The notes under the pieces: generated by a model
What the model was told of the DNA's origin: nothing
Databases searched by the model: none
What the model saw: the letters and a program-made list of their open reading frames with translations, nothing else
Part shown: piece after piece, positions 1 to 64,000 of the stretch
Position numbering within the stretch: position 1 is the first letter of the stretch
Layout: each line of letters begins with the position of its first letter
Made by a program: the position numbers and the translations under genes
NCBI GenBank assembly: GCA_020057405.1
Contig: JAGVFW010000003.1
Span: 1-64,000, forward strand
From: an archaeon
Lineage (GTDB): Archaea > Micrarchaeota > Micrarchaeia > Norongarragalinales > UBA97
DNA length: 64,000 nucleotides
Direction: 5' to 3'

Positions 1-180
1 ATCACCTGCGCCGCCTCAGTTGGCGCGAATGCAGCCGCAACCTGCAACATCGCAGCCTTCACCGCCGCAGGCACAACCGGAACCTCGTTCTCGAGAACGT
101 CAATCCCCATCGCCTACACGGACTCCCGCTCGACAATTGCGCACACCGACACGGGCTTCGTCGCAGGCAAGCTCGAGTAA
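1..180 (+). CDS. C-terminal end of a probable pilin-like/secreted protein (5' truncated by window)
   Basis: Frame 1 is open from base 1 to TAA at 178-180: ITCAASVGANAAATCNIAAF...IPIAYTDSRSTIAHTDTGFVAGKLE. The Cys pair and Y..HT.TG C-terminus resemble DPANN pilin-like proteins. Not in the ORF track. Confidence 0.55.
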   Translation: MTCAASVGANAAATCNIAAFTAAGTTGTSFSRTSIPIAYTDSRSTIAHTDTGFVAGKLE

Positions 181-183
181 GTT

Positions 184-238
184 CCCTTTGGGGGCCTTTT
201 GGCTCCAACCTCTCTTTTTCTAAAATTCTTTTTTCTTT
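184..238 (+). terminator. Hairpin plus T-tracts after the first CDS
   Basis: CCC-TTT-GGG short hairpin followed by several T runs. Confidence 0.4.
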
Positions 239-293
239 AACTCCTTAGCCTGCTCGCTGCAAAACGCTTTTATGCTGGCACTGGCGAATCACA

Positions 294-1228
294 ATGGTGA
301 AGCGGCTTTTCGCAATTTTCTTGCTCGTGCAAATCGGCCAGCTTGCCGCTATTAGCGAAACGCGGACTTTCTCGGCTGAGGCAAGCACGATAGAGAAGCT
401 CGTTGAAGTGCAGGCTGACTTTTCACTCGAGTCTTTGCTGCCTGGGGTCGAATACGCTGGCTCATTGCGCGTTGACTACGCCGTGCCGGCAGCCTCGTTG
501 CGCAACATCAACGTACCCGAGGTAGTGATTCATGTGCGGGCAAGCGGAGTAAAGGGAGACACCTGGTTCTATTTCCGTGGCCTTGACGGCAAGTCTCAAC
601 AGGCTGCTGGCACGGTTGACTTTGAACTAGAGTGCGTAGTAGCGCAAGGCGCTTGCGACCCGGAACGCTCTACTCTTTCGGCTACTGTGCCGGTCTACTA
701 CCTGGCGCCAAAGGCGCAAGCGGCGGCGACGACGGAGTGACGGTGGTGGCGCAGCTTGATGACTTCCAAACCGAGCCGCCGGCAATTGACTTTGGCTCTC
801 CACAGCCGTCCTGGCAAGAGTCGGGCCAGTCCGAAGCACCGATAGGGCAAGAAAGCCAATCAGCTAATGCCGTTGGACAAGCGGGAGGCGTGCAGGGTTT
901 TGCCAGCGAAATTGCCTCCCTTCCGGGAAAGGCATTCGAGGAAGTAAAGCAATTCATTGGCGAAAAAACCGGAGTTGGTAGTAATCAGAACGAGGAAAAT
1001 CCGGTTGGGCGCGGTAACGGTGAGAACTTATTGGTCGAGGAAACTCAGCCGAGCCTAGTTCAAACAACGAAAGAACGTGCCAGCGACCCCTTTTCTGGCT
1101 TTGTCATTGCCGTAACGCGCGATTGGCTAACTAGCTTGCTTATTTTGGCAGGACTTGTGGCAGTAGTGTTAATTGCTACAAAGAAGCGCGACAAAGAAAA
1201 TGACGCGGGCGCCGGACGCGGCTTTTAG
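294..1228 (+). pseudogene. Frameshifted surface protein (signal peptide plus C-terminal TM anchor), split into ORFs 294-740 and 632-1228
   Basis: ORF1 begins with a signal peptide. ORF2 ends with a TM helix and basic tail. One extra base near 711-714 joins YYLAPK to GASGGDDGVTVV. Confidence 0.55.
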
Positions 1229-2676
1229 GCGGGCGACCACTTGGGCCCGCTTGGCGTATCCTGCAAGAGGACGCCGTGCTCCAAAAGTTCTTCGCGGATT
1301 TTGTCGGCTAGCTTGAAGTCCTTGGCTTTTCGCGCCGCCTCGCGCTGGGCCATCTTTTCTTCAACCCACTTGCGCAGGTCGGCGGGCAGCTTCTTTTCCT
1401 CCATGAGAGGGAAAATGCCCAGGACATGGTCGAAGTGTTCGAGTGCCAAGAGAACTAGCATTGCGCTCTTCTCAGACAAGGAACCAGTGGCAAGAAGCTT
1501 GTTGGTCTCGCTGACGAGTTCGAAGACCACGGCAATGGCTTGCGGAGTGTTAAGGTCGTCAAAAAGGACTGCGTCGAACGCTTTTTCGGCGGCACTGCAG
1601 GCGGTCTGCGCTGCCTTCTCGTCGGTGCCTACCTCGATTTTGGCACTAGTTAGCTTGTAGTCGGGCTTGAGTTTGGCTAGCTCGAGCATTTGGGTGCGGA
1701 AGAGGGCGAGGCGCTTGACTGAACCCTCGGCGGCCTCGAGAGACTCGAAAGTGAAGTTTAGCTGGGTGCGGTAGTGGCCGGCTAAGAGGAGCCACCTGAC
1801 TGCTGCTGGCGAGTGCCCGCGGGCGAGGACGTCGCGCAGGGTGAAGAAGTTGCCGAGGCTCTTGCTCATTTTCCTGCCGTCGACGAGTAAGTGCTCGCAG
1901 TGCGCCCAGTGGAGTGCAAGAGGCTTGCCGCTTGCTCCCTCTGACTGCGCGATTTCGTTTTCGTGGTGCGGGAAGATGAGGTCAACACCGCCAGCGTGCA
2001 GGTCGAAGGGTTGGCCCAGGTATTGCGTGCTCATTGCGCTGCACTCTAAGTGCCAGCCCGGCCGGCCTTTGCCAAAGGGCGAGTCCCAGCCGACTTCCCC
2101 GTCGCCGGCGTCGTGCGCCTTCCAGAGGGCAAAGTCGCTGGCATTGTCTTTATCGTAATTGTCGTTCTCCACGCGTGCCCCAGCCCTTAGCTCGTCCATT
2201 TTGAGGCCCGAGAGCCTGCCATAGTGCTTGAAGCTTTTGACCGAGTAGTAGACGCTGCCATCGGCGGTCTTGTAGGCAACGCCTTTAGCAATCAGGGCGC
2301 GGATTAGCTCAATCATTGCCCCCACGTGCTCGGTTGCCCGCGGAGTGTGGTGCGGCTTTTTGATGCCCAGGCGGGCGAGGTCCTCAAAAAACGCGTGCTC
2401 AAAGCCTTGGGTGAAGTCTTTTAGGGGCACGCCCGCCTTTTGCGCGCCCGCTATTGTCTTGTCGTCGACATCCGTGATGTTCATGACGTGGTTAACGGGG
2501 GTGCCTGAGAGTTCGATGGTGCGGCGCAGGACGTCCTCGAAGACGAAAGTGCGGAAGTTGCCTATGTGGGCGTAGTCGTAGACTGTCGGGCCGCAGGCGT
2601 AGAAGCGCACGGACTTGCCGTCGGCTGCCTTCAGGGGCTTTTTCTTGCGCGAGAGCGTGTCAAAGAGCTGCAGCAT
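1225..2676 (-). CDS. cysS: Cysteine--tRNA ligase
   Basis: CGPTVYDYAHIGN, GRPGWHLECSAM, HHENE and KMSKS motifs. Confidence 0.98.
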   Translation of the reverse strand: MLQLFDTLSRKKKPLKAADGKSVRFYACGPTVYDYAHIGNFRTFVFEDVLRRTIELSGTPVNHVMNITDVDDKTIAGAQKAGVPLKDFTQGFEHAFFEDLARLGIKKPHHTPRATEHVGAMIELIRALIAKGVAYKTADGSVYYSVKSFKHYGRLSGLKMDELRAGARVENDNYDKDNASDFALWKAHDAGDGEVGWDSPFGKGRPGWHLECSAMSTQYLGQPFDLHAGGVDLIFPHHENEIAQSEGASGKPLALHWAHCEHLLVDGRKMSKSLGNFFTLRDVLARGHSPAAVRWLLLAGHYRTQLNFTFESLEAAEGSVKRLALFRTQMLELAKLKPDYKLTSAKIEVGTDEKAAQTACSAAEKAFDAVLFDDLNTPQAIAVVFELVSETNKLLATGSLSEKSAMLVLLALEHFDHVLGIFPLMEEKKLPADLRKWVEEKMAQREAARKAKDFKLADKIREELLEHGVLLQDTPSGPKWSPA

Positions 2677-2737
2677 CGTTAAGCTTCAATGAAAACGCTT
2701 ATTTATACGGAGGGGACAAAGAGGGTTTGGTGGAATT

Positions 2738-3415
2738 GTGGTGTTTGTACGGTGGCTTGGCCACTCAAGTTTTGAGCTAATCATGGAGGGCAAGACTATC
2801 TTGCTTGACCCGTGGTTTGACGGCACTCCTAAGCAAATGACGCGGCTCGTCCCGCCCGCGATTAGCGAGGACAAGATTCGCGCCTGCGACCTGATTTTCA
2901 TCAGCCACGAGCACTTTGACCACTGTTCCCCATTTGATGTCAACTCAATAGTGCAACGGACTTACGCGCACGTCGTGGCGCCTGAGGAGAGCATGGCGCT
3001 ATTAAACATTCCTACGCGGAGCAAGGTGAGTGCGAATGCGGGCGAGACGTTCACTTTTCATGGCATTGACGTTGAAGTCGTCGAGGCACGCCATCCCCAG
3101 AGCGTAAACCCGGTCGGGTACATCATCCGCGGCGAAGGCAAGAGCGTGTACTTTGCGGGCGACACTTACGAGTACTACGGCATGAGCGAGTACGACGTTG
3201 ACGTGGCGCTTTTGCCCATTGGGGGAACCATTTGCATGGACCCCATCGCTGCTCTCAAGGCGGTTAAGACGATGAAGGCCAAGTACGTCGTGCCAATGAG
3301 CTACGACACTTTCACTCAGCTAAAGCAAGAGCCCCGCGACTTTGCCGCCCGCGTAAAGGCCTCGACGAAAACGAGCCCGGTTGTGCTGAAGCTAGGCGAA
3401 GGCTTCGACATCTAA
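2738..3415 (+). CDS. Metallo-beta-lactamase-fold metal-dependent hydrolase (UPF0173-like)
   Basis: WLGHSSF, SHEHFDH, YFAGDT and ALLPIGG motifs. Confidence 0.9.
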   Translation: MVFVRWLGHSSFELIMEGKTILLDPWFDGTPKQMTRLVPPAISEDKIRACDLIFISHEHFDHCSPFDVNSIVQRTYAHVVAPEESMALLNIPTRSKVSANAGETFTFHGIDVEVVEARHPQSVNPVGYIIRGEGKSVYFAGDTYEYYGMSEYDVDVALLPIGGTICMDPIAALKAVKTMKAKYVVPMSYDTFTQLKQEPRDFAARVKASTKTSPVVLKLGEGFDI

Positions 3416-3473
3416 ATCTATAAGCATACATTTAAATTGATGCTTTTTCTAAATGTTTACGGTGAGTTCGCAT

Positions 3474-3725
3474 ATGTCCAATACTACGACAATGACGATA
3501 AACGTGAGGAAGGATGTCCTTGACGAGTTTAGGGACGCTGCGGGGAAAGTGTACGGGGGAGGCAAGGGCCACCTCGGCAAGGCGGTGGCGGAAGCGCTTT
3601 CTTCTTGGGCCTCATTACACAAGCGCGGGAGTGCGGAGGAGAGGGCGCTAAAATTGCTTGAAAAGGGATACCACTTGGGTTACGACGCAAAGAAGTTGAG
3701 GCGAGAGGACATCTATGACCGTTGA
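3474..3725 (+). CDS. Putative antitoxin (RHH/VapB-like)
   Basis: Small protein overlapping the PIN gene. TMTINV beta-strand, RREDIYDR C-terminus, GGTGA SD upstream. Confidence 0.75.
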   Translation: MSNTTTMTINVRKDVLDEFRDAAGKVYGGGKGHLGKAVAEALSSWASLHKRGSAEERALKLLEKGYHLGYDAKKLRREDIYDR

Positions 3726-4149
3726 AAAGCCGGTTTTCATCGACACTAACGTGCTAGTGTACGCCTCCGACTTGGACAGTGCGGACAAGCGAGAGAAAGC
3801 CAAGGAAATCGTTGAGAACGTGTTCGCAGGCAGGCTAGTGGCCTCTGTTTCAAACCAAGTGCTGTCCGAATTTTTTTACGCCGTAACTCGAAAGACCGCA
3901 AGCAGGATACCGCCCCTAGAGGCAAGCGAAATCGTGCAAGCCATTGTCGGCTCGCCTAAATGGATGAAATTCAATTATACTGCTGAAACGGCGAGGAAGG
4001 CGGCTTTCGCAAGCGCCAAAACGGGCAGCAGTTACTGGGACGAGCTGATAGTCCAGACTATGCTAGAGAATGGCGTGGCCACCATCTATACCGAAAACAC
4101 CAAGGATTTTGAAGGCAAAGGCATCCAATTAGTCAACCCGTTCAAGTAG
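3715..4149 (+). CDS. vapC: PIN-domain toxin (VapC family)
   Basis: FIDTNVLVY, VLSEF, SYWD and YTENTKDF acidic PIN residues. Confidence 0.9.
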   Translation: MTVEKPVFIDTNVLVYASDLDSADKREKAKEIVENVFAGRLVASVSNQVLSEFFYAVTRKTASRIPPLEASEIVQAIVGSPKWMKFNYTAETARKAAFASAKTGSSYWDELIVQTMLENGVATIYTENTKDFEGKGIQLVNPFK

Positions 4150-4237
4150 AGTAGCCCCCAGCTTGTTCGGCTTCACCCAACTGTTTTTATAGCATTACGG
4201 AGCTAAGGAACTTACACACATCTAGAGGTGCGTTTTA

Positions 4238-4651
4238 ATGGGAGTTATTGGCGGAAGAGTTGACAGTTTTTCGGCAAAGCGCAAGAGCGACGAGGCAATC
4301 AAGTCACTAAACATCAACATCCTCATTGACGAGGTCCAGCGGGACGGCAGGCTGCTTAAGATAAACTACACTTGCCGCACGGGGTATTCGCCCGACGCTG
4401 CGGAGCTTGAAGTCAAGGGAACGATGATGTGGGAAGAGGAAAATGACGCCAAGGCAAAGGCAATCCAAACCGAGTACGACAAGGCAAAGCGCCTGCCCGA
4501 TCAGGTTGCTGAAGAAGTCATCACCGCAGTAAACTACACGAATTCGGCAGTCGGCACGCTCATGGCATTTGGCCTGGGCATCACCGCGCCAATCAACGTC
4601 GCCCGCGCTAAAGTCAACGCCAAGGCAGGCAGCCAAGGCAAGGCCAACTAA
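4238..4651 (+). CDS. Conserved archaeal hypothetical protein
   Basis: 137 aa with coding-like codon usage and a GAGGTG SD. Confidence 0.7.
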   Translation: MGVIGGRVDSFSAKRKSDEAIKSLNINILIDEVQRDGRLLKINYTCRTGYSPDAAELEVKGTMMWEEENDAKAKAIQTEYDKAKRLPDQVAEEVITAVNYTNSAVGTLMAFGLGITAPINVARAKVNAKAGSQGKAN

Positions 4652-4662
4652 AACGCCCGCTT

Positions 4663-4689
4663 CCGGCCCCGCAAAGCCGGTTTTTCTTT
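4663..4689 (+). terminator. Hairpin plus T-tract
   Basis: CCGGC...GCCGG followed by TTTTTCTTT. Confidence 0.5.
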
Positions 4690-4840
4690 ACCCCTAGCGG
4701 ATGCCCTAGAGCCCCAAAATCAATACCGAAGCAGTATAATTGGCTCTGCTTTTGCCGGCCGGACCGTTTTTCGATATATTCGGGCCTCCAAGCCCTCCAA
4801 AGGCAGCTCAGAAAGAGGCGTTTTCAGCAGGGGCCATACC

Positions 4841-4909
4841 AAGCCGGTGTAACGGGAAAGCCGAATACGAAAAACGCGTGGCCGCCAAGGGCTGAAACCG
4901 CGTTTTCGT
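4841..4909 (-). ncRNA. Candidate structured RNA motif, copy 1
   Basis: Shares ordered sequence blocks and a hairpin with 21297-21371 (see findings). Confidence 0.35.
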
Positions 4910-4918
4910 GCTTTTGAG

Positions 4919-5182
4919 CTAGATAGGCGAATACCAGCGCTTGTACTGACCGTGATTGCCAATGAAATAGATCGTCTTGGTTCTGGAGGACAGGTCGGTT
5001 TGAAAGGCAATTCGGTAGCCGCCGACTTCCTCGATGAAGTAAGGCATGCCGTGCTCCAGGTGGCGGCTCTTTTCTTTGGTTTTGAGTTGCTCGAGTTTCT
5101 TTAAAATTCGTTGTTTGACTGCAGCGTCGAAATCCTTGAAGTGCTTGTCCCAACCGGAAGCGTACTTCAGTTCGTACGTCAT
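4919..5182 (-). CDS. relE: RelE/ParE-family toxin
   Basis: 87 aa: YELKY...FD..VKQRILKKL...VGGYRIAF...YFIGNH. Confidence 0.8.
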   Translation of the reverse strand: MTYELKYASGWDKHFKDFDAAVKQRILKKLEQLKTKEKSRHLEHGMPYFIEEVGGYRIAFQTDLSSRTKTIYFIGNHGQYKRWYSPI

Positions 5183-5238
5183 TGAAAGAAAATTAAGCCG
5201 GCGCTACAAGTAGTTGGTTTTGGCAGTGACTTGCCAGC

Positions 5239-5520
5239 CTAACTTTTTTTCAGGCCAAGCTCTTTTCGGTATTTTGCCAGCGCCTCGTCCTCGCCCATTA
5301 CCTTGCGCTTGCCGGACTTTATTTCCGCATCAACTTTCTTCATCTTTCGAGCGGCCATCAGGTCTTCGAGCTCCTGGGGGTTGCGAAGGACATTGAACTC
5401 TTTCCCCAATTCGAGAACGCCAACGCGAATGGCTTCCGAACGAGTGCGGAAGTAACCCAAGTCAACGAGGCGCTCTAGGACATCGGCAACGGCGCCGTCA
5501 AGGCGAACAACTGCTTCCAC
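5239..5520 (-). CDS. Ribbon-helix-helix antitoxin
   Basis: LVDLGYFRTRSEAIR CopG-type motif, directly upstream of the toxin. Confidence 0.8.
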   Translation of the reverse strand: MEAVVRLDGAVADVLERLVDLGYFRTRSEAIRVGVLELGKEFNVLRNPQELEDLMAARKMKKVDAEIKSGKRKVMGEDEALAKYRKELGLKKS

Positions 5521-5672
5521 TCAAATCACCTACAAAAGACATACAAAAGTAGGTATTTATGCCTTTGTTTAGTGGGTTGCCGAATCGCTTGGCCAGCTTA
5601 CGCTGGGAAGTTTAAAACAAAGGTCGGCCGGTTTTACCCGGCCGGAATGGTAGAAAAAAAGAGATTTCCCGT

Positions 5673-5960
5673 TCAACCGAACAAGGCGGCGAGACCGGCT
5701 GAAGCCTGCTCTTCGGCTGCTGCCTCGTCCTTCTTCTCTTCCTTCTTGTCGACAGCCGCTGCGGCTACGGGGGCTGCGGCAACGACTGCGGCCTGCTTGA
5801 TGGCCTCGTCGATGTTGACACCCGTTAGCGCGCTTACTAGCTGCTTTAACTTGATTTCGTCAACGGCGACGCCGCTGGCTGAGAGGACCTTCTTGAGGTT
5901 GGCCTCGTTTACTTCCTGCTTGCTGTTGTGCAGCATCAAAGCCGCGTAGACATATTCCAT
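5673..5960 (-). CDS. rpl12: 50S ribosomal protein P1 (aL12)
   Basis: [11 protein letters not shown] ... [16 protein letters not shown]. Confidence 0.98.
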
Positions 5961-6003
5961 CCTAACATCCCTCTTCCAAAGTTTATTGCAAAAACATGCT
6001 TAA

Positions 6004-6846
6004 TTATGCTTGCGTAGGTGCCTCTGCCGGTGCTTGTGCCGCGGGAGCTTCTCCTGCGGGAGCCGCCTCTGCGGACTTCTCCTCGGGCTTGGCGCCCGTT
6101 GCTGCTTCTACTGCCCGCGCCTCGCGCGCCGCCTTCGTGATGAGAAGCGGCATGCTGGTGGCGTTGTAGATTTCGGCCTGGACCGCCAGGTTGACTGCGT
6201 AAGTGTGGGCGAGCGTGAGTTTCTCGATGAATGCCGTTTCGTCGACGTCGAGTGCCTCGCCGGAGTAGATGATGCCCTTGTCGAAGGCAGCCATGAGCTT
6301 GAGGCCGACTTCGATTGGCTCGATTCCTAGCTTGGCGAGGACTTTAGCGGCGTTAGCTGAAATGGGTTCGCCCTTCTTGGCGACGGTTGCGTCCCTGTCG
6401 ATGACGACTTTTCCGCCTGCAATCTTGGCTACCAGGCCGGCTTGCTTGAGTTCGGTGAGGACGGGACCGGGGGGCAGGTTGGTCTCGCCAGCAGGCACTA
6501 CTAGGTCGGCGGGCGCGATTTGGCCGGGCTTTGCCGCAGTCTTTGAGCGGCTGCCCTTGAGGGTCTTAGCGAGTTGGAACGGGTCTTGGTTGGTGAAGAG
6601 CAGCGCGGTGCTGCCGGTAAAGTGCTTTTCGAGGTCAGCTACTTCCTTTCGGCCTTCGTCAATGGCGCGCTTGAAGAGCGTGCTTCGGGCGACGATAATC
6701 TCGGCCTTGCCGCGCAACTTCTTCTTGATTGCGTTGTACTGCCTTGAGGGCAGCGACTGGAGAGTTGCCACTGCCACTACGGGGTACTTGCCGAGCGCTT
6801 CTTTGATGCGCTTGACGAATTCCGCTTTCTGTAGCTTGGTCGGCAT
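6004..6846 (-). CDS. rpl10: 50S ribosomal protein uL10 (P0)
   Basis: AKPGQIAPADLVVPAGETNLPPGP motif and operon context. Confidence 0.97.
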   Translation of the reverse strand: MPTKLQKAEFVKRIKEALGKYPVVAVATLQSLPSRQYNAIKKKLRGKAEIIVARSTLFKRAIDEGRKEVADLEKHFTGSTALLFTNQDPFQLAKTLKGSRSKTAAKPGQIAPADLVVPAGETNLPPGPVLTELKQAGLVAKIAGGKVVIDRDATVAKKGEPISANAAKVLAKLGIEPIEVGLKLMAAFDKGIIYSGEALDVDETAFIEKLTLAHTYAVNLAVQAEIYNATSMPLLITKAAREARAVEAATGAKPEEKSAEAAPAGEAPAAQAPAEAPTQA

Positions 6847-6848
6847 TT

Positions 6849-7499
6849 TTAGACACCTAGGGTGATGCGAACGGGCTTGCCCATCGTGGTTTTGATGAAC
6901 ATGCTCGCCATCTTCTGTTCCGGAATCTTCTTCTCAATTGCTTCAAGGACGGCGAGCACGTTGTCGGCAATGAGTGCCGAATCCATGTCCTCGCGGCCGA
7001 TGATGCAGTGGACGGTGGGCAGGTACTTTCCGCGCGAGCGGATTGAAATGGTTGTGCGGGCGCGCTTGACTGTGTCCTTGACGTCAGCGTTGGGCACGAT
7101 TGGCTTGGGCGACTTGCCCTTGCCGGCTAGTGCCTGGCCGAATGCTTTTCCGACTTGCGCGATGAGCTGCGGTGCGGAGAGGATGGCGCACTCCAGAATC
7201 TTGTTGATTTGGGCCTTGTCGCCTGCAATCTTGGGAATGTCGGCACCCGAGATGACCATGTCAGCGCCTGCGTTCTTTGCCTCAAGGGCGAGTTGGCCGT
7301 CGGCGAAGACCGCGACTTTCTGCTGCTTGGGCGGGTTGGGGAGGAGGACGTCGACGTTGAGGCGGTTTTCGGCCTTCTTGAAGTCGACATCGACGTTGAA
7401 GTTGAGGGCCATGTCCACGCTTTGGGTGAACTTGCGCTTGCCCTTGCTCTCGCTTAGGACTTGCGACACTGCCTTCTCGATGACTTTTTTGTCGACCAT
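6849..7499 (-). CDS. rpl1: 50S ribosomal protein uL1
   Basis: KRKFTQSVD, HCIIGREDM and KTTMGKP motifs. Confidence 0.97.
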   Translation of the reverse strand: MVDKKVIEKAVSQVLSESKGKRKFTQSVDMALNFNVDVDFKKAENRLNVDVLLPNPPKQQKVAVFADGQLALEAKNAGADMVISGADIPKIAGDKAQINKILECAILSAPQLIAQVGKAFGQALAGKGKSPKPIVPNADVKDTVKRARTTISIRSRGKYLPTVHCIIGREDMDSALIADNVLAVLEAIEKKIPEQKMASMFIKTTMGKPVRITLGV

Positions 7500-7508
7500 T
7501 AAATTCAA

Positions 7509-7542
7509 CTCCCCTCCTGCAACGCTTGCAGTTTAACGGGAG
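7509..7542 (-). promoter_or_regulatory. Candidate uL1-binding mRNA structure sequestering the rpl1 SD
   Basis: Minus strand reads CUCCC-GUUAAA-CUGCAA-GCG-UUGCAG-GA-GGGGAG. Confidence 0.6.
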
Positions 7543-7584
7543 AAACAGGTGTAACTATCTACTGAACGCAAGGGCTTAAATTAC

Positions 7585-8079
7585 TTACTCTTTGAGCACT
7601 GAATCGAACTTGCCCGCGTCGATTTCCTTTTGCACTTCGCGGGGGTCTTTTCCTTCGACAGACGCACCTAGGGTCAGGCACGTGCCGATGACTTCCTTGG
7701 CTGCTGACTTGAAGCTCTTTCCTAGTATGGCGTCGCGCTTCATGCGAACAATCTTGGCGACTTGGACCATGGTGAGGTTGCCGATGCTCTTCTTGCCCTT
7801 AACACCCGCTTCTTCCTTTACTGGTGCGGTGAGGCCGAGTTCCTTCTTGACTAGGGAGCTTACGGGGGGAGTGCCGACTTCGATTGAGAACTCCTTGGTG
7901 GTCTTGTCGATTGTGACCTTGATGGGGACCGACATTCCTGCGAAGTCTTTCGTCTTCTCGTTGATTGCGGCAATGATTTGGCCGATGTTGGCACCGCTTG
8001 GGCCGATAGCCGGGCCTAGGGGCGGTGCAGCGCTTGCCTTGCCGCCTTCAATAACAGCCGGAATAGTCATCGTAGCCAT
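7585..8079 (-). CDS. rpl11: 50S ribosomal protein uL11
   Basis: GGKASAAPPLGPAIGPSG, INEKTKDF and GTCLTLG motifs. Confidence 0.97.
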   Translation of the reverse strand: MATMTIPAVIEGGKASAAPPLGPAIGPSGANIGQIIAAINEKTKDFAGMSVPIKVTIDKTTKEFSIEVGTPPVSSLVKKELGLTAPVKEEAGVKGKKSIGNLTMVQVAKIVRMKRDAILGKSFKSAAKEVIGTCLTLGASVEGKDPREVQKEIDAGKFDSVLKE

Positions 8080-8166
8080 AGTAAAAACCACCCTGAGAAT
8101 GAGTGACGAATTAGAGTAGGTCGGCCAATGCTTAATAATTTATTGGGTAGGGCCGTTATCCACAGT

Positions 8167-10803
8167 ATGGCCTTCCCGGCACCCGCATTTACCAAAAAAC
8201 GCGAGTTTCGGTGGTTTATGGCGCTCGTGCTCCTTGCGATACTCCTGCTTTTACTCCAGAGCGGACAAAAGCCTGCGGCAAAAGCAACGCCAACTCCTTC
8301 GCCCACACCGCAGGCGACCGGCTATGTGCAGCAAATGCAGGACGGAACGATGGTGAGCCGGTCGTACACTTTCCTTGACGGAGGGTACGTTGACTCTGCC
8401 GTTTTGCAAAATAACGGCAATTCCACGGTCGACATTACTTCGTTCTACGTCGTGCCCAAGGCGTTCGGAGCTGATGCGTCAAAATCCGACTTCGTGCAAA
8501 ACAATTCTTTCAACTCGCGGTTCATCTCGCAGTACCCGATTGTGCACGCAAGCGACACGCAACTCGCACCCGGGGGACAGTCAAGAACCGGCTTTTCCTA
8601 CAACGAGCCGCTAAGCAGAATCGCGATTCCGTTCTTCTTCACCGCACCCAAAAACGGCGATGAAGAAAAACTAAAGCCGCTTCTTGAAGCGCTTTCGGAA
8701 TACGGTCTCGGGGAGCAAACGCACGCGCTATTGAGCCGGACGCTCTCGCAAATTCTCTCGAGTAGCTTCTCGCCCGAACTCAAGTTCAACCGCGCGCTCT
8801 CGTTAGTAAGCGCGTTTGGCGAACTGCGGTTCCTTGGCCTTGACGCACCCATTGCGGAAAAGCAAATGGCTGCGCTTTTGGCTGCTGAGAAGCCCCTCGA
8901 CGAGAGGCTGCGGAATGCTTTCCTCTACCGCGATTTGCTAAAGCGGGAAATTGCCTACGCCGATGCAAGCGGCGGAACCTATGCGAGCGTGCTAAACGCA
9001 CTTGGCCCACTTATCAACGCAGGCGAACTGGAGAGTGCAAGCAACAAGCTCCTCGAGATGGAGAAAGAAAAGGGAGTCAAGCCCGAAGCCGCACTGCTTA
9101 ACGCCTCGGGTGGAAACAAGACATTTGATCCCTACCAATTTTTCCCAACGCATCCGCTCAGGGTGTCCGTCGACGTCAGCGAGATGGACCCCAAGGGCTT
9201 CAACTTTACGATACTCAACAGCAGCGTCGAGGTCGGACAACCGCTCGCGCGATTTGAGGGGCCTGCAGCTGATTACGCGGGCTTTGGCGTGGTGTCGCTT
9301 GGCAAGAACCTCAACATCAGTATTTCCGCCGACATTGGCAACGCGATTCTAAACGAGGACGGCACGGTTGACTTTAGCCATGCTAAGGCCAGCCTCATCA
9401 CGCGGTTCTTCGCACTGCCGGAAAAGTACGGCAACGTCACCGTCGAAGTCAACGTCAAGCACGAGAGCCTCAAGCCATTGCTTGACTACTACGGCCTCGA
9501 GTGGCCTGAAGAACCGCCAACTGTTGATGAAGCGCTTTCGGCAATTGGACAGGCACAACAGTGCAATCCATTTGGAGCTAGCCAAGGCATGACTCCGCAA
9601 ACATTTGCAGGTTCTGCCCCGGGAATAGTTTCTTGCCCGCTTGACGGCAGGCCGGCATTCGGCGGAAAGTGGGGTGACTCGCGAGCTTATCGCGGAGGCA
9701 CGCACAATGGCATTGACGTGGGCGTGCCAAAAGGCACGCCAATACGCGCTATGGCAAACGGAGTAGTTGCTAGCTTACCGGCGGGCTATTGCGGCCAGGG
9801 CATCACGATGGACTATGGCACAATTACCCTTCCGGCCGAAACAGTTGCAAGAATGAATGCAATCATGGCAAAAACGAATTACGGCAAGCAACTTTCAGCT
9901 GGAGAAACGGCGAACGCGCGCCTGACTGTGACATCGTGCCACTCAAGCAAGCGATTTGTTACAGTGGGACAGCAAGTCAAGGCCGGCGATGTCATCGGCT
10001 TAGTAGGCTCTACTGGCTGTCCCAACAACTGCGGACCGCACCTGCACATCCAAGCGAGGCTCAACGGCCGTTTCGTGCCCTTCGAAGCATTTTACGAGGG
10101 ATGTACACAAGGAAAAGTCACTCCATCGGAATCTGGCGGCAGTCAGGCGGATCCTGAAACTCCTCTTCCGCAAGAGCCAATATCATTAGCCTATAACGCG
10201 AACGGTTGCGTGCAGGATTATGGAACCGCTTTGAACGCAATTGCACCCCTTCCATTGGGCACACTCCCTGCAAACACGGGAGCGGCGCTTGCACCAAAGT
10301 CCTCCGCTTGCGCGAGCCTCGTGCCCCTAGTGCACGCCGAGCTTGCAAAGACGGGATTGCACGCGCGAGGCTTGACTACGGAGTACGTCATGGCCATGAT
10401 AACACAAGAAAGCTCCTGCCGCATTAATCCAAGTAACGGCCAGGGCCCAATGCAGGTAGTCGCCTGCGCTGCAGACCGCTGCTCGCTTACGGAAAACATA
10501 CGCCGCGGAGTGGGCCAGCACATCGTGCCAGGTTATGTAATGGGCCGCAAGAACGGGCTTTCGGGAAAGAAGCTCCTGCAGTTCATGGGCCTCTACTACA
10601 ACCGCGGCGTGGGAACTGCACAAAAGGCACTCAAGCTCTACGCTGCGGGAACTGAATTCACTGCCGCGCTAAACCAGGCCTGCCTGCAGAACTTCAGGGC
10701 AAGCTTGTGCGAAAAGAGCGGCTACGGCGCATACTATTATGAGGCCGTGCAAAAGCGCTGCGTAGAGCAATACGGAAAGGCTTGCAACACCGACGTTGCC
10801 TAA
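8167..10803 (+). CDS. Membrane-anchored multidomain protein with M23 peptidase and lysozyme/SLT-like domains (putative peptidoglycan hydrolase)
   Basis: N-terminal TM helix and PT linker. HNGIDVGVPKGTPIRAMANG (HxxxD) and GPHLH (HxH). AMITQESS...GPMQV...YYNRG resembles SLT motifs I-III. Confidence 0.85.
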   Translation: MAFPAPAFTKKREFRWFMALVLLAILLLLLQSGQKPAAKATPTPSPTPQATGYVQQMQDGTMVSRSYTFLDGGYVDSAVLQNNGNSTVDITSFYVVPKAFGADASKSDFVQNNSFNSRFISQYPIVHASDTQLAPGGQSRTGFSYNEPLSRIAIPFFFTAPKNGDEEKLKPLLEALSEYGLGEQTHALLSRTLSQILSSSFSPELKFNRALSLVSAFGELRFLGLDAPIAEKQMAALLAAEKPLDERLRNAFLYRDLLKREIAYADASGGTYASVLNALGPLINAGELESASNKLLEMEKEKGVKPEAALLNASGGNKTFDPYQFFPTHPLRVSVDVSEMDPKGFNFTILNSSVEVGQPLARFEGPAADYAGFGVVSLGKNLNISISADIGNAILNEDGTVDFSHAKASLITRFFALPEKYGNVTVEVNVKHESLKPLLDYYGLEWPEEPPTVDEALSAIGQAQQCNPFGASQGMTPQTFAGSAPGIVSCPLDGRPAFGGKWGDSRAYRGGTHNGIDVGVPKGTPIRAMANGVVASLPAGYCGQGITMDYGTITLPAETVARMNAIMAKTNYGKQLSAGETANARLTVTSCHSSKRFVTVGQQVKAGDVIGLVGSTGCPNNCGPHLHIQARLNGRFVPFEAFYEGCTQGKVTPSESGGSQADPETPLPQEPISLAYNANGCVQDYGTALNAIAPLPLGTLPANTGAALAPKSSACASLVPLVHAELAKTGLHARGLTTEYVMAMITQESSCRINPSNGQGPMQVVACAADRCSLTENIRRGVGQHIVPGYVMGRKNGLSGKKLLQFMGLYYNRGVGTAQKALKLYAAGTEFTAALNQACLQNFRASLCEKSGYGAYYYEAVQKRCVEQYGKACNTDVA

Positions 10804-12443
10804 GGCAGCTCGATTTCAAAAACAGCGCAGGGGACTGAGACGCCAAAGGCAGTCAGGACGCCCGGGTTAACTTCGCCCATTTGCCCGACCGGCTTGGAAT
10901 CAATAAGCACTTTTGCCGCACGGCCTTCGATGAATTGCGGCGAGGAAAGCTTCTCGAAAACGACTTTCTTGCCCAACCGCTTGGCGAATTCGCAAAGCAC
11001 GCTTGCAACTTCGGATAAATTGGCACTCGCGTGGCAGCTTGCCGCGGCCAAGTGCAGTTTAGTCTGCATTCGCTCAGGAAGCTTGGCGTTGTGCACGACA
11101 ACTTCGCCAGCCTCAAAAATCTTTTGCGGATATTCGATGTGCGTGTTCTGGCAAAGGACCTCAAGCAGGTTAGGCAAGAGCGTCGCGCGCATCACGTGGT
11201 ACTCGCTGCTGACTGGGTTTGCGATTTCAACGAACTCCTCGGCGCTTTTTGCGCGCCGGATTTTCTCCTCATTTGAAAGCACGTGCGTTGAGACCTCAAG
11301 GAAGCCCGCGCCGGCTAGAAAGTCTCGCGCGAAGTTTTCTTTTTCAGTCTTGGGGCTGATGCCGCCGTTGGTGAAAACGCGGGTGGCAATTGGCTCAAAA
11401 ACATTGTAGCCGATGCCCATGGCAACTTCTTCGACGAGATCTATTGGATGCAGAAAGTCGCTTCGGTAGGCGGGAATGGAGGCGATGACGGAATTGCCTT
11501 GCACTCGCGCAGTTATGCGCTGGCGCAAGAGAGATTGGGCCAGGGCGGTTGGCGATAGTGTAGTGCCTAACGTATTGTTGGCGTAGTCTACAGAGAGCGT
11601 CATTTCACTTGGCGTCGGGTCAGGCGTCAATTGCGTCTTGCCGTTAGGGTAGTGCACCTTGATGCGCGAGACTTTTGCCCCAGCGTCGGCAAAGTCGTGA
11701 CACAAAATGTTCATCGCGGCATTAAGGGCGTGGCCGTCGGTGCCGGTCATGTCGATGAAAAGGCTCGTTGTTGCAGTAGTCACTGCGTTGTCGAGGTTGT
11801 TGACAACTGGAATCAGCGCTAGGACTTGCTCGCGCGAGTCGACGAGGACAGGATACTTGGGGCCCTTGCCGGCCAGGTGGCCGTACTTGACGCCAGTCTC
11901 GTGGCGCGTCAGGATTTCCGAAAGCGACATGGGCGAGGTTGATTTTAGCGGCGTGTACTTGAATGAGGCGTCGAAGGCCTTGAAGTAAAATGGCGGGGAA
12001 AGCTTGTCGAGGTCGTAGAGGCCGATGCTCACGCGCTTTCGCCGCCGGCCGATTGTGAAGTCGAGCTTCTCCTGCCGCTGGAAGAGTTCGGCAATCGAGT
12101 CGTCGTCAAAGAAGACGCCTTCGATGACGGCGCCGGCAACGAAGGGCCGAACAGCAAGTGCCTCGGCCTCGGCAAAGTACTCGACTTGCGATGTCGGGAA
12201 ATCGTGCTTGGGGACGCCGGTTTCGGTTCCAAGCGCGCCTTTTAGCGCGCGGGCAACGCCATAGACGCTAAGCAGGTCGGGCCTATCGGGCGTTGTTTCG
12301 AGAGTGAGCTCGTCGGTCGCCTTGTCGTATCCGCCGACTACGCACTTGACTGACTCGAGCCCGCGTTCGAACTCTTCGTCGGACTTAGGCATCCAGCCGG
12401 CGAGCTTTAGCAGCAATTGTTTCTTCGCGGTGATGTTTACCAT
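10800..12443 (-). CDS. pheT: Phenylalanine--tRNA ligase beta subunit (archaeal type)
   Basis: RPDLLSVYGVAR, QEKLD...GRRRKRVSIGLYDLD and YRSDFLHPIDLVEEVA motifs. Confidence 0.97.
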   Translation of the reverse strand: MVNITAKKQLLLKLAGWMPKSDEEFERGLESVKCVVGGYDKATDELTLETTPDRPDLLSVYGVARALKGALGTETGVPKHDFPTSQVEYFAEAEALAVRPFVAGAVIEGVFFDDDSIAELFQRQEKLDFTIGRRRKRVSIGLYDLDKLSPPFYFKAFDASFKYTPLKSTSPMSLSEILTRHETGVKYGHLAGKGPKYPVLVDSREQVLALIPVVNNLDNAVTTATTSLFIDMTGTDGHALNAAMNILCHDFADAGAKVSRIKVHYPNGKTQLTPDPTPSEMTLSVDYANNTLGTTLSPTALAQSLLRQRITARVQGNSVIASIPAYRSDFLHPIDLVEEVAMGIGYNVFEPIATRVFTNGGISPKTEKENFARDFLAGAGFLEVSTHVLSNEEKIRRAKSAEEFVEIANPVSSEYHVMRATLLPNLLEVLCQNTHIEYPQKIFEAGEVVVHNAKLPERMQTKLHLAAASCHASANLSEVASVLCEFAKRLGKKVVFEKLSSPQFIEGRAAKVLIDSKPVGQMGEVNPGVLTAFGVSVPCAVFEIELP

Positions 12444-12444
12444 T

Positions 12445-13908
12445 TTAGCGGCTCCTCAAAAAGTCTAGCTTGTGCGAGTTTAGCTCGCGGATGTCAGTAA
12501 TGCCCAGGGAAAGCATGGCGAGCCGGTCGATGCCGAGGCCCCACGCGATTACGGGCTGCTCGACACCTAGTGCGCGCAGCATTTCGGGGCGGAACATTCC
12601 GGCACCGCCAACTTCGGCCCAGCCGCGGCCGGGAATCTCGACAGAAAGCTCGACGCTTGGCTCGGTGAAAGGGAAGTAAGTGGGATTGAACCTGACTTTT
12701 TGCGCGCCAAAGACTTCTTGGGCAAATGCCTTGAGGTAGCCAAGCAGCTCACGGAAGTTTATGCTCTCGTCAAGCACGATGCCGTCGCACTGGTTGAACT
12801 CGATGAAGTGCTTCCAGTCAATTTCGTCAGGCCTAAAGACGCGGCCGATGCAGAAGAGCTTTGAGGGCGAGGGGAGGCCTTTTGCCAAATGCCTTGCGCT
12901 TACGGCAGTTGTGTGCGAGCGGAGGACGAGTTGCGCGGCAGTCGCTGGATTCCAGGAGTACCGCCAGCCCATGCTGCCGTCGAGACCTCGCTCGTGCGCT
13001 TCCTGCACTTTCGCAAGCGTTTTTGCGTCGGTAACTTCTGCGGGCGCGTAGCCCCGCTTGACGCTGAAGATGTCGTGCACTTCGCGCGCGGGGTGGTCTT
13101 GGGGCATGAAGAGGGCGTCCATGTTCCAGAATTCTAGCTCGACTAACGGCCCGTGCATTTCCTTGAATCCGAGGCCGACGAGGTTGAGTTTGATGCGGTT
13201 GAGGAATTCCTTGTAAACGTGCTTGCGCGCGATAAGCATGGGCGCGGCAACTGTTGCCAGGTCGTACTCTCTGAAACGCTTGCCCTTCCACTCGCCGGTC
13301 TTCAGCATTTGGGGGGTTAGCTGCGAGACCTTGCCTGCCTCTTCGGCGGCGGCTTTTGCGCCCTTTGCGGTGATTTTTGCAAAAACGCTTTTCTCTTCAG
13401 ATTCCTTCACGAGTCCGCGCTGGACGAGCGTTGCGAGAAGCTTTTCCTCGGCGGCGCCGGCAATGCGCTTGCCGCGCACTAGAGCTTGGAGAAGTTCCTG
13501 CTCGCCGCTTTCAATCTCTTTGGCAACGGGTGCGAGCAGTGTCTTGTTGTCCTTCTTTTCGGTGACGAGAAGCTTGTTGCGCATTGCCCACTGGAGTGCA
13601 ATGCGCGATTCTTGTTCCGAGAGTCCGGCTGCTGCAATGGCGGCCGACATTTCAAGCGGCTTTCTCACGGCTTTGGCAAGGCGCACTTCGGGGAGTCCCG
13701 CGCTTGCGTAAGTGGTGCCTTCGGCAGTTAGCTCGAGGCGTTTTTTGACCTGCCGCTCGATAGTCACGAAGTTCTTTTGCGAGAGGCTCTCAAGGCCGCT
13801 CATTAAAGCGGAGTAGCTGACGCCCGACTTTTCGCAAAGCTCGGGTGCAGAGAGCTTGGCCTTGCTTGCGCTTAGGACCTTTAGCACTGCAAGCTCGGAG
13901 TCGTTCAA
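12445..13908 (-). CDS. pheS: Phenylalanine--tRNA ligase alpha subunit (archaeal type)
   Basis: DALFMPQDHPARE, LRSHTT, YFPFTEPS and WGLGIDR motifs. Confidence 0.98.
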   Translation of the reverse strand: MNDSELAVLKVLSASKAKLSAPELCEKSGVSYSALMSGLESLSQKNFVTIERQVKKRLELTAEGTTYASAGLPEVRLAKAVRKPLEMSAAIAAAGLSEQESRIALQWAMRNKLLVTEKKDNKTLLAPVAKEIESGEQELLQALVRGKRIAGAAEEKLLATLVQRGLVKESEEKSVFAKITAKGAKAAAEEAGKVSQLTPQMLKTGEWKGKRFREYDLATVAAPMLIARKHVYKEFLNRIKLNLVGLGFKEMHGPLVELEFWNMDALFMPQDHPAREVHDIFSVKRGYAPAEVTDAKTLAKVQEAHERGLDGSMGWRYSWNPATAAQLVLRSHTTAVSARHLAKGLPSPSKLFCIGRVFRPDEIDWKHFIEFNQCDGIVLDESINFRELLGYLKAFAQEVFGAQKVRFNPTYFPFTEPSVELSVEIPGRGWAEVGGAGMFRPEMLRALGVEQPVIAWGLGIDRLAMLSLGITDIRELNSHKLDFLRSR

Positions 13909-13957
13909 TCAAATTCCACCGCAAATTAGTTCGCTCTGAAATAATTTAAAGCAGCCC

Positions 13958-14704
13958 TTAGTGCTTGAGCCGCCCGCCGTCGACGACTAGAGTCTGGCCG
14001 CTCACGTTTTGCAGCATTGCGAGGGCGTAGACTGCCTTTGCGATGTCCTCGACCGTCGAGAGGCGGCCGAGGGGCGTCTCAAGACGCATTTTCTCGTTCT
14101 TTTCGGCAGGAACTTTTGCAAGAAGGTCGGTTTTAACCGCTCCGGGAGCAATTGAGTTGACGCGGATGCCAAACTTGCCTGCCTCCATGCACAACGATTT
14201 CGTGAGGCTGACGACTGCGGCCTTGCTCGCCCCGTAATGCACGCCCGCGCGGGCGGCGTCGATGCCGGCGATTGAGGAAATGTTGACGATGCTGCCTTTG
14301 ATTCCGTCTTTGACCATTAGGGGCACGGCGTGCTTGCAGACGAGCCACGCGCCTTTTGCGTTGGTGTTCATCACTTCGTCCCACTCGCTTTCCTCAAGCT
14401 CGGTAAACGGCTTGCCGGGAGTAAAAGCGTAGATGCCGGAGTTGTTGACGATGACGGTGATGGGCCCAAGCTGCTTGCGAACTTCGCCAACCATTTGACG
14501 CACTTGCGCTTCTTTTGAAATGTCGGCCTGAACCGCAATTGCCTTGACGCCGAGTGCCTTGATTTCGGCAAGCGTTTTTAGCGCCTGCGGCTCGCTACGG
14601 AAGTAGTTGATGCACACGTCAAAGCCGTTTTGCGCAAACTCTAGTGCAATGGCCTTGCCGATGCCCTTGCCGCCGCCCGTTACTAGAACACAGCCCTTCG
14701 TCAT
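13958..14704 (-). CDS. SDR oxidoreductase (FabG-like)
   Basis: TGGGKGIG, NNSG, YGASK and VDGG motifs. Confidence 0.92.
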   Translation of the reverse strand: MTKGCVLVTGGGKGIGKAIALEFAQNGFDVCINYFRSEPQALKTLAEIKALGVKAIAVQADISKEAQVRQMVGEVRKQLGPITVIVNNSGIYAFTPGKPFTELEESEWDEVMNTNAKGAWLVCKHAVPLMVKDGIKGSIVNISSIAGIDAARAGVHYGASKAAVVSLTKSLCMEAGKFGIRVNSIAPGAVKTDLLAKVPAEKNEKMRLETPLGRLSTVEDIAKAVYALAMLQNVSGQTLVVDGGRLKH

Positions 14705-14709
14705 TGCCG

Positions 14710-15273
14710 TCACTGCTTTCCAATCGCCCAGTTGATGATACCGCGGATTTTGGGGCCGTTCTCGAACATCCACGCGTCAGTGCCAAGCACTTTGACCGTG
14801 CCGTCCTCGACGCGAATGCAGTTGCACGTGCTGTAGTTGACTAGCACCTGCGGGTGCAGGCACGGGATGCGATCCTTGTTGGCGTTTACGCAGTATTGCC
14901 CCGCGATTATGCCCTGGACAGTGACGTTCTTGCGGTTTGTTGCCAAGGCTGAAGCGATTTCGGTTGCCGCCGCTGCCCTGCCGGGAAGGAACTCTTTTTC
15001 ACTTGCGGTGCCGATTTGCTCGACGACGTTTTGCGGCTCCAGCACGGCGGCGATGTCGGCCTGGGGGCTTGTCGCCTGGATGAGGATGCCGTTGACGATG
15101 TGCTCGGTTGGCTGTAAAGCCGAGCGCAGGAAGAAGAAGACTCCGCCGAAGACGAGGATGCCGATGCCAACCGCAATCAGCAGGCCCTTGTCACGCCTTG
15201 GCGCTTGGGGAGTTTCCTTTTTCGGTTCAGTTTTGTGTTCAGTTTTCATGAATAACGCCTCCCCCTCAATCAA
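14710..15273 (-). CDS. Hypothetical membrane-anchored protein
   Basis: One TM helix and a Cys-containing domain; overlaps the rnz stop. Confidence 0.65.
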   Translation of the reverse strand: MIEGEALFMKTEHKTEPKKETPQAPRRDKGLLIAVGIGILVFGGVFFFLRSALQPTEHIVNGILIQATSPQADIAAVLEPQNVVEQIGTASEKEFLPGRAAAATEIASALATNRKNVTVQGIIAGQYCVNANKDRIPCLHPQVLVNYSTCNCIRVEDGTVKVLGTDAWMFENGPKIRGIINWAIGKQ

Positions 15274-16178
15274 ATGCTTAGTTCAAGACCTTCTTGCGCA
15301 AGCTCGGTCTGCTCGAATGTTTTCTTCGCTTCCAAAAGCAGGCCGCCCCTGTTTTCGTAGCGGTTGGAAAAGTGGATTAGCAATAGCTTCTTGGCACCCG
15401 CCTTTTTCGCGATTGCCGCGGCCTGGCCGGCTGTCGAGTGCTTCTTTTCTTTTGCAATTGCTTTTGCGTCGTCGGCGAAAGTCGCCTCGTGGATGAGAAG
15501 CTCCGCGCCTTTTGCGGCCTTGGCAACGGCGGCGCAGGGCTCGGTGTCGCCCGAGTAAACGATTTTCTTGCCTTGTTGAACGTAAGTCACGTCGGCGAGC
15601 TTGACGCGCTTGCGCTTGCCTGACTTCTTGTCAATCACTTCGCACACGCCTTTTTCCTGCAGGAACGTGAATAGGTGGCCCTTGACGCCGGCCGCGTCGC
15701 ACTTTGCCTTGTCAAACCGGCGGTACGACGGGGTTTCAAGCGAGTAGCCGAGGGCGTGGCCCGCGTGCTTGACGGAGAACGCCTTGACGGTGAAGAGCTC
15801 GTTTTCAAAGACTTTGCCGGAACGGGCGACTTCCTTGATTTGCACGGGAAACTGGGGGGCGAGGATGCGGGTGGCAAAGAGGGCTTCTAGGAATTTTTTC
15901 GTGCCTGTGGGGCCGACGATGAGGAGAGGGTCGGTGCGCTTTTGGAGGTTAAGGGACTGGAGCAAGCCAAGGAGGCCGAGGAAGTGGTCGGCGTGGAGGT
16001 GGGAGAGGAAGACGGCGTTGACCTTCATCATGCTGACGCCAAAGCGCATCATCTGCTGCTGGACTCCCTCGCAGGCGTCAAAGAGGTAGGCGCCGCCGTA
16101 TTTGACTGCAAATGAAGTGCAATTGTGGGTAGGCGTCGGCAATGCCGCGCTAGTCCCAAGCACCACGAGCTTTATCAT
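15270..16178 (-). CDS. rnz: Ribonuclease Z
   Basis: LGTSAALPT, DACEG, SHLHADH, YSGDT, HEATF, HST and HFSNRY motifs. Confidence 0.96.
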   Translation of the reverse strand: MIKLVVLGTSAALPTPTHNCTSFAVKYGGAYLFDACEGVQQQMMRFGVSMMKVNAVFLSHLHADHFLGLLGLLQSLNLQKRTDPLLIVGPTGTKKFLEALFATRILAPQFPVQIKEVARSGKVFENELFTVKAFSVKHAGHALGYSLETPSYRRFDKAKCDAAGVKGHLFTFLQEKGVCEVIDKKSGKRKRVKLADVTYVQQGKKIVYSGDTEPCAAVAKAAKGAELLIHEATFADDAKAIAKEKKHSTAGQAAAIAKKAGAKKLLLIHFSNRYENRGGLLLEAKKTFEQTELAQEGLELSI

Positions 16179-16246
16179 AGATAATTGTAACCCAAAAAAA
16201 GCATTTAATAGATTGCACGGCGTTATTGTTCTAGTGGGAATGGTAG

Positions 16247-18241
16247 ATGGCTAAGTCTAGAAGCCATAGTTTGAAGTCCTCTAGCGGCCGCCTTGGGCGG
16301 GTGCAGGCAATGCCGTTAAAGGCACTTGCAAAATCCGCAGATGAGACGGGCAAGTCAAAGAAGGGAATGACGCTAAACTTGCTTAAGGGAATCAAGAGCA
16401 CGGCCGAGGTCGAAGTGCCAAAACTCATGGTCGACCAGGTAATTGGCCAGGAAAAGGCGGTCGCGATAGTCAAGAAGGCGGCTAAACAGAAGCGGAACGT
16501 TTTGTTAATCGGCGAGCCCGGAACCGGCAAGTCGCTCATGGCGCAGGCCATGGCCGAACTCCTTGACACTGCAGAACTTGAGGACATCCTAGTTGTCGGG
16601 AACCCGAATGATGAGAACACGCCACGCATCAAGGTGGTGAAGGCAGGCGAGGGCCGCCGCATCATCCAAGGCGAGCGAAGCAAGGCGGTTGTCCCAGGCG
16701 GGGGCTACACCAACATCATGGCAATCCTGGTCATCTTCCTCTCGTCGTTCTTTCTCTTGACTTACGGCAGGCAAAGTCTTGGCGACATCATCACCGCCGC
16801 CATGCTCATCGGCCTCTTTGCAATGGGCGCAATGTTCATGCTCGCCAGCCAAGTCGGCAAGCGGGGTCTCTTCAGCACCGCTTTCGAGGGAGTCAAGCTG
16901 CTCATCGACAACGCCGATAGAAAGAAAGCGCCTTTTGTCGACGCTACCGGCGCACGCGCTGGAGCTCTATTGGGTGATGTCAAGCACGATCCCCTGCAGT
17001 CGGGCGGCCTGGGCACGCCAGCTCACTTGCGCGTCGAGCCTGGCGCAATCCACCGAAGCAACGGCGGCGTTCTATTCATTGACGAGATTGCGACGCTGCA
17101 CGCCCGAAGCCAGCAGGAACTCCTGACGGCACTACAGGAAAAGAAATACGCAATCAGCGGACAGAGCGAAATGAGCTCGGGCGCCCTCGTTCACACCGAG
17201 CCGGTGCCATGCGACTTCGTCCTCGTCGCCAGCGGCAACTACAATGACATGCGTAGGATGCACCCTGCCCTTCGAAGCCGCATACGCGGCTATGGTTATG
17301 AAGTGTACATGGACGACAACATCCCCGATTCGCAGGAGAATATCAACAAGTTCGTCCAATTCGTCGCACAAGAAGTCACTAAAGACGGCAAGATCCCTCA
17401 CTTCGCTCCAGAAGCAGTTGAGGAAATCATCGAGGAGGCAAGAAAGCGGGCCGGCAGGAGAAACCGCCTGACGCTCAAGCTCCGCGAACTCGGTGGCCTC
17501 GTGCGGGCGGCCGGGGACGTTGCCAAGGAGCGCGACCACAAGCTCGTCGACAGGCAAGACGTGCGGGACGCCAAGAAGATTGCGGTTACTGTCGAGCACC
17601 AGATGGCAAGGCAGATGATTGACTACCGCCGCGATTACAAGGTCTTTCTTACAACCGGCTACGAAGTCGGCAGGGTCAACGGCCTTGCTGTGATGGGTGA
17701 TTCCGGCATCATCATGCCCATTGTCGCCGAAGTGGCACCCGCCGCAAGCAAGCAGGAAGGCAGGATTATTGCAACAGGCAAGCTCGGCTCGATTGCAAAA
17801 GAGGCGGTCGAGAACGTGAGTGCCATCATCAAGAAGCACACTGGCAAAGACACGAGCAACTTTGACGTGCACGTGCAGTTCCTCCAAACTTACGAAGGCG
17901 TTGAAGGCGATTCCGCAAGCGTCTCGGTTGCAACTGCAGTCATCAGCGCCCTTGAGGACGTGCCAATCGACCAGTCACTCGCCCTTACCGGCTCGCTCTC
18001 AGTGAGGGGCGCAGTCTTACCCGTCGGTGGCGTGACGCAAAAGATTGAAGCCGCCATTGAGGCGGGCGCGAAAAAAGTGCTTGTCCCCGCAAGCAACTTC
18101 GGCGACCTCATCTTGTCTGCCGATGCGAGAAAGAAAATCGAAGTCATTCCAGTAAACAACATCCACGACGTGCTGCGCTACGCGCTAAAAGATGGCCCCA
18201 AGAAAGCCAAGCTTTTGCGCGAGATAAAGAGCGAGTTTTAG
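16247..18241 (+). CDS. lonB: Archaeal membrane-anchored Lon protease (LonB); start uncertain
   Basis: GEPGTGKS, two TM helices inside the AAA domain, LFIDE, GDSAS and PVGGVTQK. Confidence 0.97.
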
Positions 18242-18290
18242 ACTAATTATCTTTTTATACTGGAACGGCACTGCATTTCTTTCGATTACC

Positions 18291-18815
18291 GTGAGACGTC
18301 CGGGCATAAGTACGCGTACAAGCACACTGACAGTCAGCGGAGCGAAGAGGTTAATCGGGGCACACGAGCGGGCCATTGAAACCAATACCCGCCTACACGA
18401 ATACATCGAATCGCGTAGAGAAACGCTTGCGTATGGAACGCTGAGTGCGGAAGCCCAAAAAAGCAAAGACACGCGAAAAACGCGCCAGTTTATGTCTGCG
18501 CTTGCAGTCGCAGGAGTTCCAATGAGCTTGACAATGGGCGAATCAGGCAGGGCGATAGTCCCCGCAGTTATGGGCTTGGGAATAGCGGGATTGCTAAGAT
18601 CTTACGGTTCCAACCCCGTGCAGCGCGGGCACGAACACTTGCACGCCGAAGTGGCTTTGGATAGCGACTTGCGGGCAATGGCGCCAATGCAACGGAAAAA
18701 GGCGATAAACGCCTATCTTCGGATACTTCTTTCGGAAAACGATTTTCGGGAAACGCTCATTGAGGCGCTCCAAGCACACGTAAACAAACGAATGTCCAAA
18801 AGAGAGCGGGGCTGA
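18291..18815 (+). CDS. Hypothetical protein
   Basis: 174 aa ORF filling the gap, with a central hydrophobic segment. Confidence 0.55.
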   Translation: MRRPGISTRTSTLTVSGAKRLIGAHERAIETNTRLHEYIESRRETLAYGTLSAEAQKSKDTRKTRQFMSALAVAGVPMSLTMGESGRAIVPAVMGLGIAGLLRSYGSNPVQRGHEHLHAEVALDSDLRAMAPMQRKKAINAYLRILLSENDFRETLIEALQAHVNKRMSKRERG

Positions 18816-18989
18816 TTACCGGAAGCCCGGTTTTTATAAGCCCCTTACGGGGACTTCCAGTGCGGGTTTTGCGCTCGCTGGAAGGGTATCGAGCGGGTTA
18901 GGAGAAGCCAATCATTTAAAAACCTGCGCGGCCATATTTTGCCGGCGCCAATCACGCTTGCAACACCATTTTTTGGAGGTAGGTTTTCG

Positions 18990-19325
18990 ATGAAGAAGTT
19001 AAGCGATTTGCCGGGTCTGGATGTCTATACGGACAACGCCAAGTTCCTGGGCAAGATTAATGACATGATTGTTGACCTGCAGAAAGGCGAGGTCGCCAGA
19101 ATCACGCTCCAGCCAATCGAATCCCTAATGGGAACGAGCCCGCAGTGGATTAAGGACAACACCGTCGCCTACAAGAACATCGTTAGCGTCGGCGACATTG
19201 TCGTTGTCTCATCCAAGCCGCGTGAGGACGAGCCAGTGCAAGAAGCCCCGGCAGCGCCCCAGCGGCCGCGATACGGTTACGTCCCCGGCAGGGCCCCTTC
19301 GGGCGGCTATGGAATGAAGAGGTGA
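18990..19325 (+). CDS. PRC-barrel protein (CdpB-like)
   Basis: LSDLPGLDVYTDNAKFLGKINDMIVD...IVSVGDIVVV; GGAGGT SD; directly upstream of sepF-ftsZ. Confidence 0.88.
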   Translation: MKKLSDLPGLDVYTDNAKFLGKINDMIVDLQKGEVARITLQPIESLMGTSPQWIKDNTVAYKNIVSVGDIVVVSSKPREDEPVQEAPAAPQRPRYGYVPGRAPSGGYGMKR

Positions 19326-19331
19326 GTTTAG

Positions 19332-19700
19332 ATGGGACTTTTCAACAAACTATTTGGCGGCGCAACAGGTAAGGCTGTGAGCGTTGACGATGCCATGAAC
19401 GCGCTAGAAGACGAGAGCGTCGACGTGCTCCACGAGCCCGCAGACTACTACGTCAAGCCCCTCTCACTGGAGAACGACGGCGACGTTGCCATCGTCGAGG
19501 CCGAGCTCAAGGCGAAGAATGTCGTCCTCCTCAACATCGCACCACTCGTTCGCAATCCCGCGAGGCTAAAGGACAGCCTGTCCAAGCTGACAGCCTCGGC
19601 TTCAGCCCTAGACGGCGACATCGCGCGCATAAGCGAGGACAAGATTCTTTTGACGCCTTCAAGAATGAAGATAGTCAAGAGCACAAAGAAACACCGTTAA
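19332..19700 (+). CDS. sepF: Cell division protein SepF
   Basis: N-terminal amphipathic MGLFNKLFGG, NVVLLNI and DGDIARISEDKILLTP. Confidence 0.93.
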   Translation: MGLFNKLFGGATGKAVSVDDAMNALEDESVDVLHEPADYYVKPLSLENDGDVAIVEAELKAKNVVLLNIAPLVRNPARLKDSLSKLTASASALDGDIARISEDKILLTPSRMKIVKSTKKHR

Positions 19701-19731
19701 GTTATATTTGTAGTTGGGAGGGAGATTTGCA

Positions 19732-20796
19732 ATGGAAGACATAGTGAGAAACGTTTTGTCCAAGCCCGCGTCAATGCCCGTGCAGCATGCCGGTGGCGAC
19801 GAGGAAATCAAGATTTCAGTAGTTGGAGTAGGCGGTGGCGGCAACAACACGCTTAACCGCATCAAGCGCTTGGGCGTTCGGGGCGCGCAGCTAATTGCGC
19901 TCAACGCAGACAAGCAGCACTTGGCCTCAATCGACGAAGGCATCACAAAACTCCTAATCGGCAAGAGCGTCACCCGCGGCCTCGGCTGCGGCGGCTTCCC
20001 CGATGTTGGCAAAAAGTGCGCTGAAGTAGACCGCAAGAGCATTGAAGACGTGCTCACGGGCAGCCACCTCGTATTCATCTGCGCCGGCATGGGCGGAGGC
20101 ACCGGCACCGGTGCGGCCCCGGTAGTTGCGCAGATTGCACGCGACATGGGCGCCATTACGGTTGCCATCGTCACCTACCCGTTCGCCCTCGAGCGCGCTA
20201 GGACGGTCAAGGCCGAGGAAGGCATCCACGCCCTCCGCGAGATTGCCGACAGCGTCATCATTCTTGACAACAACAGGCTTGTCGAGCTCGTGCCGAACCT
20301 GCCGATGAACCAGGCGTTCCTCGTCGCTGACGAGATTCTCGCCAAAGCCATCGACGGTCTCGTCTTTACCATCACGCAGCCCTCGCTGGTCAACATCGAC
20401 TTTGCTGATGTCAAGGCGATTATGACCCAAGGCGATGTCGGCATGATTGCGGTTGGCACGGGTAAGGGCACGAACAAGGTTGAAGACGCCGTTCGCGGAG
20501 TCAAGCAGAACCGATTGCTCGATGTGGACTTCAACGGCGCAAAGGGCGCCCTCATCCACATCGCAGGCGGCCACGACCTCACCCTCGGCGATGCCATTAG
20601 GGCAGGCGAGATGATTACGGAAGAGATGGACGCGCACGCTGCTGTGAAGTGGGGCGCGCGTTTGGTGCCAGAGTACGACGGCAAGCTCGAGATTACTGCC
20701 ATCGTCACGGGTGTCAACTCGCCTCAAATCATCGGCAAGTCGGCCAAGAAGGCGGCTCCCAAGGATGAGTTTGGCGGCATCGAAGTAATCGGCTAA
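19732..20796 (+). CDS. ftsZ: Cell division protein FtsZ
   Basis: GVGGGGNN, GMGGGTGTG and LVNIDFADV (T7 loop). Confidence 0.98.
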   Translation: MEDIVRNVLSKPASMPVQHAGGDEEIKISVVGVGGGGNNTLNRIKRLGVRGAQLIALNADKQHLASIDEGITKLLIGKSVTRGLGCGGFPDVGKKCAEVDRKSIEDVLTGSHLVFICAGMGGGTGTGAAPVVAQIARDMGAITVAIVTYPFALERARTVKAEEGIHALREIADSVIILDNNRLVELVPNLPMNQAFLVADEILAKAIDGLVFTITQPSLVNIDFADVKAIMTQGDVGMIAVGTGKGTNKVEDAVRGVKQNRLLDVDFNGAKGALIHIAGGHDLTLGDAIRAGEMITEEMDAHAAVKWGARLVPEYDGKLEITAIVTGVNSPQIIGKSAKKAAPKDEFGGIEVIG

Positions 20797-20814
20797 AATC
20801 GTTTTAACCCTCCC

Positions 20815-20841
20815 CCCGCCGTTTTGGCGGGCTCGTTTTTT
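20815..20841 (+). terminator. Hairpin plus T-tract after ftsZ
   Basis: CCCGCC-GTTTT-GGCGGG followed by TTTTTT. Confidence 0.6.
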
Positions 20842-20894
20842 ACAAGAGTTAGCGCGAGCTTTGCTGTTGGAGGCCGGGGGGGGAGTACACGCGC

Positions 20895-21206
20895 CTAGGC
20901 AATTGAAGTGAGCACTACAACTGCAGCGGCAGCGAGAATGAAGTAGAATGCGCCGCTGCCTACCCACCGATAGACGGTTGCGATGTAGTAGACGAAGAGG
21001 ATGAAAAAAATCGGCAGGAGAAGGACGCCCCACCAGGTTCCCATCAGGGCACCGGCGATTGCGATTGGCACGGTAATCAGGCTGGCTGCTGCGACGAAGA
21101 GCGGCTGGGATGCAAAACCCACATCCGGGTTCTGCGCGAAAGTAAGCAGAGCGAGCACGAAGAGCGCAACCACCACCCAGGTGTCAACGCCATCCCAAGA
21201 GAACAT
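20895..21206 (-). CDS. Small integral membrane protein
   Basis: 103 aa with about 4 hydrophobic segments. Confidence 0.7.
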   Translation of the reverse strand: MFSWDGVDTWVVVALFVLALLTFAQNPDVGFASQPLFVAAASLITVPIAIAGALMGTWWGVLLLPIFFILFVYYIATVYRWVGSGAFYFILAAAAVVVLTSIA

Positions 21207-21296
21207 AACTACTCATTAGTAGTGCTTCAGAATAAATTGCTTTGCTTTTTAGTTGCGATACTTTGTTTTTACAATTTTTGAACACTTCGAAATTCG

Positions 21297-21381
21297 AAGC
21301 CGGCCGCCAACGGGAATTACCGACAAAACGCTTCGGCGCCGTAAGCCTAGAGCGCCGGGAGACTGCGCTTTGGACGGCCCT
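21297..21381 (-). ncRNA. Candidate structured RNA motif, copy 2
   Basis: Nested stems GGCCGUC/GGCGGCC, AAAGCGC/GCGUUUU and CGGCGC/GCGCCG; G-U pairs occur on the minus strand. Confidence 0.4.
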
Positions 21382-21464
21382 AATATACACCCACCCCGTT
21401 TTGTCAGAAAATGGACAAACCTAGGGGTAAGAGTTAAATAGCTGGAATGCAATATATTGTTTCC

Positions 21465-21880
21465 TCGAATTTTTGGAATTCGAGTGGTTGCGAGAGACTT
21501 CAGGGCCGTTCGCTTTCTACGGATTGCCTCCTTGGGGTTGCCTTGGACTCTCCGACCACCCTATCTTAAAACCCTTAGCGGGGGCGCTGCTTTCCGGATT
21601 GCCTCAAAGGGGAAAGCACGATTACAAACGCAACTAAACAGCTGCGCCGGTTTTTTCCTCCACCCTACCGCACGGGACTCTTGGGGAAATCCCGGTGGAT
21701 GCATGAAGGACCGCCCACCGCCAAGTCGGGTTTTAGTTTCCGGCTACTCACTATGCTTTGGCCAGTGAAAGGGTCTACTTTTGAAAAGCAATCAAAAAAA
21801 GCGTCATTCCCTTAATGCCTTCATGCGCTTGTAATTCGCAGAAGACATGAAAGGGGCAGGGCTAAAGCTGATGACGCCCG
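21465..21880 (+). ncRNA. Candidate long structured non-coding RNA of unknown family
   Basis: Several long stems whose G-U wobbles favour the + strand, a duplicated GCTTTC(TA)CGGATTGCCTC motif, and a TATA-like GTTAAATA just upstream. Confidence 0.45.
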
Positions 21881-21988
21881 TAATAAGGAGCCACAAGTTT
21901 CGCAAGTCCTGCATTGTAAAAACTTAATCCCCGGCGTTGCTTAAAAAACTATTGTTACCGGGCAGAGTTGGTTGGCGAGGCAAACGGA

Positions 21989-22789
21989 TTAAATCAATTC
22001 CTTCAGCAAAGCAAGGTCGCAGTAGTTTGGGGATGCAAACGCGTCTATTCCTCTTTGTTCTGCGAGTTCTTGAATGAATTGCGCGTATGGTTCTTGGAGC
22101 CGGTAGGCTTTCCAGTTCAGGCATAAAACAGGCTTTCTGCCAGCCTTTGCCCCGCCGGTAACTGCGTCCGCTATTTTCTTCGTCCACTCGACGGTTTTTC
22201 CGGCAGAACCCAGAATGAATCCATCGCAGTCTTCTAAACCCATCAATTCCGCCGCCCGTTCTGGCGTCATGCTCCCGCCGTATATGACTCGCGTTTTCCC
22301 AGCCGTGTCTTCGTCAAACCGCTCGGCTATGGCTTTTCGCAGCAGGGAACAAAAAAACTGGACTTGGGCGGCTTGCGGAGGCGTCACTCCGGCTTTCCCA
22401 CTTCCCCTAGTGCCCCACGCGGGCTCATAACCGACGACTATTTTTTGGAAGTCTTGCCGCGATACGCCGGCTATTTCTTCAAGGAATTTCCGGCAAACAA
22501 GGCCTTGGATTTTTTGTTTTTCCTCGGCTGAAAGGTCTTGCCAGTCTTTCCCCAGTTCGGCCCAGCTCTCCCCGACCAGCAATATGTTGTCAAATAATTC
22601 GTTCGCTATTGCGCTTTTGAGTTTTTTATTTACCGTATCCGAATCATCACCAACTTCGGAATGGCCGATAATAATTCCAGTAGCCCCGGCTTTTTTTACC
22701 TCAAAACAACTCGTGCCGCCGGTTCTGGCAAAAGAATCTCTCCCGTCGCCATCAAAAATAGAAATGTTCTGCGCAATTAGCTTAACCAT
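21989..22789 (-). CDS. tpiA: Triosephosphate isomerase, circularly permuted
   Basis: Starts at KLIAQN (beta3), then IIIGHSE, GYEPAWG, IYGGS, DGFILG, with RKPVLCLNWK (beta1) near the C-terminus. Confidence 0.9.
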   Translation of the reverse strand: MVKLIAQNISIFDGDGRDSFARTGGTSCFEVKKAGATGIIIGHSEVGDDSDTVNKKLKSAIANELFDNILLVGESWAELGKDWQDLSAEEKQKIQGLVCRKFLEEIAGVSRQDFQKIVVGYEPAWGTRGSGKAGVTPPQAAQVQFFCSLLRKAIAERFDEDTAGKTRVIYGGSMTPERAAELMGLEDCDGFILGSAGKTVEWTKKIADAVTGGAKAGRKPVLCLNWKAYRLQEPYAQFIQELAEQRGIDAFASPNYCDLALLKELI

Positions 22790-22836
22790 GACAAAGTTTG
22801 CCCCGGGCAAACTAAAAAAACTTCCTATGGGTGCAG

Positions 22837-23313
22837 TCAGTTCTTTTTCTTGCGGCCTTGCTTTGCGGGCGTGGGCGCTGTTGCCGGCGCGTGGGCGTGA
22901 AGCGCAATCTTGCCGTCGAGGGCGGACTGGAGTGCGTCGCGCAGGCCCTTTAGCGAGGGCCGGTCCATGTGGGCGCGGAAGATGAGGTCGCCGGCCTTGT
23001 TGATGTCGAACTGGATGAATTCGGAATGGAAGTCCCGCGTCTCGTTGTCAAATGACTTGGGGTAGGCCACAGGCGAGAAGGTGAATGCGACTTCCTCGCG
23101 GCCGGGGCTTTTAACGACGCTGCCCATTTGGGGCGGGGTGATGGAAAGCAGATGCAGGCCGAAGGAGACCATGATGTTAAAAGCGATGATTGCGACTAGG
23201 AAGATTGCTAGGGTGTAGTCGCCCGAGTATAGGGTGAGGGCAACTGCAAGGATGCCGGTCCAGACTAGGGCGTTGGCGCCAATGTGCTTTAGGTATCCTG
23301 CATTAAGTTCCAT
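22837..23313 (-). CDS. Hypothetical membrane protein
   Basis: Two N-terminal TM helices; follows the DUF373 gene by 1 nt. Confidence 0.7.
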   Translation of the reverse strand: MELNAGYLKHIGANALVWTGILAVALTLYSGDYTLAIFLVAIIAFNIMVSFGLHLLSITPPQMGSVVKSPGREEVAFTFSPVAYPKSFDNETRDFHSEFIQFDINKAGDLIFRAHMDRPSLKGLRDALQSALDGKIALHAHAPATAPTPAKQGRKKKN

Positions 23314-23314
23314 G

Positions 23315-24526
23315 TTAGTACCTCACGACGACTTTCTCGCCGATGTGCGCGATGTGGTTCAAGTCGAGGTCGATTTTTTGGCCCGACTCGGTTTCGATGA
23401 TGAACGTTTCCTTTCTCTTGTTGATGCCGACGATTTTGCCAAGCAGGCTGCCTAGCTCGGTGTAGACTTCCTTGCCTTCAAGCCTTAAGCCTGCGAGAAT
23501 GTCTTTTCTAAACTCGCGGGCAAGAAAGATGATGAGGAACATCACTGCAACGACTAGGAGGAGGAGGCCGAAGAACTCGCCAAAGCCAGTCGTGCCCAAA
23601 ATCCAGTCGGCTGCGCTTGTGAAGAGGACCCAGAAGAGGATGAGCGCGGACGCGTTTATCAAAAAGCTGGGGTAGAGGTAGTTGCGCCGCTCGTAGTAGG
23701 CCTCAAGCGCGTTGCCAATGATTGTGAGGAGGAGGGCGACGACTAGGAGCACGAGTTCCTTGATGAAGATTGCAGCTTGCTTGAGAAGCTCGGTCTCGCC
23801 GCTTGAGACGACCTTGTTTATGCCGACCCCAATGGCGACGATGGCGAGGGGTACTGCGGCGAAGTAGAACACGCTTGAAATGCGGTCAAAAGAAATCTTC
23901 GTTTCAGTGAAGATGCGGACAATCCAGTCCTCGATGCCGATTGCCTTTAGTATGAGGTAACCGCCCAGCATGCCGACAAAGGCGCGCAGGCCGGTGACGC
24001 CGAAGAGGTAGAAGAGCGCCAGTGCCAAGCCCGGGATGCCAAAGACGATTCTGGCGAAGGCCGGCTCCTTTAGCTTGTCGAGGAGCACGAAGTAAGTCTT
24101 CTCAAGCTCTTTAGTCTGCTTGACGACAACCGTGTGCACGCTGTTGATGCGGATGCGGCTCTGCACGAGGGGGAGAACCTGCTCGTCGCTTGCCCCGTCG
24201 GTAACGAAAACGCACGCCTCTGGCTTGAATTGCTTGAGGACGGCTTCAAGCTGCTTGACGATTTCGCTGTTTGCAGTGTAGCCCAGCCGGGGCGAGCCCG
24301 TCAGGGTCGCGATTTCAACGTCGTGGTCGGCTCCAAGCTCGTCGTATAGCTTGATGCCCTGGAACATGGCGTTGGCGTCAACCTCTGCTGGGTCGGCGAT
24401 GGCTAGCTTTGTCGCCGCCTCGCTAACGGCCTTTCGGCCGACTACGGGACCCTTGACTTTCGCCTTCTCCTGCAAGTCTGCGTCAATGTCGACGACGAGA
24501 ACCAGCAGGCGCTTATGATCTGACAA
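23315..24526 (-). CDS. DUF373-family membrane protein with C-terminal PRC-barrel-like domain
   Basis: LVLVVDIDADL, ADPAEVDAN, VTDGASDE, VVVKQ; TM region; C-terminal LEGKEVYTELGSLLGKI...IAHIGEKVVV. Confidence 0.85.
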   Translation of the reverse strand: MSDHKRLLVLVVDIDADLQEKAKVKGPVVGRKAVSEAATKLAIADPAEVDANAMFQGIKLYDELGADHDVEIATLTGSPRLGYTANSEIVKQLEAVLKQFKPEACVFVTDGASDEQVLPLVQSRIRINSVHTVVVKQTKELEKTYFVLLDKLKEPAFARIVFGIPGLALALFYLFGVTGLRAFVGMLGGYLILKAIGIEDWIVRIFTETKISFDRISSVFYFAAVPLAIVAIGVGINKVVSSGETELLKQAAIFIKELVLLVVALLLTIIGNALEAYYERRNYLYPSFLINASALILFWVLFTSAADWILGTTGFGEFFGLLLLVVAVMFLIIFLAREFRKDILAGLRLEGKEVYTELGSLLGKIVGINKRKETFIIETESGQKIDLDLNHIAHIGEKVVVRY

Positions 24527-24640
24527 CTTTTAATCCACCTAAAGCATTTAGGACGGCGGGGCTTTTAACGGCTACTGGCCGGGTCCCGCGCAACACTTAA
24601 ATACACCCTCGGGCTTTATTACTACTGGTTGGTGTTTACA

Positions 24641-25549
24641 ATGTCTGAAGGTGGTGGGCGTGGTTCTGGGCACTCTAGCTCAAGCCACGGCGGGGATTCC
24701 GATGTCAACCGTAGGGCGGCGCTCTTTGTCGCAATAATCGCCTCCGCAATCATCCTGGTCATTCTTGGCGTGCAGGTGCTTCGCGCCAACCCCCTGCTTT
24801 TGGCAGTCTTTCTCATCATCGGCGCAGGGCTTTTGATGCTTGCGCCCCAGCGCGTAGAAATACGGCAGTACGAACGCGGCGTGCGCTTTCGGCTCGGCAA
24901 GCTCTACAGTCTGATGGAACCCGGCTGGCACATCGTCTTCCCCACCTTTGAGAAAATCGAACGCGTGGACATGCGCACGCAGACCCTAGACATTCCACCC
25001 CAGTCAGTAATCAGCCGCGACAACGTGAAGCTGACCATTGACGCCATTTGCTTTATACGCGTGACCGACCCGAAGAAGGCGATAATCGAAATAAAGGACT
25101 ATAAGAAGGCCATCGAGGGTTTTTTGATTGCCGAACTTAGAAACGTTTCAAGCAAGATGGAAATGGAGGGCATCATCGAGAAGGCAGATGACCTCAACAC
25201 GCTTCTTCACCAGCGTTTGCTGGAAATTTCAGACAAGTGGGGCGTCACTGCAACTAGAGTTGAAATTGAGCACATCACGCTGCCCCCCGAACTCGTCGAG
25301 GCAATGACAAAGAGACAGGCGGCCCAGGAAGCCAAGAAGCGCATGCAAATCGAGTACGAAGCGAGGGCAATCGCAATCGAGGCCATCAACGCGGCCGCAA
25401 GCAAAGTCAGTGACACGACGATGACTTACCTTTACCTGGAGACGCTAAAGAGCATGGGCCACGGCAAGTCGACTAAGTTTATCCTGCCGATGGAACTCTC
25501 GTCCCTTGCGAGCCTGCTTGCGAGCAAGATTGGCGGCAAGGGCAACTAA
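24641..25549 (+). CDS. SPFH/band 7 (stomatin-like) protein
   Basis: QYERGVRFRLGK, VDMRTQTLDIPPQSVISRDNV and WGV motifs. Confidence 0.92.
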   Translation: MSEGGGRGSGHSSSSHGGDSDVNRRAALFVAIIASAIILVILGVQVLRANPLLLAVFLIIGAGLLMLAPQRVEIRQYERGVRFRLGKLYSLMEPGWHIVFPTFEKIERVDMRTQTLDIPPQSVISRDNVKLTIDAICFIRVTDPKKAIIEIKDYKKAIEGFLIAELRNVSSKMEMEGIIEKADDLNTLLHQRLLEISDKWGVTATRVEIEHITLPPELVEAMTKRQAAQEAKKRMQIEYEARAIAIEAINAAASKVSDTTMTYLYLETLKSMGHGKSTKFILPMELSSLASLLASKIGGKGN

Positions 25550-25575
25550 TTAAATCCGCCGCGCCAAATTTTTCC

Positions 25576-26001
25576 ATGGCGGAACTAATGTACGCAAGCG
25601 TCAAGGCTGCAATCCGGCGGGACGACGGGAAAATACTTTTTTTCAAGGACGTTTCCCCAAACGCGCCGTTCAATTACCTTGACCTGCCGGGCGGCAGGCT
25701 CAACAAGGGCGAGGACCCTTACGATGCCCTCTCGCGCGAAGTGTTTGAGGAAACTAAGCTGCGGGTTAAAGTTGGCAAGCCTGTCGGCAGGTATTACTTC
25801 ATCAGAAGCGACGGCGACCAAATCACCCTCACGGTATTTGAGTGCACTTGCGACGATTTTTCAACTCTCGACTTGAGCGACAATAATGACACTACTGAAA
25901 ACCTTAGCGAACCCCGGTGGCTTTTTGCCCAAGAGGCGCTTGCCCGCAGGGGCGAAATCATTCACGAGAGCTTCTCGCGGCTGCTTGAAAAACTGGTTTA
26001 G
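25576..26001 (+). CDS. NUDIX hydrolase
   Basis: Nudix box LPGGRLNKGEDPYDALSREVFEET. Confidence 0.92.
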   Translation: MAELMYASVKAAIRRDDGKILFFKDVSPNAPFNYLDLPGGRLNKGEDPYDALSREVFEETKLRVKVGKPVGRYYFIRSDGDQITLTVFECTCDDFSTLDLSDNNDTTENLSEPRWLFAQEALARRGEIIHESFSRLLEKLV

Positions 26002-26837
26002 GCGAAGGCCTGGCTCTCTATACCGGCACCGATGGCGAGGAAGAGCGTTGCAACTGCCAAGAGTTTTGCCACGTCGTAGACTACGATGACGAAGCCCGAG
26101 CGCAGGTGCGCAGAGCGGATGAAGGCGCTTGAGAGGATGCCGCCGGCCAGGGCTGCAGTAACGTAGGAAAGAAGCTCGAAAGTGCCGTGCGGGAGGATGC
26201 CAAGCACGCCAACGCTTAAGCCAGTAAAGATGGACGGGTCGCCGCCCCCGGTTCCGGCCAAGTTGATTGCAAGCGTGCCAAGAAAAACGCCGATTACTGC
26301 AGCGTTCCAGGCCAGGATGAGCACGGCCCCGCTGCCGTAGAGGAGCGAGAGCACGATAATCAAAAAGAGCACCTGCAGGTTGTGCAGGAAAATCGTTTCA
26401 AACGCCCGCTGGGCCGCGTCGTTAAAGGCAATTGCCTTGCCTTGGAATGACTGCTGGACTGCCTTGATTTCGTTTACCTGCACGTCGAAGACTCTTGCCG
26501 CGTCAGCAGGCGGCAAGTAGAGGTACCATGCAGTAAAGCCGGCTACCATGCCGACGAATAACGCCATGAGAACGACGATTACGGGCAGGTGTCTTGCCAG
26601 GGTGGAACTGCCGAAGAACGTATCCTCCTCATAGGCGCTGGCGTCGCTGTTAAACAGGTTGTAGACAAACGGGATGGCGGCGAGGCTTGCCAGGGCGACT
26701 ACGATGAGGCCGGAGTTCGGCTGGTTCCACATTGTGGCTGCCCAGACGGCAATGCTAGCGAAAGCGAATGCAAGCAGCACTATCTTCCATGGACTACGCT
26801 GCGCCTCGAGGGGCCCCACCAGAGACTCCAACACCAC
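25998..26837 (-). CDS. SpoIIM-like (DUF95) membrane protein
   Basis: IFLHNL, LAWNAAVIG and ILPHGTFE motifs. Confidence 0.85.
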   Translation of the reverse strand: MVLESLVGPLEAQRSPWKIVLLAFAFASIAVWAATMWNQPNSGLIVVALASLAAIPFVYNLFNSDASAYEEDTFFGSSTLARHLPVIVVLMALFVGMVAGFTAWYLYLPPADAARVFDVQVNEIKAVQQSFQGKAIAFNDAAQRAFETIFLHNLQVLFLIIVLSLLYGSGAVLILAWNAAVIGVFLGTLAINLAGTGGGDPSIFTGLSVGVLGILPHGTFELLSYVTAALAGGILSSAFIRSAHLRSGFVIVVYDVAKLLAVATLFLAIGAGIESQAFA

Positions 26838-26912
26838 GCTTGTCTAGTGTTGGGCAGGCAATAAAAGGGTTTTTAATGCCTTGACGGCATAGTTATTGCG
26901 TAAGCTACTTTT

Positions 26913-27467
26913 GTGGTGAATTATAGTTTGGCACTAGCGTTTCCGGGCGATTTTCTCGGCTATAGTGAAGAGTTCGTTGCGGGCGAAGGCACCGTAGAGC
27001 AAGACGGCAGCATATTCGCAGTTGCCTTGGGCGAAAAGCAAGTCGATGACTCGGGCAGGCGCGTCTCAATCAAGGCCGCCAAGTTCGTGCGGCCGCTTGC
27101 GAAGGGCGACATCGTCTACGGCAAGATTCAGGACCTCTACGACACGGTCGCGCTAATCGAGTTTCAGCCGCTTAACGCGCCCAGCACTTTTCCGGCAGCA
27201 GAGAGCCGCAACGCGTTTCTTCGAATTAGCGAAATCACTTCGGGATACGTCGAGAAGCTCGAGGATTACATGCGCATCGGCGATTACGTGCGCGCGCAAG
27301 TGCTAGAAGTCAAGTCCCTTGGCATTTACCTTACCATGAAGGCTCCTGACCTGGGCGTAGTCAAGGCGATTTGCAGCTACTGCCGAGGCGGAATGGACCT
27401 TAAAGGAAAGGATTTCGTGTGCAGCCGGTGCGGCTCGATTGAGCAGCGCAAGCTGCCGCACGCGTAA
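26913..27467 (+). CDS. csl4: Exosome RNA-binding subunit Csl4
   Basis: FPGDFLGYSEE, S1 domain, DLGVVKAICSYC...CSRCG..EQRK zinc ribbon. Confidence 0.93.
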   Translation: MVNYSLALAFPGDFLGYSEEFVAGEGTVEQDGSIFAVALGEKQVDDSGRRVSIKAAKFVRPLAKGDIVYGKIQDLYDTVALIEFQPLNAPSTFPAAESRNAFLRISEITSGYVEKLEDYMRIGDYVRAQVLEVKSLGIYLTMKAPDLGVVKAICSYCRGGMDLKGKDFVCSRCGSIEQRKLPHA

Positions 27468-27482
27468 AAGGAGGTAATTTCC

Positions 27483-27746
27483 ATGAACGTTGAATTCATC
27501 TCAAAGGAAAAGGATTTCATCGAAGCGAAGCTCGAGGGCGCCGACGAGGGCCTCGCGAACATGGTTGTTGAGAAGCTCTTGGGCCGAAAGACTGTGAAGT
27601 ACGCGGCCTGCTCGCTTGTCCACCCGCTCATCCCTGTTCCAGTCATCCGCGTGCGCGCGGCTGACGCGAAAAAAGAGCTCATCGCCGCGATTGAGGAAGT
27701 CGAGGACGGCTTGAAGGCCACCTCAAAGTCGGCTGAAAAAATCTAG
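27483..27746 (+). CDS. rpoL: RNA polymerase subunit Rpo11 (L)
   Basis: VKYAACSLVHPL motif and the conserved csl4-rpoL adjacency. Confidence 0.88.
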   Translation: MNVEFISKEKDFIEAKLEGADEGLANMVVEKLLGRKTVKYAACSLVHPLIPVPVIRVRAADAKKELIAAIEEVEDGLKATSKSAEKI

Positions 27747-27804
27747 GCCGGTGGCCCAGCCTTTTAATCATTGACAGCCTAGTGACTAGCAGGGGAACTT
27801 TACT

Positions 27805-28593
27805 TTGATGCAAGCTGACTTTCTTACCACGAACAAGGCCTATGTCTTGGCCGCGCTCCTCGCACTCGCCGTCGCCGGCTTTAGCCTGACGCGCAACCCC
27901 GCTTTTGCGGTTGCGGGATTCGTGATTCTACTCGCACTAGTGCTGCACGACATTACGCCCTCTAAATGGAACGCCAAGGAATTGAAGAGGACGGCAGTCG
28001 AGCTCGTAATCGCCTTGGCCCTCGCCATTGGCGTGTGGATGGGCCTGCAGTTAGTGCTTAACAACAGCACGCCGGTTGACGTCGTGACTAGCTGCAGCAT
28101 GCTTCCCAACCTAGAGCGCGGCGACATGATTATCGTGCAGGGAAAGGAGCCGAAGACCACGCAAATTAATTTTACCGGCACGCTAGCCGACCTTGAAACC
28201 CAGCTGCGCGTGGTTAAAGAGCCGTGCATACTTCGCGAGAGCGGCGTGCCGGTCCAGGCGGCGTGCACGCAAGCGGTTGTCTACAAGGGCAGGCAATACC
28301 CGATGAATCCATCTAACGACGTCATAGTCTTTGACGCCGAGCCCCGCTTTTATGGCCTGATTGTGCACCGGGCTTTCGCGCGTTTGTCAAACGGCACTGA
28401 CTCGTTTTACCTGACTAAGGGTGACAACAACCTCGGCATCGACCAGGAGGCGGGCTTTTCCCCGGTGTCGGCGCGCGCGGTTAAGGGAACTGTCGTAAGC
28501 AGAGTGCCGTACGTCGGCTTCCTCAAGCTCTTCCTCTTCATGCAGTTTGACGAACCACAAGGATGCAAGCAACTGCTTGCGGGTGGCGAGTAA
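27805..28593 (+). CDS. Signal peptidase I (S26B/Sec11 type)
   Basis: VVTSCSMLPNLERGD, IVHR and TKGDNN motifs. Confidence 0.92.
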   Translation: MMQADFLTTNKAYVLAALLALAVAGFSLTRNPAFAVAGFVILLALVLHDITPSKWNAKELKRTAVELVIALALAIGVWMGLQLVLNNSTPVDVVTSCSMLPNLERGDMIIVQGKEPKTTQINFTGTLADLETQLRVVKEPCILRESGVPVQAACTQAVVYKGRQYPMNPSNDVIVFDAEPRFYGLIVHRAFARLSNGTDSFYLTKGDNNLGIDQEAGFSPVSARAVKGTVVSRVPYVGFLKLFLFMQFDEPQGCKQLLAGGE

Positions 28594-28825
28594 CTTGCGC
28601 GTGATTGGCAAAGTCGTCGGGGAAGGCGACGGCAAGACCATAGAATCGCACGGCAAGACGTATTCTCTAGAAAACGCAGGCGCCCTTGAGTCGGGCCTTG
28701 TTTATCGCATCATTGGAACGCTTTCAGGAAGCGAGCTAAGAGTCGAGATGGCGCGCAAGCTTGAAGCGTTTGACTTGCCGCTTTACGAGCGCGCCCTTGG
28801 CGCGGCGCTAAAGAAGAGCGGCTAG
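28583..28825 (+). CDS. Small OB-fold-like protein (possibly an RPA small subunit)
   Basis: LRVIGKVV...YRIIG...FDLPLYE pattern; GTG start overlapping the upstream gene. Confidence 0.5.
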   Translation: MASNLRVIGKVVGEGDGKTIESHGKTYSLENAGALESGLVYRIIGTLSGSELRVEMARKLEAFDLPLYERALGAALKKSG

Positions 28826-28891
28826 CACCACCCCCGTGCATTTTGGCGGGTACCGCAATCTTATTAGCCGTCCAATTCAATTCTTGGTAAT

Positions 28892-29302
28892 ATGGCGATT
28901 ACCCACTCTTGGAGCAGGAAAATTCCATACCGGCAGCTTGACGCGCTTTTCAAAGCGGTGGGCTGGCGGGGAAGGGGCCAATCCAAGTGGCGGACGGTCT
29001 TACGCCGCACCAACCACGCCTACTCGCTTTGGGACGGGAGCAAGCTCGTAGGATTCGGCAGGCTGTTTTACGACGGGGCGATGTGCGGCTACTTCGACAT
29101 CTCCGTACGCCCGAAATACCAGGGGCGGGGCTTGGGCTCGCAAATAATGAAGGCGCTTGAGAAAAAAGTGGAGGGAAAGGGATTCGCCGAAGTCTTCCTG
29201 TTCCCTTGGGAGAAAAACCCTGGCGCAGTCAAGTTCTACCAGGAACACGGCTTTGTCAAGCACTCCGGGATGATACTAAAACGCCATTCGAACCCAGAAT
29301 GA
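28892..29302 (+). CDS. GNAT acetyltransferase
   Basis: VRPKYQGRGLG and AVKFYQEHGF motifs. Confidence 0.92.
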   Translation: MAITHSWSRKIPYRQLDALFKAVGWRGRGQSKWRTVLRRTNHAYSLWDGSKLVGFGRLFYDGAMCGYFDISVRPKYQGRGLGSQIMKALEKKVEGKGFAEVFLFPWEKNPGAVKFYQEHGFVKHSGMILKRHSNPE

Positions 29303-29380
29303 TTTTTCTTGCGCTTGAACTCAGCCGAGGCTGGAATACCCTTTAATAATCTTGTCCCGCCAACTCTATGCGGTGGAAGT

Positions 29381-30133
29381 ATGGCTATGCAACTGGTCGT
29401 AAGCGACGCTAAGTTTTTCAAATCCTGCATCGACGCGGTTGGCAACCTCGTTGACGAGGGCACTTTCGAAGTAAATGCCAACGGCATGCACCTTCGAAAC
29501 ATGGACCCCTCGCAGATTGCGATGGTTGACTTCAACCTGCCGAAGGAGGCTTTTGAGAAGTTCTCGGCAGAAGATGGGGCTGGCCTCGGGATTAACTTGC
29601 TTGACTTGGGCAAGGTTTTGGCGCGGGCGCGCTCGGATGAGAAGCTCACTATTTCGATGGACGAGAAAGACAACAAGCTGCTCCTTGAGTTTGTCGGCGA
29701 CAGCAAGCGCAACTTCAAGATGCCTCTCCTTGACCTTGGCGGCGTGCCGCCCAAGGAGCCGAAAATTACTTTCGACGCTCACGTCAAGATGAGGGCTGGG
29801 GCGTTTAAGGAAATGCTCAAAGACGCGGGCTTACTTTCGAGCCACGTCGTGCTTCAGGCCGACGGCGACTCGCTTTTGATTGAGGCGCACGGCGATTCAG
29901 GTGACCTCGTCATTGACACGAAGAAGGGCGCCGGGAGCGTTTCCGAATTCAAGACGTCGGCAAAGGCGCGCGCGATGTATCCCTTCGAGTACCTCGATGA
30001 CATCACGCGGGCCGCGCAAGAGGACTCCACGATAACGATTGAGCTAAAAAGCGACGCCCCTGTGCGCGTCAGCTACGAGATTGGCAAGGCTAAGCTGGCC
30101 TACTACCTGGCCCCAAGGGTCGAAACGATTTGA
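29381..30133 (+). CDS. pcn: DNA sliding clamp PCNA
   Basis: MDPSQIAMVDF, GINL and YYLAPRVE motifs. Confidence 0.97.
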   Translation: MAMQLVVSDAKFFKSCIDAVGNLVDEGTFEVNANGMHLRNMDPSQIAMVDFNLPKEAFEKFSAEDGAGLGINLLDLGKVLARARSDEKLTISMDEKDNKLLLEFVGDSKRNFKMPLLDLGGVPPKEPKITFDAHVKMRAGAFKEMLKDAGLLSSHVVLQADGDSLLIEAHGDSGDLVIDTKKGAGSVSEFKTSAKARAMYPFEYLDDITRAAQEDSTITIELKSDAPVRVSYEIGKAKLAYYLAPRVETI

Positions 30134-30828
30134 AGGCCCTAGTTTTAATCGCACTCTTTTCGCTCTTGCTAGCGGGCTGCACGCAAGCCCCTAAAGACAC
30201 TAGCAACCTCGAATCGACAATCAGCCCTGGCGGGCTAAACATTGAAGGCGGCGCAAAGGCCGGCAGCTTAGTCAAAGTCGATTACGTGGGCTCGCTTGCC
30301 AACGGCACTGTCTTTGACACGAGTGTCGAGTCGGAAGCCAAGAAAGCGGGCTTGGTTTTGAGGCCGGCTTACGCCCCATTGCCGTTTACTGTTGGCGCGG
30401 GGCAGATGATTGCAGGTTTTGACAAGGCAGTTGTCGGCATGAAGGTCGGCGAGGAAAAGACGATTACGATACCTCCAGAAGACGCTTACGGGCCGGTGCA
30501 GCAAAACCTCATGACCACAGTCACACAGCCACCGCAGCCAATTGTTACCGTCGAACTCTCGCAGTTCGGCGCTGACGCACCCACGCTCAATCCGGGTGCT
30601 GACGTCTCAACCGCAACTGGGGCGCCGGGTAAAGTCGTTTCAGTCAACGCCACCCACGTCGTAATCGACTTTAGCCTGAAAGTCGGCATGTCGGAGAGGC
30701 TCCCGGACGGAAGTATTGGCAAAATCGTTTCGGCAAACGCCACTAGCGCGGTTGTCGACTTCAACCACGAGCTTGCAGGAAAAACGCTTATTTTCAAGAT
30801 TACAATGCGCGAAATCAAGCCAGCGTAA
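30130..30828 (+). CDS. FKBP-type PPIase lipoprotein with duplicated insert-in-flap segment
   Basis: LLAGC lipobox, VDYVGSLANGTVFDTS, GQMIAGFD, PPEDAYG and DFNHELAGKTL. Confidence 0.92.
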   Translation: MKALVLIALFSLLLAGCTQAPKDTSNLESTISPGGLNIEGGAKAGSLVKVDYVGSLANGTVFDTSVESEAKKAGLVLRPAYAPLPFTVGAGQMIAGFDKAVVGMKVGEEKTITIPPEDAYGPVQQNLMTTVTQPPQPIVTVELSQFGADAPTLNPGADVSTATGAPGKVVSVNATHVVIDFSLKVGMSERLPDGSIGKIVSANATSAVVDFNHELAGKTLIFKITMREIKPA

Positions 30829-30879
30829 ATCTAGCGAACGGATTATTAACCTGACTTAGCTTTAGCTTGATTGATTTAG

Positions 30880-31908
30880 ATGCCAAACCGACCCGCTTTT
30901 CACCGTCACTCCACTAGCTTGGGAGAGATTGCACGGCACATTGGTGCAGATGCTGAACTGTTGGGTTTCGTTATTGAAAAGGCAAACAAAAAAGCCAAAA
31001 AAGTCGTTCGAAACACAGTAGAGAAAATACCGGTTATCCCACTCTACAAGCACGATGAAAATGGAAGGATGATTCGGGATATTGAAGACATCAGGGTTCC
31101 CAATGTGCTCGTCCGGAGCATCTTGCTTGCAACAGCTAGTGGCATTGCACCCGGCTCAAGTGAATACATCGCCTCTAGTGCAGCCGAAATAATGGCAAAA
31201 CACAACTGGAATATGAAGGAAATTGAGGAAGCCGGCCAAAAAATGCACGTCGGGACAATACTCAGCCATACAGAAAAATACGAAATTCCAAGGGCAATTG
31301 TGCTTGCCCGAGTCACGCCGGTTAAGCAAACAAAGCCCATACCGGACCTTACTCATGATAGCGGAAAATCACCAGACAAGCCAGCGGAAATTGGGGCTAA
31401 GCCAGCTAAAGTTGCAAAGCCGGCCCCACCAAATGCTGATACAGAAAAAACTGAGCAAAAAACGACCACTACGAAAAAGGCTCTGACTCCCGAGCAAGAA
31501 GCAGCAGTAATTAGAGCCAGTCTTCCCGAAAGCCTTCACGCACTCAAGTTCATCGAGTACATACGCACCATAGGATCCGGAAATAATCCGTGGATTGCAA
31601 GAAAGACTTTTGTCGATCAGGTAGCAGCCATATTGAATCACGCACCGGATGTTGAGCAAGGAAAGGAGGCTATCAACCTGTACACTCAAGTCGTTCGTGA
31701 AGCTTATTTTGACCATCCGGGCGGAACTGCTGCAAAATTGCACGACGTAATTCTCAAATCAAAGCCCAGGGACTGGGAAAAAGTGATTAGTCTCCTTAAG
31801 TTGCACCACGCGTATCCAGAAATCGTTAAAGATTATGTGCACCAACACAAAGTAAGTAATGGTTTGACTGAACTGCTTGCAATGTGCAAGAAACTCAGAC
31901 CAGTCTGA
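30880..31908 (+). CDS. Hypothetical protein (A-rich, atypical composition)
   Basis: 342 aa ORF with a central K/P/T-rich linker. Confidence 0.65.
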   Translation: MPNRPAFHRHSTSLGEIARHIGADAELLGFVIEKANKKAKKVVRNTVEKIPVIPLYKHDENGRMIRDIEDIRVPNVLVRSILLATASGIAPGSSEYIASSAAEIMAKHNWNMKEIEEAGQKMHVGTILSHTEKYEIPRAIVLARVTPVKQTKPIPDLTHDSGKSPDKPAEIGAKPAKVAKPAPPNADTEKTEQKTTTTKKALTPEQEAAVIRASLPESLHALKFIEYIRTIGSGNNPWIARKTFVDQVAAILNHAPDVEQGKEAINLYTQVVREAYFDHPGGTAAKLHDVILKSKPRDWEKVISLLKLHHAYPEIVKDYVHQHKVSNGLTELLAMCKKLRPV

Positions 31909-31910
31909 TT

Positions 31911-32276
31911 TCAGCAATATCTGCCGCGGCAAAAAGAGTTGCCGTAGCCCTCGTAGACGTCGCGAACGTACCTGCCGTTTTCATAACGCCAGCCAACTAG
32001 CCCTAGGCCGGGCGGCAGGGACTGTTGGTAGGAGTTTCTGAAGAAGCGATTGTTGTTGCCGTAAGTGCTAAAGGGCGCGGTTTCATAGTAGACGCAATTG
32101 TCGCGGTGAAAGCCGCCGCTGCAGTGGCCGTAGTCTAAGGCCGCGATTGAGGGAAGCGCTTTTGGCATCGCGGGATAGACCGGCGAGTCTCCTGAAACGG
32201 TCCAGAGGTAGGCGGATGCCTGCGGGGCAAGTGTTGCGAAGAGAACGAAAGCAAACGCGATTTTTCCTAGTTTCAT
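31911..32276 (-). CDS. Secreted Tyr/Gly-rich protein
   Basis: Signal peptide ending ASA-Y, four Cys, GGGAGGGGAG SD. Confidence 0.7.
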   Translation of the reverse strand: MKLGKIAFAFVLFATLAPQASAYLWTVSGDSPVYPAMPKALPSIAALDYGHCSGGFHRDNCVYYETAPFSTYGNNNRFFRNSYQQSLPPGLGLVGWRYENGRYVRDVYEGYGNSFCRGRYC

Positions 32277-32291
32277 TTTTCTCCCCTCCCT

Positions 32292-32702
32292 TTAGCACCA
32301 GTAGCCATAGCACACGCCGGTTGAGTAGCGCGGGCCGTAAGAGTAGTAGCCGCCGTAGCCCCCGCGGCCGTAGTAGTAGTCATCGTAGGCTGCGACGGGC
32401 TGGTAGTTGCCGTTGTAGGACGGGTTGTAGTAAGAGGCGTAGTAGGAGTTGGCGCCGTAGTTGGAACCACCGTAATAGCCGTAGCCATAGTTTGAGCCGT
32501 AAGCGTAACCTGAACCGTAGACGCTTGGAGTGTAGCCGACGGGATAGCCGCCGTAGCAGTTGTAGCAACCCGAATAGTAGTTGCCGTTATTGCCCGAGGA
32601 ATAGTAGGCGTAACCGTTTGAGTCGTAGTAACCGAAGGAATAGCCGTATGCCGACGCGAAAGCGGCGATTGACAGCGCAAAGACAAGGAAAGCGAACTTC
32701 AT
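32292..32702 (-). CDS. Secreted Tyr/Gly/Asn low-complexity protein
   Basis: Signal peptide ending ASA-Y, YG-rich mature region, C-terminal CYGYWC. Confidence 0.75.
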   Translation of the reverse strand: MKFAFLVFALSIAAFASAYGYSFGYYDSNGYAYYSSGNNGNYYSGCYNCYGGYPVGYTPSVYGSGYAYGSNYGYGYYGGSNYGANSYYASYYNPSYNGNYQPVAAYDDYYYGRGGYGGYYSYGPRYSTGVCYGYWC

Positions 32703-32842
32703 TTCAACCCACCCTGACTATAATTCGGCCTAGTCCCGACTTAAAAGCCTTTTCCGCGTGACGCGAACAAGAAAAGCAAGCCGGAAAGGCCGGCAACCTA
32801 CTGCCTGACCGCATTATGAATAACCAAAGACTTTTTTGACTC

Positions 32843-33820
32843 GTGACCATCTTTCCTCAACAACCGGCCGTGCCCATAGCTAACTTCATACCCATTATCT
32901 GCAAGAAAATTCGGATAGCTACTGCTCGGAACCGCTTGCTGGAAATTCACGCAAAGAAATTCACAACATACGCGCGCGGAGCTAGGAAGATGGGATATCC
33001 GGAAAGCGTATACCGACGGTACGTTGTTGGAGAAGTGCCATACTCGGTTAAGTTCTTGATAGACTTTTGCGAACAATCCGACGCCGCGCACTTATTGGAC
33101 GAAATCTATCACGAAAACGGCCTCGCCTTTACTGCCAAAAAGGAAAGGGTAATACTTCCGAAAAGCGTGACGCCGTCCCTTGCCTATTTCGTCGGATACT
33201 TGCTCGGAGACGGTTATCTGTGCACCGACGGCAAGCGAATAGAATTCATAGATGAAGATCAGTGCCAACTCGAACAAATAAGCAGTTTGGCCGAGAACTT
33301 GTTTGGCTTTCCGGGAATTCTGCGTGCGCGCCCCAACCCGCCTTCAACTAACAACATATTCCTGCTCACGCTTAGCCGGATAGCTATTCACTCGTTCCTA
33401 AACCTAGTCCTGGGAATACAGCCTGGAACAAAAATCAATTTAGGCATACCCCCACTCGTCAAGGGCAACCGGGAGCTGCTGCGGTGGTTCCCGAGGGGCG
33501 TTTTTGATGCTGACGGGACCTTGCCAAAAAATCCGGAAAAAGCGAAACAGCTTTTCATTGACATTGCTTTAAAAGACTTGAATTTCATAATAGAAATAAG
33601 GGAGGCTTTGGAGACATTTGGCGTGAAAACGCTTGAGCCTTACCCTAGAAAATCGCTATCACCTGCAACCGGAAAAAGCTGCGTAACTTGGGAATTACGA
33701 ATACGCCGGAAGGGAGAAATTTCAGAATTTCTCCACGAGATTGGATTCATTCACCCGAAGAAAATGGAAAGACAAGCAAGAACGATTGCTTTTATTGGGC
33801 CCGTAGCTCAGCCCGGATAG
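32843..33820 (+). CDS. Free-standing double-motif LAGLIDADG endonuclease-like protein, possibly decaying
   Basis: LAYFVGYLLGDG and WFPRGVFDADG motifs; its stop codon lies inside the tRNA. Confidence 0.85.
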   Translation: MTIFPQQPAVPIANFIPIICKKIRIATARNRLLEIHAKKFTTYARGARKMGYPESVYRRYVVGEVPYSVKFLIDFCEQSDAAHLLDEIYHENGLAFTAKKERVILPKSVTPSLAYFVGYLLGDGYLCTDGKRIEFIDEDQCQLEQISSLAENLFGFPGILRARPNPPSTNNIFLLTLSRIAIHSFLNLVLGIQPGTKINLGIPPLVKGNRELLRWFPRGVFDADGTLPKNPEKAKQLFIDIALKDLNFIIEIREALETFGVKTLEPYPRKSLSPATGKSCVTWELRIRRKGEISEFLHEIGFIHPKKMERQARTIAFIGPVAQPG

Positions 33821-33920
33821 AGCGACTGGAGACAAAAGCCAAGCTTCTGCCTCTCGCAAACCTCCTATCTCCGAGCTGGGAGAAAGTAGTAGGTCCCGCG
33901 TTCAAATCGCGGCGGGCCCG
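33797..33920 (+). tRNA. tRNA-Arg(CCU) with two introns (29/30: 33828-33859; 37/38: 33868-33884)
   Basis: Acceptor GGGCCCG/CGGGCCC, D-arm GCUC/GAGC, T-arm CCGCG-UUCAAAU-CGCGG; spliced anticodon arm ACUAC-CU-CCU-AA-GUAGU; BHB-type motifs at both introns. Confidence 0.9.
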
Positions 33921-34007
33921 CTAAACCTTTTTTCCTCCCCTTGAGTCCGAAACTCACGGTTTTTATTGCTCGCTCCGTAATGAATACCGCTTTGGAAGGG
34001 GCGGTTT

Positions 34008-36020
34008 ATGGCGGAGCAAATTGTCCTAGTTGACCTAGGAATCATCGTTCTTGTTGCGCTAGTGTGTGGCATCGTCTTTAGCAGGCTACGCCAGAACAGC
34101 GCCCTTGGCTACATCCTGGCTGGCGTCATCCTCGGGCCCCTTGCGCTAAAGTACTTAGTGCCGGGCACTGGGCTCGCACCGCTTTTCGGCGAGCTTGGCG
34201 TAATAATGATTCTGTTCTACCTGGGCCTTGAGCTTAACATGCACAAGCTTAAGCAAACGGGCGCCATTTCAGCCGTGCTTGCCGTTGCCCAGATGACGGT
34301 AACTTTCGCACTTGGATTCATGGTCGGAAAACTCTTTGGCTTTGGCAACATCGAGAGCATGGTCCTTGGGGCGATGATTGTCGCAACGAGCACGGTCATC
34401 ATATCCAGGTTCCTGATCGAACGCGGGGTTATCGAACGCGTGGACTCGCACATTGCGCTCGGCATTCTCATGTTCCAGGACTTTTTTGCAATCTTCATCC
34501 TCGTTTTGCTAACCAGCCTGGGGGCCGAAAAGTCGCTCAACACGGTTGTGCTAAACGCGCTTCTCTTCATGATTGGCATGTTCTTCATCGTGAGTAAGGC
34601 AAGCCGCCATATCCTGAATTTCTTGCACTCACTTGGCCACGGCGACAAGATGGTGTTCTACGCAATCGGCGTGGGGGTTGTCGCAAGCTATGCCGGAGTG
34701 CTCCTCGGCCTAAGCTCGGCATTGGGAGCGTTCTTCGCGGGCTTTGCCCTTGCAGAGAGCCAGTATGGCGAGCGCATCAAGCGCGAGCTTGGCTTCATCA
34801 GGGAGTTCTTCGTGCTGTTTTTCTTCGTGAGCTTCGGCTCGACTCTGTTCTACGATTTTGAATTAGGCGCGGCCGTGGTGCCAGCCCTCCCGGCGCTCCT
34901 GCCGCTCGTTGCAATCGCCATCACACTCGTAGTCGTTTACCTAATCGGCTCGTCACTGGCACTCTACCTAACCGGCACGCTGATGGGTCTTGACAAGTAT
35001 TCTACGGGCACCATCGCCATGCTGATGACGACGCTCGGGGAATTCGTCATCATCATCGCAAACGCTTCCAGGCCGCTCGTCGATAAGGCGGGGTTTGACG
35101 CTCTTGTGACAATAGGGTTCATGCTCATCATCTTCACTTCACCCCTGACCCCCGTACTCTATGACAACAACAAGAAAATCACCGACTGGTTCTTCTCGCT
35201 CTTGCCAAAGCCCATAAGGAAGGTATTAGACCGCGCCCACGGCGGCGTAGCGCGGCTTGAATCTGCTTCGCACAACCCGATTCTTCACGACCATTACGTC
35301 GTTTCGATGGAGCAGATTGGCAAGCACCTGCTCGTCGCCTTCAGCATCGTGTACTTGAGCATTGCAATCAATGAACAGTTGCCGCAGCTTGGCACCGAGA
35401 TTCTCCCGCGCGAGTTGTCAGTAGGCTTCCTCGTGCTATTGCTCGTCACATGGCCGCTGTACCGCCTCGTCGTCGAGCTGCGCGCCCTTGTCGAGGGGGT
35501 TACGCGCCACTTCATCCACTCGGCGTTTCCGGCAGTGAAAAGAAGCGAGCTTTACATCGAGGACGAGATTGCCGATGTCTTCACCGGCATTTTACTCACG
35601 CTCATCGGCATCGTCGGGGCGGCAATTATCTACTCGACGTTCCCCAAACAGCCGTACTTCCTAATCGCGCCGGTTGCCTACACCATGCTCGCGCTCATGC
35701 AGCTTTCCCGCTCGTTCTATTCCCTCGTTGAGCACTATGAAACGCTCAACTTTCTTTCGGGTGGTGACGCGCCGGCTGACGCCCGCGTCAAGGCGATGGG
35801 CCGCGAGTTCGAGGAGCACTCAAGGCGCTTTAGGATGATTCACGCCGAGCGCGAGCGCGTAACTGAACTCGTGCGCGAGGCCCTTAGACAAAACGACATG
35901 GCGCGCGTGCGAAACCTGCTTATCCACCTCAAGCGCAGCGAGGGCCGCATCCTGGCCGGCATTTCGGAGAAGAAGGGCGAGCACATGCGCCGCTATCTTC
36001 TTAAACAGGCCAAGCCCTAG
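34008..36020 (+). CDS. Cation:proton antiporter (CPA2/Kef-like) with C-terminal extension
   Basis: GYILAGVILGP, LFYLGLE, ILMFQD, LGAFFAG and FFVSFG motifs. Confidence 0.92.
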   Translation: MAEQIVLVDLGIIVLVALVCGIVFSRLRQNSALGYILAGVILGPLALKYLVPGTGLAPLFGELGVIMILFYLGLELNMHKLKQTGAISAVLAVAQMTVTFALGFMVGKLFGFGNIESMVLGAMIVATSTVIISRFLIERGVIERVDSHIALGILMFQDFFAIFILVLLTSLGAEKSLNTVVLNALLFMIGMFFIVSKASRHILNFLHSLGHGDKMVFYAIGVGVVASYAGVLLGLSSALGAFFAGFALAESQYGERIKRELGFIREFFVLFFFVSFGSTLFYDFELGAAVVPALPALLPLVAIAITLVVVYLIGSSLALYLTGTLMGLDKYSTGTIAMLMTTLGEFVIIIANASRPLVDKAGFDALVTIGFMLIIFTSPLTPVLYDNNKKITDWFFSLLPKPIRKVLDRAHGGVARLESASHNPILHDHYVVSMEQIGKHLLVAFSIVYLSIAINEQLPQLGTEILPRELSVGFLVLLLVTWPLYRLVVELRALVEGVTRHFIHSAFPAVKRSELYIEDEIADVFTGILLTLIGIVGAAIIYSTFPKQPYFLIAPVAYTMLALMQLSRSFYSLVEHYETLNFLSGGDAPADARVKAMGREFEEHSRRFRMIHAERERVTELVREALRQNDMARVRNLLIHLKRSEGRILAGISEKKGEHMRRYLLKQAKP

Positions 36021-36022
36021 TA

Positions 36023-36709
36023 GTGATGCAAATGGATGACTCGCAATTAAAAGCAGGCCTCGATGACGTGCGGGCGGCGGTCCTCGCCCTTACCGACAGG
36101 CTGGCGATTAGCATGCGCGGGCTTGAGACCGCAAGCAGTGAACTGCAGGAACTCTCAAGCGAGATGCGCAAGATGCAGCGGGAAATGGCGTCGCACAAGG
36201 CAACCGAGCTGCCGGACTCGCTCCTCTCACTGCCGCTAAAAGTAGACGCGACGATGGCCTCGCAGGCGAGGCTCGTCAACACACTTGATGAAATGCGGCA
36301 CGGCCTCGAGCAGTTGTCGCTCCAGGTCGAGGCAAGCGCAACGAAGAGCGAAAAAGGCGGGGCGGTAAAGGAGCTTGTCGGGGCGGCCCTTGACGAGAAG
36401 CTCGTGATGCTTGCCAAAATCGACGCGGAAACTCTTGAGCAGGCGCGGCGGAACGGAGCCGAACTCGAAGAAAAACTTATTCCGCTTGCCACGCTTGGCG
36501 CCGAGACGCTTGAGCAGACGCGGCGCAACAACGAGGCGCTAGTCAAGCTCGTCGAGAGCCAGAACATCCAGAACGAAGTGCTTGGCGAGACCCTCGGAGC
36601 GCTGCTTGAACTAACTGAACACGTAAAAGCCCGCGTCGAGAAGCTTCCCGAAAAGAAGGAACTCGAGGAAGAAGTCGAGCGGGACATTGCAAAGAAGCTC
36701 TCCGAATAA
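36023..36709 (+). CDS. Coiled-coil protein with internal repeat
   Basis: EKLVMLAKIDAETLEQARRN / EKLIPLATLGAETLEQTRRN repeat. Confidence 0.7.
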   Translation: MMQMDDSQLKAGLDDVRAAVLALTDRLAISMRGLETASSELQELSSEMRKMQREMASHKATELPDSLLSLPLKVDATMASQARLVNTLDEMRHGLEQLSLQVEASATKSEKGGAVKELVGAALDEKLVMLAKIDAETLEQARRNGAELEEKLIPLATLGAETLEQTRRNNEALVKLVESQNIQNEVLGETLGALLELTEHVKARVEKLPEKKELEEEVERDIAKKLSE

Positions 36710-36715
36710 TATAAG

Positions 36716-36832
36716 ATGGCTTGCAAGGACGTCGGGCTCAACTACTTCCAATTCAACACTACCGACGAGTTCAACTGGACCGCGCAAACACCCGACCGAA
36801 ACTTCACGGTGTTCAAGTCGGGAACTTGCTAG
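36716..36832 (+). CDS. 38-aa small ORF or gene remnant
   Basis: MACKDVGLNYFQFNTTDEFNWTAQTPDRNFTVFKSGTC with coding-like codons; not in the ORF track. Confidence 0.35.
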   Translation: MACKDVGLNYFQFNTTDEFNWTAQTPDRNFTVFKSGTC

Positions 36833-36894
36833 CTGCTTCAAACAGTCTTTTCGACAAGGCAAAATAGCAGCCGGGTATTGGGACGGCTAGCAAC

Positions 36895-37992
36895 CTAATT
36901 CCTGGCGCCAATTTTCCCTAGTTTTACGCCGGTCTCAAGAATCACCGGAACTTGTTCTAGGGGCGTCGTCCTAAGCAGGGCGGTGATTATGCTCGTGGGG
37001 ATCGAATGCTTTCTCTCAAGCGATTGGACCCGCTTGAACTGCCGGACTTTTTCCTTGATAAGCTGTTTTCCGGAGAACGCCGAAATGCGTTCGTACCACG
37101 CTGCCACGGGTTCGTCCTTGCGTCGCACAAACCCGGGGTTGAGTGCAAACACGTGCTCGTGTTCTGAATAAAGCTCTGAAAGCTGGCCGTCAATCTCTTT
37201 TGCAAGCGATTCGATCGGGGGTTCCTGTCCGTTGGCGGTACCGTCCTTAAGCGTTTTTAGCGCTGCGATGCCGACGGCGAATTTTTCAGAGACATCTTTC
37301 GGCAATACGGCGACGGTGCCGCGATACGCCGGTCTTCTAGCCGGAAATGAAAGGAGGTTGAGGAAAACGTTGTAAGCTGACCAGCGGTTTACGTAATGCG
37401 CTGCAAGCTCCTCGCCAGGCGGTTGTTTCTCGCTTATCGCGTTTGACCACGCGTGCTCGAACTCGTGCCTGCGCGAGATTTTCGCGACCCCGCTGAAAAG
37501 GAATACGCGGGAAAAGTCCTCCAGGTTGAGGCCGTGGTCGGCAATCAGGCGCTTGAAGGCCGGGTGGAAAACCCGTTCCAGCGTCTCGCGGGCATAGTTT
37601 AACTCTCCGCCCCTCAAATCATCGCCAAACTCACGGTCTATGACTCGCTGGTCTATGACCATATTCTGGCCGTAAGGCGTAAACTCGGTTTCCCTGACTT
37701 TAAAGGATTTTACGCCGGGTACGTCTGCAAAAACCGGGATTCCCTGCTCATCGGCCCTCACAAGCGCCTTTACCGCCCGGATTATTCGGCCCACCCGGAG
37801 CGATTTCTTTATGGCCTGGCGCAGTTGGGGCCTTGATGGCTTGAGTCCGCTGGCGTTCAAGTCTTCAACCAGCGCCTTCATTACACGAAGAGTGGAAAAA
37901 TTGTCGTCAAAGCCGTGGGCCTCCACCTCGGCCCGCAGGACCGCTTCGGAAAATGCCTTCCTGAAAGCCTTGGCTGGACGCTCGATCGCCAT
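36895..37992 (-). CDS. Hypothetical protein with HExxH motif
   Basis: RRHEFEHAW followed by GEELAAH. Confidence 0.65.
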   Translation of the reverse strand: MAIERPAKAFRKAFSEAVLRAEVEAHGFDDNFSTLRVMKALVEDLNASGLKPSRPQLRQAIKKSLRVGRIIRAVKALVRADEQGIPVFADVPGVKSFKVRETEFTPYGQNMVIDQRVIDREFGDDLRGGELNYARETLERVFHPAFKRLIADHGLNLEDFSRVFLFSGVAKISRRHEFEHAWSNAISEKQPPGEELAAHYVNRWSAYNVFLNLLSFPARRPAYRGTVAVLPKDVSEKFAVGIAALKTLKDGTANGQEPPIESLAKEIDGQLSELYSEHEHVFALNPGFVRRKDEPVAAWYERISAFSGKQLIKEKVRQFKRVQSLERKHSIPTSIITALLRTTPLEQVPVILETGVKLGKIGARN

Positions 37993-38025
37993 GCAGATTA
38001 GTTGCCGCCCCCTGAAATAAAAAGC

Positions 38026-38814
38026 CTACCACTCTTTCTTGTGTCCCATCGTGTCGCGGTGGCACTTCCCGAATTCGGCTAGCTTTAGCGACTCGACGCC
38101 CGTAAATACCGGACCCTGCTTGCACACGAGGCCGCCCCCTGCGTCGCACTTGCCGCAAACGCCGATGCCGCACCCCATGTAGCGCTCGAGGGCGAGCTGC
38201 GATGGCAGGTCGTGCGCAAGGGCGACTTTTGCAACTGCTTCCATCATTTTCTCCGGCCCGCAGGCGTAGATGCAGTCAAACTTACTGCCGTCTGAAATTA
38301 GTTTTTCAGCCAACTCGTGCGGCCGGCCCTTGAACCCTGCGCTTCCGTCGTCGGTTGAGACGAACGCCTCGATGCCCATGCGCGTAAACTCGTTTTCGAA
38401 AATCGCGTCGTCTTTAGTGCGCGCGCCAATTACCATGACGGGCGTGATGCCGGCCGCAAGGCATTGTTCTGCAAGGAAGTTTAGTGCCGCAACTCCGTAG
38501 CCCCCGCCGACTAGCAGAACAGATTTGTATGATGGCTCGAGCCAGAACCCCTTGCCGAACGGCCCGCGAATGCTTAGCTTGTCGCCCGCCTTGAATGCAG
38601 CGAGCTTTTTCGAGAATGACCCGACTGCTGCAATGCTAAGACGCAGCGGAACGGCATTAACAATGCAAAACGGCTTTTCGTCCATTCCGGGAAGCCACAC
38701 CATCACAAACTGCCCTGGCTTTGCACCCGGCATGGAGCAGTCAAGCTCAAGAGTGTTGACGCGGTAATTTTCCTTGCGCACTGAAGTAATCGGGGCGGTA
38801 GTGTAGTAGGACAT
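38026..38814 (-). CDS. pyrK: Dihydroorotate dehydrogenase electron transfer subunit
   Basis: KPGQFVM, RGPFG, GGGYG, ACGP and MGCGIGVCGKC...VC motifs. Confidence 0.95.
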   Translation of the reverse strand: MSYYTTAPITSVRKENYRVNTLELDCSMPGAKPGQFVMVWLPGMDEKPFCIVNAVPLRLSIAAVGSFSKKLAAFKAGDKLSIRGPFGKGFWLEPSYKSVLLVGGGYGVAALNFLAEQCLAAGITPVMVIGARTKDDAIFENEFTRMGIEAFVSTDDGSAGFKGRPHELAEKLISDGSKFDCIYACGPEKMMEAVAKVALAHDLPSQLALERYMGCGIGVCGKCDAGGGLVCKQGPVFTGVESLKLAEFGKCHRDTMGHKKEW

Positions 38815-38820
38815 AGCGGC

Positions 38821-39768
38821 TCACTCGTGCGCCTTTGAAATCAGCTGCTTGGCCGAATTGTAGCCGTTTGCGTCCATCCAGGCGGTCATTTCGCTGCACA
38901 CTTGATTGAATACAGTCAGCTCACGGTAGAAGGCCGCAGTGCCGATGCCAACTGCACTGGCGCCAGCCATCATCATTTCAATGGCATCCTCGCCGGAGAA
39001 AACGCCGCCGGTGCCGATGATTGCGGTGTCAGGAAGTGCCGCGCGGATGCGGTAGACGCACTTGATTGCAAGCGGCTTTAGGGCAGGGCCCGAGAGGCCG
39101 CCGTACTTGTTGGCAAGAATTGGCTTGGCGCGGTTAATGTCAATCGCCATTCCTGGACCGGCGGTGTTCACTGCAGTGATGCCACCAGCGCCCGACTCGA
39201 CGCACGCCCTTGCGATGAGCTCGATTGCGGGCACGTCGGGAGAGAGTTTTGCAAAAATGGGAATCGATTTGGGCACGCGGCTTGCAGCTTCCTCAACTGC
39301 CTTCGCGGAGGCCTTCTCGCTTAGGCAAAAGAGTCCGCCGAACTCGTCCTCTACGTTCGGGCAGCTCATGTCAAGCTCGATTGCGTCGGGTGCGGCTTTT
39401 GAAATAAGCTCGGCGGCGAGGCCGAACTCCTCGGCTGTTGAGGCAAACACGCTTGCGATAATCGGGGTTTTGGTGAGGCGCTTGTACTCTGCAATCTCGG
39501 CGGCCTTTTCCTCGACTCCGGGGTTGCTTAGCCCAACCGCGTTGAGAAACCAGCCTTTTGAGAGAGCGTCGACGACAATGGGATTCGCGTGGCCCTTTCT
39601 TTCCTTGACGCTTGCGCTCTTGCTCGTGATTGCGCCAGCCCCGCCCTCGTTAGCGACTTTCGCCATAAGTTGTGCGGTCGTGCCAAGGATGCCGCTTGCC
39701 AGGACAGTAGGGTTGGAAAGTTGCATGCCAGCAAGCTGCACTTTTAGGTCAACGGTCATCAATGCCAC
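38821..39768 (-). CDS. pyrD: Dihydroorotate dehydrogenase (class 1B)
   Basis: LNAVGLSNPG, SCPNV, KLSPD and GGLSG motifs. Confidence 0.96.
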   Translation of the reverse strand: MALMTVDLKVQLAGMQLSNPTVLASGILGTTAQLMAKVANEGGAGAITSKSASVKERKGHANPIVVDALSKGWFLNAVGLSNPGVEEKAAEIAEYKRLTKTPIIASVFASTAEEFGLAAELISKAAPDAIELDMSCPNVEDEFGGLFCLSEKASAKAVEEAASRVPKSIPIFAKLSPDVPAIELIARACVESGAGGITAVNTAGPGMAIDINRAKPILANKYGGLSGPALKPLAIKCVYRIRAALPDTAIIGTGGVFSGEDAIEMMMAGASAVGIGTAAFYRELTVFNQVCSEMTAWMDANGYNSAKQLISKAHE

Positions 39769-39837
39769 CGGACTACCCTAGGTTGCCCAAAGCTTTTATT
39801 TGCTAGTAAGCTGTGCTATACTTAGACCAGATAACCC

Positions 39838-41328
39838 ATGGCGCTTCTCTTTGACTACTCAAAAAAACCTGCAAGCGCGCTTTTCATCGCGCACTCGGCA
39901 AGCCCTGACTTTGCCGGGGCAAAGGCCCGCTTTGATGCACTGCACGCCCTTTCCGCAAGCGGCGGCACGCAAGTCAACGCAAGGTTCCTGACTGGATTTA
40001 GCGGCCTCGTGCCGCAGTGGGCCGGCGGGACTTCCCAAAACAAGCTGCTAAGCGCGCTAGCCGGCCTGCCAGTCTACGCCAACCACAATGGCGTGCTCCT
40101 TGCGTCAATCGGCGCAGCCGATGCCGGGGAAGTGGCGCAATACCTGGCGCAAGGGACGACAACAGGTGAGCCTCAATCAACTGGCGAACGGGCTGAACTG
40201 TCCGGCCGGGAAAGCCACGCGCTTTACTCTGCCGCAAGGGCGCTAGTCAAGTCTGCAGGCTTTCAAACAGTAGTGTGCGAGGGGTGGCCGTCTTTTGAGG
40301 CGGGCCTGCGGCTGAAAAAAGAACTTGGGATAAAAGCAATCTTCTCTTTCCACGGCGCCTCAGCCGACAGGTCAGTGCAGGGGCAGGAGCGCGCTGCAGT
40401 CGAGGCAGGCGACGCGCTGCTTTTCTCGCAAACAGGAGCCCTTGAGTCGGTGTTAGAGAGGCACCGGAGTTCGGGCAAAACGACTTCAATTTCAAGGCAC
40501 GCCGGGGCGCTTGCGCAAATGACCCTCGCGCTCAATCTTTCAAGCGAGAAGGCTGTCCTCGAGCGGGTCGTCTCAAGCCTCGGCGCCTCCGTTGAGGAAA
40601 AACGCAGTGCGATAGCGCTTGTCAAGCAGGCCGGCCACGCGCTCGAACTATTGGGGGCCAACCGCGGCGTGTTCCACTTGCGCACGCCGACCATAGCGCT
40701 TTTGCCCCACGGCCTCACGCACAACTACATACCCTCGGCGGGACCTGGCGACTTTGCTTTTGCGCGAAAGAAAATGGAGTCGCTTAGTGCAGCAAGCGGC
40801 AGGAAACTCTCAGGCAAGCGGCTGATTTACGCGCACGCGCGTGACGCTGTTGACGGCATAAAAATGCTTGAGACGCTTGCGGCTTTACCGTCAGACGTCG
40901 CGATGGCAATCCACTCGGACTCGGCGTGGGATTTTGCAGGCAATGCCAAACGCTTGGGGGTTGAGGAGCGGGCGGCGCGCATTGAGCAGGCAGGCGAACT
41001 TGAAATGCTGGCTTGCGAGGCCCTCGCGCTTCCAAGCCCTACGCCATCCGTGCTCTCAAGCGCGCTTCGCGCCTGTCGCATGGCGCAAATGGCGGGGTTG
41101 GCAGGACCAGTGCTTCTGTTGGGTGACAATCCCGTCCACTCGCTTTCGGAAAATGTCCTGCTAAGCCGCTCCCAGACTAGTGCGCAACGCGCCTACCTCA
41201 TTGCAAGTGCAATGGAAGACCGTGCGCTAAATGAGAAGCTGAAGATGTCTGCCCTCGCGGTTGCTGGAAGGGAATGGACCGGCAGGGCAAGCAGCCAAGA
41301 GCTCGCGGCGTTCATTGCGGGCGTTTAG
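39838..41328 (+). CDS. Divergent glycosyltransferase (GT-B/GT4)-like protein
   Basis: VVCEGWPSFEAGLRLKKELGIKAIFSFHG resembles the GT4 N-domain; the C-domain motifs are degenerate. Confidence 0.5.
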   Translation: MALLFDYSKKPASALFIAHSASPDFAGAKARFDALHALSASGGTQVNARFLTGFSGLVPQWAGGTSQNKLLSALAGLPVYANHNGVLLASIGAADAGEVAQYLAQGTTTGEPQSTGERAELSGRESHALYSAARALVKSAGFQTVVCEGWPSFEAGLRLKKELGIKAIFSFHGASADRSVQGQERAAVEAGDALLFSQTGALESVLERHRSSGKTTSISRHAGALAQMTLALNLSSEKAVLERVVSSLGASVEEKRSAIALVKQAGHALELLGANRGVFHLRTPTIALLPHGLTHNYIPSAGPGDFAFARKKMESLSAASGRKLSGKRLIYAHARDAVDGIKMLETLAALPSDVAMAIHSDSAWDFAGNAKRLGVEERAARIEQAGELEMLACEALALPSPTPSVLSSALRACRMAQMAGLAGPVLLLGDNPVHSLSENVLLSRSQTSAQRAYLIASAMEDRALNEKLKMSALAVAGREWTGRASSQELAAFIAGV

Positions 41329-41377
41329 CGGCCCTCGGGAGAGCTAGGTAATTGTAGTGCCTAACTTTAGCAATTGC

Positions 41378-41932
41378 TTAGCCCTGAGCGTGGGCAGGCG
41401 AGGCGAGTTCGGCCGCGTGGTAGAGGCGCTCGCAGTAGGCGCACCTTAGTTTGAGCGGGTTTCTTTCTTCGACTCTAAAGATGCTCTTGCCTTCGGCGTT
41501 GGTGACGCACTTGTTGTTCGGGCAGCGGACGACGTCTTTTACCTCGTCGGCCACGCTGACGCGGTATTTCTCAACTACCTTGAAGCCCTTGATGACGTTG
41601 ACAGTCGAGTGTGGTGCCAGAAGAGCAGCGCGATCGAGTTCGGTCTTGCCAAGAGCTTTCCCTTCAATCTTGACTAGGTCTTTAAGACCGTGCCTCGAGC
41701 TTGGTGACTTCATCAAAATGCTTACGGTGCCGGGAAATTCGGCAGTGACTCCAAGAGCGTCAAGCACTTTTAGTGCGCTGCCGGGGGGCAGGTGGTCAAG
41801 CACAATGCCATTCTCGATTTTGTTGACGCGCAACTGCTCGTCGTCCGCACCGTGGACGGCCTTGCCTTCAGTTTGGGGCTTGGTCTTGCCTTCGGCTTGC
41901 GGTTGGTGCTTGTCATCGTGCTTTTCAGTCAC
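41378..41932 (-). CDS. pyrI: Aspartate carbamoyltransferase regulatory subunit
   Basis: IENGIVLDHL, KDLVKIEG and CPNNKC...CAYCE motifs. Confidence 0.96.
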   Translation of the reverse strand: MTEKHDDKHQPQAEGKTKPQTEGKAVHGADDEQLRVNKIENGIVLDHLPPGSALKVLDALGVTAEFPGTVSILMKSPSSRHGLKDLVKIEGKALGKTELDRAALLAPHSTVNVIKGFKVVEKYRVSVADEVKDVVRCPNNKCVTNAEGKSIFRVEERNPLKLRCAYCERLYHAAELASPAHAQG

Positions 41933-41937
41933 TTAAT

Positions 41938-42855
41938 TCACCCTTTTCTTGAAAGAATCTTGTTGAGAACTGCCATGCGAACGCAAATGCCGTTTGCCTC
42001 CTGCCTGAAGTAGGCGGCGCGCGGGTCGGCGTCGACTTCCTCAGCGATTTCGCCAACGCGGGGGAACGGGTGCATGAGAATTGCGTCGGTCTTCATTGTC
42101 GCCAGTTCATCAGTGCCAATGTGGTAAGAATACTTGCGGTATTCTTCCGGATCGGCAAAGCGCTCTTTTTGGATGCGCGTGGCGTAAACCACGTCGGCCT
42201 GTGAGAGGTCGAATGACGAGAGTTCGCGCATCTTGATTTGCCCGCGCAATTCATTCGTAATCTGTTCGGGCATTCGAAGCGCGGGGGGGCTGTGGAAGAG
42301 GAGTTCGACGTCATCGAATTGGGAAAGCGCATAAGCAAGGCTGTGTACCGTCCGGCCGTACTTGAGGTCACCCAACATCAGGATTTTCAGGCCATCGATA
42401 GTGCCTTTCTCTTTTCGGATTGTGTAGAGGTCAAGGAGCGCTTGAGTCGGATGCTGGTTGGCACCGTCGCCCGCGTTGATTACCGGCGCTTCGGAGACAT
42501 TTGCCGCAGCCTGGGCAGCGCCCTCCAAGGGATGGCGGATGACGATGCAATCCGCGCAAGCGTCAATCACTTTTATTGTGTCGCTTAGTGTCTCGCCCTT
42601 TACCGTACTCGTTACAGAATCATCGCCAAAGCCGATGCGGCGCGCGCCTAAGCGCATGGCCGCAGTCTGGAAAGAAAACCGCGTGCGCGTGCTTGGCTCG
42701 AAAAAGAGCGTTGCAACGACTTTCCCCTTCAAAGTATCGGTCGAGCGCTTTTCGCGCGCAATTGAGGAAAAGGAGTCTGCCTCTCGCAGGATTTCCTCGA
42801 TGTCGTCGCGGCCTAGGCCCCTTGCAGTCACCAAGTCGCGTCCGAACCAAGTCAA
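41938..42855 (-). CDS. pyrB: Aspartate carbamoyltransferase catalytic subunit
   Basis: FFEPSTRT, HPTQ, GDLKYGRTVHS and TRIQKER motifs. Confidence 0.98.
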   Translation of the reverse strand: MTWFGRDLVTARGLGRDDIEEILREADSFSSIAREKRSTDTLKGKVVATLFFEPSTRTRFSFQTAAMRLGARRIGFGDDSVTSTVKGETLSDTIKVIDACADCIVIRHPLEGAAQAAANVSEAPVINAGDGANQHPTQALLDLYTIRKEKGTIDGLKILMLGDLKYGRTVHSLAYALSQFDDVELLFHSPPALRMPEQITNELRGQIKMRELSSFDLSQADVVYATRIQKERFADPEEYRKYSYHIGTDELATMKTDAILMHPFPRVGEIAEEVDADPRAAYFRQEANGICVRMAVLNKILSRKG

Positions 42856-45800
42856 GCCTTACCCACCCCCGCAATATCATTAAGTGAATGGAGAGGAAGT
42901 TCTTCAGCCTTTCGGCCCGAGAGAACGGAGACGCTCTCTGCCATGGCAATTGCGGCAAAGGCGCTAGTGACGCAGTGCACGCCCTTGGCAACAGCTGCCA
43001 GGCGGGCAGAAGCGCCACTCCGCGAGTCAACCCCGCTGACAAGCAGGGAGGCGGGGTTGCCTGCCGCGAGGAATTCGGCTGCCTCTTTGGTTGTTGCAAA
43101 CGACTTGACCGCAACTCCGGCGGACTTGAACTTTTCTGCAATGACTTTAGTCCACTTGCCGCAGTCGCAAAGCACGACCGTTCCCCCAAGGGAAACGCCA
43201 GAGGCAAGAAGCGCCTTTAGGTACGCTTCCTCGAAAGTGGCGGCAACGCCCATGGTCTCGCCAGTGCTCTTCATTTCGGCACCTAGTTTGGGGTCAAGGG
43301 CGGAAAAGCGGCTGAATGGGAAGACGGGAACCTTGACTGCAGGCATACCCGTCTTGAGTTCAGCAGGCAGGCCAAGCGCGTCAAGCGTCATTCCTTGCGC
43401 CTGGATGCGCGCTGCGAGCTTGGCCACCTGCACGCCGGTTGCCTTGCTTACGAAGGGAACCGTGCGCGAGGCACGGGGATTGAGCTCAAGGACAGTAACT
43501 TCATCGCCCTTGACTACCATCTGAATGTTTGCGAGGCCGACAATGTTCAGAGTCGATGCAAGCTTCTGGGAATAATCGCGCACTGTCGCGAGCGCCTTTT
43601 GCGTCAGGCGGCGCGTTGGCAGGCAACAGGCTGAATCGCCGCTGTGGATGCCGGCCTCCTCGATTTGTTCCATGATGCCGACGATGCACGCGCGCTTGCC
43701 ATCAGCGATAAAGTCAATGTCAAGCTCGATGCCATCCTGCACAAAGTGGTCAATTGCAACGGGCTTGCCTCGGGAAACTTCGATTGCCTCGTCAATTCTT
43801 GCGAGGAGCTCTTTTTCGTTGGCAACCACTTCCATTGCACGGCCGCCCAAAACGTAGGAGGGGCGCAGGAGAAGCGGGTAGCCAACGTAGCCTGCAACCT
43901 CGACTGCTTCCTCGCGAGTGTAGGCAACGCCGCTCTGCACTAGGGGAATGCCTAACTTGCGCATGATGGAGTTGAACTTCTTTCTGTCCTGTGACAAGTC
44001 AATTGAATTGACGGTGGTGCCCAGTATCTTCACACCTGCTGCCTCAAGTGGACCAGCGAGGTTGACTGCAGTCTGACCGCCGAACTGCACAATAACTCCC
44101 GCAAACTCTTTTCCTTGCCGCTTGCAAGCCTCCTCTTCGACGCGAACTACTGCGAGCACGTCGTCGGGCGTGAGGGGCTCGAAGTAAAGCTTGTCGCTAA
44201 CGTCAAAGTCAGTGCTCACTGTCTCGGGGTTGTTGTTGATGACGACAGTCTCAAAGCCCGCCTCGCGCAGCGCCTGGACGGCGTGCACCGTGCAGTAGTC
44301 GAACTCGATTCCCTGGCCCATGCGGATGGGGCCGCCGCCGAGAATGATGACCTTCTTGCCGCCCTTGGAGACTGGGGCGGAGGGCGACTCGTCCTCTGGC
44401 TCGTAAGTGCTGTAAAAGTAGGGCGTGACTGCCTCGTATTCGCCCGCGCAGGTGTCAACCATCTTGAAGACGGGCCTTAGGCCTGCCTTTTCCCGCGCTG
44501 CACGCACTTGTTCGGGGTGCCGGCCTCCGCTGTAGGCTCCGATTTTCTTGTCGCTGAAGCCCAGGCGCTTGAGGTGCAGCAAATCCGCGGGGTTGTTGAA
44601 GTCAAGGCTGCCTGAAATCATTGCCTTTTCCGCCATTGCGATGTTGCGGATTTTTTCTAAAAACCACGCGTTGATTGAAGTGGCTGAGGCGAGCTCTGCG
44701 ACAGTCGCGCCATCGCGCAAGAGCTGCTTGAGCTTGAAGAGGCGCAGTTCAGTTGGCTCAAGGGATTCCAGTCGCTTGGCCTGTTCCTCGTAGCCCGGGC
44801 GCAACTCGAGGGAACGGATGGCTTTCATGAGGGACTCTTCGAAAGTGCGGCCAATTGCCATAGTCTCGCCAGTGCTCTTCATGCCAGTGCCCAGGTTTTC
44901 CTTGAGCCGCAGCTTATCGAACGGCCAGCGCGGGATTTTGAGCACAACGTAATCGATTGCTGGCTCAAAGCACGCGGTCTTGCCGGTTACTCGGTTCTCG
45001 ATTTCTGGAAGCGTGTAGCCTGCGGCGATTTTTGCGGCAACGCGGGCGATTGGGTAGCCAGTTGCCTTGCTTGCCAGGGCGCTTGAGCGGGAAGCGCGGG
45101 GGTTGACTTCGATGATGTAGTAGTTGCCGTTTGACTGGTCGAGTGCGAACTGGATGTTGCAGGCGCCCTCGACCTTGAGTGCGCGGATAATCTTGATTGC
45201 CGAAGTTCGGAGCTTCTGGTGGTCGTCGTCGGAGAGAGTTTGCGCAGGTGCCACGACAATGCTTTCGCCAGTGTGCACGCCAATTGGGTCAATGTTTTCC
45301 ATGTTGCAGATGGTGATGCAGTTGTCTGCCGAATCGCGGATGACTTCGTACTCGATTTCAGCCATTCCCTTGACGCTGCGCTCGACTAGCGCGCTATTGG
45401 TGGCGCTTGCGGTGAGGCTGACTTGGATGAGGCCGATCATTTCCGCTTCATTGGCGACAATGCCGCTTCCTGTGCCGCCAAGGCAGTAGTCTGCGCGCAC
45501 GATGACGGGGTAGCCAATGCCTTTTGCGGCCCCTAGTGCTTCCTCGACTGTGCGAACGCGCTTGGATGCCGGGATTGGCTCGTCGATTTTCTGGATGAGT
45601 TCCTTGAACTGTTCGCGGTCCTCTGCAAGCTCGATTGATTCGATGCTGGTGCCGAGCACTGCAACGCCGTGCTTCTTGAAGACTTCACGCAACTGCACTG
45701 CCAGGTTTAGGCCCGTCTGGCCCGCCATTGTCGCAAGCACGCCATCGGGCTTCTCGCGCTCGATGATGCGCTCAAGGACTTTAGCGTGAAGTGGCTCGAC

Positions 45801-46022
45801 GTAAACGATGTCTGCAGTGTCAAGGTCAGTCTGGATTGTGGCAGGGTTGCTGTTCACTAGCACTACCTTGATGCCTTCCTCCCTCAGGGCGAGGCAAGCT
45901 TGCGTGCCGCTATAATCAAACTCGGCCGCTTGTCCAATAACTATAGGACCGCTGCCGATTAGCAGCACTTTCGATAGACCTTGTTTCTTTGGCAATTTCT
46001 TCAAACCCACCAGAGTAATCAA
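42852..46022 (-). CDS. carB: Carbamoyl-phosphate synthase large subunit
   Basis: GSGPIVIGQAAEFDYSG, two ATP-grasp halves and EMKSTGE. Confidence 0.98.
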   Translation of the reverse strand: MITLVGLKKLPKKQGLSKVLLIGSGPIVIGQAAEFDYSGTQACLALREEGIKVVLVNSNPATIQTDLDTADIVYVEPLHAKVLERIIEREKPDGVLATMAGQTGLNLAVQLREVFKKHGVAVLGTSIESIELAEDREQFKELIQKIDEPIPASKRVRTVEEALGAAKGIGYPVIVRADYCLGGTGSGIVANEAEMIGLIQVSLTASATNSALVERSVKGMAEIEYEVIRDSADNCITICNMENIDPIGVHTGESIVVAPAQTLSDDDHQKLRTSAIKIIRALKVEGACNIQFALDQSNGNYYIIEVNPRASRSSALASKATGYPIARVAAKIAAGYTLPEIENRVTGKTACFEPAIDYVVLKIPRWPFDKLRLKENLGTGMKSTGETMAIGRTFEESLMKAIRSLELRPGYEEQAKRLESLEPTELRLFKLKQLLRDGATVAELASATSINAWFLEKIRNIAMAEKAMISGSLDFNNPADLLHLKRLGFSDKKIGAYSGGRHPEQVRAAREKAGLRPVFKMVDTCAGEYEAVTPYFYSTYEPEDESPSAPVSKGGKKVIILGGGPIRMGQGIEFDYCTVHAVQALREAGFETVVINNNPETVSTDFDVSDKLYFEPLTPDDVLAVVRVEEEACKRQGKEFAGVIVQFGGQTAVNLAGPLEAAGVKILGTTVNSIDLSQDRKKFNSIMRKLGIPLVQSGVAYTREEAVEVAGYVGYPLLLRPSYVLGGRAMEVVANEKELLARIDEAIEVSRGKPVAIDHFVQDGIELDIDFIADGKRACIVGIMEQIEEAGIHSGDSACCLPTRRLTQKALATVRDYSQKLASTLNIVGLANIQMVVKGDEVTVLELNPRASRTVPFVSKATGVQVAKLAARIQAQGMTLDALGLPAELKTGMPAVKVPVFPFSRFSALDPKLGAEMKSTGETMGVAATFEEAYLKALLASGVSLGGTVVLCDCGKWTKVIAEKFKSAGVAVKSFATTKEAAEFLAAGNPASLLVSGVDSRSGASARLAAVAKGVHCVTSAFAAIAMAESVSVLSGRKAEELPLHSLNDIAGVGKA

Positions 46023-46027
46023 ATAAC

Positions 46028-47128
46028 TTAATCTAGCATTTTTGCAAATTCATCGAACAGGTAACGGTTATCGTACGGCCCGGGGTTCGCCTCGGGGTGG
46101 TACTGGACGCTGAAAATGGGGAGTTCCTTGTGGCGCAAGCCCTCGTTAGTGCCATCATTGGCATTGACGAACAATTCTGAGACTGTTTTTGGCAAGTCCT
46201 TGACTGCGTAACCGTGGTTTTGCGAAGTGATGAACGCTTTTCCAGACTCAACGTTGAGAACTGGCTGGTTTGAGCCCCTGTGGCCGAACTTTAGCTTGAA
46301 CGTTTTTGCACCAAGGGTGTGTGCGAGAAGCTGGTGACCCAAGCAAATGCCGAAAATGGGCAGCTTGCCTGCAAGATTCTTGAGCGTATCGATTGTGTAA
46401 GTAGCCGTTGCGGGATCGCCTGGTCCGTTGCTTACCATCAGACCAGCGGGCTCAAGGGCCATAATCTCCTTTGCAGTAGTCTTTGGCGGAACGACAACCA
46501 CGCGGAAGCCGCGCTTGACTAGCTCGCGGGCGATGCTGCCCTTGGCGCCGACGTCGATGAGGACGACGGTCTTGGCACCCGCTTCGTTAAACACTTGGTT
46601 AGTCTTGGTGGCAACTGCCAGGACATAGTCGTTTGCGCCATAGTCAAACGCCTTGGCTTTCTTTAGGGCGGAAGCGATGACGGCCTCGCGCTCGGATTCG
46701 TCGTTTAGCTGGACTAGCGCGCTTGGCATGACGCCAGCTGAGCGGACTTTGCGTACAATGGCACGCGTGTCAACGCCTGAAATGCCGGGAACGCCGGATT
46801 GCTCTAGGAATTCGTCTAGCGAACGCCTGCTTTGGTAGTGAGTTGGCAGGTTGCAGGCTTCCCGCACGATTGCTGCTGAGGGCTGGACTTTGGAGCTCTC
46901 GAAGGCTTCCTCGCTTATGCCGTAATTGCCGATTAGGGGGTAGCAGAAGGTCAAAAGCTGGCCCGCGTAGCTCGGGTCAGTGAGCGCTTCCTGGTAGCCG
47001 GTCATCGAAGTGTTGAATACAAGCTCGCCAACAGCGTCGACTTTGGCGCCAATGGAGTGTCCTTCAAAAATAGAGCCGTCCGAAAGAACAAGGAGGGCCG
47101 TTTTCCCCCTACCGGCATGGACCAACAT
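46028..47128 (-). CDS. carA: Carbamoyl-phosphate synthase small subunit
   Basis: FNTSMTGYQE, SNGPGDP, GICLGHQ and QYHPE motifs. Confidence 0.98.
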   Translation of the reverse strand: MLVHAGRGKTALLVLSDGSIFEGHSIGAKVDAVGELVFNTSMTGYQEALTDPSYAGQLLTFCYPLIGNYGISEEAFESSKVQPSAAIVREACNLPTHYQSRRSLDEFLEQSGVPGISGVDTRAIVRKVRSAGVMPSALVQLNDESEREAVIASALKKAKAFDYGANDYVLAVATKTNQVFNEAGAKTVVLIDVGAKGSIARELVKRGFRVVVVPPKTTAKEIMALEPAGLMVSNGPGDPATATYTIDTLKNLAGKLPIFGICLGHQLLAHTLGAKTFKLKFGHRGSNQPVLNVESGKAFITSQNHGYAVKDLPKTVSELFVNANDGTNEGLRHKELPIFSVQYHPEANPGPYDNRYLFDEFAKMLD

Positions 47129-47281
47129 AAGCTATCGAAAAATATACTTCCCAAGTTCAAGTTAAAAAGGGTTTGTAATGGGCCTCACCTGATTGCGGGC
47201 TTAGGCCAAGTCATATGAAGCCGTCAAGCGTGAACCGCCTATACCTTAATTAAGTAATAGCGTGTAAGAAACTACATAGGG

Positions 47282-47357
47282 AGTGAACTTGACTGCCAAA
47301 AGCTGTCAATTACACCGGGGAAGTGAACACAAATGCCAAAAGCTGTCAATTATACCG
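47282..47357 (+). repeat. 40-bp-period imperfect tandem duplication spanning the start codon of ORF 47333
   Basis: AGTGAAC-N5-TGCCAAAAGCTGTCAATTAYACCG at 47282 and 47322. Confidence 0.85.
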
Positions 47358-48019
47358 ATGAGGAAATTTTACTTGCGTTAATCTGGACCATGCCTAAAAA
47401 ACTGACTAAGGGCCAGATTGGCCGCCTTTTGAGAATCAAGTCGGCGGGCCAGAAGCACTGGCGCGAACGGTTTGAGAAGCTGGGTGAAAAGGGCCTGCTT
47501 TCAATCGAGAAGCTGGATGCAGGAGACCTGTTCCACGGGTCGCCTATCCTCAAGTATTACCTCTCTGAAGCGAACCTAGAAACGATTTGGGACAAATATT
47601 TCATCAATTACGACGAGCGCCACGGCCTGGTCAATGACCCGTTCCTCACGCCGTTTTCAGCCGGAATCTGGAACATAACCAGCTCGGCAGATTTCTCCAA
47701 GCTCGTAGGTTCGAAGTTCAACTACCAATTCCTTTGTGCCAAGAACGAAGCGAACCCTACCAAGTCTTCGGAGAGCATCGAGTCGTTAAGCAACGGAAAC
47801 AAGGCAAAAACTTGGAAAGTCATGGATGCCGTACTCTCGATTGGCTGGAAGACCGAAGCCTACCGGAGAAAGCCCGTCCTTATGGAGACGTTAACATCAC
47901 AACAAAGAAAGACGTACAAAGTCATAACTTCGATTTATGAAGCGGAGATCAAAACGCACCCTGCTGACTACAAGCGGTTCACAACGCTATTCGAGAAGAA
48001 CTTCAAGTACTACCTCTAG
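47333..48019 (+). CDS. Hypothetical protein with N-terminal winged-HTH-like region
   Basis: EILLALI...LTKGQIGRLL...FEKLGEKGLL pattern. Confidence 0.6.
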   Translation: MPKAVNYTDEEILLALIWTMPKKLTKGQIGRLLRIKSAGQKHWRERFEKLGEKGLLSIEKLDAGDLFHGSPILKYYLSEANLETIWDKYFINYDERHGLVNDPFLTPFSAGIWNITSSADFSKLVGSKFNYQFLCAKNEANPTKSSESIESLSNGNKAKTWKVMDAVLSIGWKTEAYRRKPVLMETLTSQQRKTYKVITSIYEAEIKTHPADYKRFTTLFEKNFKYYL

Positions 48020-48141
48020 AAACCAGTTTCCTTCCGCCTTTTTTTAGCCCGTTTTAGCGCAAGCCCTACGCCCCCCAAAGCACTATTCCTAGCCCGATTA
48101 TTCAATACATAACTCTATATACAACTACATAGATGTTATAT

Positions 48142-48206
48142 TTGTAATAAGACAGAACAGTTGTAATAACAAAGAACAATTGTAATAAGGCAGAACATTC
48201 GTAATA
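48142..48206 (+). repeat. 19-bp tandem repeat (3 copies plus a partial), consensus TTGTAATAA-NNNAGAACAN
   Basis: Units start at 48142, 48161 and 48180, partial at 48199, in AT-rich DNA. Confidence 0.9.
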
Positions 48207-48238
48207 GAGTGATTTGAGTTTTGGTGGGTGGGTTTCAA

Positions 48239-48919
48239 ATGAATAAGTTATTTTTAGTTCTGGGCGTTCTTCTTGCGGCATTCTTGGCAGGCTGCATCTC
48301 ACAGCAAACAGGCAGCGGTCGCGTAGTTTTTGCTATCACAGACGCGGCTTCTGACATGAGCGGGGTAACCAGCGTTAATGTCACAGTCAACCAGATCAAG
48401 CTTCACAGTGAAGAAAAGGGCTGGATAACCGTATCGTCAACGCCCAAAACCTACGATCTGTTGGTGCTTAAGTCTCAGGGAAGCGCGTCTTTGCTTGCTG
48501 ACGTTCAAGTGCCAAATGGAACCTATAACTTAGTAACGCTTGAAATCTCCCGCGTCGTAGTCACAGACGCAAGCGGCGCTCACGACGCCAAGCTGCCTTC
48601 AAACGAGCTAAAGCTAAAGGGCGAAGTGATTGTTCGCAACGGTACGACCACGACTGCGACATTTGACTTCATTGCCGACAAATCCTTGCACAAGACTGGC
48701 AATGGCCTCTACATATTGACGCCAGTAGTCAAGATGGAATCCCGCGAGGAAGCCGAAGTCGAAATTGACGACAACGAGCGCGTTCAGATCAACGGCGGCC
48801 GCATGCACACGAACAAGATGTTCGGAATGGATGTTGAAGGAAACTTCGAGGAAGGCATCCGAGTAGATGAGAATGCACGGCTGTTTGTTGAAGACAACGG
48901 TAAGATTCGCATGAGCTAA
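48239..48919 (+). CDS. DUF4382-domain lipoprotein
   Basis: FLAGC lipobox, ITDAA, YDLL.L, AKLPS and SLHKTGNGLYILTPV motifs. Confidence 0.85.
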   Translation: MNKLFLVLGVLLAAFLAGCISQQTGSGRVVFAITDAASDMSGVTSVNVTVNQIKLHSEEKGWITVSSTPKTYDLLVLKSQGSASLLADVQVPNGTYNLVTLEISRVVVTDASGAHDAKLPSNELKLKGEVIVRNGTTTTATFDFIADKSLHKTGNGLYILTPVVKMESREEAEVEIDDNERVQINGGRMHTNKMFGMDVEGNFEEGIRVDENARLFVEDNGKIRMS

Positions 48920-48945
48920 ATTTTTGGTTAATGGAGTTGGTATAA

Positions 48946-50049
48946 ATGAACAATATTTTTGGTAAAACTCTGTTTGGTTTGATGCTAGTAGTTCTTTTCC
49001 TTTCGCAAGCGGTTTACGCCGCTGGCCCCGCGGCCGTGAACCTTGGTTCGGCAGGCAGTTTTGCGGTTTTGTCCAAAGCGGGCATCTCGACCACGGGCAC
49101 TACGGCTATTGTCGGAGATATCGGCGTCAGCCCGATTGACAGCACGGCCATCACCGGATTTGGCCTGATACTCGATTCTTCAACTCAATTTGCTACGTCG
49201 TCCCTTGTCACTGGAAAAGCGTATGCTGCTGATTATTCGCCTCCTACGCCAGCTAAGATGACTACTGCCGTAAGCGACATGGAAACGGCGTACACTGACG
49301 CAGCTGGACGGACAAATCCGACAGCTACCGAATTGGGCGCAGGAAACATTGACGGAATGACGATTGCACCTGGCCTCTACAAGTGGGGAACGGGAGTTAC
49401 AATCCCAATCGCCGTCACCCTCTCGGGTGGTCCGAATGACGTTTGGATCTTCCAAATCGCGCAAAATCTCGACGTGGGCAACGGCGCCATTATCACCCTC
49501 GCAGGCGGCGCACAGGCCAAAAACATCTTCTGGCAGGTTGCCGGGCAAACGACTTTTGGAACCACTTCCGACGTCAAGGGAATCATCCTGTCCAAAACCG
49601 CCATTGTCTTGAATACTGGGTCACGCCTAAACGGCAGGGCACTGGCACAGACCGCGGTAACGTTGGACGCCAGCGCAGTGGTAGCGCCAACGGCATCTGG
49701 TTCAGCAACGCCCACGCCAATAGCGTCGCCGACTCCGAAGCCATCCGACACTCCAACGCCAACAGTATCGAGTACGACTGCCACTCCGCGACCGGCAGTG
49801 ACTCCGGCCATAACGCCAAGGCCGACTGCAACTATTTTCCCTACGACCAAGCCGACTGCAACACCGGCACCTTATATGACTCCGGCCCCGACGCCAAGGC
49901 CGTCTGCAACGCTTGCTCCCACGCCCAAGCCGGCCTCATCGCCGAAGCCCGTTGCCACCCCAATTGCGCAAAAAAGCTTTTTTGGAGGCGTCACGGATTT
50001 CTTTTCAAATTTCTTTAGTTCAATAACCAAGTTTTTTGGCGGCAAGTAA
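48946..50049 (+). CDS. Ice-binding family protein (DUF3494/IBP-1) with PT-rich stalk
   Basis: Signal peptide, AVNLGSAGSFAVLSKAGIS, PGLYKW, WIFQI, NIFWQVAG and GRALAQTAVTL. Confidence 0.93.
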   Translation: MNNIFGKTLFGLMLVVLFLSQAVYAAGPAAVNLGSAGSFAVLSKAGISTTGTTAIVGDIGVSPIDSTAITGFGLILDSSTQFATSSLVTGKAYAADYSPPTPAKMTTAVSDMETAYTDAAGRTNPTATELGAGNIDGMTIAPGLYKWGTGVTIPIAVTLSGGPNDVWIFQIAQNLDVGNGAIITLAGGAQAKNIFWQVAGQTTFGTTSDVKGIILSKTAIVLNTGSRLNGRALAQTAVTLDASAVVAPTASGSATPTPIASPTPKPSDTPTPTVSSTTATPRPAVTPAITPRPTATIFPTTKPTATPAPYMTPAPTPRPSATLAPTPKPASSPKPVATPIAQKSFFGGVTDFFSNFFSSITKFFGGK

Positions 50050-50073
50050 CGGCCGACTTAAAAGCAGGCAGTA

Positions 50074-50298
50074 GTGTTTGAAGAAAGTCCGCAAGAGTAC
50101 GGATCGAGTTTTGTGGTGGGCGTGGTTGACGTGGATTTGGTGGTTATCGTAAGCTTGATTACGGGTGCTCTGGCGGTTGGAAGCATCCTTTACATGGTCA
50201 AGTTTCAGGTTATTCCGAGTGAGCGCGTAATTCAGGGCAGTTCCGGCAGCGTAAGACAGGTCAAGGAACGGTCGATGTATTCGCAGCGCGGCAAGTAG
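50074..50298 (+). CDS. Small single-TM protein (start uncertain)
   Basis: One hydrophobic segment, within a + strand gene run. Confidence 0.45.
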   Translation: MFEESPQEYGSSFVVGVVDVDLVVIVSLITGALAVGSILYMVKFQVIPSERVIQGSSGSVRQVKERSMYSQRGK

Positions 50299-50322
50299 AT
50301 TTTGTTTGGAGGATTGGTGAAA

Positions 50323-50475
50323 ATGGATTTGTTGACGACTTTAGTGGTAATTTTACTGGTTCTCTGGGTGCTGGGCATTTCGTTTGCTTCGTCAGTCGGA
50401 AGCATCCTTCACCTGCTTTTGGTGATTGCAGTCATTGTCATTGTAGTCAGGCTCATCAGGGGCCAGTCGATATAA
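50323..50475 (+). CDS. lmo0937-like small membrane protein (50 aa)
   Basis: MDLLTTLVVILLVLWVLG...GSILHLLLVIAVIVIVVRLIRG; SD-like sequence upstream; not in the ORF track. Confidence 0.8.
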   Translation: MDLLTTLVVILLVLWVLGISFASSVGSILHLLLVIAVIVIVVRLIRGQSI

Positions 50476-50504
50476 AAAGTTTGAAAAATGGAGACGTGGT
50501 TTGA

Positions 50505-50942
50505 ATGGGTAAACACAACATATTGTCAGGCAGCCTTGTTTTGGTCGTCATTTTGATGATCGCACTATCAACATTCATGGTGGTAACTTACACCACGGGA
50601 GTCCTTACCGCAGCGGTGGCGTTTGCGTCAACTGACCAGATTGCAAAGCTTGAGGCTTGCGGAGTAGCCATTCCGGACGAGCTCTTCAAGCTCAAGGCAG
50701 ACGTCCCTGGCCTCTTGCTTCCGGCAATCTACGTAGGCTTTCCGGGCCTGATGATAGTCCTAGCGATACTGATGTTCATCGCCGGATTCTACTTTGGAAG
50801 CGACAAGGCAGGACACAGCAGCAGTGAGACGACAACCACGACGAGTACGCCGAACAGGAGCCGCAATAGCGGAAGGTACGCGCCCGGCAGGCGCGTCGAG
50901 AAGATTCGGACGCAGAGGTCAACCAGGAGTGAGGGAAGCTAA
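50505..50942 (+). CDS. Two-TM membrane protein
   Basis: Two hydrophobic helices and an S/T/R-rich tail. Confidence 0.65.
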   Translation: MGKHNILSGSLVLVVILMIALSTFMVVTYTTGVLTAAVAFASTDQIAKLEACGVAIPDELFKLKADVPGLLLPAIYVGFPGLMIVLAILMFIAGFYFGSDKAGHSSSETTTTTSTPNRSRNSGRYAPGRRVEKIRTQRSTRSEGS

Positions 50943-51007
50943 TTCCCTTCTTTTTCACTCAAAGCGCGCGCGATGGAAATCAAGTTAGAAAAAAAGAGTT
51001 GGTAAAA

Positions 51008-51442
51008 ATGGAAGTAAAAAAGACAGTTAATGGCATTGGCGGCGCAGGCGCCCAGGCAGTTAGGGTAACTGCTGAAGTTGTAGGCGACGTTGCAAAAGTA
51101 TCCGGAAAGGCTGTTGAAGCCATTGGCGAGAAGGGCGGCGCTGTTGTCGGCACCGTAGTCCACGCGTCAACCAAGGCAGTCGGCGACACTAGCGACTACA
51201 TTGCCGAAAAGGCTGGAGACGCTGGAAGCGCAGGCGGTCACGCAGTAGGCACTGCAAGCCACGCCATCTCGCACGGAGCGGGCGCAGTCGGTGAGAAGGC
51301 AGGCGCCGTCGTTGGTACCGTTGTCAACGGGACGGCCAAGGCAGTCGGCAACACTAGCGACTACATTGCCGAAGGAGCAGGAACAGTAGGCAGTGACGTC
51401 GGAAAGGCTGTCGGCGGCTTCATTGGGAAGCCCAAGAAGTAA
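51008..51442 (+). CDS. 11-mer repeat amphipathic (LEA/apolipoprotein-like) protein
   Basis: Repeating 11-mers (KAVGDTSDYIA, AVVGTVVHAST...) and a 165-nt internal duplication. Confidence 0.75.
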   Translation: MEVKKTVNGIGGAGAQAVRVTAEVVGDVAKVSGKAVEAIGEKGGAVVGTVVHASTKAVGDTSDYIAEKAGDAGSAGGHAVGTASHAISHGAGAVGEKAGAVVGTVVNGTAKAVGNTSDYIAEGAGTVGSDVGKAVGGFIGKPKK

Positions 51443-51485
51443 ATGCCTGACTGAAGCACGACCAAAAATTTGAGGTGAAGTGAAT

Positions 51486-51563
51486 ATGATAATGGAACTA
51501 TTAGGCATGACTTTCAGTTCGGTAATCGATACCGCGAAGATGGCCCTGGACGAAATCATCTAA
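51486..51563 (+). CDS. 25-aa small ORF
   Basis: MIMELLGMTFSSVIDTAKMALDEII with a GAGGTGA SD at 51472-51478. Confidence 0.4.
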   Translation: MIMELLGMTFSSVIDTAKMALDEII

Positions 51564-51630
51564 GCAGGTGAAGTGGCGGAGAAAAACTCCGCACTTTTGC
51601 CACTTTAGCATCATTTCGAGGATTGGTAAT

Positions 51631-51927
51631 ATGGAAGCAAACTGCATCACAGTCGATCAAAAAACACTTCGGTCCCTTGGCGCTGACACGCGCGTAAGCA
51701 TACTCAAGCAGCTTTCGGGCAAGCCCATGACGCAGACCGAGCTTGCAGCCGAGCTTAAGATTTCGCCGCCCGCAGTTAACGCGCACCTGCACAACTTGGC
51801 CGAAGTTTCACTCGTTAGACAAGTCGATTCGCAGGGCCGCAAGTGGAAGTATTACGAGCTTTCGGAAAAGGGCGAGGCGATAATCCGGCCAGAGGGCGCC
51901 CGTACGCTGATGTTTACGTTTATTTGA
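51631..51927 (+). CDS. ArsR-family winged-HTH regulator
   Basis: LGADTRVSILKQL...TELAAEL..SPPAVNAHL...RKWKYYELS. Confidence 0.9.
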   Translation: MEANCITVDQKTLRSLGADTRVSILKQLSGKPMTQTELAAELKISPPAVNAHLHNLAEVSLVRQVDSQGRKWKYYELSEKGEAIIRPEGARTLMFTFI

Positions 51928-51957
51928 CAGGTTGATTTTTGAGGAGGAGATGTGTTC

Positions 51958-52209
51958 ATGGCAATTTATTTTGAAGTTGGAGCAGTCCTAGTTACGTTGT
52001 TCTTCCTTTACTTGCTTGTAAGATTCCTGTTCAACCCGCTGCACATCATCGCCAACTCGATTTTCGGCATAGTGGTGTTCTTCCTGATGAACTCGTTTTT
52101 CGGCGTAGGAATACCGATAACGTTCCTCTCGGTTGGAGTCGTAGCCATAGGCGGAATTTTGGGAGTTATCTTAGTATTTTTGCTCCACGCAACGGGCTTG
52201 GGCTTCTGA
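51958..52209 (+). CDS. BofA-family small membrane protein
   Basis: IIANSIFG...GIPIT...IGGILGV pattern. Confidence 0.75.
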   Translation: MAIYFEVGAVLVTLFFLYLLVRFLFNPLHIIANSIFGIVVFFLMNSFFGVGIPITFLSVGVVAIGGILGVILVFLLHATGLGF

Positions 52210-52258
52210 GTCCGGCGGGAGCAAATCGGGAAAAAATCGTACGGGGGTGCATGAAACA

Positions 52259-52375
52259 ATGAAGAAAACAAGGGGAACGAGAATGGCCGCAGCAGTCAAG
52301 CGCGCAGCCAAGACCAAGGGCGGAAAAGGCAAGGTTAAGCACCGGGCAGTCGGCCGCAACATCATGAAAACGTAA
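52259..52375 (+). CDS. 38-aa highly basic small protein
   Basis: MKKTRGTRMAAAVKRAAKTKGGKGKVKHRAVGRNIMKT with GGGGGTG upstream; not in the ORF track. Confidence 0.5.
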   Translation: MKKTRGTRMAAAVKRAAKTKGGKGKVKHRAVGRNIMKT

Positions 52376-52434
52376 TTTCCGTGGGCCCCTTTAGGCCCTA
52401 CGGTTTTCAATTTATCGAATGGAGTGTGAAGAAG

Positions 52435-52869
52435 ATGGAAAATAATGTGAAAGTTGTTTTGGCAGTTGTCTTAGTCGCTATTGTCGCTTTTGGAGTCTAC
52501 TACATGGGCCAGCCTGGCCTGCTGTCGCAAAATGGCGCTACGCCGACGCCAAAGATAGGTGAGGCACCGCCAATCTTCACAAGCCCGCTTCCCAACCCCA
52601 CTGACGCGATTTCAACGACCGACGTGAAGATATTGTACGGCTCGTTCAACCCGCAGGCCATCAGGGTTACCGTGGGTTCTACAGTCACTTGGGAGAACCA
52701 GGACGGCGTCATCCACAGCATTACCTCAATGCCAGGATCGACATATAACTTCACCTCGGGCATAATCGGAGGCAGGCAGACCTGGAGCTACACCTTTAGC
52801 GGCCCCGGAACCTACCCCTACTACGACGACACCACCCGACAGGCCCAGGGCGTAGTCTACGTAGGCTAG
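52435..52869 (+). CDS. Membrane-anchored cupredoxin-fold protein
   Basis: FNPQAIRVTVGSTVTWENQD..HSI...PGTYPY motif. Confidence 0.85.
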   Translation: MENNVKVVLAVVLVAIVAFGVYYMGQPGLLSQNGATPTPKIGEAPPIFTSPLPNPTDAISTTDVKILYGSFNPQAIRVTVGSTVTWENQDGVIHSITSMPGSTYNFTSGIIGGRQTWSYTFSGPGTYPYYDDTTRQAQGVVYVG

Positions 52870-52922
52870 AAAACCTAACGCGACCTAAGTGGAGGGGAAC
52901 TTGCTCTCACCCCCTTCATTTA

Positions 52923-52940
52923 TTACTCTTTTTCGAGTAA
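52923..52940. promoter_or_regulatory. RbkR-type operator TTACTC-N6-GAGTAA at the ribK promoter
   Basis: Perfect palindromic arms, 8 nt before the ATG; identical arms recur at 56118. Confidence 0.75.
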
Positions 52941-52948
52941 GGTTATTC

Positions 52949-53590
52949 ATGAAACCTACCCAGCTTGATCTGCTTTTGCTCGTTGCTGAAGAAGGCGGCA
53001 CTGGCGGAGGCGCTGCATTGACTACGGTTGCAGCTGCAGCGCGGCTTGGCGTCAGCCAGCAAACTGCCTCAAGGTGGGTGCGCGAACTGGCAACTGAGGG
53101 CATGCTTGAGAAGACGCACGCGGGCCTGCGGTTGACTGCAGGTGCGATAAAGCGCCTCGAGCGTCTAAAGGCAGTCTTTGACCGGAAACCAGCAGTCACT
53201 TTTGAGGGCGTTGTTGTCGAGGGAATGAAGGACGGCGCCTACTACATGGCACTTGAGGGCTACAAGAAGCAATTCAAGCACCACCTAGGGTACGAGCCGT
53301 TTGCCGGAACGCTCAACTTGCGCCTTGACGACGCCAAGGACATTGCCGCAAGGACGGCACTTGACTCGAGGTCAGGAATTCCAATTGAGAGCTTCAAGAT
53401 GGGCGAACGGTTCTTCGGAGGCGCCAAGTGCTTCCCCTGCAAGGTAAACGGGAAAGTTGACGGCGCGATAATCATTCCCCTTCGTACCCACCACGACATC
53501 AAGATTGTCGAAGTAATTGCGCCAATGAAACTGCGCGACAAGCTAAGGCTCAAGACCGGCGAGGCCGTGGTGCTTGAAGTAAAGGCTTAG
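52949..53590 (+). CDS. ribK: CTP-dependent riboflavin kinase with N-terminal HTH (RbkR)
   Basis: LGVSQQTASR HTH, G.VVEGMKDGAYY, LGYEPFAGTLN, P.RTHH and EVIAP..LR motifs. Confidence 0.95.
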   Translation: MKPTQLDLLLLVAEEGGTGGGAALTTVAAAARLGVSQQTASRWVRELATEGMLEKTHAGLRLTAGAIKRLERLKAVFDRKPAVTFEGVVVEGMKDGAYYMALEGYKKQFKHHLGYEPFAGTLNLRLDDAKDIAARTALDSRSGIPIESFKMGERFFGGAKCFPCKVNGKVDGAIIIPLRTHHDIKIVEVIAPMKLRDKLRLKTGEAVVLEVKA

Positions 53591-54620
53591 CCCTCACAAC
53601 CAGGTCGCCGCCGCTCTTCTTTGCCGACATCACTTCAAGGGGACCAAATCGGGGTGCCTTGACTCCCTCGTGGAGCCTCTTTTTCGAAAAGATTAGCGTA
53701 AAGGCGTCAACCAACCCCGCGTCAATGAATGACTGCGCCAATTCCCTTCCGCCTTCAAGCAGGATGCTTGAAACTTTGAGGCCGGCCAGCTGCTTGAGTA
53801 GTTGTTTTAGGTTCACGCGTTTGCCGGCAGTGCTGAAAACAGGTATGCCTTTTTTCTCAAGTGCAGCTTTCTTTCGCTTGTCGCAGCCGCTTGCGGTGAA
53901 GACCACGCAATTGGCGTCATTGAAGACTTTTGCGCTCAAGGGCGAGCGCAGGCGCGAGTCGACAATCACGCGAAGCGGGTCGCGGCCGCCTTGCAGCCTG
54001 CAGGTAAGGCGCGGGTTGTCGGCGAGAACAGTGCCAACTCCCACCATTATCGCGTCGCGAGTGTTGCGCAAGTGCTGGACGCGCAGGCTCGATTGAGCGT
54101 TTGAGATTTGACTAGTTTGAGGCGACCAAATGAAGCCGTCTGCAGCTACGGCCATCTTCAAGTGCACGAACGGCAGGCCTGTTGAGACGAGCTTGATGAA
54201 GGGCGCGTTGATGGCGGCTGCCTCAAGCTCAAGGAGGCCCGACTCAACTTTGATGCCGGCCTTTCGCAGTAGCGTAATTCCCTTTCCCGCCACTTTGGGA
54301 TTCACGTCCCGCATTGCGATGACAACTCGCTTTACTCCGGCGGCAACTATTGCCTCGGCGCACGATGGTGTTTTCTTGCCTGCAAAGCGCACGCATGGCT
54401 CAAGGGTTACAAAGAGAGTGGAGCCGCGGGCCTTCGGGCCGGCCTTTGCAAGGGCGACTGTTTCCGCGTGAGGGCCGCCGAACTGAGAGTGAAAGCCTTC
54501 GCCAACCACGCGACCGGCGTTGACGATTACGCTGCCGACTAGGGGGTTTGTCTTCGTCCGTCCGGCGCCCTTGGAGGCAAGGCTTATCGCGCGGCGCATA
54601 GCGTGTTCTTCGGTGGTCAT
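53550..54620 (-). CDS. ribD: Bifunctional pyrimidine deaminase/reductase
   Basis: NPLVG, HAE, TLEPC...C, GVGTVLADNP.LT.R and LEGG motifs. Confidence 0.95.
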   Translation of the reverse strand: MTTEEHAMRRAISLASKGAGRTKTNPLVGSVIVNAGRVVGEGFHSQFGGPHAETVALAKAGPKARGSTLFVTLEPCVRFAGKKTPSCAEAIVAAGVKRVVIAMRDVNPKVAGKGITLLRKAGIKVESGLLELEAAAINAPFIKLVSTGLPFVHLKMAVAADGFIWSPQTSQISNAQSSLRVQHLRNTRDAIMVGVGTVLADNPRLTCRLQGGRDPLRVIVDSRLRSPLSAKVFNDANCVVFTASGCDKRKKAALEKKGIPVFSTAGKRVNLKQLLKQLAGLKVSSILLEGGRELAQSFIDAGLVDAFTLIFSKKRLHEGVKAPRFGPLEVMSAKKSGGDLVVRAKPLLQAPRPRRS

Positions 54621-55198
54621 ATGTAGCCGTGGCCCAACTTCGTCTTCTTGGTCCTAAGATAACGCGCGTTGTGGACGCCGGGCTTTATTGCGGTAGGAAG
54701 CGCGACGTCAACTTTGATTCCGTTTTTCTCAAGTCCGGAAACCTTGGCGGGATTATTCGTGAGCAGGCGGACGCTTTTGACGCCGAGGCGTTTTAGAATG
54801 CGGGCGCCAACGGCAAAATCCCGCGTGTCCACTTCCTCGCCGATTGCGGTGTTGGCATCGACAGTGTCGAGGCCGCACTCGTCCTGGACACGGTAGGCCT
54901 CAATTTTCTTTCGCAAGCCGATTCCGCGGCCTTCCTGCCTCAAGTAAACGAGAACTCCGCGGCCTTCTTTTCCTATGCGCAATAGCGCTGACTGCAATTG
55001 TTCGCGGCAGTCGCACTTGAGGCTGCCGAACACCTCGCCGGTCACGCACTCGGAATGCACGCGGCAAAGCACGTCCTTGCCGCTAACGTCGCCTATGACG
55101 AGGGCAGCGTGGTCCTTGCCGTCCTCGGAGAAGACAAAGATGCGGAAGTCGCCGTAAAGGGTGGGCAGCTTGGCGAAAACGGGTTCGACGGACTTCAC
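54617..55198 (-). CDS. ribA: GTP cyclohydrolase II
   Basis: RVHSECVTGEVFGSLKCDC, QEGRGIG and LLTNNP motifs. Confidence 0.97.
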   Translation of the reverse strand: MKSVEPVFAKLPTLYGDFRIFVFSEDGKDHAALVIGDVSGKDVLCRVHSECVTGEVFGSLKCDCREQLQSALLRIGKEGRGVLVYLRQEGRGIGLRKKIEAYRVQDECGLDTVDANTAIGEEVDTRDFAVGARILKRLGVKSVRLLTNNPAKVSGLEKNGIKVDVALPTAIKPGVHNARYLRTKKTKLGHGYI

Positions 55199-55599
55199 TT
55201 TAGCACCCCGACCAAATCAATTGCAGCGTCAACTGCCCGCCCGGCGTACTCGACGGCGCGGGCTTTTGCCTGCGACTCGCTCACGCCTGGGCCGATTACG
55301 CCGAGGGCGACGGGCTTTTCAAACTCCATGGACAAAAGAGAAAGCGAGTTCGCGATTGCAAACCCGATTACTTCGTCGTGCTTTGTCCCGCCGGTTACTA
55401 TGGCGCCGAGGACTGCGACAGCGGAGACGTCTTTTCGCTTGAGAAGCTTCTTGACTGCCAGGGGAGAGTCAAAAGCTCCGGGCACGAAAAGAACCGAGAC
55501 GACGCCCACTCCCCGCGTCTTGGCCCGCAAAAGCGCGGCCTTAAGCATTTTGGAAGTGATTTCTCCATTGAACTTGCTGCAGACTATTGCTATTTTCAT
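55195..55599 (-). CDS. ribH: Lumazine synthase
   Basis: SKFN, VPGAFD, GGTKHDE and KPVALGVIGPG motifs. Confidence 0.95.
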   Translation of the reverse strand: MKIAIVCSKFNGEITSKMLKAALLRAKTRGVGVVSVLFVPGAFDSPLAVKKLLKRKDVSAVAVLGAIVTGGTKHDEVIGFAIANSLSLLSMEFEKPVALGVIGPGVSESQAKARAVEYAGRAVDAAIDLVGVLK

Positions 55600-56066
55600 T
55601 TTCGCTTCACCTTGATGGAACCGACGTGGTCCTTGCCCTGGCGCAAGCCCTGGCCGGCATGTTTTGACAAATCATCGCCGTCCTTTGCGAGAATATATGC
55701 GTTCTTTGCGTGCTTGGCCGCACGGTCGACTGCCATTTCGGCAAGTTCCTTTGGGTCGTCGGACTCGATTTCGTGGATTGTGGCCTCAACAATGTGTTTG
55801 TTGGTCAAAAGCTTGGCCCATTGTATGCCCATTGACGCCTGGTTGGCGCACACTTCGTCGATTGGCGCCCCGCCAACCCAGCCTAGGGCGAGTGCTGCGT
55901 CGCATCCGCCGTCAAGCAGGCGCTTGCACTCAACTGCCAAGTCCTTGATGCCTGGCACGGTCTTGTGCTCAACGCGCGCGCCAAGTTTGCGAAGGACAGC
56001 AATTGCGGGCGAAGCCATGTCAACGCGTGAAAACGTCGTGTCCACTACGCCAATCCTAACGCTCAT
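55596..56066 (-). CDS. ribC: Archaeal (pentameric-type) riboflavin synthase
   Basis: IGVVDTTFSRVDM, TVPGIKDL and GLRQG motifs. Confidence 0.95.
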   Translation of the reverse strand: MSVRIGVVDTTFSRVDMASPAIAVLRKLGARVEHKTVPGIKDLAVECKRLLDGGCDAALALGWVGGAPIDEVCANQASMGIQWAKLLTNKHIVEATIHEIESDDPKELAEMAVDRAAKHAKNAYILAKDGDDLSKHAGQGLRQGKDHVGSIKVKRK

Positions 56067-56099
56067 GGGTAAGTGAAGCCCTGCAAAGAATATAAGCGG

Positions 56100-56135
56100 T
56101 TACGCGAAAACGCGTAATTACTCTTAAGCGAGTAA
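56100..56135. promoter_or_regulatory. Two abutting RbkR-type palindromes upstream of the ribC-ribH-ribA-ribD promoter
   Basis: TTACGC-N6-GCGTAA (56100-56117) and TTACTC-N6-GAGTAA (56118-56135); minus-strand TATA-like CTTATATT at 56089-56096. Confidence 0.75.
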
Positions 56136-57449
56136 GGCGAACTGGTTCTTTCCTGTGCCCGGCTTGGCGACTAAGTGCTCGCCTTCCTTCACAAGCTTGC
56201 CGCGGAGGAACACGGCGTTGATTTTGCCGTTTAAACGGGCACCGTCAAACGGGCTCCAGCCGCACTTGGTGTAGAGGCCGGAGTTTTCGATTAGCGTAGT
56301 GCCAGCCATGTCAACGAGGACGAAGTCGGCGTCAAATCCCGTCTCGACTGCGCCCTTGTGGCGCAGGCCAAACTTTCTGGCGGGGTTGTAGCAGCATAGC
56401 TCAACTACTTTCTCTAGCGTCAGCCGACCCGATAAAACTGCGTCAAGCAAAAGCGGCAGCGTTGTTTCCAAGCCGGGCACGCCGCTTGGCGCCTCCCAGT
56501 ACCCGCGCTCTTTTTCGGCGGGCAGGTGCGGGGCGTGGTCGCTTGCGATGAGGTCTATAGTGCCATCGGCAATGCCTTCCCATAGTGAACGCGAGTCTGC
56601 GGCGGAGCGCAGGGGCGGATTGACTTTTGCGAAGCTGCCCATTCGCTTGCAGGCCGACTCGTCAAGAAATAGGTGGTGCGGGGTCGCCTCGCAGCTGACG
56701 TTTACCCCTCGGGCTTTTGCCGCGCGGATGAGCTCAAGTTCAGAAGCCGTGCTGACATGGCAGACGTGCAGGTGGCAGCGTGCCTTTTCTGCAAGCGAGA
56801 GGCCAAGCTCAACCGCCTTTACCGCAGCTTCGGGCGGACGCACGCTGTTGTGCTCAGCTGCCGTTGCCGACGAGCCAAGCGACTCGCGGTACTTCTTCTC
56901 GGCTTCGCCTATGACGATTGCGTCTTCGGCGTGAATCATCACTGGCTTGGGGTAGGAAAAGTGCGCGGGCACGTCGCTTGAGGCAAGCGCTTCGGCCGAG
57001 GTCGTGCCGCCGATGAAAATCTTTTTTGCCGCCACTTGCGGGACGGCCTTAAGCGACTCTTCCTCGTTGCCGATGGCGGCGCCAAAGACGAGGCCGTAGT
57101 CGCACACTGCTTTTTCAGCTGCAATTGCCGCCTTCTGGTTGAGTGCCTCTAGTGAGGTGGTAGGCGGTGAAGTGTTCGGCATGTCAAAAACGGTTGTCAC
57201 GCCGCCCGCAAGCGCGGCTGTTGTGCCGGTGAGAAAGTCTTCCTTGGCAGTAAAGCCTGGGTCGCGAAGATGGCAGTGCACGTCAATGAGGCCGGGCAAG
57301 AGAAATGCGCCGCCGGCGTCGTATTCCTCCTCGCCGTTTGCCGGCATGGACGGGCCGATTTCCTCGATGATGCCGGACTCTTCTCCAAAGCGCACGCTTG
57401 AATCAAAAATTCCTTGTGGCGAGACGATGCGGCAGTTTCGCACTATCAT
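56124..57449 (-). CDS. pyrC: Dihydroorotase
   Basis: PGLIDVHCHLRDPG, DMPNT, KVNPPLR and SDHAPH motifs. Confidence 0.95.
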   Translation of the reverse strand: MIVRNCRIVSPQGIFDSSVRFGEESGIIEEIGPSMPANGEEEYDAGGAFLLPGLIDVHCHLRDPGFTAKEDFLTGTTAALAGGVTTVFDMPNTSPPTTSLEALNQKAAIAAEKAVCDYGLVFGAAIGNEEESLKAVPQVAAKKIFIGGTTSAEALASSDVPAHFSYPKPVMIHAEDAIVIGEAEKKYRESLGSSATAAEHNSVRPPEAAVKAVELGLSLAEKARCHLHVCHVSTASELELIRAAKARGVNVSCEATPHHLFLDESACKRMGSFAKVNPPLRSAADSRSLWEGIADGTIDLIASDHAPHLPAEKERGYWEAPSGVPGLETTLPLLLDAVLSGRLTLEKVVELCCYNPARKFGLRHKGAVETGFDADFVLVDMAGTTLIENSGLYTKCGWSPFDGARLNGKINAVFLRGKLVKEGEHLVAKPGTGKNQFALLA

Positions 57450-58117
57450 CGCGACGCCGCCTTCCGAAGTTCCTTGATTGCCGCTGCGGCATTTGGTGCG
57501 CAGAAGACTGCGGCGCCTGCGACAAAAGCCGTGACGCCTGCTTTTGCAAGTATCGGTGCGGTCTTGTCGTTAACTCCGCCGTCGGCCATGAAAAGGGCTT
57601 TGAGTTTTAGGGCGGTTGCGGCTTTTGCGATTTGGCGGAACTTGGGCATGACTTTTGGCATGAACGCTTGTCCGCTGTAGCCGGGCGCTACCGTCATCGG
57701 CAGGATGTAGTCGCACTCGGCCAAGAGGGCAGGTGTGATTTTTGAGGCGGGAGTGGCGGGAACGAGGGCGAGGCCGGCTCCGCAACCGTGCTTTTTGATG
57801 AGCTTGAGGGTCTGCACGATTTGCTTTTCGGTGCCGGCTTCGACGTGGATGCAAATGCTTGCGGCACCGGCTTTTGCGTAGTCTTTGATGACGAGCCACG
57901 GAGTGCGGATCATGAGGTGAACGTCAAGGGGCAACTGGACTGCTTTTGCAAGTAGTTTGACGGTTGGGACGCCGTAGTTTACTCGGGGGACAAACTTTCC
58001 GTCCATGACGTCAACGTGGAGAATGTCGGCGCCGGCTTTTTGGGCGCGCTTGGCTTCTGCGGCGAGCCGAGTTTGGTCGGCTGCCAGGATGCTTGGTGCA
58101 ATGATGACGCGCGTCAT
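57446..58117 (-). CDS. rpe: Ribulose-phosphate 3-epimerase
   Basis: IAPSILAAD, HVDVMDGKFVP, DVHLM, MTVAPG and DGGV motifs. Confidence 0.96.
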   Translation of the reverse strand: MTRVIIAPSILAADQTRLAAEAKRAQKAGADILHVDVMDGKFVPRVNYGVPTVKLLAKAVQLPLDVHLMIRTPWLVIKDYAKAGAASICIHVEAGTEKQIVQTLKLIKKHGCGAGLALVPATPASKITPALLAECDYILPMTVAPGYSGQAFMPKVMPKFRQIAKAATALKLKALFMADGGVNDKTAPILAKAGVTAFVAGAAVFCAPNAAAAIKELRKAASR

Positions 58118-58129
58118 GCCGGGTTCACC

Positions 58130-58699
58130 TTAGTGGGGCTCGCGGCGAGAGTCCTCGCCTGCCTCGTGGCGTTTTTTGACTGCCTTGAAAACTTTCTCGA
58201 CAAGCACCTCGGGTGACGAGTCGTGAAGCACGAGTGCTTTAGTCGGCCGGTCTGCCCGTCTGGAAACTGCGGGAAAGAGCTCGGTGACGCCTCCAAGGCC
58301 GGCGAGGAGGCCGATGACCTTGTTTTCGTCAAAGGCGATTGTCAGCTCGTTTAGCGTGCCCATGCCACCGTGGAGGGAAATGACCGCGTCGCTTGCGCGC
58401 ACGAGGAGAAGGTTTCTGCCCTTGAAGCCAAAGCCGGTCGTTGAGATGAAGTCGTGGTTCTTGTATGGATACTTTTTGCGCCTGTGTTCGGTGATGCTGC
58501 TAACGGGAGAGAATCCCACTACGGTGCCGCCCGCCTGCTTGGCGGCCTTTGCGGCTTCTTCAGGCAATCCGGGGCACGCGCCGTTGACGAGCACGCAACC
58601 GGTCTTGGCAATCTCACGGCCAACGGCCCTTGCCTTTCTGACCTCGTCGGCTGAAAAGCGGCTTGCGGCCGAGCCGATGACGCCAATGCAGTGTTTCAT
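58130..58699 (-). CDS. LOG/SLOG-family protein (TIGR00725-like)
   Basis: IGVIGSA, GACPGLP, GRN and GGMGTLNE motifs. Confidence 0.88.
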   Translation of the reverse strand: MKHCIGVIGSAASRFSADEVRKARAVGREIAKTGCVLVNGACPGLPEEAAKAAKQAGGTVVGFSPVSSITEHRRKKYPYKNHDFISTTGFGFKGRNLLLVRASDAVISLHGGMGTLNELTIAFDENKVIGLLAGLGGVTELFPAVSRRADRPTKALVLHDSSPEVLVEKVFKAVKKRHEAGEDSRREPH

Positions 58700-58730
58700 A
58701 AGTAAATGCATGTAGGGGAGTGCAAGCTTT

Positions 58731-59462
58731 TTATGGTGTTGCCGCAAGCAGTTTTTCGCACAACGATTTTGCGGCTTCGCGCATCAGCTCTTCCCCGCCG
58801 GCGTTGTAGATGGCTCGGCCGACAATCGGGTGGAAGCGTTTGCCTGCCGCCTTGGCACCCTCGCTTATGTCGCCGCCTTGTGCGACAAAGCCGGGTGAGT
58901 AGAATGCGAAGTCGGCGCCAAGGGATTTCTCAAGCTCCTGCCGGTATTGGGTAATCTTTTCCGGCTTGGTACCCGGGACGACGAAGTCGCGAACGCCCAT
59001 GCGCGCTGCAAGCGACAGGATGCGTGAGGGAGAATCGTTTGAGAGGTAGCCGCCGTCAGACTGGAGGAATCGCTCGTGAGTCATTTCGCCGGCGACGATG
59101 ACTGAAAGGCCGGCGTCCTGCACTGCCTGCGTCCAGGCGACTTGCGTTGCCGGTCCGGACATTGGGACGAGGATGATTGAGTCGACGCCGGCCTCAGCGC
59201 AGGCGGCAACAAAAGGCGCGCCCGTGTCGGGAATGTCGGTGCCGGCTTTTTGGTGGTCGTAGATGATTGGCTTGTCGCAAAGTGCGCGGATTTCCTTGAC
59301 GACCGAAGGCAGGCCATAGCGGAGCGCGAGTGTGAAGCCCAGCTTGTAGGCGCCGATTCCTTCCAGGTCGGCAGTCGCCTTTACTAGGGCGCGCAGGTGG
59401 TCGAGGGTCGCCACGTCACAGGCGGGCACGATGCTTTTGTCTGCGGCGATGATGCGTTTCAT
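58731..59462 (-). CDS. pyrF: Orotidine 5'-phosphate decarboxylase
   Basis: PACD, YKLG, YDHQKAGTDIPDT, SPGFVAQGG and IVGRAIY motifs. Confidence 0.95.
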   Translation of the reverse strand: MKRIIAADKSIVPACDVATLDHLRALVKATADLEGIGAYKLGFTLALRYGLPSVVKEIRALCDKPIIYDHQKAGTDIPDTGAPFVAACAEAGVDSIILVPMSGPATQVAWTQAVQDAGLSVIVAGEMTHERFLQSDGGYLSNDSPSRILSLAARMGVRDFVVPGTKPEKITQYRQELEKSLGADFAFYSPGFVAQGGDISEGAKAAGKRFHPIVGRAIYNAGGEELMREAAKSLCEKLLAATP

Positions 59463-60196
59463 TCCGATAGCCTCACTGCGCCGTACTTAACATAGTATTC
59501 AATCCACGCGCGCTTGATTTGCGGCTCTAGGTCGTCCTTGACGGCTGAGAAGATGTCCTGCATGGTAAGGACTGAAACGGATTTGATGCCGAGCTCGGAT
59601 TCAAACGCCTGCACTGCGCTCTTGTCGCCCACAATGGTTGCGTCGCCCATGAGCTCTTGCCGGTCAACCGCTAAGACAAGGCCGGCGAGCTTGAAGTCGG
59701 GCAGGGCTTTAAGCCGTTCGAGCGCGTCGTACTTGGCCTTGCCGGTGGTGATTACGTCGTCGACTAGGAGGATGCTTGAGCCCGCAGTCCACGAACCTGC
59801 ACCAGTGATTACCTGGTCGGCGGCTAGGTCGCCGTAGTTTTTCGCCTCCTTGCGGTCGTAGAGGAGCGAGGTGTTCTTGCCGTAAAGCTCGAATAGTCCT
59901 TCGCAGGAGAGTGCCGCAAGCGTTATGCCCTTGTAGGCCGGGCCGAAGATGAATGTGAAGTCCTTGAGTACTCCGGCGCGCACGCCCTGGGCGATTGCGG
60001 TTGCGTAGGCGCGCTTGAGGGCCGACTGCGACTCGCCGTCACAGAGGGCGCCGATGTTGATGAAGTTGGGGCTCTTGCGACCGCTTTTGAATGTGAAGAA
60101 GCTTTTTTCATCGGACGCGATTTTGAGGGCTTTTTTTGTAAGGAGGAGTTCTAGAAACTCTTTTTTGGCCGCTGCGAAGTCGGGCGATAGTTCCAT
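59459..60196 (-). CDS. pyrE: Orotate phosphoribosyltransferase
   Basis: FTFKSGRKSP, FGPAYKGI, RKEAK and VDDVITTG motifs. Confidence 0.96.
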   Translation of the reverse strand: MELSPDFAAAKKEFLELLLTKKALKIASDEKSFFTFKSGRKSPNFINIGALCDGESQSALKRAYATAIAQGVRAGVLKDFTFIFGPAYKGITLAALSCEGLFELYGKNTSLLYDRKEAKNYGDLAADQVITGAGSWTAGSSILLVDDVITTGKAKYDALERLKALPDFKLAGLVLAVDRQELMGDATIVGDKSAVQAFESELGIKSVSVLTMQDIFSAVKDDLEPQIKRAWIEYYVKYGAVRLSE

Positions 60197-60201
60197 TTCA
60201 A

Positions 60202-61185
60202 TCAGAGGGTCTTTTGGCCTTGGCTGTTGCGTTTGAAGAAGAGCTCGCTCACGCTGCGGTTCTCGTGGATGCGGATAATCGCCTCGCTTAGAAGCGGGGC
60301 GAGTGATACTTGCGTGACGTTTTTGGGCGCACCGGGCCGTAGGAGGATGCTGTTGGTGACGATGAGCTCCTTTACGCCGCTTGCGGCGATGTTCTCAAAT
60401 GCCTTGCCGCTAAAGACCGCGTGGCTTGCGCAGGCGAACACTTGCTTTGCGCCCTTTGCGTGAAGCGACTTGACTGCGGGCAGAAGCGTGCTTGCGGTGT
60501 CGACCATGTCGTCGGCGATGATGCAGGTCTTGCCGCTCACTTCGCCGATGACGTGGATGATTTCGCTCGCGTTGGGCTCCGGCCGCCGCTTGTCAAGGAC
60601 GGTTAGGGGAACGTCGAGGAGGCGGGCGAGGTTTCGCGCGCGCTTGACGCCGCCCACGTCAGGGCTGACGATGACGGCGTTTTTCAGTTCCTTGCCGAGT
60701 TTCTTCTTGAAGTGCTCCGCGAACATCCAAATCGCGCTTAAGTCGTCGATTGGCACGCGGAAGAAGCCCTCGATGCCGCTTGAGTGCAAATCAACGCACA
60801 CTACAGCATCGGCGCCCGCGTTCTCGATGATGCTGGCGACGAGCGCCGCACTGATTGGGCTGCGGCCAATGAGCCTATCTTGCCTTGCGTATCCGTAATA
60901 GGGGATGACTGCGATGACGCGGTGGGCGCTTGCCCGCCTTGCCGCGTCGATGAGAAGCGCCAGTTCCATGAAGTTGTCGTTGACTGGAGCTGACGTGGGT
61001 TGGATGACGAAAACGTCCTTGCCGCGCACGCTCTCGCCGATGAGGACATTGTACTCGCCGTCGGAAAACTTCTTGACTTCAACGGTAGTGAGTTTGGCGC
61101 CAAGCTGTGCTGCAATCTCGTTGGCTAATGGAAGATTCGCCGTTCCAGCAAGTAGTTTTAGTTCTGAAGCTGCCGTTAAGCCCAC
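60202..61185 (-). CDS. prs: Ribose-phosphate pyrophosphokinase
   Basis: FSDGE, PYYGYARQDR, DLHS, SPDVGG and DDMVDT motifs. Confidence 0.97.
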   Translation of the reverse strand: MGLTAASELKLLAGTANLPLANEIAAQLGAKLTTVEVKKFSDGEYNVLIGESVRGKDVFVIQPTSAPVNDNFMELALLIDAARRASAHRVIAVIPYYGYARQDRLIGRSPISAALVASIIENAGADAVVCVDLHSSGIEGFFRVPIDDLSAIWMFAEHFKKKLGKELKNAVIVSPDVGGVKRARNLARLLDVPLTVLDKRRPEPNASEIIHVIGEVSGKTCIIADDMVDTASTLLPAVKSLHAKGAKQVFACASHAVFSGKAFENIAASGVKELIVTNSILLRPGAPKNVTQVSLAPLLSEAIIRIHENRSVSELFFKRNSQGQKTL

Positions 61186-61244
61186 CTAAGAGCATTAGCC
61201 GGAAACTGGTTTAAATATCCGCGTTGCCTGCTTGGCACGCTACC

Positions 61245-63026
61245 TTAAAGCACGGTGACGCTTTTGGCGAGGTTCCGCGGCTTGTCGGGGGAGATGCCAC
61301 GCTCTTTTGCGGTGTAGTAGGCAAGAAGCTGCAGCGGCACGACGCTTAGGAGGGGGTAGAAGAGTTCGCTTGCCTTTGGCACGCGCAGGAAGGCGTCGTA
61401 GGCGGGGTCCGGCTCGTCGCTGACGCCGATGACAAAAGCCCCGCGCGCCTTTGTCTCAACCGCGTTTGCTAGCGTCTCTGAGCGCGTGATGTCGCTCGGG
61501 TTGATGACGATTACTGGCGTCTCCTTTTCGATTAGTGCGATTGTGCCGTGCTTGAGCTCGCCTGCAGGCATGCCCTCGGCGTGAAGGTAGGAAACTTCCT
61601 TGATTTTGAGGGCGCCTTCTAGTGCGGTTGCAAAGTTGATGCCGCGGGCGATGTAGTAGGCGTCGTGCTTTTTCGCGAGCCACTTCGAGAGTTCCCGCGC
61701 TTTCTCGTCGTTCTCGTCAATGCACTTCTTTACGAGGAGAGGCATTTGGGAAAGCAGTTGCTTGCCTTCTGCAAGCCTGCCGGCCGCTGCAAACGAGAGG
61801 AGCATGCCCACGACGACCTGGTTGACAAATGCCTTTGTCGAGGCGACCGCGATTTCTGGCCCCGCGTTGATGTAGAGGCGTTTGTCGCTCATGCGGTCAA
61901 GTGTGCTGCCCACGACATTCACGAGGGAATAGATTTTCGCGCCCTTCGCTTTCGCCTTCTTCGCTGGCACGACGACATCAGCCGTCTCGCCGCTTTGGCT
62001 GATTGCGAAAATTATGGTGTCCTTCCCCGCCCGGTCGGCAAAGTAAGTGTACTCACTTGCCATCATCACTTCGGCGTGCTTGCCTGCAACCGAGTCAAGG
62101 GCGTAGCGGGTAATCAGGCCGGCGTGGCGGGCGGTGCCCATTGCTATGATGATGACGTTTCGCGCAAGCATCAGGTCGTCTGCGAAATCCTGGACTGCAG
62201 CGTCGTCCTGGCGTAGCGCGTCGGCGACTGCTAGGGGCTGTTCCATGATTTCCTTTAGCATAAAGTCCGCGTAGCCGCCCTTTTGCGCCTGCTCGGCGCT
62301 CCAGTCAACGGTAGTGGGCTTCTTGTCAACGGCAGTGCCGTCGGAAACCTTGAGCACCTGCACCGCGCCTGCAGTCAGGACGGCGATTTCCCCGTCGTCA
62401 AGAAATATGAGGTCGCGGGTGTGTGAGAGGACCGGGGTGGCGTCGCTTGCGGCAATTGCAAATCCTTCGCCAATTGCTGCAATAAGGGGGCTTTCGTTGC
62501 GGACTGCGATGAGTTTTTTCTCGCTTGAGCGGCCTACGAGGAGGGCATAGCTGCCGTGCATCCTTTTTACTGCAAGGCGAACTGCCTCCTCAAGCGTCAC
62601 CCCTTTTGCAAGCTCGTCCTCAATTAAGTGCGCGGCCACTTCGCTGTCGGTATCCGAGCGAAACTCGTGGGTCACGGCTAGGCCGCGCTTTAGTTCCAAG
62701 TAGTTTTCGATGATGCCGTTGTGAACAACTACGAGGTCATTGTCGCAATCAGAATGCGGATGCGCGTTCTCCTGCGTCACTGCGCCGGTTGTTGCCCAGC
62801 GGCAGTGCGCCATGCCGAACTCGCCGTCAAGCTCGCCCCAGTCCTGCGCGGCGCTGACGTCACCGACCATGCCGACTTCCTTTCGGAGTTCAAGTTTTCC
62901 GTCGTTGGCGACGGCTATGCCGCACGAGTCGTAGCCGCGGTATTCGAGTTTTGCGAGGCCCTCGCGCAGGTGGCTTCCCATCGTTCCCTTGGGAAAGTCG
63001 CCGACGATGCCGATGATTCCGCACAT
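61245..63026 (-). CDS. glmS: Glutamine--fructose-6-phosphate aminotransferase
   Basis: MCGIIG start, EYRGYDS, SQSGETAD and PRNLAKSVTV motifs. Confidence 0.98.
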   Translation of the reverse strand: MCGIIGIVGDFPKGTMGSHLREGLAKLEYRGYDSCGIAVANDGKLELRKEVGMVGDVSAAQDWGELDGEFGMAHCRWATTGAVTQENAHPHSDCDNDLVVVHNGIIENYLELKRGLAVTHEFRSDTDSEVAAHLIEDELAKGVTLEEAVRLAVKRMHGSYALLVGRSSEKKLIAVRNESPLIAAIGEGFAIAASDATPVLSHTRDLIFLDDGEIAVLTAGAVQVLKVSDGTAVDKKPTTVDWSAEQAQKGGYADFMLKEIMEQPLAVADALRQDDAAVQDFADDLMLARNVIIIAMGTARHAGLITRYALDSVAGKHAEVMMASEYTYFADRAGKDTIIFAISQSGETADVVVPAKKAKAKGAKIYSLVNVVGSTLDRMSDKRLYINAGPEIAVASTKAFVNQVVVGMLLSFAAAGRLAEGKQLLSQMPLLVKKCIDENDEKARELSKWLAKKHDAYYIARGINFATALEGALKIKEVSYLHAEGMPAGELKHGTIALIEKETPVIVINPSDITRSETLANAVETKARGAFVIGVSDEPDPAYDAFLRVPKASELFYPLLSVVPLQLLAYYTAKERGISPDKPRNLAKSVTVL

Positions 63027-63125
63027 AACAAAACACCTAGTTTGATGCCAAAGGGGCGGGAGCCTTACGAGCCAGCAAGGCCTTCCCACACCCACCTGTG
63101 CGCACGGGGTGATCCGTTTGCACTA
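63027..63125 (-). promoter_or_regulatory. Structured 5' leader of glmS (two hairpins)
   Basis: Hairpins at 63098-63123 and 63053-63093; TATA-like CTTTAATA at 63146-63153. Confidence 0.5.
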
Positions 63126-63198
63126 TTCTTTTTGCCTCCGGGCGGTATTAAAGCCCGCTAAAGCTTTTTTCCCACAACCGCAACCTTTTTTAACAAAA

Positions 63199-63217
63199 TT
63201 GATAGTATAGTTATCAA
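63199..63217. promoter_or_regulatory. Palindrome TTGATA-N7-TATCAA upstream of the HTH regulator
   Basis: Just downstream of a TTTTAA box; a second TATCAA half-site lies at 63232-63237. Confidence 0.55.
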
Positions 63218-63247
63218 ATTATTCATTGCATTATCAAGTTGGTCAAC

Positions 63248-64000
63248 ATGGCTGGTTCGCAGGGACTCCTCCTCCGTGACGGGAAAGCGCTCTCTGCATC
63301 AATAGTCGGCGAAAAGGCGCTCGCCGTTCTAAGCGAGGACCGCCTGCGCATCCTGCGGGCACTCGCCGAGGAGCCCAAGTATCCCACCCAGGTGGCGCGC
63401 GAGTTGCGGATGCAGGTGCAGACGGTCTACTACCACATGCGCCTGCTTGAGGAAAATGAACTGGTTCAGTTTGTCGAGCACGAGGAAAAGGGGGGCGCTA
63501 CTGCAAAGAAGTTCGCCGCAGCTGGTGACGCGCTTGCCGTCGTCGTAAACGAACGCAACTGGAAGCCGTACTCGGCGGGAAAGCTCGCAAAGCCGCCCGC
63601 GTTCCTTGAACACTTCGTCTCGGGTGGTCACCTAGACGCCAAGATGGTGCTCGGTTCGCCCGACGCTCACGGAAAATACCGCGCACGCGGGAGCGAACTG
63701 TGCGCTGCCGAGTTGGCAATGTTTTTGGGCAACTACGCGACATTCTCTTATCCACTCTACTACCTCGACACCGAGATTACGGAAAAAGCCAAACGCGGCA
63801 ACTTAATCGTCATCGGCGGGCCCAAAGTCAACACGCTTGCCGCAGAACTTAACCCGCACCTGCGAGTGCAGTTTGACGAGCGCTCCTTCGCCATCCGCTC
63901 GCAAGTTAGCGGCAAGACCTACGAGGAGAACGTCGGGGTCATCGAAATCACGGAAAATCCGTTCCACCGCGGGAAGAAAATCATTATTTTGGCCGGCATG
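63248..64000 (+). CDS. ArsR-type HTH regulator with a C-terminal domain (3' truncated)
   Basis: LSEDRLRILRALAEEPKYPTQVARELRMQVQTVYYHMRLL...NLIVIGGPKVN; open to the window end, not in the ORF track. Confidence 0.85.
   Translation, partial: MAGSQGLLLRDGKALSASIVGEKALAVLSEDRLRILRALAEEPKYPTQVARELRMQVQTVYYHMRLLEENELVQFVEHEEKGGATAKKFAAAGDALAVVVNERNWKPYSAGKLAKPPAFLEHFVSGGHLDAKMVLGSPDAHGKYRARGSELCAAELAMFLGNYATFSYPLYYLDTEITEKAKRGNLIVIGGPKVNTLAAELNPHLRVQFDERSFAIRSQVSGKTYEENVGVIEITENPFHRGKKIIILAGM

What the first reader, a model, noticed from the sequence alone, without database searches (positions are those of the whole stretch)
8167..10803. Archaeal surface protein combining M23 endopeptidase and lysozyme/SLT-like domains
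Seen: TM anchor, PT linker and a ~450-aa stalk region. Then intact M23 zinc motifs HNGID (9703) and HLH (10039), with an insertion between them. Then a Cys-rich domain with QES (10405), GPMQV and YNRG. Established: M23 enzymes cut peptidoglycan peptides, SLT/GH23 enzymes cut the glycan, archaea lack bacterial peptidoglycan, and such hydrolases have been reported in archaea including DPANN. Inference: a two-activity, cell-tethered enzyme for attacking or scavenging bacterial walls, hinting at a bacterial host or prey. It sits between core genes (rpl11, pheT) with no mobility genes nearby.
Basis: partly seen in the sequence, partly recalled or inferred. Interest (0 to 1): 0.8.

Follow-up and report, generated by a model that had tools for sequence, protein, structure and literature searches.

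The report
Micrarchaeal two-enzyme bacterial-wall hydrolase
A tiny symbiotic archaeon that makes no bacterial-type cell wall itself encodes an exported protein joining a zinc peptidase and a hidden lysozyme-like domain, most likely to cut the walls of neighbouring bacteria; the idea is already in print for related archaea, but this particular protein family has not been described.

Summary
Window 8167-10803 (+) (alternative start 8128) is one open frame of 878/891 aa.

Domains, N to C:
- One N-terminal hydrophobic helix and a Pro/Thr linker.
- A roughly 400-aa module of beta-sandwich, helical bundle and beta-sandwich. It is not a featureless stalk.
- An intact Peptidase_M23 domain (Pfam E 6.4e-17).
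- A 173-aa Cys-rich C-terminal domain.

Pfam and NCBIfam do not recognise the C-terminal domain, but three results place it in the GH23/lysozyme-like fold:
- Its family profile hits goose-type lysozymes and MltC/MltE.
- 9 of its 31 homologues reach the Pfam SLT cut-off.
- Its AlphaFold model (pLDDT 96) matches GH23 structures at Z 12-13.

The organism is a Micrarchaeota (DPANN) archaeon with a 1.22-Mb genome. No Mur/pMur ligase or penicillin-binding protein was found in it. The gene keeps its place between rpl11 and pheT in relatives, while the catalytic domains are swapped: M23, NlpC/P60, Amidase_3, and another glycosidase-like domain.

Most likely it is an exported bifunctional peptidoglycan hydrolase acting on bacterial walls. 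Whether for host attachment, killing or scavenging is untested. It is a new variant of a known kind, since DPANN wall hydrolases are already reported.

The parts
8131..8144 (+). TATA-box-like AT-rich element upstream of ATG 8167 (putative archaeal promoter; implies a leaderless mRNA and the 878-aa form)
   Evidence: Sequence read. The spacing of 23-36 nt to ATG 8167 is my reading (inference). The database gene call also starts at 8167.
8167..10803 (+). Coding sequence of the multidomain hydrolase (878 aa; the frame is open from ATG 8128, giving 891 aa; residue numbers in this report use the 891-aa form)
8194..8256 (+). Single N-terminal hydrophobic helix (res 23-43) preceded by KKREFR: a signal anchor (N-in, C-out) or the h-region of a Sec signal peptide
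   Evidence: Hydropathy peak at res 25-51. AF2 helix 23-43. Cleavage not testable here.
8263..8316 (+). Disordered Pro/Thr-rich linker (res 46-63, contains TPTPSPTP)
   Evidence: motif at nt 8287. pLDDT < 50 for res 46-63.
8323..8646 (+). Beta-sandwich domain 1 of the lineage-specific N-module (res 66-173)
   Evidence: AF2 model mccbc0f5fe59a. Only generic Ig-like/adhesin/CBM-like fold matches.
8659..9108 (+). Helical bundle of the N-module (res 178-327)
   Evidence: This segment is shortened or missing in P0028, P0032 and P0021.
9121..9465 (+). Beta-sandwich domain 2 of the N-module (res 332-446), the best conserved part of the module
   Evidence: pLDDT mostly > 90. Z 8-9 to S-layer SbsC, PapD-like and cadherin-type sandwiches. 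Conserved across relatives.
9700..10074 (+). Peptidase_M23 domain (res 525-649) with H526/D530 (HNGID), H605 (SCHSS), H638/H640 (HLH) and an insertion of about 30 aa between the first motif and H605
   Evidence: Pfam 62 bits, E 6.4e-17. Residue-by-residue alignment to 2hsi, 5kqb and 6muk. Coordinates.
10105..10281 (+). Inter-domain linker (res 660-718), Pro/Ala/Ser-rich, with two Cys
   Evidence: Not covered by any domain hit.
10282..10800 (+). Cys-rich GH23-type (SLT / goose-lysozyme-like) domain (res 719-891). Catalytic-type Glu761 in QES; GPMQV; YNRG; 7 Cys
   Evidence: Family alignment A1 has invariant E, S, C, Y, N, G. Profile against PDB E 1.1e-4 to g-type lysozyme, with E aligned to chain residue 73 of 153l. 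AF2 pLDDT 96.0, pTM 0.90. VIA Z 13.3 (4hpe), 12.9 (MltF), 12.3 (MltE), 12.1 (MltC).

Best explanation
The gene encodes an exported, probably membrane-tethered, bifunctional peptidoglycan hydrolase of a Micrarchaeota (DPANN) archaeon.

Proposed mechanism:
- Its single N-terminal helix takes the protein through the Sec pathway, N-terminus in and the rest outside.
- A Pro/Thr linker and a lineage-specific module (beta-sandwich, helical bundle, beta-sandwich) hold the enzymes away from the membrane and may bind a surface.
- The zinc-dependent M23 domain cuts peptide stems or cross-bridges.
- The disulfide-rich GH23-type domain cuts the MurNAc-GlcNAc glycan, either as a muramidase or as a lytic transglycosylase.

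No peptidoglycan or pseudomurein synthesis genes were found in the archaeon's genome, so the substrate would be the wall of neighbouring bacteria. The enzyme would open that wall at a contact site, kill competitors or release wall fragments as food.

Shown here: the domain identities, the conserved catalytic residues, the fold, the conserved locus, domain swapping among wall-specific enzymes, and that no wall-synthesis genes were found.

Inferred: export topology, activity, substrate and ecological role.
For: M23 domain:
- Pfam 62 bits, E 6.4e-17.
- HNGID, SCHSS and GPHLH align with the H..D, catalytic His and HxH of solved M23 enzymes.

C-terminal domain:
- Only 31 homologues at E <= 1e-3 among 1.84 billion representatives.
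- Of these 31, 17 give a Pfam SLT hit at E <= 0.01 and 9 reach the gathering cut-off.
- The profile of 28 family members hits goose-type lysozymes (E 1.1e-4 to 2e-3), MltC (1.1e-3) and MltE (8e-3). The invariant Glu aligns with residue 73 of goose lysozyme 153l.
- The AF2 model has pLDDT 96.0.
- Best structural matches are all lysozyme-like: 4hpe Z 13.3 (rmsd 2.5, 136 aligned), MltF 12.9, MltE 12.3, MltC 12.1, Slt70 9.9, g-type lysozyme 9.9. Foldseek puts the same set at the top.

Substrate:
- 15 of the 31 family representatives also carry M23, NlpC/P60, Amidase_3, M15_4 or LysM.
- The own genome (90.6% complete) gave no Transpeptidase, SLT or Amidase_3 hit. Its single Mur_ligase_M protein is FolC, at 335 bits.
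- The own genome also encodes a secreted NlpC/P60 next to a secreted glucosaminidase-like protein, and a second M23-like protein.

Genuine archaeal gene:
- Named relatives are Micrarchaeota/Micrarchaeia, Nanoarchaeia and Diapherotrites.
- The order rpl11 / gene / pheT-pheS recurs in G225. In L002 the gene sits beside rpl11, and in L003 beside pheT-pheS.
- GC 0.55-0.56 matches the flanks.

Export: a single N-terminal hydrophobic helix after KKREFR, and 16 Cys confined to the extracytoplasmic half.
Against: - No activity data exist.
- The C-terminal domain itself gets no Pfam or NCBIfam hit and no single-sequence PDB hit. Foldseek gives no match at E <= 1e-3.
- For mostly helical models the tool warns that Z below about 13 can be a common arrangement.
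- GH23 also contains chitinases: Ralstonia A-471 scores Z 11.0. The fold therefore does not fix the substrate.
- In the closest bacterial analogue of the architecture, PrgK, the LytM domain is degenerate and only the SLT domain is active (abstract of PMC11323569). Two domains need not mean two activities, although here the M23 residues are intact.
- No recognised wall-binding domain is present.
- The known hosts of cultured Micrarchaeota are wall-less or S-layer archaea, not bacteria (my recollection, not a call).
- The genome is 90.6% complete, so a gene not found is not proven absent.
Confidence: 0.7

Rival explanations
1. Same enzyme folds, different substrate. The protein acts on a non-peptidoglycan polymer: chitin or chito-oligosaccharides, or glycans and proteins of an archaeal host envelope (S-layer glycoprotein, pseudomurein-like walls). 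It would serve attachment to, or feeding on, an archaeal host.
For: - GH23 includes a chitinase, and the model matches it at Z 11.0 (3w6b). Archaeal and plant chitinases and chitosanases also appear at Z 5-7.
- The N-module sandwiches resemble cellulose- and chitin-binding modules and S-layer domains at a generic level.
- Cultured Micrarchaeota have archaeal hosts (recollection).
Against: - The scaffold and the GH23-like domain are combined in relatives with Amidase_3 (MurNAc-L-Ala amidase), NlpC/P60, M15_4 and LysM. Taken together these point to murein.
- The closest structural matches are murein enzymes.
- From established knowledge, not tested here: lysozyme-type enzymes do not cut the beta-1,3 bond of pseudomurein.
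Confidence: 0.15
2. House-keeping autolysin. The enzyme remodels a murein-like or pseudomurein-like wall of the archaeon itself, for example at division. This would fit its fixed place among core genes.
For: - Conserved position between rpl11 and pheT in several relatives.
- No mobility genes nearby.
- FtsZ lies in the same window.
Against: - No Transpeptidase hit. The only Mur_ligase_M protein is FolC, and pMurC/pMurE score far below their cut-offs on it.
- Patchy distribution: the C-terminal family was found in 12 of 401 genomes of the phylum and the N-module in 16 of 68 of the order. A core wall-remodelling enzyme would be expected more widely.
Confidence: 0.05
3. Mainly an adhesin. The catalytic-looking domains bind wall material but do not cut it, or only one of them is active, as in PrgK.
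For: - In PrgK the LytM and CHAP domains show no hydrolytic activity and regulate the SLT domain (abstract of PMC11323569).
- The N-module looks like adhesin and S-layer sandwiches.
- The M23 domain carries an unusual insertion of about 30 aa.
Against: - All five M23 metal and catalytic residues are present.
- Glu, Ser, Tyr-Asn and Gly of the GH23 motifs are invariant across 28 family members at only 38% mean column identity.
Confidence: 0.07
4. Artefact: a bacterial fragment mis-binned or mis-assembled into an archaeal contig.
For: M23 and SLT are typically bacterial domains. Named short M23 relatives are bacterial, at 30-42% identity only.
Against: - The gene lies inside a 64-kb stretch of archaeal core genes, with the same GC as its flanks.
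- Orthologues occupy the same locus in other Micrarchaeota assemblies.
- Family members with names are all DPANN.
- No close bacterial, phage or plasmid counterpart was found.
Confidence: 0.02

Closest known systems
DPANN 'murein-like lytic transglycosylase' proteins. Sources: Woesearchaeota/Pacearchaeota fam00969, Castelle et al. 2021, PMC8204110 (passages read). GH23 in Woesearchaeota, Vigneron et al. 2022, PMC9723730 (passages read). Three Micrarchaeota genomes, Chen et al. 2018, PMC5864196 (one passage read).
   Same: Extracellular GH23/SLT-type domain in genome-reduced DPANN archaea that lack murein. The same proposed role: binding or degrading bacterial walls, with possible bacterial hosts or prey.
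   Different: - Those proteins were found by annotation as SLT/GH23. This domain escapes Pfam and NCBIfam.
- The Pace/Woese proteins are giant, up to 3,000 aa.
- This one is fused to an intact M23 on a Micrarchaeia-specific N-module and sits at a conserved core locus.
- I could not check whether the three Micrarchaeota genes of Chen et al. belong to this family, because supplements are closed.
Archaeal modular peptidoglycan hydrolases, e.g. the zoocin-A-like M23 proteins of Halogranum salarium shown to kill a bacterium. Source: Strock et al. 2025, PMC12352652 (abstract, section 6 and passages read).
   Same: An archaeal M23 domain with conserved catalytic residues. Patchy distribution. Domain shuffling. 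A signal for export. An antibacterial reading.
   Different: - That survey required a recognised wall-binding domain next to the catalytic one. This protein has none, so it would not have been counted.
- Here a second catalytic (glycosidase-type) domain and a novel N-module replace PG_binding_1.
- The locus is chromosomal and core, not a plasmid or small contig.
PrgK of Enterococcus faecalis pCF10 and the Tn916/CTn1 Orf14-Orf17-type conjugation wall hydrolases. Sources: PDB 4hpe, 4fdy; PMC11323569 (abstract read).
   Same: - An N-terminal membrane helix followed by several extracellular wall-hydrolase domains, including LytM/M23 and an SLT-type domain.
- 4hpe is the best structural match of the C-terminal domain (Z 13.3) and also a profile hit (E 7e-3).
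   Different: - No VirB4 was found in the genome and there are no T4SS genes beside the gene.
- PrgK's LytM is degenerate, whereas this M23 is intact.
- Sequence identity is 14-16% only.
- The organism is an archaeon.
Goose-type lysozymes and family-1 lytic transglycosylases (MltC, MltE, MltF, Slt70), CAZy GH23
   Same: All-helical lysozyme fold. E-S, G-x-M-Q-V and Y-N-x-G motifs in the same order. The catalytic Glu is aligned.
   Different: - 11-19% identity.
- Extra conserved cysteines: five invariant or nearly invariant.
- A C-terminal Cys-rich extension (GYGAYYY...C...C) is shared only with the closest Micrarchaeota relatives.
- Whether it is a muramidase or a lytic transglycosylase cannot be told from sequence.

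Membership tests
Peptidase family M23 (Pfam PF01551 / MEROPS M23) | Profile match above the curated cut-off | tested here: met
   62 bits against a cut-off of 28.7, E 6.4e-17, res 525-649. Confirmed on the genome.
Peptidase family M23 (Pfam PF01551 / MEROPS M23) | Zinc ligands HxxxD and the second His of HxH, plus the two catalytic His (the mid-domain His and the first His of HxH) | tested here: met
   HNGID (526-530), SCHSS (H605) and HLH (638-640) align with HSGLD/HYGID, FCHLSK and GPHMH/GAHLH of 2hsi, 5kqb and 6muk. The roles of these residues are recalled from the LytM and lysostaphin literature.
Peptidase family M23 (Pfam PF01551 / MEROPS M23) | Zinc-dependent endopeptidase activity on peptidoglycan peptides | not testable with these tools
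   Needs expression and assay on sacculi or muropeptides.
SLT / GH23 (Pfam PF01464; goose-type lysozymes and family-1 lytic transglycosylases) | Direct profile match of this protein to PF01464 | tested here: not met
   No SLT hit at E <= 1 for the whole protein or at E <= 10 for the domain alone. No hit on the genome. I therefore file it as a divergent GH23-type domain, not as a member of the Pfam SLT family as currently modelled.
SLT / GH23 (Pfam PF01464; goose-type lysozymes and family-1 lytic transglycosylases) | Homology through intermediates or a family profile | tested here: met
   9 of 31 homologues reach the SLT cut-off and 17 of 31 hit at E <= 0.01. The family profile against PDB gives g-type lysozymes at 1.1e-4 and MltC at 1.1e-3.
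SLT / GH23 (Pfam PF01464; goose-type lysozymes and family-1 lytic transglycosylases) | Lysozyme-like all-alpha fold | tested here: met
   Model pLDDT 96.0. Z 13.3, 12.9, 12.3 and 12.1 to 4hpe, MltF, MltE and MltC, covering res 3-166 of 173. Caveat: helical models can reach Z of about 13 by arrangement alone. Here the top 15 rows (Z >= 8) are almost all lysozyme-superfamily enzymes.
SLT / GH23 (Pfam PF01464; goose-type lysozymes and family-1 lytic transglycosylases) | Catalytic Glu in the E-S motif at the end of the helix, followed by the GLMQ and AYNxG motifs | tested here: met
   E, S, Y, N and G are invariant in 28 sequences. The E aligns with residue 73 of 153l, counted from the alignment. 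That this is the catalytic Glu73 is recalled.
SLT / GH23 (Pfam PF01464; goose-type lysozymes and family-1 lytic transglycosylases) | Cleavage of the MurNAc-beta-1,4-GlcNAc bond (hydrolytic or with a 1,6-anhydro product) | not testable with these tools
   Needs LC-MS of the muropeptide products.
T4SS-associated wall hydrolases (VirB1 / PrgK / Tn916 Orf14 type) | Encoded within, and working with, a type IV secretion or conjugation gene cluster | tested here: not met
   Neighbours are ribosomal-protein and tRNA-synthetase genes. No CagE_TrbE_VirB match in the 90.6%-complete genome. No similar sequence in the plasmid or phage collections.
Archaeal modular PGHs as defined by Strock et al. 2025 | At least one catalytic domain plus one recognised cell-wall-binding domain | tested here: not met
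   No LysM, PG_binding, SH3, SPOR or similar hit. The N-module gives only generic beta-sandwich matches.

The most novel reading that the evidence does not exclude
This is the founding member of a vertically inherited wall-breaching surface device specific to one order of Micrarchaeia. A fixed membrane anchor and a new beta-sandwich/helical host-recognition module carry interchangeable murein-cutting heads: M23, NlpC/P60, Amidase_3, a GH23-like domain and a GH73-like domain. The gene is kept at a core locus (rpl11 / pheT). Its presence would mark Micrarchaeia lineages whose hosts or prey are bacteria rather than archaea, so it would serve as a genomic marker of cross-domain episymbiosis.
Probability: 0.25. 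Interest if true: 0.8.

Novelty: new variant of a known kind. Interest (0 to 1): 0.45.

Why it matters
Very few DPANN archaea have a known host, and no bacterial host has been demonstrated. Wall hydrolases are the main genomic hint that some DPANN interact with bacteria.

This finding adds three things:
- A family that standard annotation misses. The lysozyme-type domain is invisible to Pfam and NCBIfam, so surveys based on domain hits undercount such enzymes in Micrarchaeia.
- Evidence that the gene is old and fixed in place in one Micrarchaeia order while its catalytic heads are exchanged. That pattern is expected for an interface with changing targets.
- A compact, testable enzyme: two small domains with clear point mutants. 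Its specificity on different murein chemotypes could point to the partner bacteria.

It is also a possible source of disulfide-stabilised antibacterial enzymes.

Tried and rejected
- Direct family searches of the C-terminal domain. Pfam and NCBIfam gave only a sub-threshold CEL_III_C hit. Single-sequence phmmer against PDB gave only noise, E >= 0.16.
- Foldseek of the C-terminal model gave no match at E <= 1e-3, although the top rows were GH23 enzymes.
- The search for related loci with the 28-row alignment was rejected because it had no conserved stretch. I repeated it with a 4-row alignment, which found 2 loci among 23 pattern matches.
- A word-based homologue search with the N-module found only the protein itself. 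The ESM Atlas gave no usable hit.
- N-module fold searches gave only generic beta-sandwich matches, Z <= 9.3, and did not test the helical bundle properly. No function can be assigned.
- tblastn of the C-terminal domain against the phage and plasmid collections gave no match.
- Sequencing runs: none was listed and no RNA holder was listed. This says nothing about expression.
- The C-terminal domain of the G225 orthologue gave no Pfam or PDB sequence hit. Its relative on contig C8 gives only a sub-threshold Glucosaminidase hit, E 0.038. 'GH73-like' therefore remains a guess.
- Earlier findings of this scan: none for this place or sequence. The word search returned only analogous enzymes of CPR bacteria.
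- I considered and rejected an assembly chimera and a T4SS component.
Full report
**What is there.**
Window 8128..10803 (+) is one open frame of 891 aa. The public gene call, P0004, starts at the second ATG, nt 8167, and gives 878 aa. An AT-rich TATA-like element, TTAATAATTTATT, lies at 8131-8144, which is 23-36 nt upstream of ATG 8167. GC (0.55-0.56) does not differ from the flanks.

**Anatomy, N to C** (residues of the 891-aa form).
- A basic stretch, KKREFR, is followed by the only strongly hydrophobic segment of the protein (res 25-51). It is modelled as a helix at res 23-43.
- A disordered Pro/Thr linker covers res 46-63.
- The '450-aa stalk' is a structured module. An AlphaFold2 model built from 9 sequences (mean pLDDT 77.5, pTM 0.71) shows three parts: a beta-sandwich (66-173), a helical bundle (178-327) and a second, confidently modelled beta-sandwich (332-446).
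- Fold searches of this module give only generic Ig-like matches: S-layer SbsC domains, PapD-like, cadherin, and CBM2/CBM3-type binding modules, with Z <= 9.3. I assign no function beyond spacer and possible surface or glycan binding.
- The module is conserved in relatives. A single-sequence query finds it in 16 of 68 genomes of the same order, G000 included, and in 4 of the 6 other genomes of the same family.

**M23 domain.**
Pfam PF01551 scores 62 bits (cut-off 28.7, E 6.4e-17) over res 525-649. Alignments to solved M23 enzymes place HNGID on HSGLD/HYGID, SCHSS on FCHLSK, and GPHLH on GPHMH/GAHLH. All five residues that bind zinc or act in catalysis in LytM and lysostaphin are therefore present; the residue roles are recalled. 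125 residues align to 92 model positions. The extra roughly 30 aa lie between the first motif and H605. The relatives P0008 and P0041 lack this insertion. Shorter M23 proteins in the 5.8-billion-protein collection are at most 30-42% identical, apart from one 58% match over only 26% of the query. Those with names are bacterial. There is no close donor.

**C-terminal domain.**
On its own it gets no Pfam, NCBIfam or PDB sequence hit. An exhaustive phmmer search of 1.84 billion representatives found only 31 proteins at E <= 1e-3.

All 31 were scanned with Pfam:
- 17 give an SLT (PF01464) hit at E <= 0.01.
- 9 reach the gathering cut-off: P0010, P0015, P0016, P0022, P0025, P0027, P0032, P0034 and P0035.
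- 15 also carry M23 (4), NlpC/P60 (6, one below its cut-off), Amidase_3 (3 more), M15_4 (1) or LysM (1).

An alignment of 28 domain segments (A1, mean column identity 38%) has invariant E, S, C, Y, N, G, A, C, C. This is the E-S ... G-x-M-Q-V ... Y-N-R-G pattern.

Its profile hits the following in the PDB:
- goose-type lysozymes (E 1.1e-4 to 2e-3)
- MltC (1.1e-3)
- the CTn1 Orf17 wall hydrolase 4hpe (7e-3)
- MltE (8e-3)

The invariant Glu (E761) falls on residue 73 of goose lysozyme 153l, counted from the printed alignment. That this residue is the catalytic Glu is recalled.

The AlphaFold2 model built on A1 is very confident (pLDDT 96.0, pTM 0.90) and all-helical. VIA-align against 48,161 PDB representatives gives:
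- 4hpe, Z 13.3 (rmsd 2.5, 136 aligned)
- MltF, Z 12.9
- MltE, Z 12.3
- MltC, Z 12.1
- a GH23 chitinase, Z 11.0
- MltD, Z 10.8
- Slt70, Z 9.9
- g-type lysozyme, Z 9.9

Foldseek ranks the same proteins first but with weak E-values (best 0.088).

Because the direct Pfam test fails, I call it a divergent GH23-type domain rather than a member of Pfam SLT. Sequence cannot tell a muramidase from a lytic transglycosylase. In PrgK a predicted SLT domain turned out to be a muramidase (abstract of PMC11323569).

**Organism and locus.**
The genome holds 1.22 Mb in 17 contigs and is 90.6% complete. Named relatives of the protein are Candidatus Micrarchaeota or Micrarchaeia. More distant family members are Nanoarchaeia and Diapherotrites. 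The family appears to be DPANN-specific, although most members are unnamed.

Neighbours are core genes: CysS, L12/P1, L10/P0, L1 and L11 upstream; PheT, PheS, an SDR, RNase Z-like, LonB, FtsZ, TIM and PCNA downstream. No mobility genes are present. The only accessory-looking genes are two small ORFs at 4919-5520 that look by eye like a toxin-antitoxin pair.

The gene order is conserved in relatives:
- G225 (same family) has P0, L1 and L11 on the minus strand, then the gene on the plus strand, then PheT and PheS on the minus strand.
- In L002 the 1279-aa relative P0007 sits beside rpl11.
- In L003 (G337) the gene sits beside pheT-pheS.
- G086 and G114 keep their family members elsewhere.

The region is therefore not chimeric, and the gene is old in this family.

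**Domain swapping.**
On the same anchor and N-module, relatives carry different heads:
- P0005 and P0006: NlpC/P60, an Amidase_3-like remnant and the same C-terminal domain.
- P0007: NlpC/P60, the C-terminal domain and a full Amidase_3.
- P0008: M23 and the same C-terminal domain.
- P0021 and P0028: Amidase_3 and the GH23-like domain.

The syntenic G225 orthologue (P0041) keeps M23 but ends in an unrelated domain. That domain is 39% identical (E 6e-38) to a separate secreted 223-aa protein of the window's own genome. The 223-aa protein gives a weak Glucosaminidase hit (E 0.038) and lies next to a secreted NlpC/P60.

The C-terminal family was found in 12 of 401 genomes sampled from the phylum. 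Ten of those, G000 included, are in the same order.

**Substrate.**
The own genome gave no Transpeptidase, SLT or Amidase_3 match. Its single Mur_ligase_M protein is FolC (TIGR01499, 335 bits); MurC-F and pMurC/E score far below their cut-offs on it. With the caveat of 90.6% completeness, the archaeon makes neither murein nor pseudomurein.

Several different murein-specific domains recur on one scaffold, and the genome carries further secreted hydrolase-like genes. Together these make bacterial peptidoglycan the most likely substrate. This is inference. GH23 also contains chitinases, and no activity has been measured.

**Mechanism proposed.**
1. Sec export through the N-terminal helix, N-terminus in by the positive-inside rule. 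It stays as an anchor or is cleaved near AKA/T; this is not testable here.
2. The linker and N-module project the enzymes beyond the archaeal surface.
3. M23 cuts peptide bridges and the disulfide-rich GH23-type domain cuts glycan strands of an adjacent bacterial wall.

All 16 Cys lie outside the first 478 residues, which fits an extracytoplasmic enzyme part. The data cannot tell whether the purpose is breaching a host wall at a contact site, killing or scavenging.

**Comparison with what is known.**
- Wall hydrolases in DPANN are in print. Three Micrarchaeota genomes with a 'lytic murein transglycosylase' are mentioned in PMC5864196 (one passage read).
- Giant LT-domain proteins of Pace- and Woesearchaeota are proposed to bind bacterial walls (PMC8204110, passages read).
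- GH23 in 'vampiristic' Woesearchaeota is described in PMC9723730 (passages read).
- A survey with experimental proof that archaeal M23 enzymes kill a bacterium is PMC12352652 (abstract, section 6 and passages read). That survey required a recognised wall-binding domain, which this protein lacks.
- The closest architecture is bacterial: PrgK (LytM-SLT-CHAP behind a membrane helix; abstract of PMC11323569) and the Tn916/CTn1 hydrolases. However, no T4SS genes are near the gene and no VirB4 was found in the genome.
- My literature searches found no description of this Micrarchaeia family or of its conserved rpl11-pheT locus. Subscription journals and supplements were not searchable.

**Verdict.**
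The ecological inference is plausible but untested. This is a new variant of a known kind: a cryptic GH23-type domain fused to an intact M23 on a Micrarchaeia-specific scaffold with exchangeable heads. Interest is moderate.

Noticed in passing
L029 643-1311 (+) and 1354-1983 (-) = G000 contig C8, about 25.1-26.5 kb: A convergent pair of small secreted proteins in the same genome. One is a 223-aa protein with a weak Glucosaminidase (GH73) hit (E 0.038). The other is a 210-aa NlpC/P60 protein (42.8 bits). Both have signal-peptide-like N-termini. The 223-aa protein is 39% identical (E 6e-38) to the C-terminal domain of the G225 orthologue of the gene studied.
   Followed up: partly
L023 6144-8927 (+) = G225 contig C7 (protein P0041): The syntenic orthologue in a sister genus keeps the anchor, the N-module and M23. 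It replaces the GH23-like domain by an unrelated domain of about 170 aa with no Pfam or PDB sequence hit. By eye it looks GH73-like; this is unproven.
   Followed up: partly
L018 84-977 (+) and 1099-1938 (+) = G000 contig C1, about 34.6-36.5 kb: Two adjacent lipoprotein-like ORFs with Pro/Thr-rich linkers. The second has a marginal M23 hit (29.1 bits against a cut-off of 28.7). By eye it lacks the HxxxD and HxH motifs, so it may be a non-catalytic LytM-type domain.
   Followed up: partly
window 4919-5182 (-) and 5239-5520 (-): Two small ORFs (87 and 93 aa) just upstream of the ribosomal-protein cluster look by eye like a RelE/ParE-type toxin with a ribbon-helix-helix antitoxin. There was no Pfam hit at E <= 1e-4. 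They are the only accessory-looking genes near the finding.
   Followed up: no
G086 contig C1 305383-305781 (+) and 1089632-1090024 (-): One genome of the same order carries two members of the C-terminal domain family. One is an 897-aa protein with NlpC/P60 plus an SLT-type domain. The other lies in a 428-aa open frame. Neither is next to rpl11.
   Followed up: partly
window 10800-10803: The stop codon of the hydrolase gene overlaps the stop codon of the convergent pheT gene (10800..12443, minus strand). There is therefore no intergenic space for a terminator between them.
   Followed up: no

What the first reader, a model, noticed from the sequence alone, without database searches (positions are those of the whole stretch)
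21989..22789. Naturally circularly permuted triosephosphate isomerase
Seen: the protein starts at MVKLIAQN (beta3 of canonical TIM). It runs through GHSE (catalytic His), YEPAWG (catalytic Glu, loop 6), YGGS and DGFILG (beta8). After a short GGAKAG linker it continues with RKPVLCLNWK...IDAFASP...LALLKELI (nt 22138-21989). Established: in canonical TIM this beta1-alpha1-beta2-alpha2 module with the catalytic Asn/Lys is the N-terminus. Inference: the barrel order is 3-4-5-6-7-8-1-2, with all four catalytic residues kept in one uninterrupted ORF. The motifs are bacterial-type (GHSE/YEP.W, not archaeal NHSE/EPPELIG). The HSERR arginines are lost, so oligomer state or substrate may differ. I know of no described natural permuted TIM, but could not search.
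Basis: partly seen in the sequence, partly recalled or inferred. Interest (0 to 1): 0.92.

Follow-up and report, generated by a model that had tools for sequence, protein, structure and literature searches.

The report
Naturally circularly permuted triosephosphate isomerase
This gene encodes a triosephosphate isomerase whose first quarter has moved to the end of the chain, one member of a small, conserved and apparently undescribed family in tiny-genome bacteria and archaea, usually kept beside a normal copy of the enzyme.

Summary
Window 21989-22789 (-) is an uninterrupted 266-aa ORF. Residues 1-210 match TIM beta3-alpha8 (Pfam PF00121 positions 55-243, 102 bits). After a ~7-residue linker, residues 218-266 match TIM beta1-alpha2, which carries the catalytic Asn/Lys.

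It is not a misassembly. About 60 proteins from independent assemblies have the same order, and 25 species genomes of CPR bacteria and DPANN archaea carry it. Asn, Lys, His and Glu are invariant in 65 of 65 aligned members. AlphaFold gives eight beta/alpha units (pLDDT 94.5). A dimer model (0.87 against a best control of 0.00) puts the C-terminal Asn/Lys next to His43/Glu45.

- 22 of 26 carrier genomes, this archaeon included, also hold a canonical-order TIM, so the permuted form is mostly an extra paralogue.
- Here it looks recently acquired: 0 of 60 relatives have it, and its GC3 is 0.51 against 0.65-0.76 in neighbouring genes.
- A related permuted TIM domain sits inside giant glycolytic fusion proteins; the two that carry a source name are labelled Omnitrophota.

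Permutation is near certain. The substrate is open: DHAP/GAP about 0.5, another phosphosugar about 0.35. Five searches of the held paper library found no description.

The parts
21989..22789 (-). Whole gene for the circularly permuted TIM: 266 codons plus stop TAA at 21989-21991. ATG at 22789; the in-frame TTG at 22810 is probably not the start.
   Evidence: homologues begin at the ATG position; identical 266-aa protein P0001
22160..22789 (-). Residues 1-210: beta3-alpha3 through beta8-alpha8 of the TIM barrel, including loop 3 (ARTG, Thr23), GHSE, YEPAWGTRGSGK (loop 6), YGGS (loop 7) and ILGSAG (loop 8)
   Evidence: Pfam model 55-243; PDB alignments; strands at residues 3-6, 38-41, 69-72, 118-121, 168-171, 190-193
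22139..22159 (-). Residues 211-217 (TGGAKAG): new linker joining the old C-terminus (alpha8) to the old N-terminus (beta1). Variable in length and sequence across the family.
   Evidence: alignment A1 columns 220-232; gap between the two HMM hits
21992..22138 (-). Residues 218-266: beta1-alpha1-beta2-alpha2 module moved to the C-terminus
   Evidence: strands at residues 221-225 and 249-253, helices 235-244 and 256-265
22661..22663 (-). Codon of His43, equivalent to the catalytic His of canonical TIM (numbered His95 from recall)
   Evidence: invariant in 65 of 65; codon read
22424..22426 (-). Codon of Glu122, equivalent to the catalytic base Glu of canonical TIM (numbered Glu165 from recall)
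   Evidence: invariant in 65 of 65; codon read
22109..22117 (-). Codons of Asn225-Trp226-Lys227, equivalent to the catalytic Asn and Lys of beta1
   Evidence: Asn225 and Lys227 invariant in 65 of 65; both touch Thr23 of the partner chain together with His43 and Glu45 in the dimer model
22813..22820 (-). T-rich TATA-like box (TTTTTTTA) 24-31 nt upstream of the ATG; possible own archaeal promoter. Inference only.
   Evidence: read directly; no test made

Best explanation
The gene encodes a real, folded, circularly permuted member of the triosephosphate isomerase family. The chain starts at beta3, runs to alpha8, crosses a short new linker and ends with beta1-alpha1-beta2-alpha2, so the barrel closes as usual with new termini between alpha2 and beta3 on the face away from the active site. 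Asn225 and Lys227 (from the tail), His43 and Glu45 (beta4) and Glu122 (beta6) form a TIM-type active site. It probably works as a homodimer in which the loop-3 threonine of one chain docks beside the Asn/Lys/His of the other, as in canonical TIM. The most likely activity is still interconversion of dihydroxyacetone phosphate and glyceraldehyde 3-phosphate, as a second, horizontally acquired isoenzyme beside the archaeal-type TIM of this genome. Shown here: the permuted order, conservation of the catalytic residues, the family, coexistence with canonical TIM and the patchy distribution. Inferred: the barrel fold and dimer (models only), the substrate and the horizontal acquisition.
For: Permuted order: G008; 59 of 65 members against 8 of 325 shuffled tails. 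Family with the same order: 60 proteins of 204-281 aa with E <= 1e-34, 58 of them covering at least 86% of the query and two shorter fragments (P0045, P0057) covering 84% and 74%; 25 loci in species genomes labelled Patescibacteria/CPR lineages and Aenigmatarchaeota, Woesearchaeota or 'archaeon'. Invariant in 65 of 65: A21, T23, H43, E45, E122, P123, G171, G194, N225, K227. Fold: AlphaFold2 with 65 rows gives pLDDT 94.5, pTM 0.92 and eight strands alternating with helices; the only weak segment is 130-132 in loop 6, the mobile lid of TIM. The best Foldseek PDB hits listed are all TIMs, best E 3.8e-13, with 197-219 aligned columns, as expected when a sequential aligner sees 6 of 8 units. Dimer model: score 0.87, best of 3 controls 0.00; the mark was reached by 20 of 30 proteins solved as pairs and 1 of 23 solved as single chains; the runs agree in 100% of contacts and pLDDT is at least 92. 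Residue 23 of one copy touches 227, 43, 225 and 45 of the other. This pass may come from memory of solved TIM dimers. Glycolytic link: phosphoglycerate kinase lies directly downstream in 3 loci (L011, L013, L016). A related permuted domain is fused to PGK, PFK, class II aldolase, enolase, PPDK, PGM, FBPase or ROK in giant proteins, of which the two named ones are labelled Omnitrophota. In 4 of 26 carrier genomes no other TIM was found with PF00121 or the archaeal model NF003302. Acquisition: 0 of 60 relatives (1 same genus, 5 same family, 54 same order; completeness 61-97%) have it. A same-family genome keeps the flanking FtsZ and orf158-DUF373 genes but has other DNA in the slot. Gene GC3 is 0.51 against 0.65-0.76 in seven neighbours.
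Against: 22 of 26 carrier genomes, all only 0.7-2.0 Mb, also hold a canonical-order TIM, and at least ten of those copies have normal catalytic and phosphate-loop motifs. A redundant isoenzyme is unexpected in such reduced genomes. The family has conserved departures at substrate-contacting loops. Loop 6 is longer: WG(S/T)RGSG against WAIGTG, which replaces the Ile that packs on the catalytic Glu. Loop 8 is LGSA against VGGA. Many members, though not this one, have YGGR instead of YGGS in loop 7. Loop 3 carries a 5-residue insertion with a conserved GD and an Arg in place of Phe/Tyr. In the dimer model, loop 6 (127-131) and loop 8 (194-195) lie in the interface, which as I recall is not so in canonical TIM. 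NCBIfam TIM equivalog models score far below their cut-offs (TIGR00419: 56.5 against 130.6 bits). Gene neighbourhood is otherwise not conserved. No coordinates were available, so no active-site distances were measured. No activity data exist.
Confidence: 0.5

Rival explanations
1. The protein is a real permuted TIM-fold enzyme with TIM-type proton-transfer chemistry, but it has shifted to another substrate, for example a different or more negatively charged phosphosugar. That would explain why it is kept beside a canonical TIM.
For: Coexistence with a canonical-order TIM in 22 of 26 small genomes. Tandem arrangement canonical TIM - permuted TIM in G012, G013, G014 and G017. Family-specific conserved changes in loops 3, 6, 7 and 8, several of them to Arg. 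Loops 6 and 8 in the modelled subunit interface. Scores below the NCBIfam equivalog cut-offs. Patchy, accessory-like distribution.
Against: All catalytic residues and the YGGS and GxG phosphate-binding elements are retained. No conserved neighbour points to another pathway; the only recurring metabolic neighbours are PGK and TIM itself. In five carrier genomes it is the canonical-order copy that has the odd loops 6, 7 and 8, and His to Leu in one of them. The sister permuted domains are fused to glycolytic enzymes.
Confidence: 0.35
2. The protein is a catalytically dead or regulatory TIM-like protein, for example a partner subunit or a binding protein.
For: It is redundant with a canonical TIM in most genomes. 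The hydrophobic Ile of loop 6 is lost.
Against: Asn, Lys, His and both Glu residues are invariant across 65 sequences that share only 27-53% identity with the query. That pattern is hard to explain without catalysis.
Confidence: 0.08
3. The permuted order is an artefact: a misassembly, a broken tandem duplication, or an N-terminally truncated TIM with an unrelated C-terminal extension.
For: No public reads or contigs covering the ORF could be laid. The tail alone gives no Pfam hit.
Against: The same architecture and length occur in about 60 proteins from different sources (NCBI, JGI, ENA, Logan) and in 25 species genomes, including a complete 1.05-Mb chromosome. The tail is homologous to TIM beta1-alpha2 by three profile tests. 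The tail contributes two of the eight strands in a pLDDT 94.5 model. The ORF is uninterrupted.
Confidence: 0.02

Closest known systems
Canonical bacterial-type triosephosphate isomerase (TpiA, Pfam PF00121; e.g. PDB 7rmn, 1b9b)
   Same: About 30% identity over beta3-alpha8. Same catalytic Asn, Lys, His and Glu. Same YGGS loop 7, the AxTG tip of loop 3 and a predicted loop-3-mediated homodimer.
   Different: The beta1-alpha2 module is at the C-terminus instead of the N-terminus. There is a 4-residue deletion after GHSE (no RR), a longer loop 6 with Ile replaced, loop 8 GS instead of GG, and a 5-residue insertion in loop 3. Scores are below the NCBIfam equivalog cut-offs.
Archaeal-type TIM of the same genome (contig C4:46038-46682; L001 ORF 1480-2373, minus strand)
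   Same: Same Pfam family (118 bits, model 1-243) and same presumed reaction.
   Different: Canonical order. Archaeal motifs VNHSEHR and YEPPKLIGSG. Separated by a very long branch in the tree. It looks native, whereas the permuted gene looks acquired.
Permuted TIM domains inside giant glycolytic fusion proteins (P0095, P0100, P0104-P0106, P0109, P0155, P0181, P0193, P0234; the two with a source name, P0093 and P0234, are labelled Omnitrophota) and the stand-alone P0098
   Same: Same order, beta3-8 followed by beta1-2. They share a loop-6 insertion, WAI(K/G)GSG. They fall outside the canonical clade in the tree.
   Different: They are much closer to canonical TIM (146-204 bits to Pfam against 102), keep the HSExR arginine, the loop-6 Ile and the loop-8 GG, and lack the loop-3 insertion. 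They are embedded in proteins of 758-4398 aa. They form a separate clade (98 SH-aLRT) from the CPR/DPANN clade (99).
Known natural circular permutations of (beta/alpha)8 barrels: transaldolase B versus class I aldolases (Jia et al. 1996; only the title was seen, in the reference list of PMC7092467) and GH70 glucansucrases versus GH13 (passage of PMC11046441)
   Same: The barrel is kept and the catalytic motifs are retained but reordered along the chain. In GH70 the chain also begins near unit 3 and ends with units 1-2(-3).
   Different: Those are other enzyme families. Here the permuted protein is the fold's namesake enzyme, and it coexists with its unpermuted form in the same genomes.
Designed circularly permuted TIM barrels (sTIM11 and the DeNovoTIM series; passages of PMC13105402 and PMC8250049)
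   Same: They show that the fold tolerates moved termini.
   Different: They are artificial, idealised and unrelated in sequence, and the cut lies elsewhere.

Membership tests
Triosephosphate isomerase family (Pfam PF00121) | Significant match to the family model above the gathering score | tested here: met
   102.4 bits against a cut-off of 20.1, E 3.7e-29
Triosephosphate isomerase family (Pfam PF00121) | Catalytic Asn and Lys (end of beta1), His (beta4) and Glu (beta6) present | tested here: met
   N225, K227, H43 and E122 invariant in 65 of 65 aligned members and aligned to the corresponding residues of PDB TIMs
Triosephosphate isomerase family (Pfam PF00121) | Canonical order of the eight beta/alpha units (1 to 8) | tested here: not met
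   Order is 3-8 then 1-2. This is the finding itself. It is a permuted variant, not a standard member.
Triosephosphate isomerase family (Pfam PF00121) | Closed (beta/alpha)8 barrel | tested here: met
   AlphaFold2 model with eight strands alternating with helices, pLDDT 94.5, pTM 0.92. The best Foldseek hits listed are all TIMs. It is a model only; no coordinates were available to check closure directly.
Triosephosphate isomerase family (Pfam PF00121) | Phosphate-gripper loops 6 (AIGTG), 7 (YGGS) and 8 (GG); motifs recalled from established TIM literature | tested here: inconclusive
   Loop 7 YGGS is kept in this protein. Loop 6 is WGTRGSG (longer, Ile lost). Loop 8 is GS.
Triosephosphate isomerase family (Pfam PF00121) | Homodimer with loop 3 of one subunit docking at the partner's active site | tested here: met
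   Complex model 0.87 against a best control of 0.00. The mark was reached by 20 of 30 solved pairs and 1 of 23 single chains. Contacts 23'-227, 23'-43, 23'-225 and 23'-45. It is a model only and may reflect memory of solved TIM dimers.
Triosephosphate isomerase family (Pfam PF00121) | DHAP/GAP isomerase activity | not testable with these tools
Indirect support comes from PGK adjacency and glycolytic fusions of the sister clade.
NCBIfam TIM equivalogs (TIGR00419, NF000722 and others) | Score above the curated equivalog cut-off | tested here: not met
   TIGR00419 56.5 against 130.6 bits; NF000722 64.6 against 293 bits; archaeal NF003302 23.1 against 132 bits
Natural circular permutants of (beta/alpha)8 enzymes (kind, not a sequence family) | Two segments homologous to an unpermuted relative, in swapped order, in one chain, conserved across species | tested here: met
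   (59 of 65 members; shuffled control 8 of 325); 25 species genomes

The most novel reading that the evidence does not exclude
The permuted TIM is not a spare isoenzyme. It is a functionally distinct paralogue in which the lengthened loop 3 of one subunit and the lengthened, Arg-bearing loop 6 of the other form a shared lid over the active site, giving a new substrate or new regulation. It arose by duplication and deletion inside tandem or fused TIM domains of giant glycolytic multi-enzyme proteins of the kind labelled Omnitrophota. It was then released as a stand-alone gene and exchanged repeatedly between CPR bacteria and DPANN archaea.
Probability: 0.3. Interest if true: 0.85.

Novelty: new variant of a known kind. 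Interest (0 to 1): 0.77.

Why it matters
TIM is the namesake of the most common enzyme fold and a standard model for catalysis, folding and protein design. Circular permutants of TIM barrels have been engineered and designed, and natural permutations are known in other barrel families. A natural permuted version of TIM itself gives a direct comparison in nature, because it is conserved across several phylum-level lineages and usually sits beside the unpermuted enzyme.

It allows three questions to be tested:
- whether chain order matters for folding and for loop-6 dynamics of a diffusion-limited enzyme;
- how permutations arise, since tandem TIM-TIM and fused forms exist in the same data;
- why extremely reduced genomes keep two TIMs.

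Practically, annotation pipelines name these proteins plain triose-phosphate isomerase, and Pfam covers only three quarters of them. Metabolic reconstructions of CPR and DPANN organisms therefore cannot tell the two forms apart.

Tried and rejected
Pfam on the C-terminal 56 residues alone gave no family at E <= 10. The homology of the tail needed profiles.

Read support. The look-up of sequencing runs listed only two DNA holders with small shares (0.08 and 0.06) and no RNA holder. When laid, their contigs covered only 21754-21904 and 22889-22923 and none of the ORF. So there is no read-level check of the junction and no statement on expression.

Rfam found nothing in the window at gathering score, nothing in 20900-22100 at E <= 1 and nothing in the relative's locus L055 at E <= 0.1. 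There are no tRNAs in the window.

Viral contigs: 3 pattern matches, none of which encodes a relative. There is no sign of a phage vehicle.

Conserved gene neighbourhood. All-against-all comparison of ORFs in 26 loci found no neighbour shared by more than 4 loci. Pfam on 30 neighbours showed a mixed bag: PGK, HIT, RecJ, HAD x2, OMPdecase/HUMPS x2, PfkB, PFOR-beta, UDG, methyltransferases and others. Context therefore gives only weak functional hints.

The tree cannot settle a single origin of the permutation. The 70 canonical rows form one side of a branch (93 SH-aLRT), but the permuted groups form an unresolved base next to a single, very long archaeal outgroup branch. It is a quick search without bootstraps, and 58 of 120 inner branches are open. 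I did not run an AU test.

Taxon names for the nearest relatives P0002 and P0003 and for P0098-P0100 were not on record. I ran no further search on naming the window's phylum. 'Small-genome archaeon' rests on the archaeal-type TIM, the LonB and DUF373 neighbours and the 0.4-1.6 Mb genomes of its order.

Literature searches, on Omnitrophota glycolytic fusions, returned nothing relevant. Supplementary files of papers were not requested. Supplementary TIM trees of PMC7304191 might contain these sequences unremarked.

No model coordinates are given to scripts, so active-site distances and a permutation-aware structural superposition could not be computed.
Full report
OBSERVATION. On the minus strand an uninterrupted ORF runs from 22810 (TTG) or 22789 (ATG) to a TAA at 21991-21989. 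Homologues begin at the ATG position, and the identical 266-aa protein is in the protein collection (P0001). Residue numbers below refer to the 266-aa protein. All quoted motifs are present.

Pfam TIM (PF00121) matches with 102.4 bits (E 3.7e-29) in two stretches. The best stretch aligns residues 9-215 of the 273-aa ORF to model positions 55-243 of 245. phmmer against PDB sequences aligns residues 5-204 to residues 62-244 of a bacterial TIM (7rmn). It also aligns residues 225-272 of the ORF (RKPVLCLNWK...) weakly to residues 6-57 (RKPIVAANWK...).

IS THE TAIL REALLY BETA1-ALPHA2? The 56-residue tail alone gives no Pfam hit, so I used profiles.
- A profile of 65 full-length family members (A2) hits PDB TIMs in two pieces in swapped order. 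Profile 5-217 matches 7rmn 67-267 (124.5 bits). Profile 214-263 matches 7rmn 6-58 (12.2 bits) and 1b9b 3-55 (17.4 bits, independent E 0.022).
- I cut A2 into an N part and a C part and made an HMM of each. Every full-length small family member has N then C. Canonical TIMs that show both have C at residues about 2-55 and then N. That is the reciprocal test.
- An HMM of beta1-alpha2 built only from 83 canonical TIMs finds the tail, behind the main hit, in 59 of 65 members (median 13.2 bits; per-sequence E < 0.01). It finds 8 of 325 shuffled tails. The six misses had E 0.012 to 1.0.
- In one relative's genome the Pfam model itself matched positions 1-59 immediately downstream of 53-242 on the same strand (G008).

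STRUCTURE. AlphaFold2 with the 65-row alignment gives mean pLDDT 94.5 and pTM 0.92. Strands lie at 3-6, 38-41, 69-72, 118-121, 168-171, 190-193, 221-225 and 249-253, each followed by helix: eight beta/alpha units. The only segment below pLDDT 50 is 130-132 in loop 6, which is the mobile lid in TIM (established knowledge).

The best Foldseek hits listed against the PDB are all TIMs (best E 3.8e-13). They align 197-219 columns with TM about 0.6, as expected when a sequential aligner can superpose six of eight units. I had no coordinates, so I could not measure active-site distances.

The homodimer model gives indirect evidence. The score is 0.87 and the best of 3 controls is 0.00. The mark was reached by 20 of 30 proteins solved as pairs and by 1 of 23 solved as single chains. 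The runs agree in 100% of their contacts, and pLDDT is at least 92. Residue Thr23 of one copy touches Lys227, His43, Asn225 and Glu45 of the other. The C-terminal Asn and Lys therefore sit together with the beta4 His and Glu. The loop-3 threonine docks there as it does, from my recollection of the TIM literature, in canonical dimers. The pass may reflect the model's memory of solved TIM dimers. It shows likeness, not binding.

NOT AN ARTEFACT; A FAMILY. The word-indexed search found 87 proteins. The top 60 (204-281 aa, 34-53% identity apart from the identical self-match P0001, E <= 1e-34) share the permuted order; 58 of them cover at least 86% of the query, and two shorter fragments cover 84% and 74%. 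They come from NCBI, JGI, ENA and Logan assemblies. Where named, they are called triose-phosphate isomerase of Portnoybacteria, Paceibacterota, Patescibacteria or Aenigmarchaeota. The remaining 27 are canonical TIMs covering 63-83%.

The exhaustive search of 50% cluster representatives gave 5314 hits, 7 of them at E <= 1e-30. The pattern scan of one genome per species found 25 loci. Labels include Saccharibacteria (9), Patescibacteria group (4), Paceibacterota, Roizman-, Kerfeld-, Beckwith- (a complete 1.05-Mb chromosome), Peregrini- and Peribacteria, Aenigmatarchaeota (2), Woesearchaeota and 'archaeon' (3). Two labels may be binning errors (Methanosarcinales, Gammaproteobacteria).

In A2 the invariant residues are A21, T23, H43, E45, E122, P123, G171, G194, N225 and K227. 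These are the catalytic residues plus the loop-3 tip and glycines of loops 7 and 8.

THE SAME GENOME HAS A NORMAL TIM, AND SO DO MOST CARRIERS. The window's assembly (1.22 Mb, 17 contigs, 90.6% complete) has a second PF00121 match on contig C4 covering model positions 1-243. It is a 227-aa archaeal-type TIM with VNHSEHR and YEPPKLIGSG, scoring 118 bits.

I searched all 25 other carrier genomes with PF00121, and the doubtful ones with the archaeal model NF003302.
- 21 of the 25 also hold a canonical-order TIM, which makes 22 of 26 with the window's genome.
- That TIM is bacterial-type in 16.
- It is archaeal-type in 5: G001 (193.6 bits to NF003302), G015, G016, G023 and G024.
- In four genomes only the permuted gene was found: G002, G004 and G010 (archaeal labels) and G008. 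MAG incompleteness could explain those four.

In G012, G013, G014 and G017 the canonical-order gene lies directly upstream of the permuted one. In L011, L013 and L016 phosphoglycerate kinase follows directly downstream.

I aligned the canonical-order copies. At least ten have normal motifs. The five from the Saccharibacteria-type group (G005, G012, G013, G014, G017) have unusual loop 6 (AIGK(T/E/R)(E/D)). Three of them also have YGAS in loop 7. All five have GR or GH in loop 8, and G012 has Leu in place of the catalytic His. So which of the two copies is the working TIM may differ between lineages.

HOW THE FAMILY DIFFERS FROM CANONICAL TIM (alignments).
- A 5-residue insertion in loop 3 with a conserved G-D, and Arg22 where canonical TIMs have Phe, Tyr or His.
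- Loop 6 is WG(S/T)RGSG(R/K)DD.PPP instead of WAIGTGK. It is longer, and Ser or Thr replaces the Ile that, from the literature as I recall it, clamps the catalytic Glu.
- Loop 8 is LGSA instead of VGGA.
- Many members have YGGR in loop 7; this window's protein keeps YGGS.
- In the dimer model, loop 6 (127-131) and loop 8 (194-195) are part of the interface. This suggests that the partner's lengthened loop 3 reaches over the active site.

These conserved changes, together with coexistence with a normal TIM in very small genomes, are the main reasons to keep a changed substrate or changed regulation as a serious rival.

A SECOND GROUP OF PERMUTED TIMS, IN GIANT FUSION PROTEINS. The exhaustive search also returned proteins of 758-4398 aa that match across the junction. 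The two that carry a source name are labelled Candidatus Omnitrophota or Omnitrophica (P0093, P0234); the others have no taxon label on record.

Both the family-derived and the canonical-derived HMM pairs show beta3-8 followed by beta1-2, with no beta1-2 module before it. This holds for P0095, P0100, P0104, P0105, P0106, P0109, P0155, P0181, P0193, P0234 and P0239.

Pfam finds these domains fused to other enzymes:
- PGK (P0104, P0181) and PFK and PGM (P0181);
- PPDK (P0193, P0234);
- class II aldolase (P0105, P0234) and enolase (P0106, P0234);
- FBPase_3 (P0155), ROK (P0109), GHMP kinase (P0100) and GatZ-like (P0095).

These TIM domains are much closer to canonical TIM. They score 146-204 bits and keep the HSExR arginine, the loop-6 Ile and the loop-8 GG. 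Most of them nevertheless share a loop-6 insertion (WAI(K/G)GSG) with the CPR/DPANN family. Tandem TIM-TIM proteins also occur: P0099 has the order C-N-C-N, and P0093 has the order N-C-N-C followed by PGM domains. Such tandems are the classical intermediate for permutation by duplication and deletion. That link is an inference.

In a quick maximum-likelihood tree of the beta3-alpha8 region (123 rows, 211 columns), the 70 canonical rows form one side of a branch (93). The CPR/DPANN family is a clade on a long stem (99, length 0.81; 38 rows). Eleven rows, ten from fusion proteins plus the stand-alone P0098, form another clade (98). The relation between these groups and the single, very long archaeal outgroup is unresolved. 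One origin of the permutation is not excluded and not shown. Archaeal-labelled members are scattered among CPR members in at least two places, which points to repeated transfer between the two groups.

THIS COPY WAS PROBABLY ACQUIRED RECENTLY. None of 60 related genomes (1 same genus, 5 same family, 54 same order; completeness 61-97%) has a match at E <= 1e-10. A same-family genome (G027) keeps LonB, FtsZ, the 158-aa membrane-protein gene and DUF373 in the same order. Between FtsZ and the membrane-protein gene, however, it has about 2.4 kb of other DNA, including two small ORFs, and no TIM. The gene has GC 0.503 and GC3 0.511, against GC3 0.645-0.757 in seven neighbouring genes.

The window neighbours are FtsZ, archaeal LonB, DUF373, Band 7, NUDIX and SpoIIM-like. 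None is metabolic. A TTTTTTTA box lies 24-31 nt upstream of the ATG. It could be the gene's own promoter, which is an inference.

WHAT IT DOES. Shown: a conserved, apparently well-folded TIM-family protein with every catalytic residue under strong constraint. Inferred: it performs TIM-type proton-transfer isomerisation as a homodimer.

The evidence for DHAP/GAP as substrate is as follows:
- the intact catalytic set and YGGS;
- PGK and TIM as the only recurrent metabolic neighbours;
- glycolytic fusions of the sister group;
- four genomes with no other TIM found;
- five genomes in which the canonical-order copy looks the odder one.

Against DHAP/GAP: redundancy in most carriers, and the conserved changes in all the substrate-gripping loops. 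My odds are isoenzyme about 0.5, different substrate about 0.35, non-catalytic about 0.08, and artefact about 0.02.

WHAT IS KNOWN. Full-text searches returned no paper on a natural permuted TIM. The terms were: triosephosphate isomerase with circular permutation; with DPANN; six phrasings of 'permuted TIM' or 'permuted triosephosphate isomerase' (the three phrases that spell out triosephosphate or triose-phosphate had zero occurrences in the 25 papers listed); and CPR/DPANN glycolysis.

In passages of Jaffe et al. 2020 (PMC7304191), TIM is called essentially universal in CPR, and an archaeal-like TIM subclade in Microgenomates, Katanobacteria and Peregrinibacteria is described. The stem 'permut' does not occur in its main text, and its supplements were not seen. 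The passage of PMC8406219 only lists TIM as a core enzyme.

Reviews of TIM-barrel evolution and design mention only designed permutants (passages of PMC8250049 and PMC13105402). Natural permutations in other barrels are on record: GH70 versus GH13 (passage of PMC11046441) and transaldolase versus class I aldolases (title of Jia et al. 1996 in a reference list).

VERDICT. This is a new variant of a known kind: a natural circular permutant of TIM itself, forming a family. The function of the extra copy is open.

Noticed in passing
proteins P0181 (4030 aa), P0193 (4398 aa), P0234 (3069 aa), P0239 (4240 aa), P0100, P0109, P0155, P0095, P0104-P0106: Giant proteins string together several glycolytic or gluconeogenic enzymes (PFK, permuted TIM, PGK, PGM, PPDK, class II aldolase, enolase, FBPase_3, ROK) in one chain. 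Only P0093 and P0234 carry a taxon name, both Omnitrophota/Omnitrophica. Two paper searches found no description.
   Followed up: partly
proteins P0099 (640 aa) and P0093 (1189 aa, partial): These are tandem TIM-TIM proteins. P0099 has module order beta1-2, beta3-8, beta1-2, beta3-8. P0093 has order beta3-8 (partial), beta1-2, beta3-8, beta1-2, followed by PGM domains. They are candidate intermediates for permutation by duplication and deletion.
   Followed up: partly
L029 759-1532 (+), with equivalents in G005, G013, G014 and G017: The canonical-order TIM of these Saccharibacteria-labelled genomes has unusual phosphate loops: AIGK(T/E/R)(E/D), YGAS in G012-G014, and GR or GH in loop 8. In G012 Leu replaces the catalytic His. 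In G012, G013, G014 and G017 (not G005) this gene lies directly upstream of the permuted TIM gene. Which paralogue is the working TIM there is unclear.
   Followed up: partly
window 21219-21988: An ORF-poor stretch of 770 bp (GC 0.49) lies downstream of the gene. A 74-nt piece (about 21482-21552) is 82% identical to the equivalent ORF-poor region of a same-family genome (L055 4203-4276). Positions 21754-21904 recur with 2 differences in a freshwater metagenome contig. There is no Rfam match. It may be an undescribed small RNA.
   Followed up: partly
L055 3900-6358, against window 20797-22836: The slot between FtsZ and the 158-aa membrane-protein gene is variable among relatives. Here it holds the permuted TIM. 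In G027 it holds about 2.4 kb that includes two small adjacent ORFs (84 and 124 aa), which I did not annotate.
   Followed up: no
L028 717-1361 (-), in the complete Beckwithbacteria-labelled chromosome (G001); also G015 and G024: CPR-labelled genomes carry an archaeal-type canonical TIM (193.6 bits to NF003302 in G001) beside the permuted bacterial-type one. This agrees with the archaeal-like CPR TIM subclade reported in PMC7304191.
   Followed up: partly
window 22837-23313 (-) and 23315-24526 (-): A 158-aa predicted membrane protein with no Pfam family is tightly coupled to a DUF373 gene. The pair is conserved in related genomes (38% and 66% identity in G027).
   Followed up: no
L010 and L027: Two carrier MAGs are labelled Methanosarcinales (2.0 Mb) and Gammaproteobacteria (0.9 Mb). 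Their permuted TIMs nest among the DPANN/CPR sequences, so the labels or bins may be wrong.
   Followed up: no
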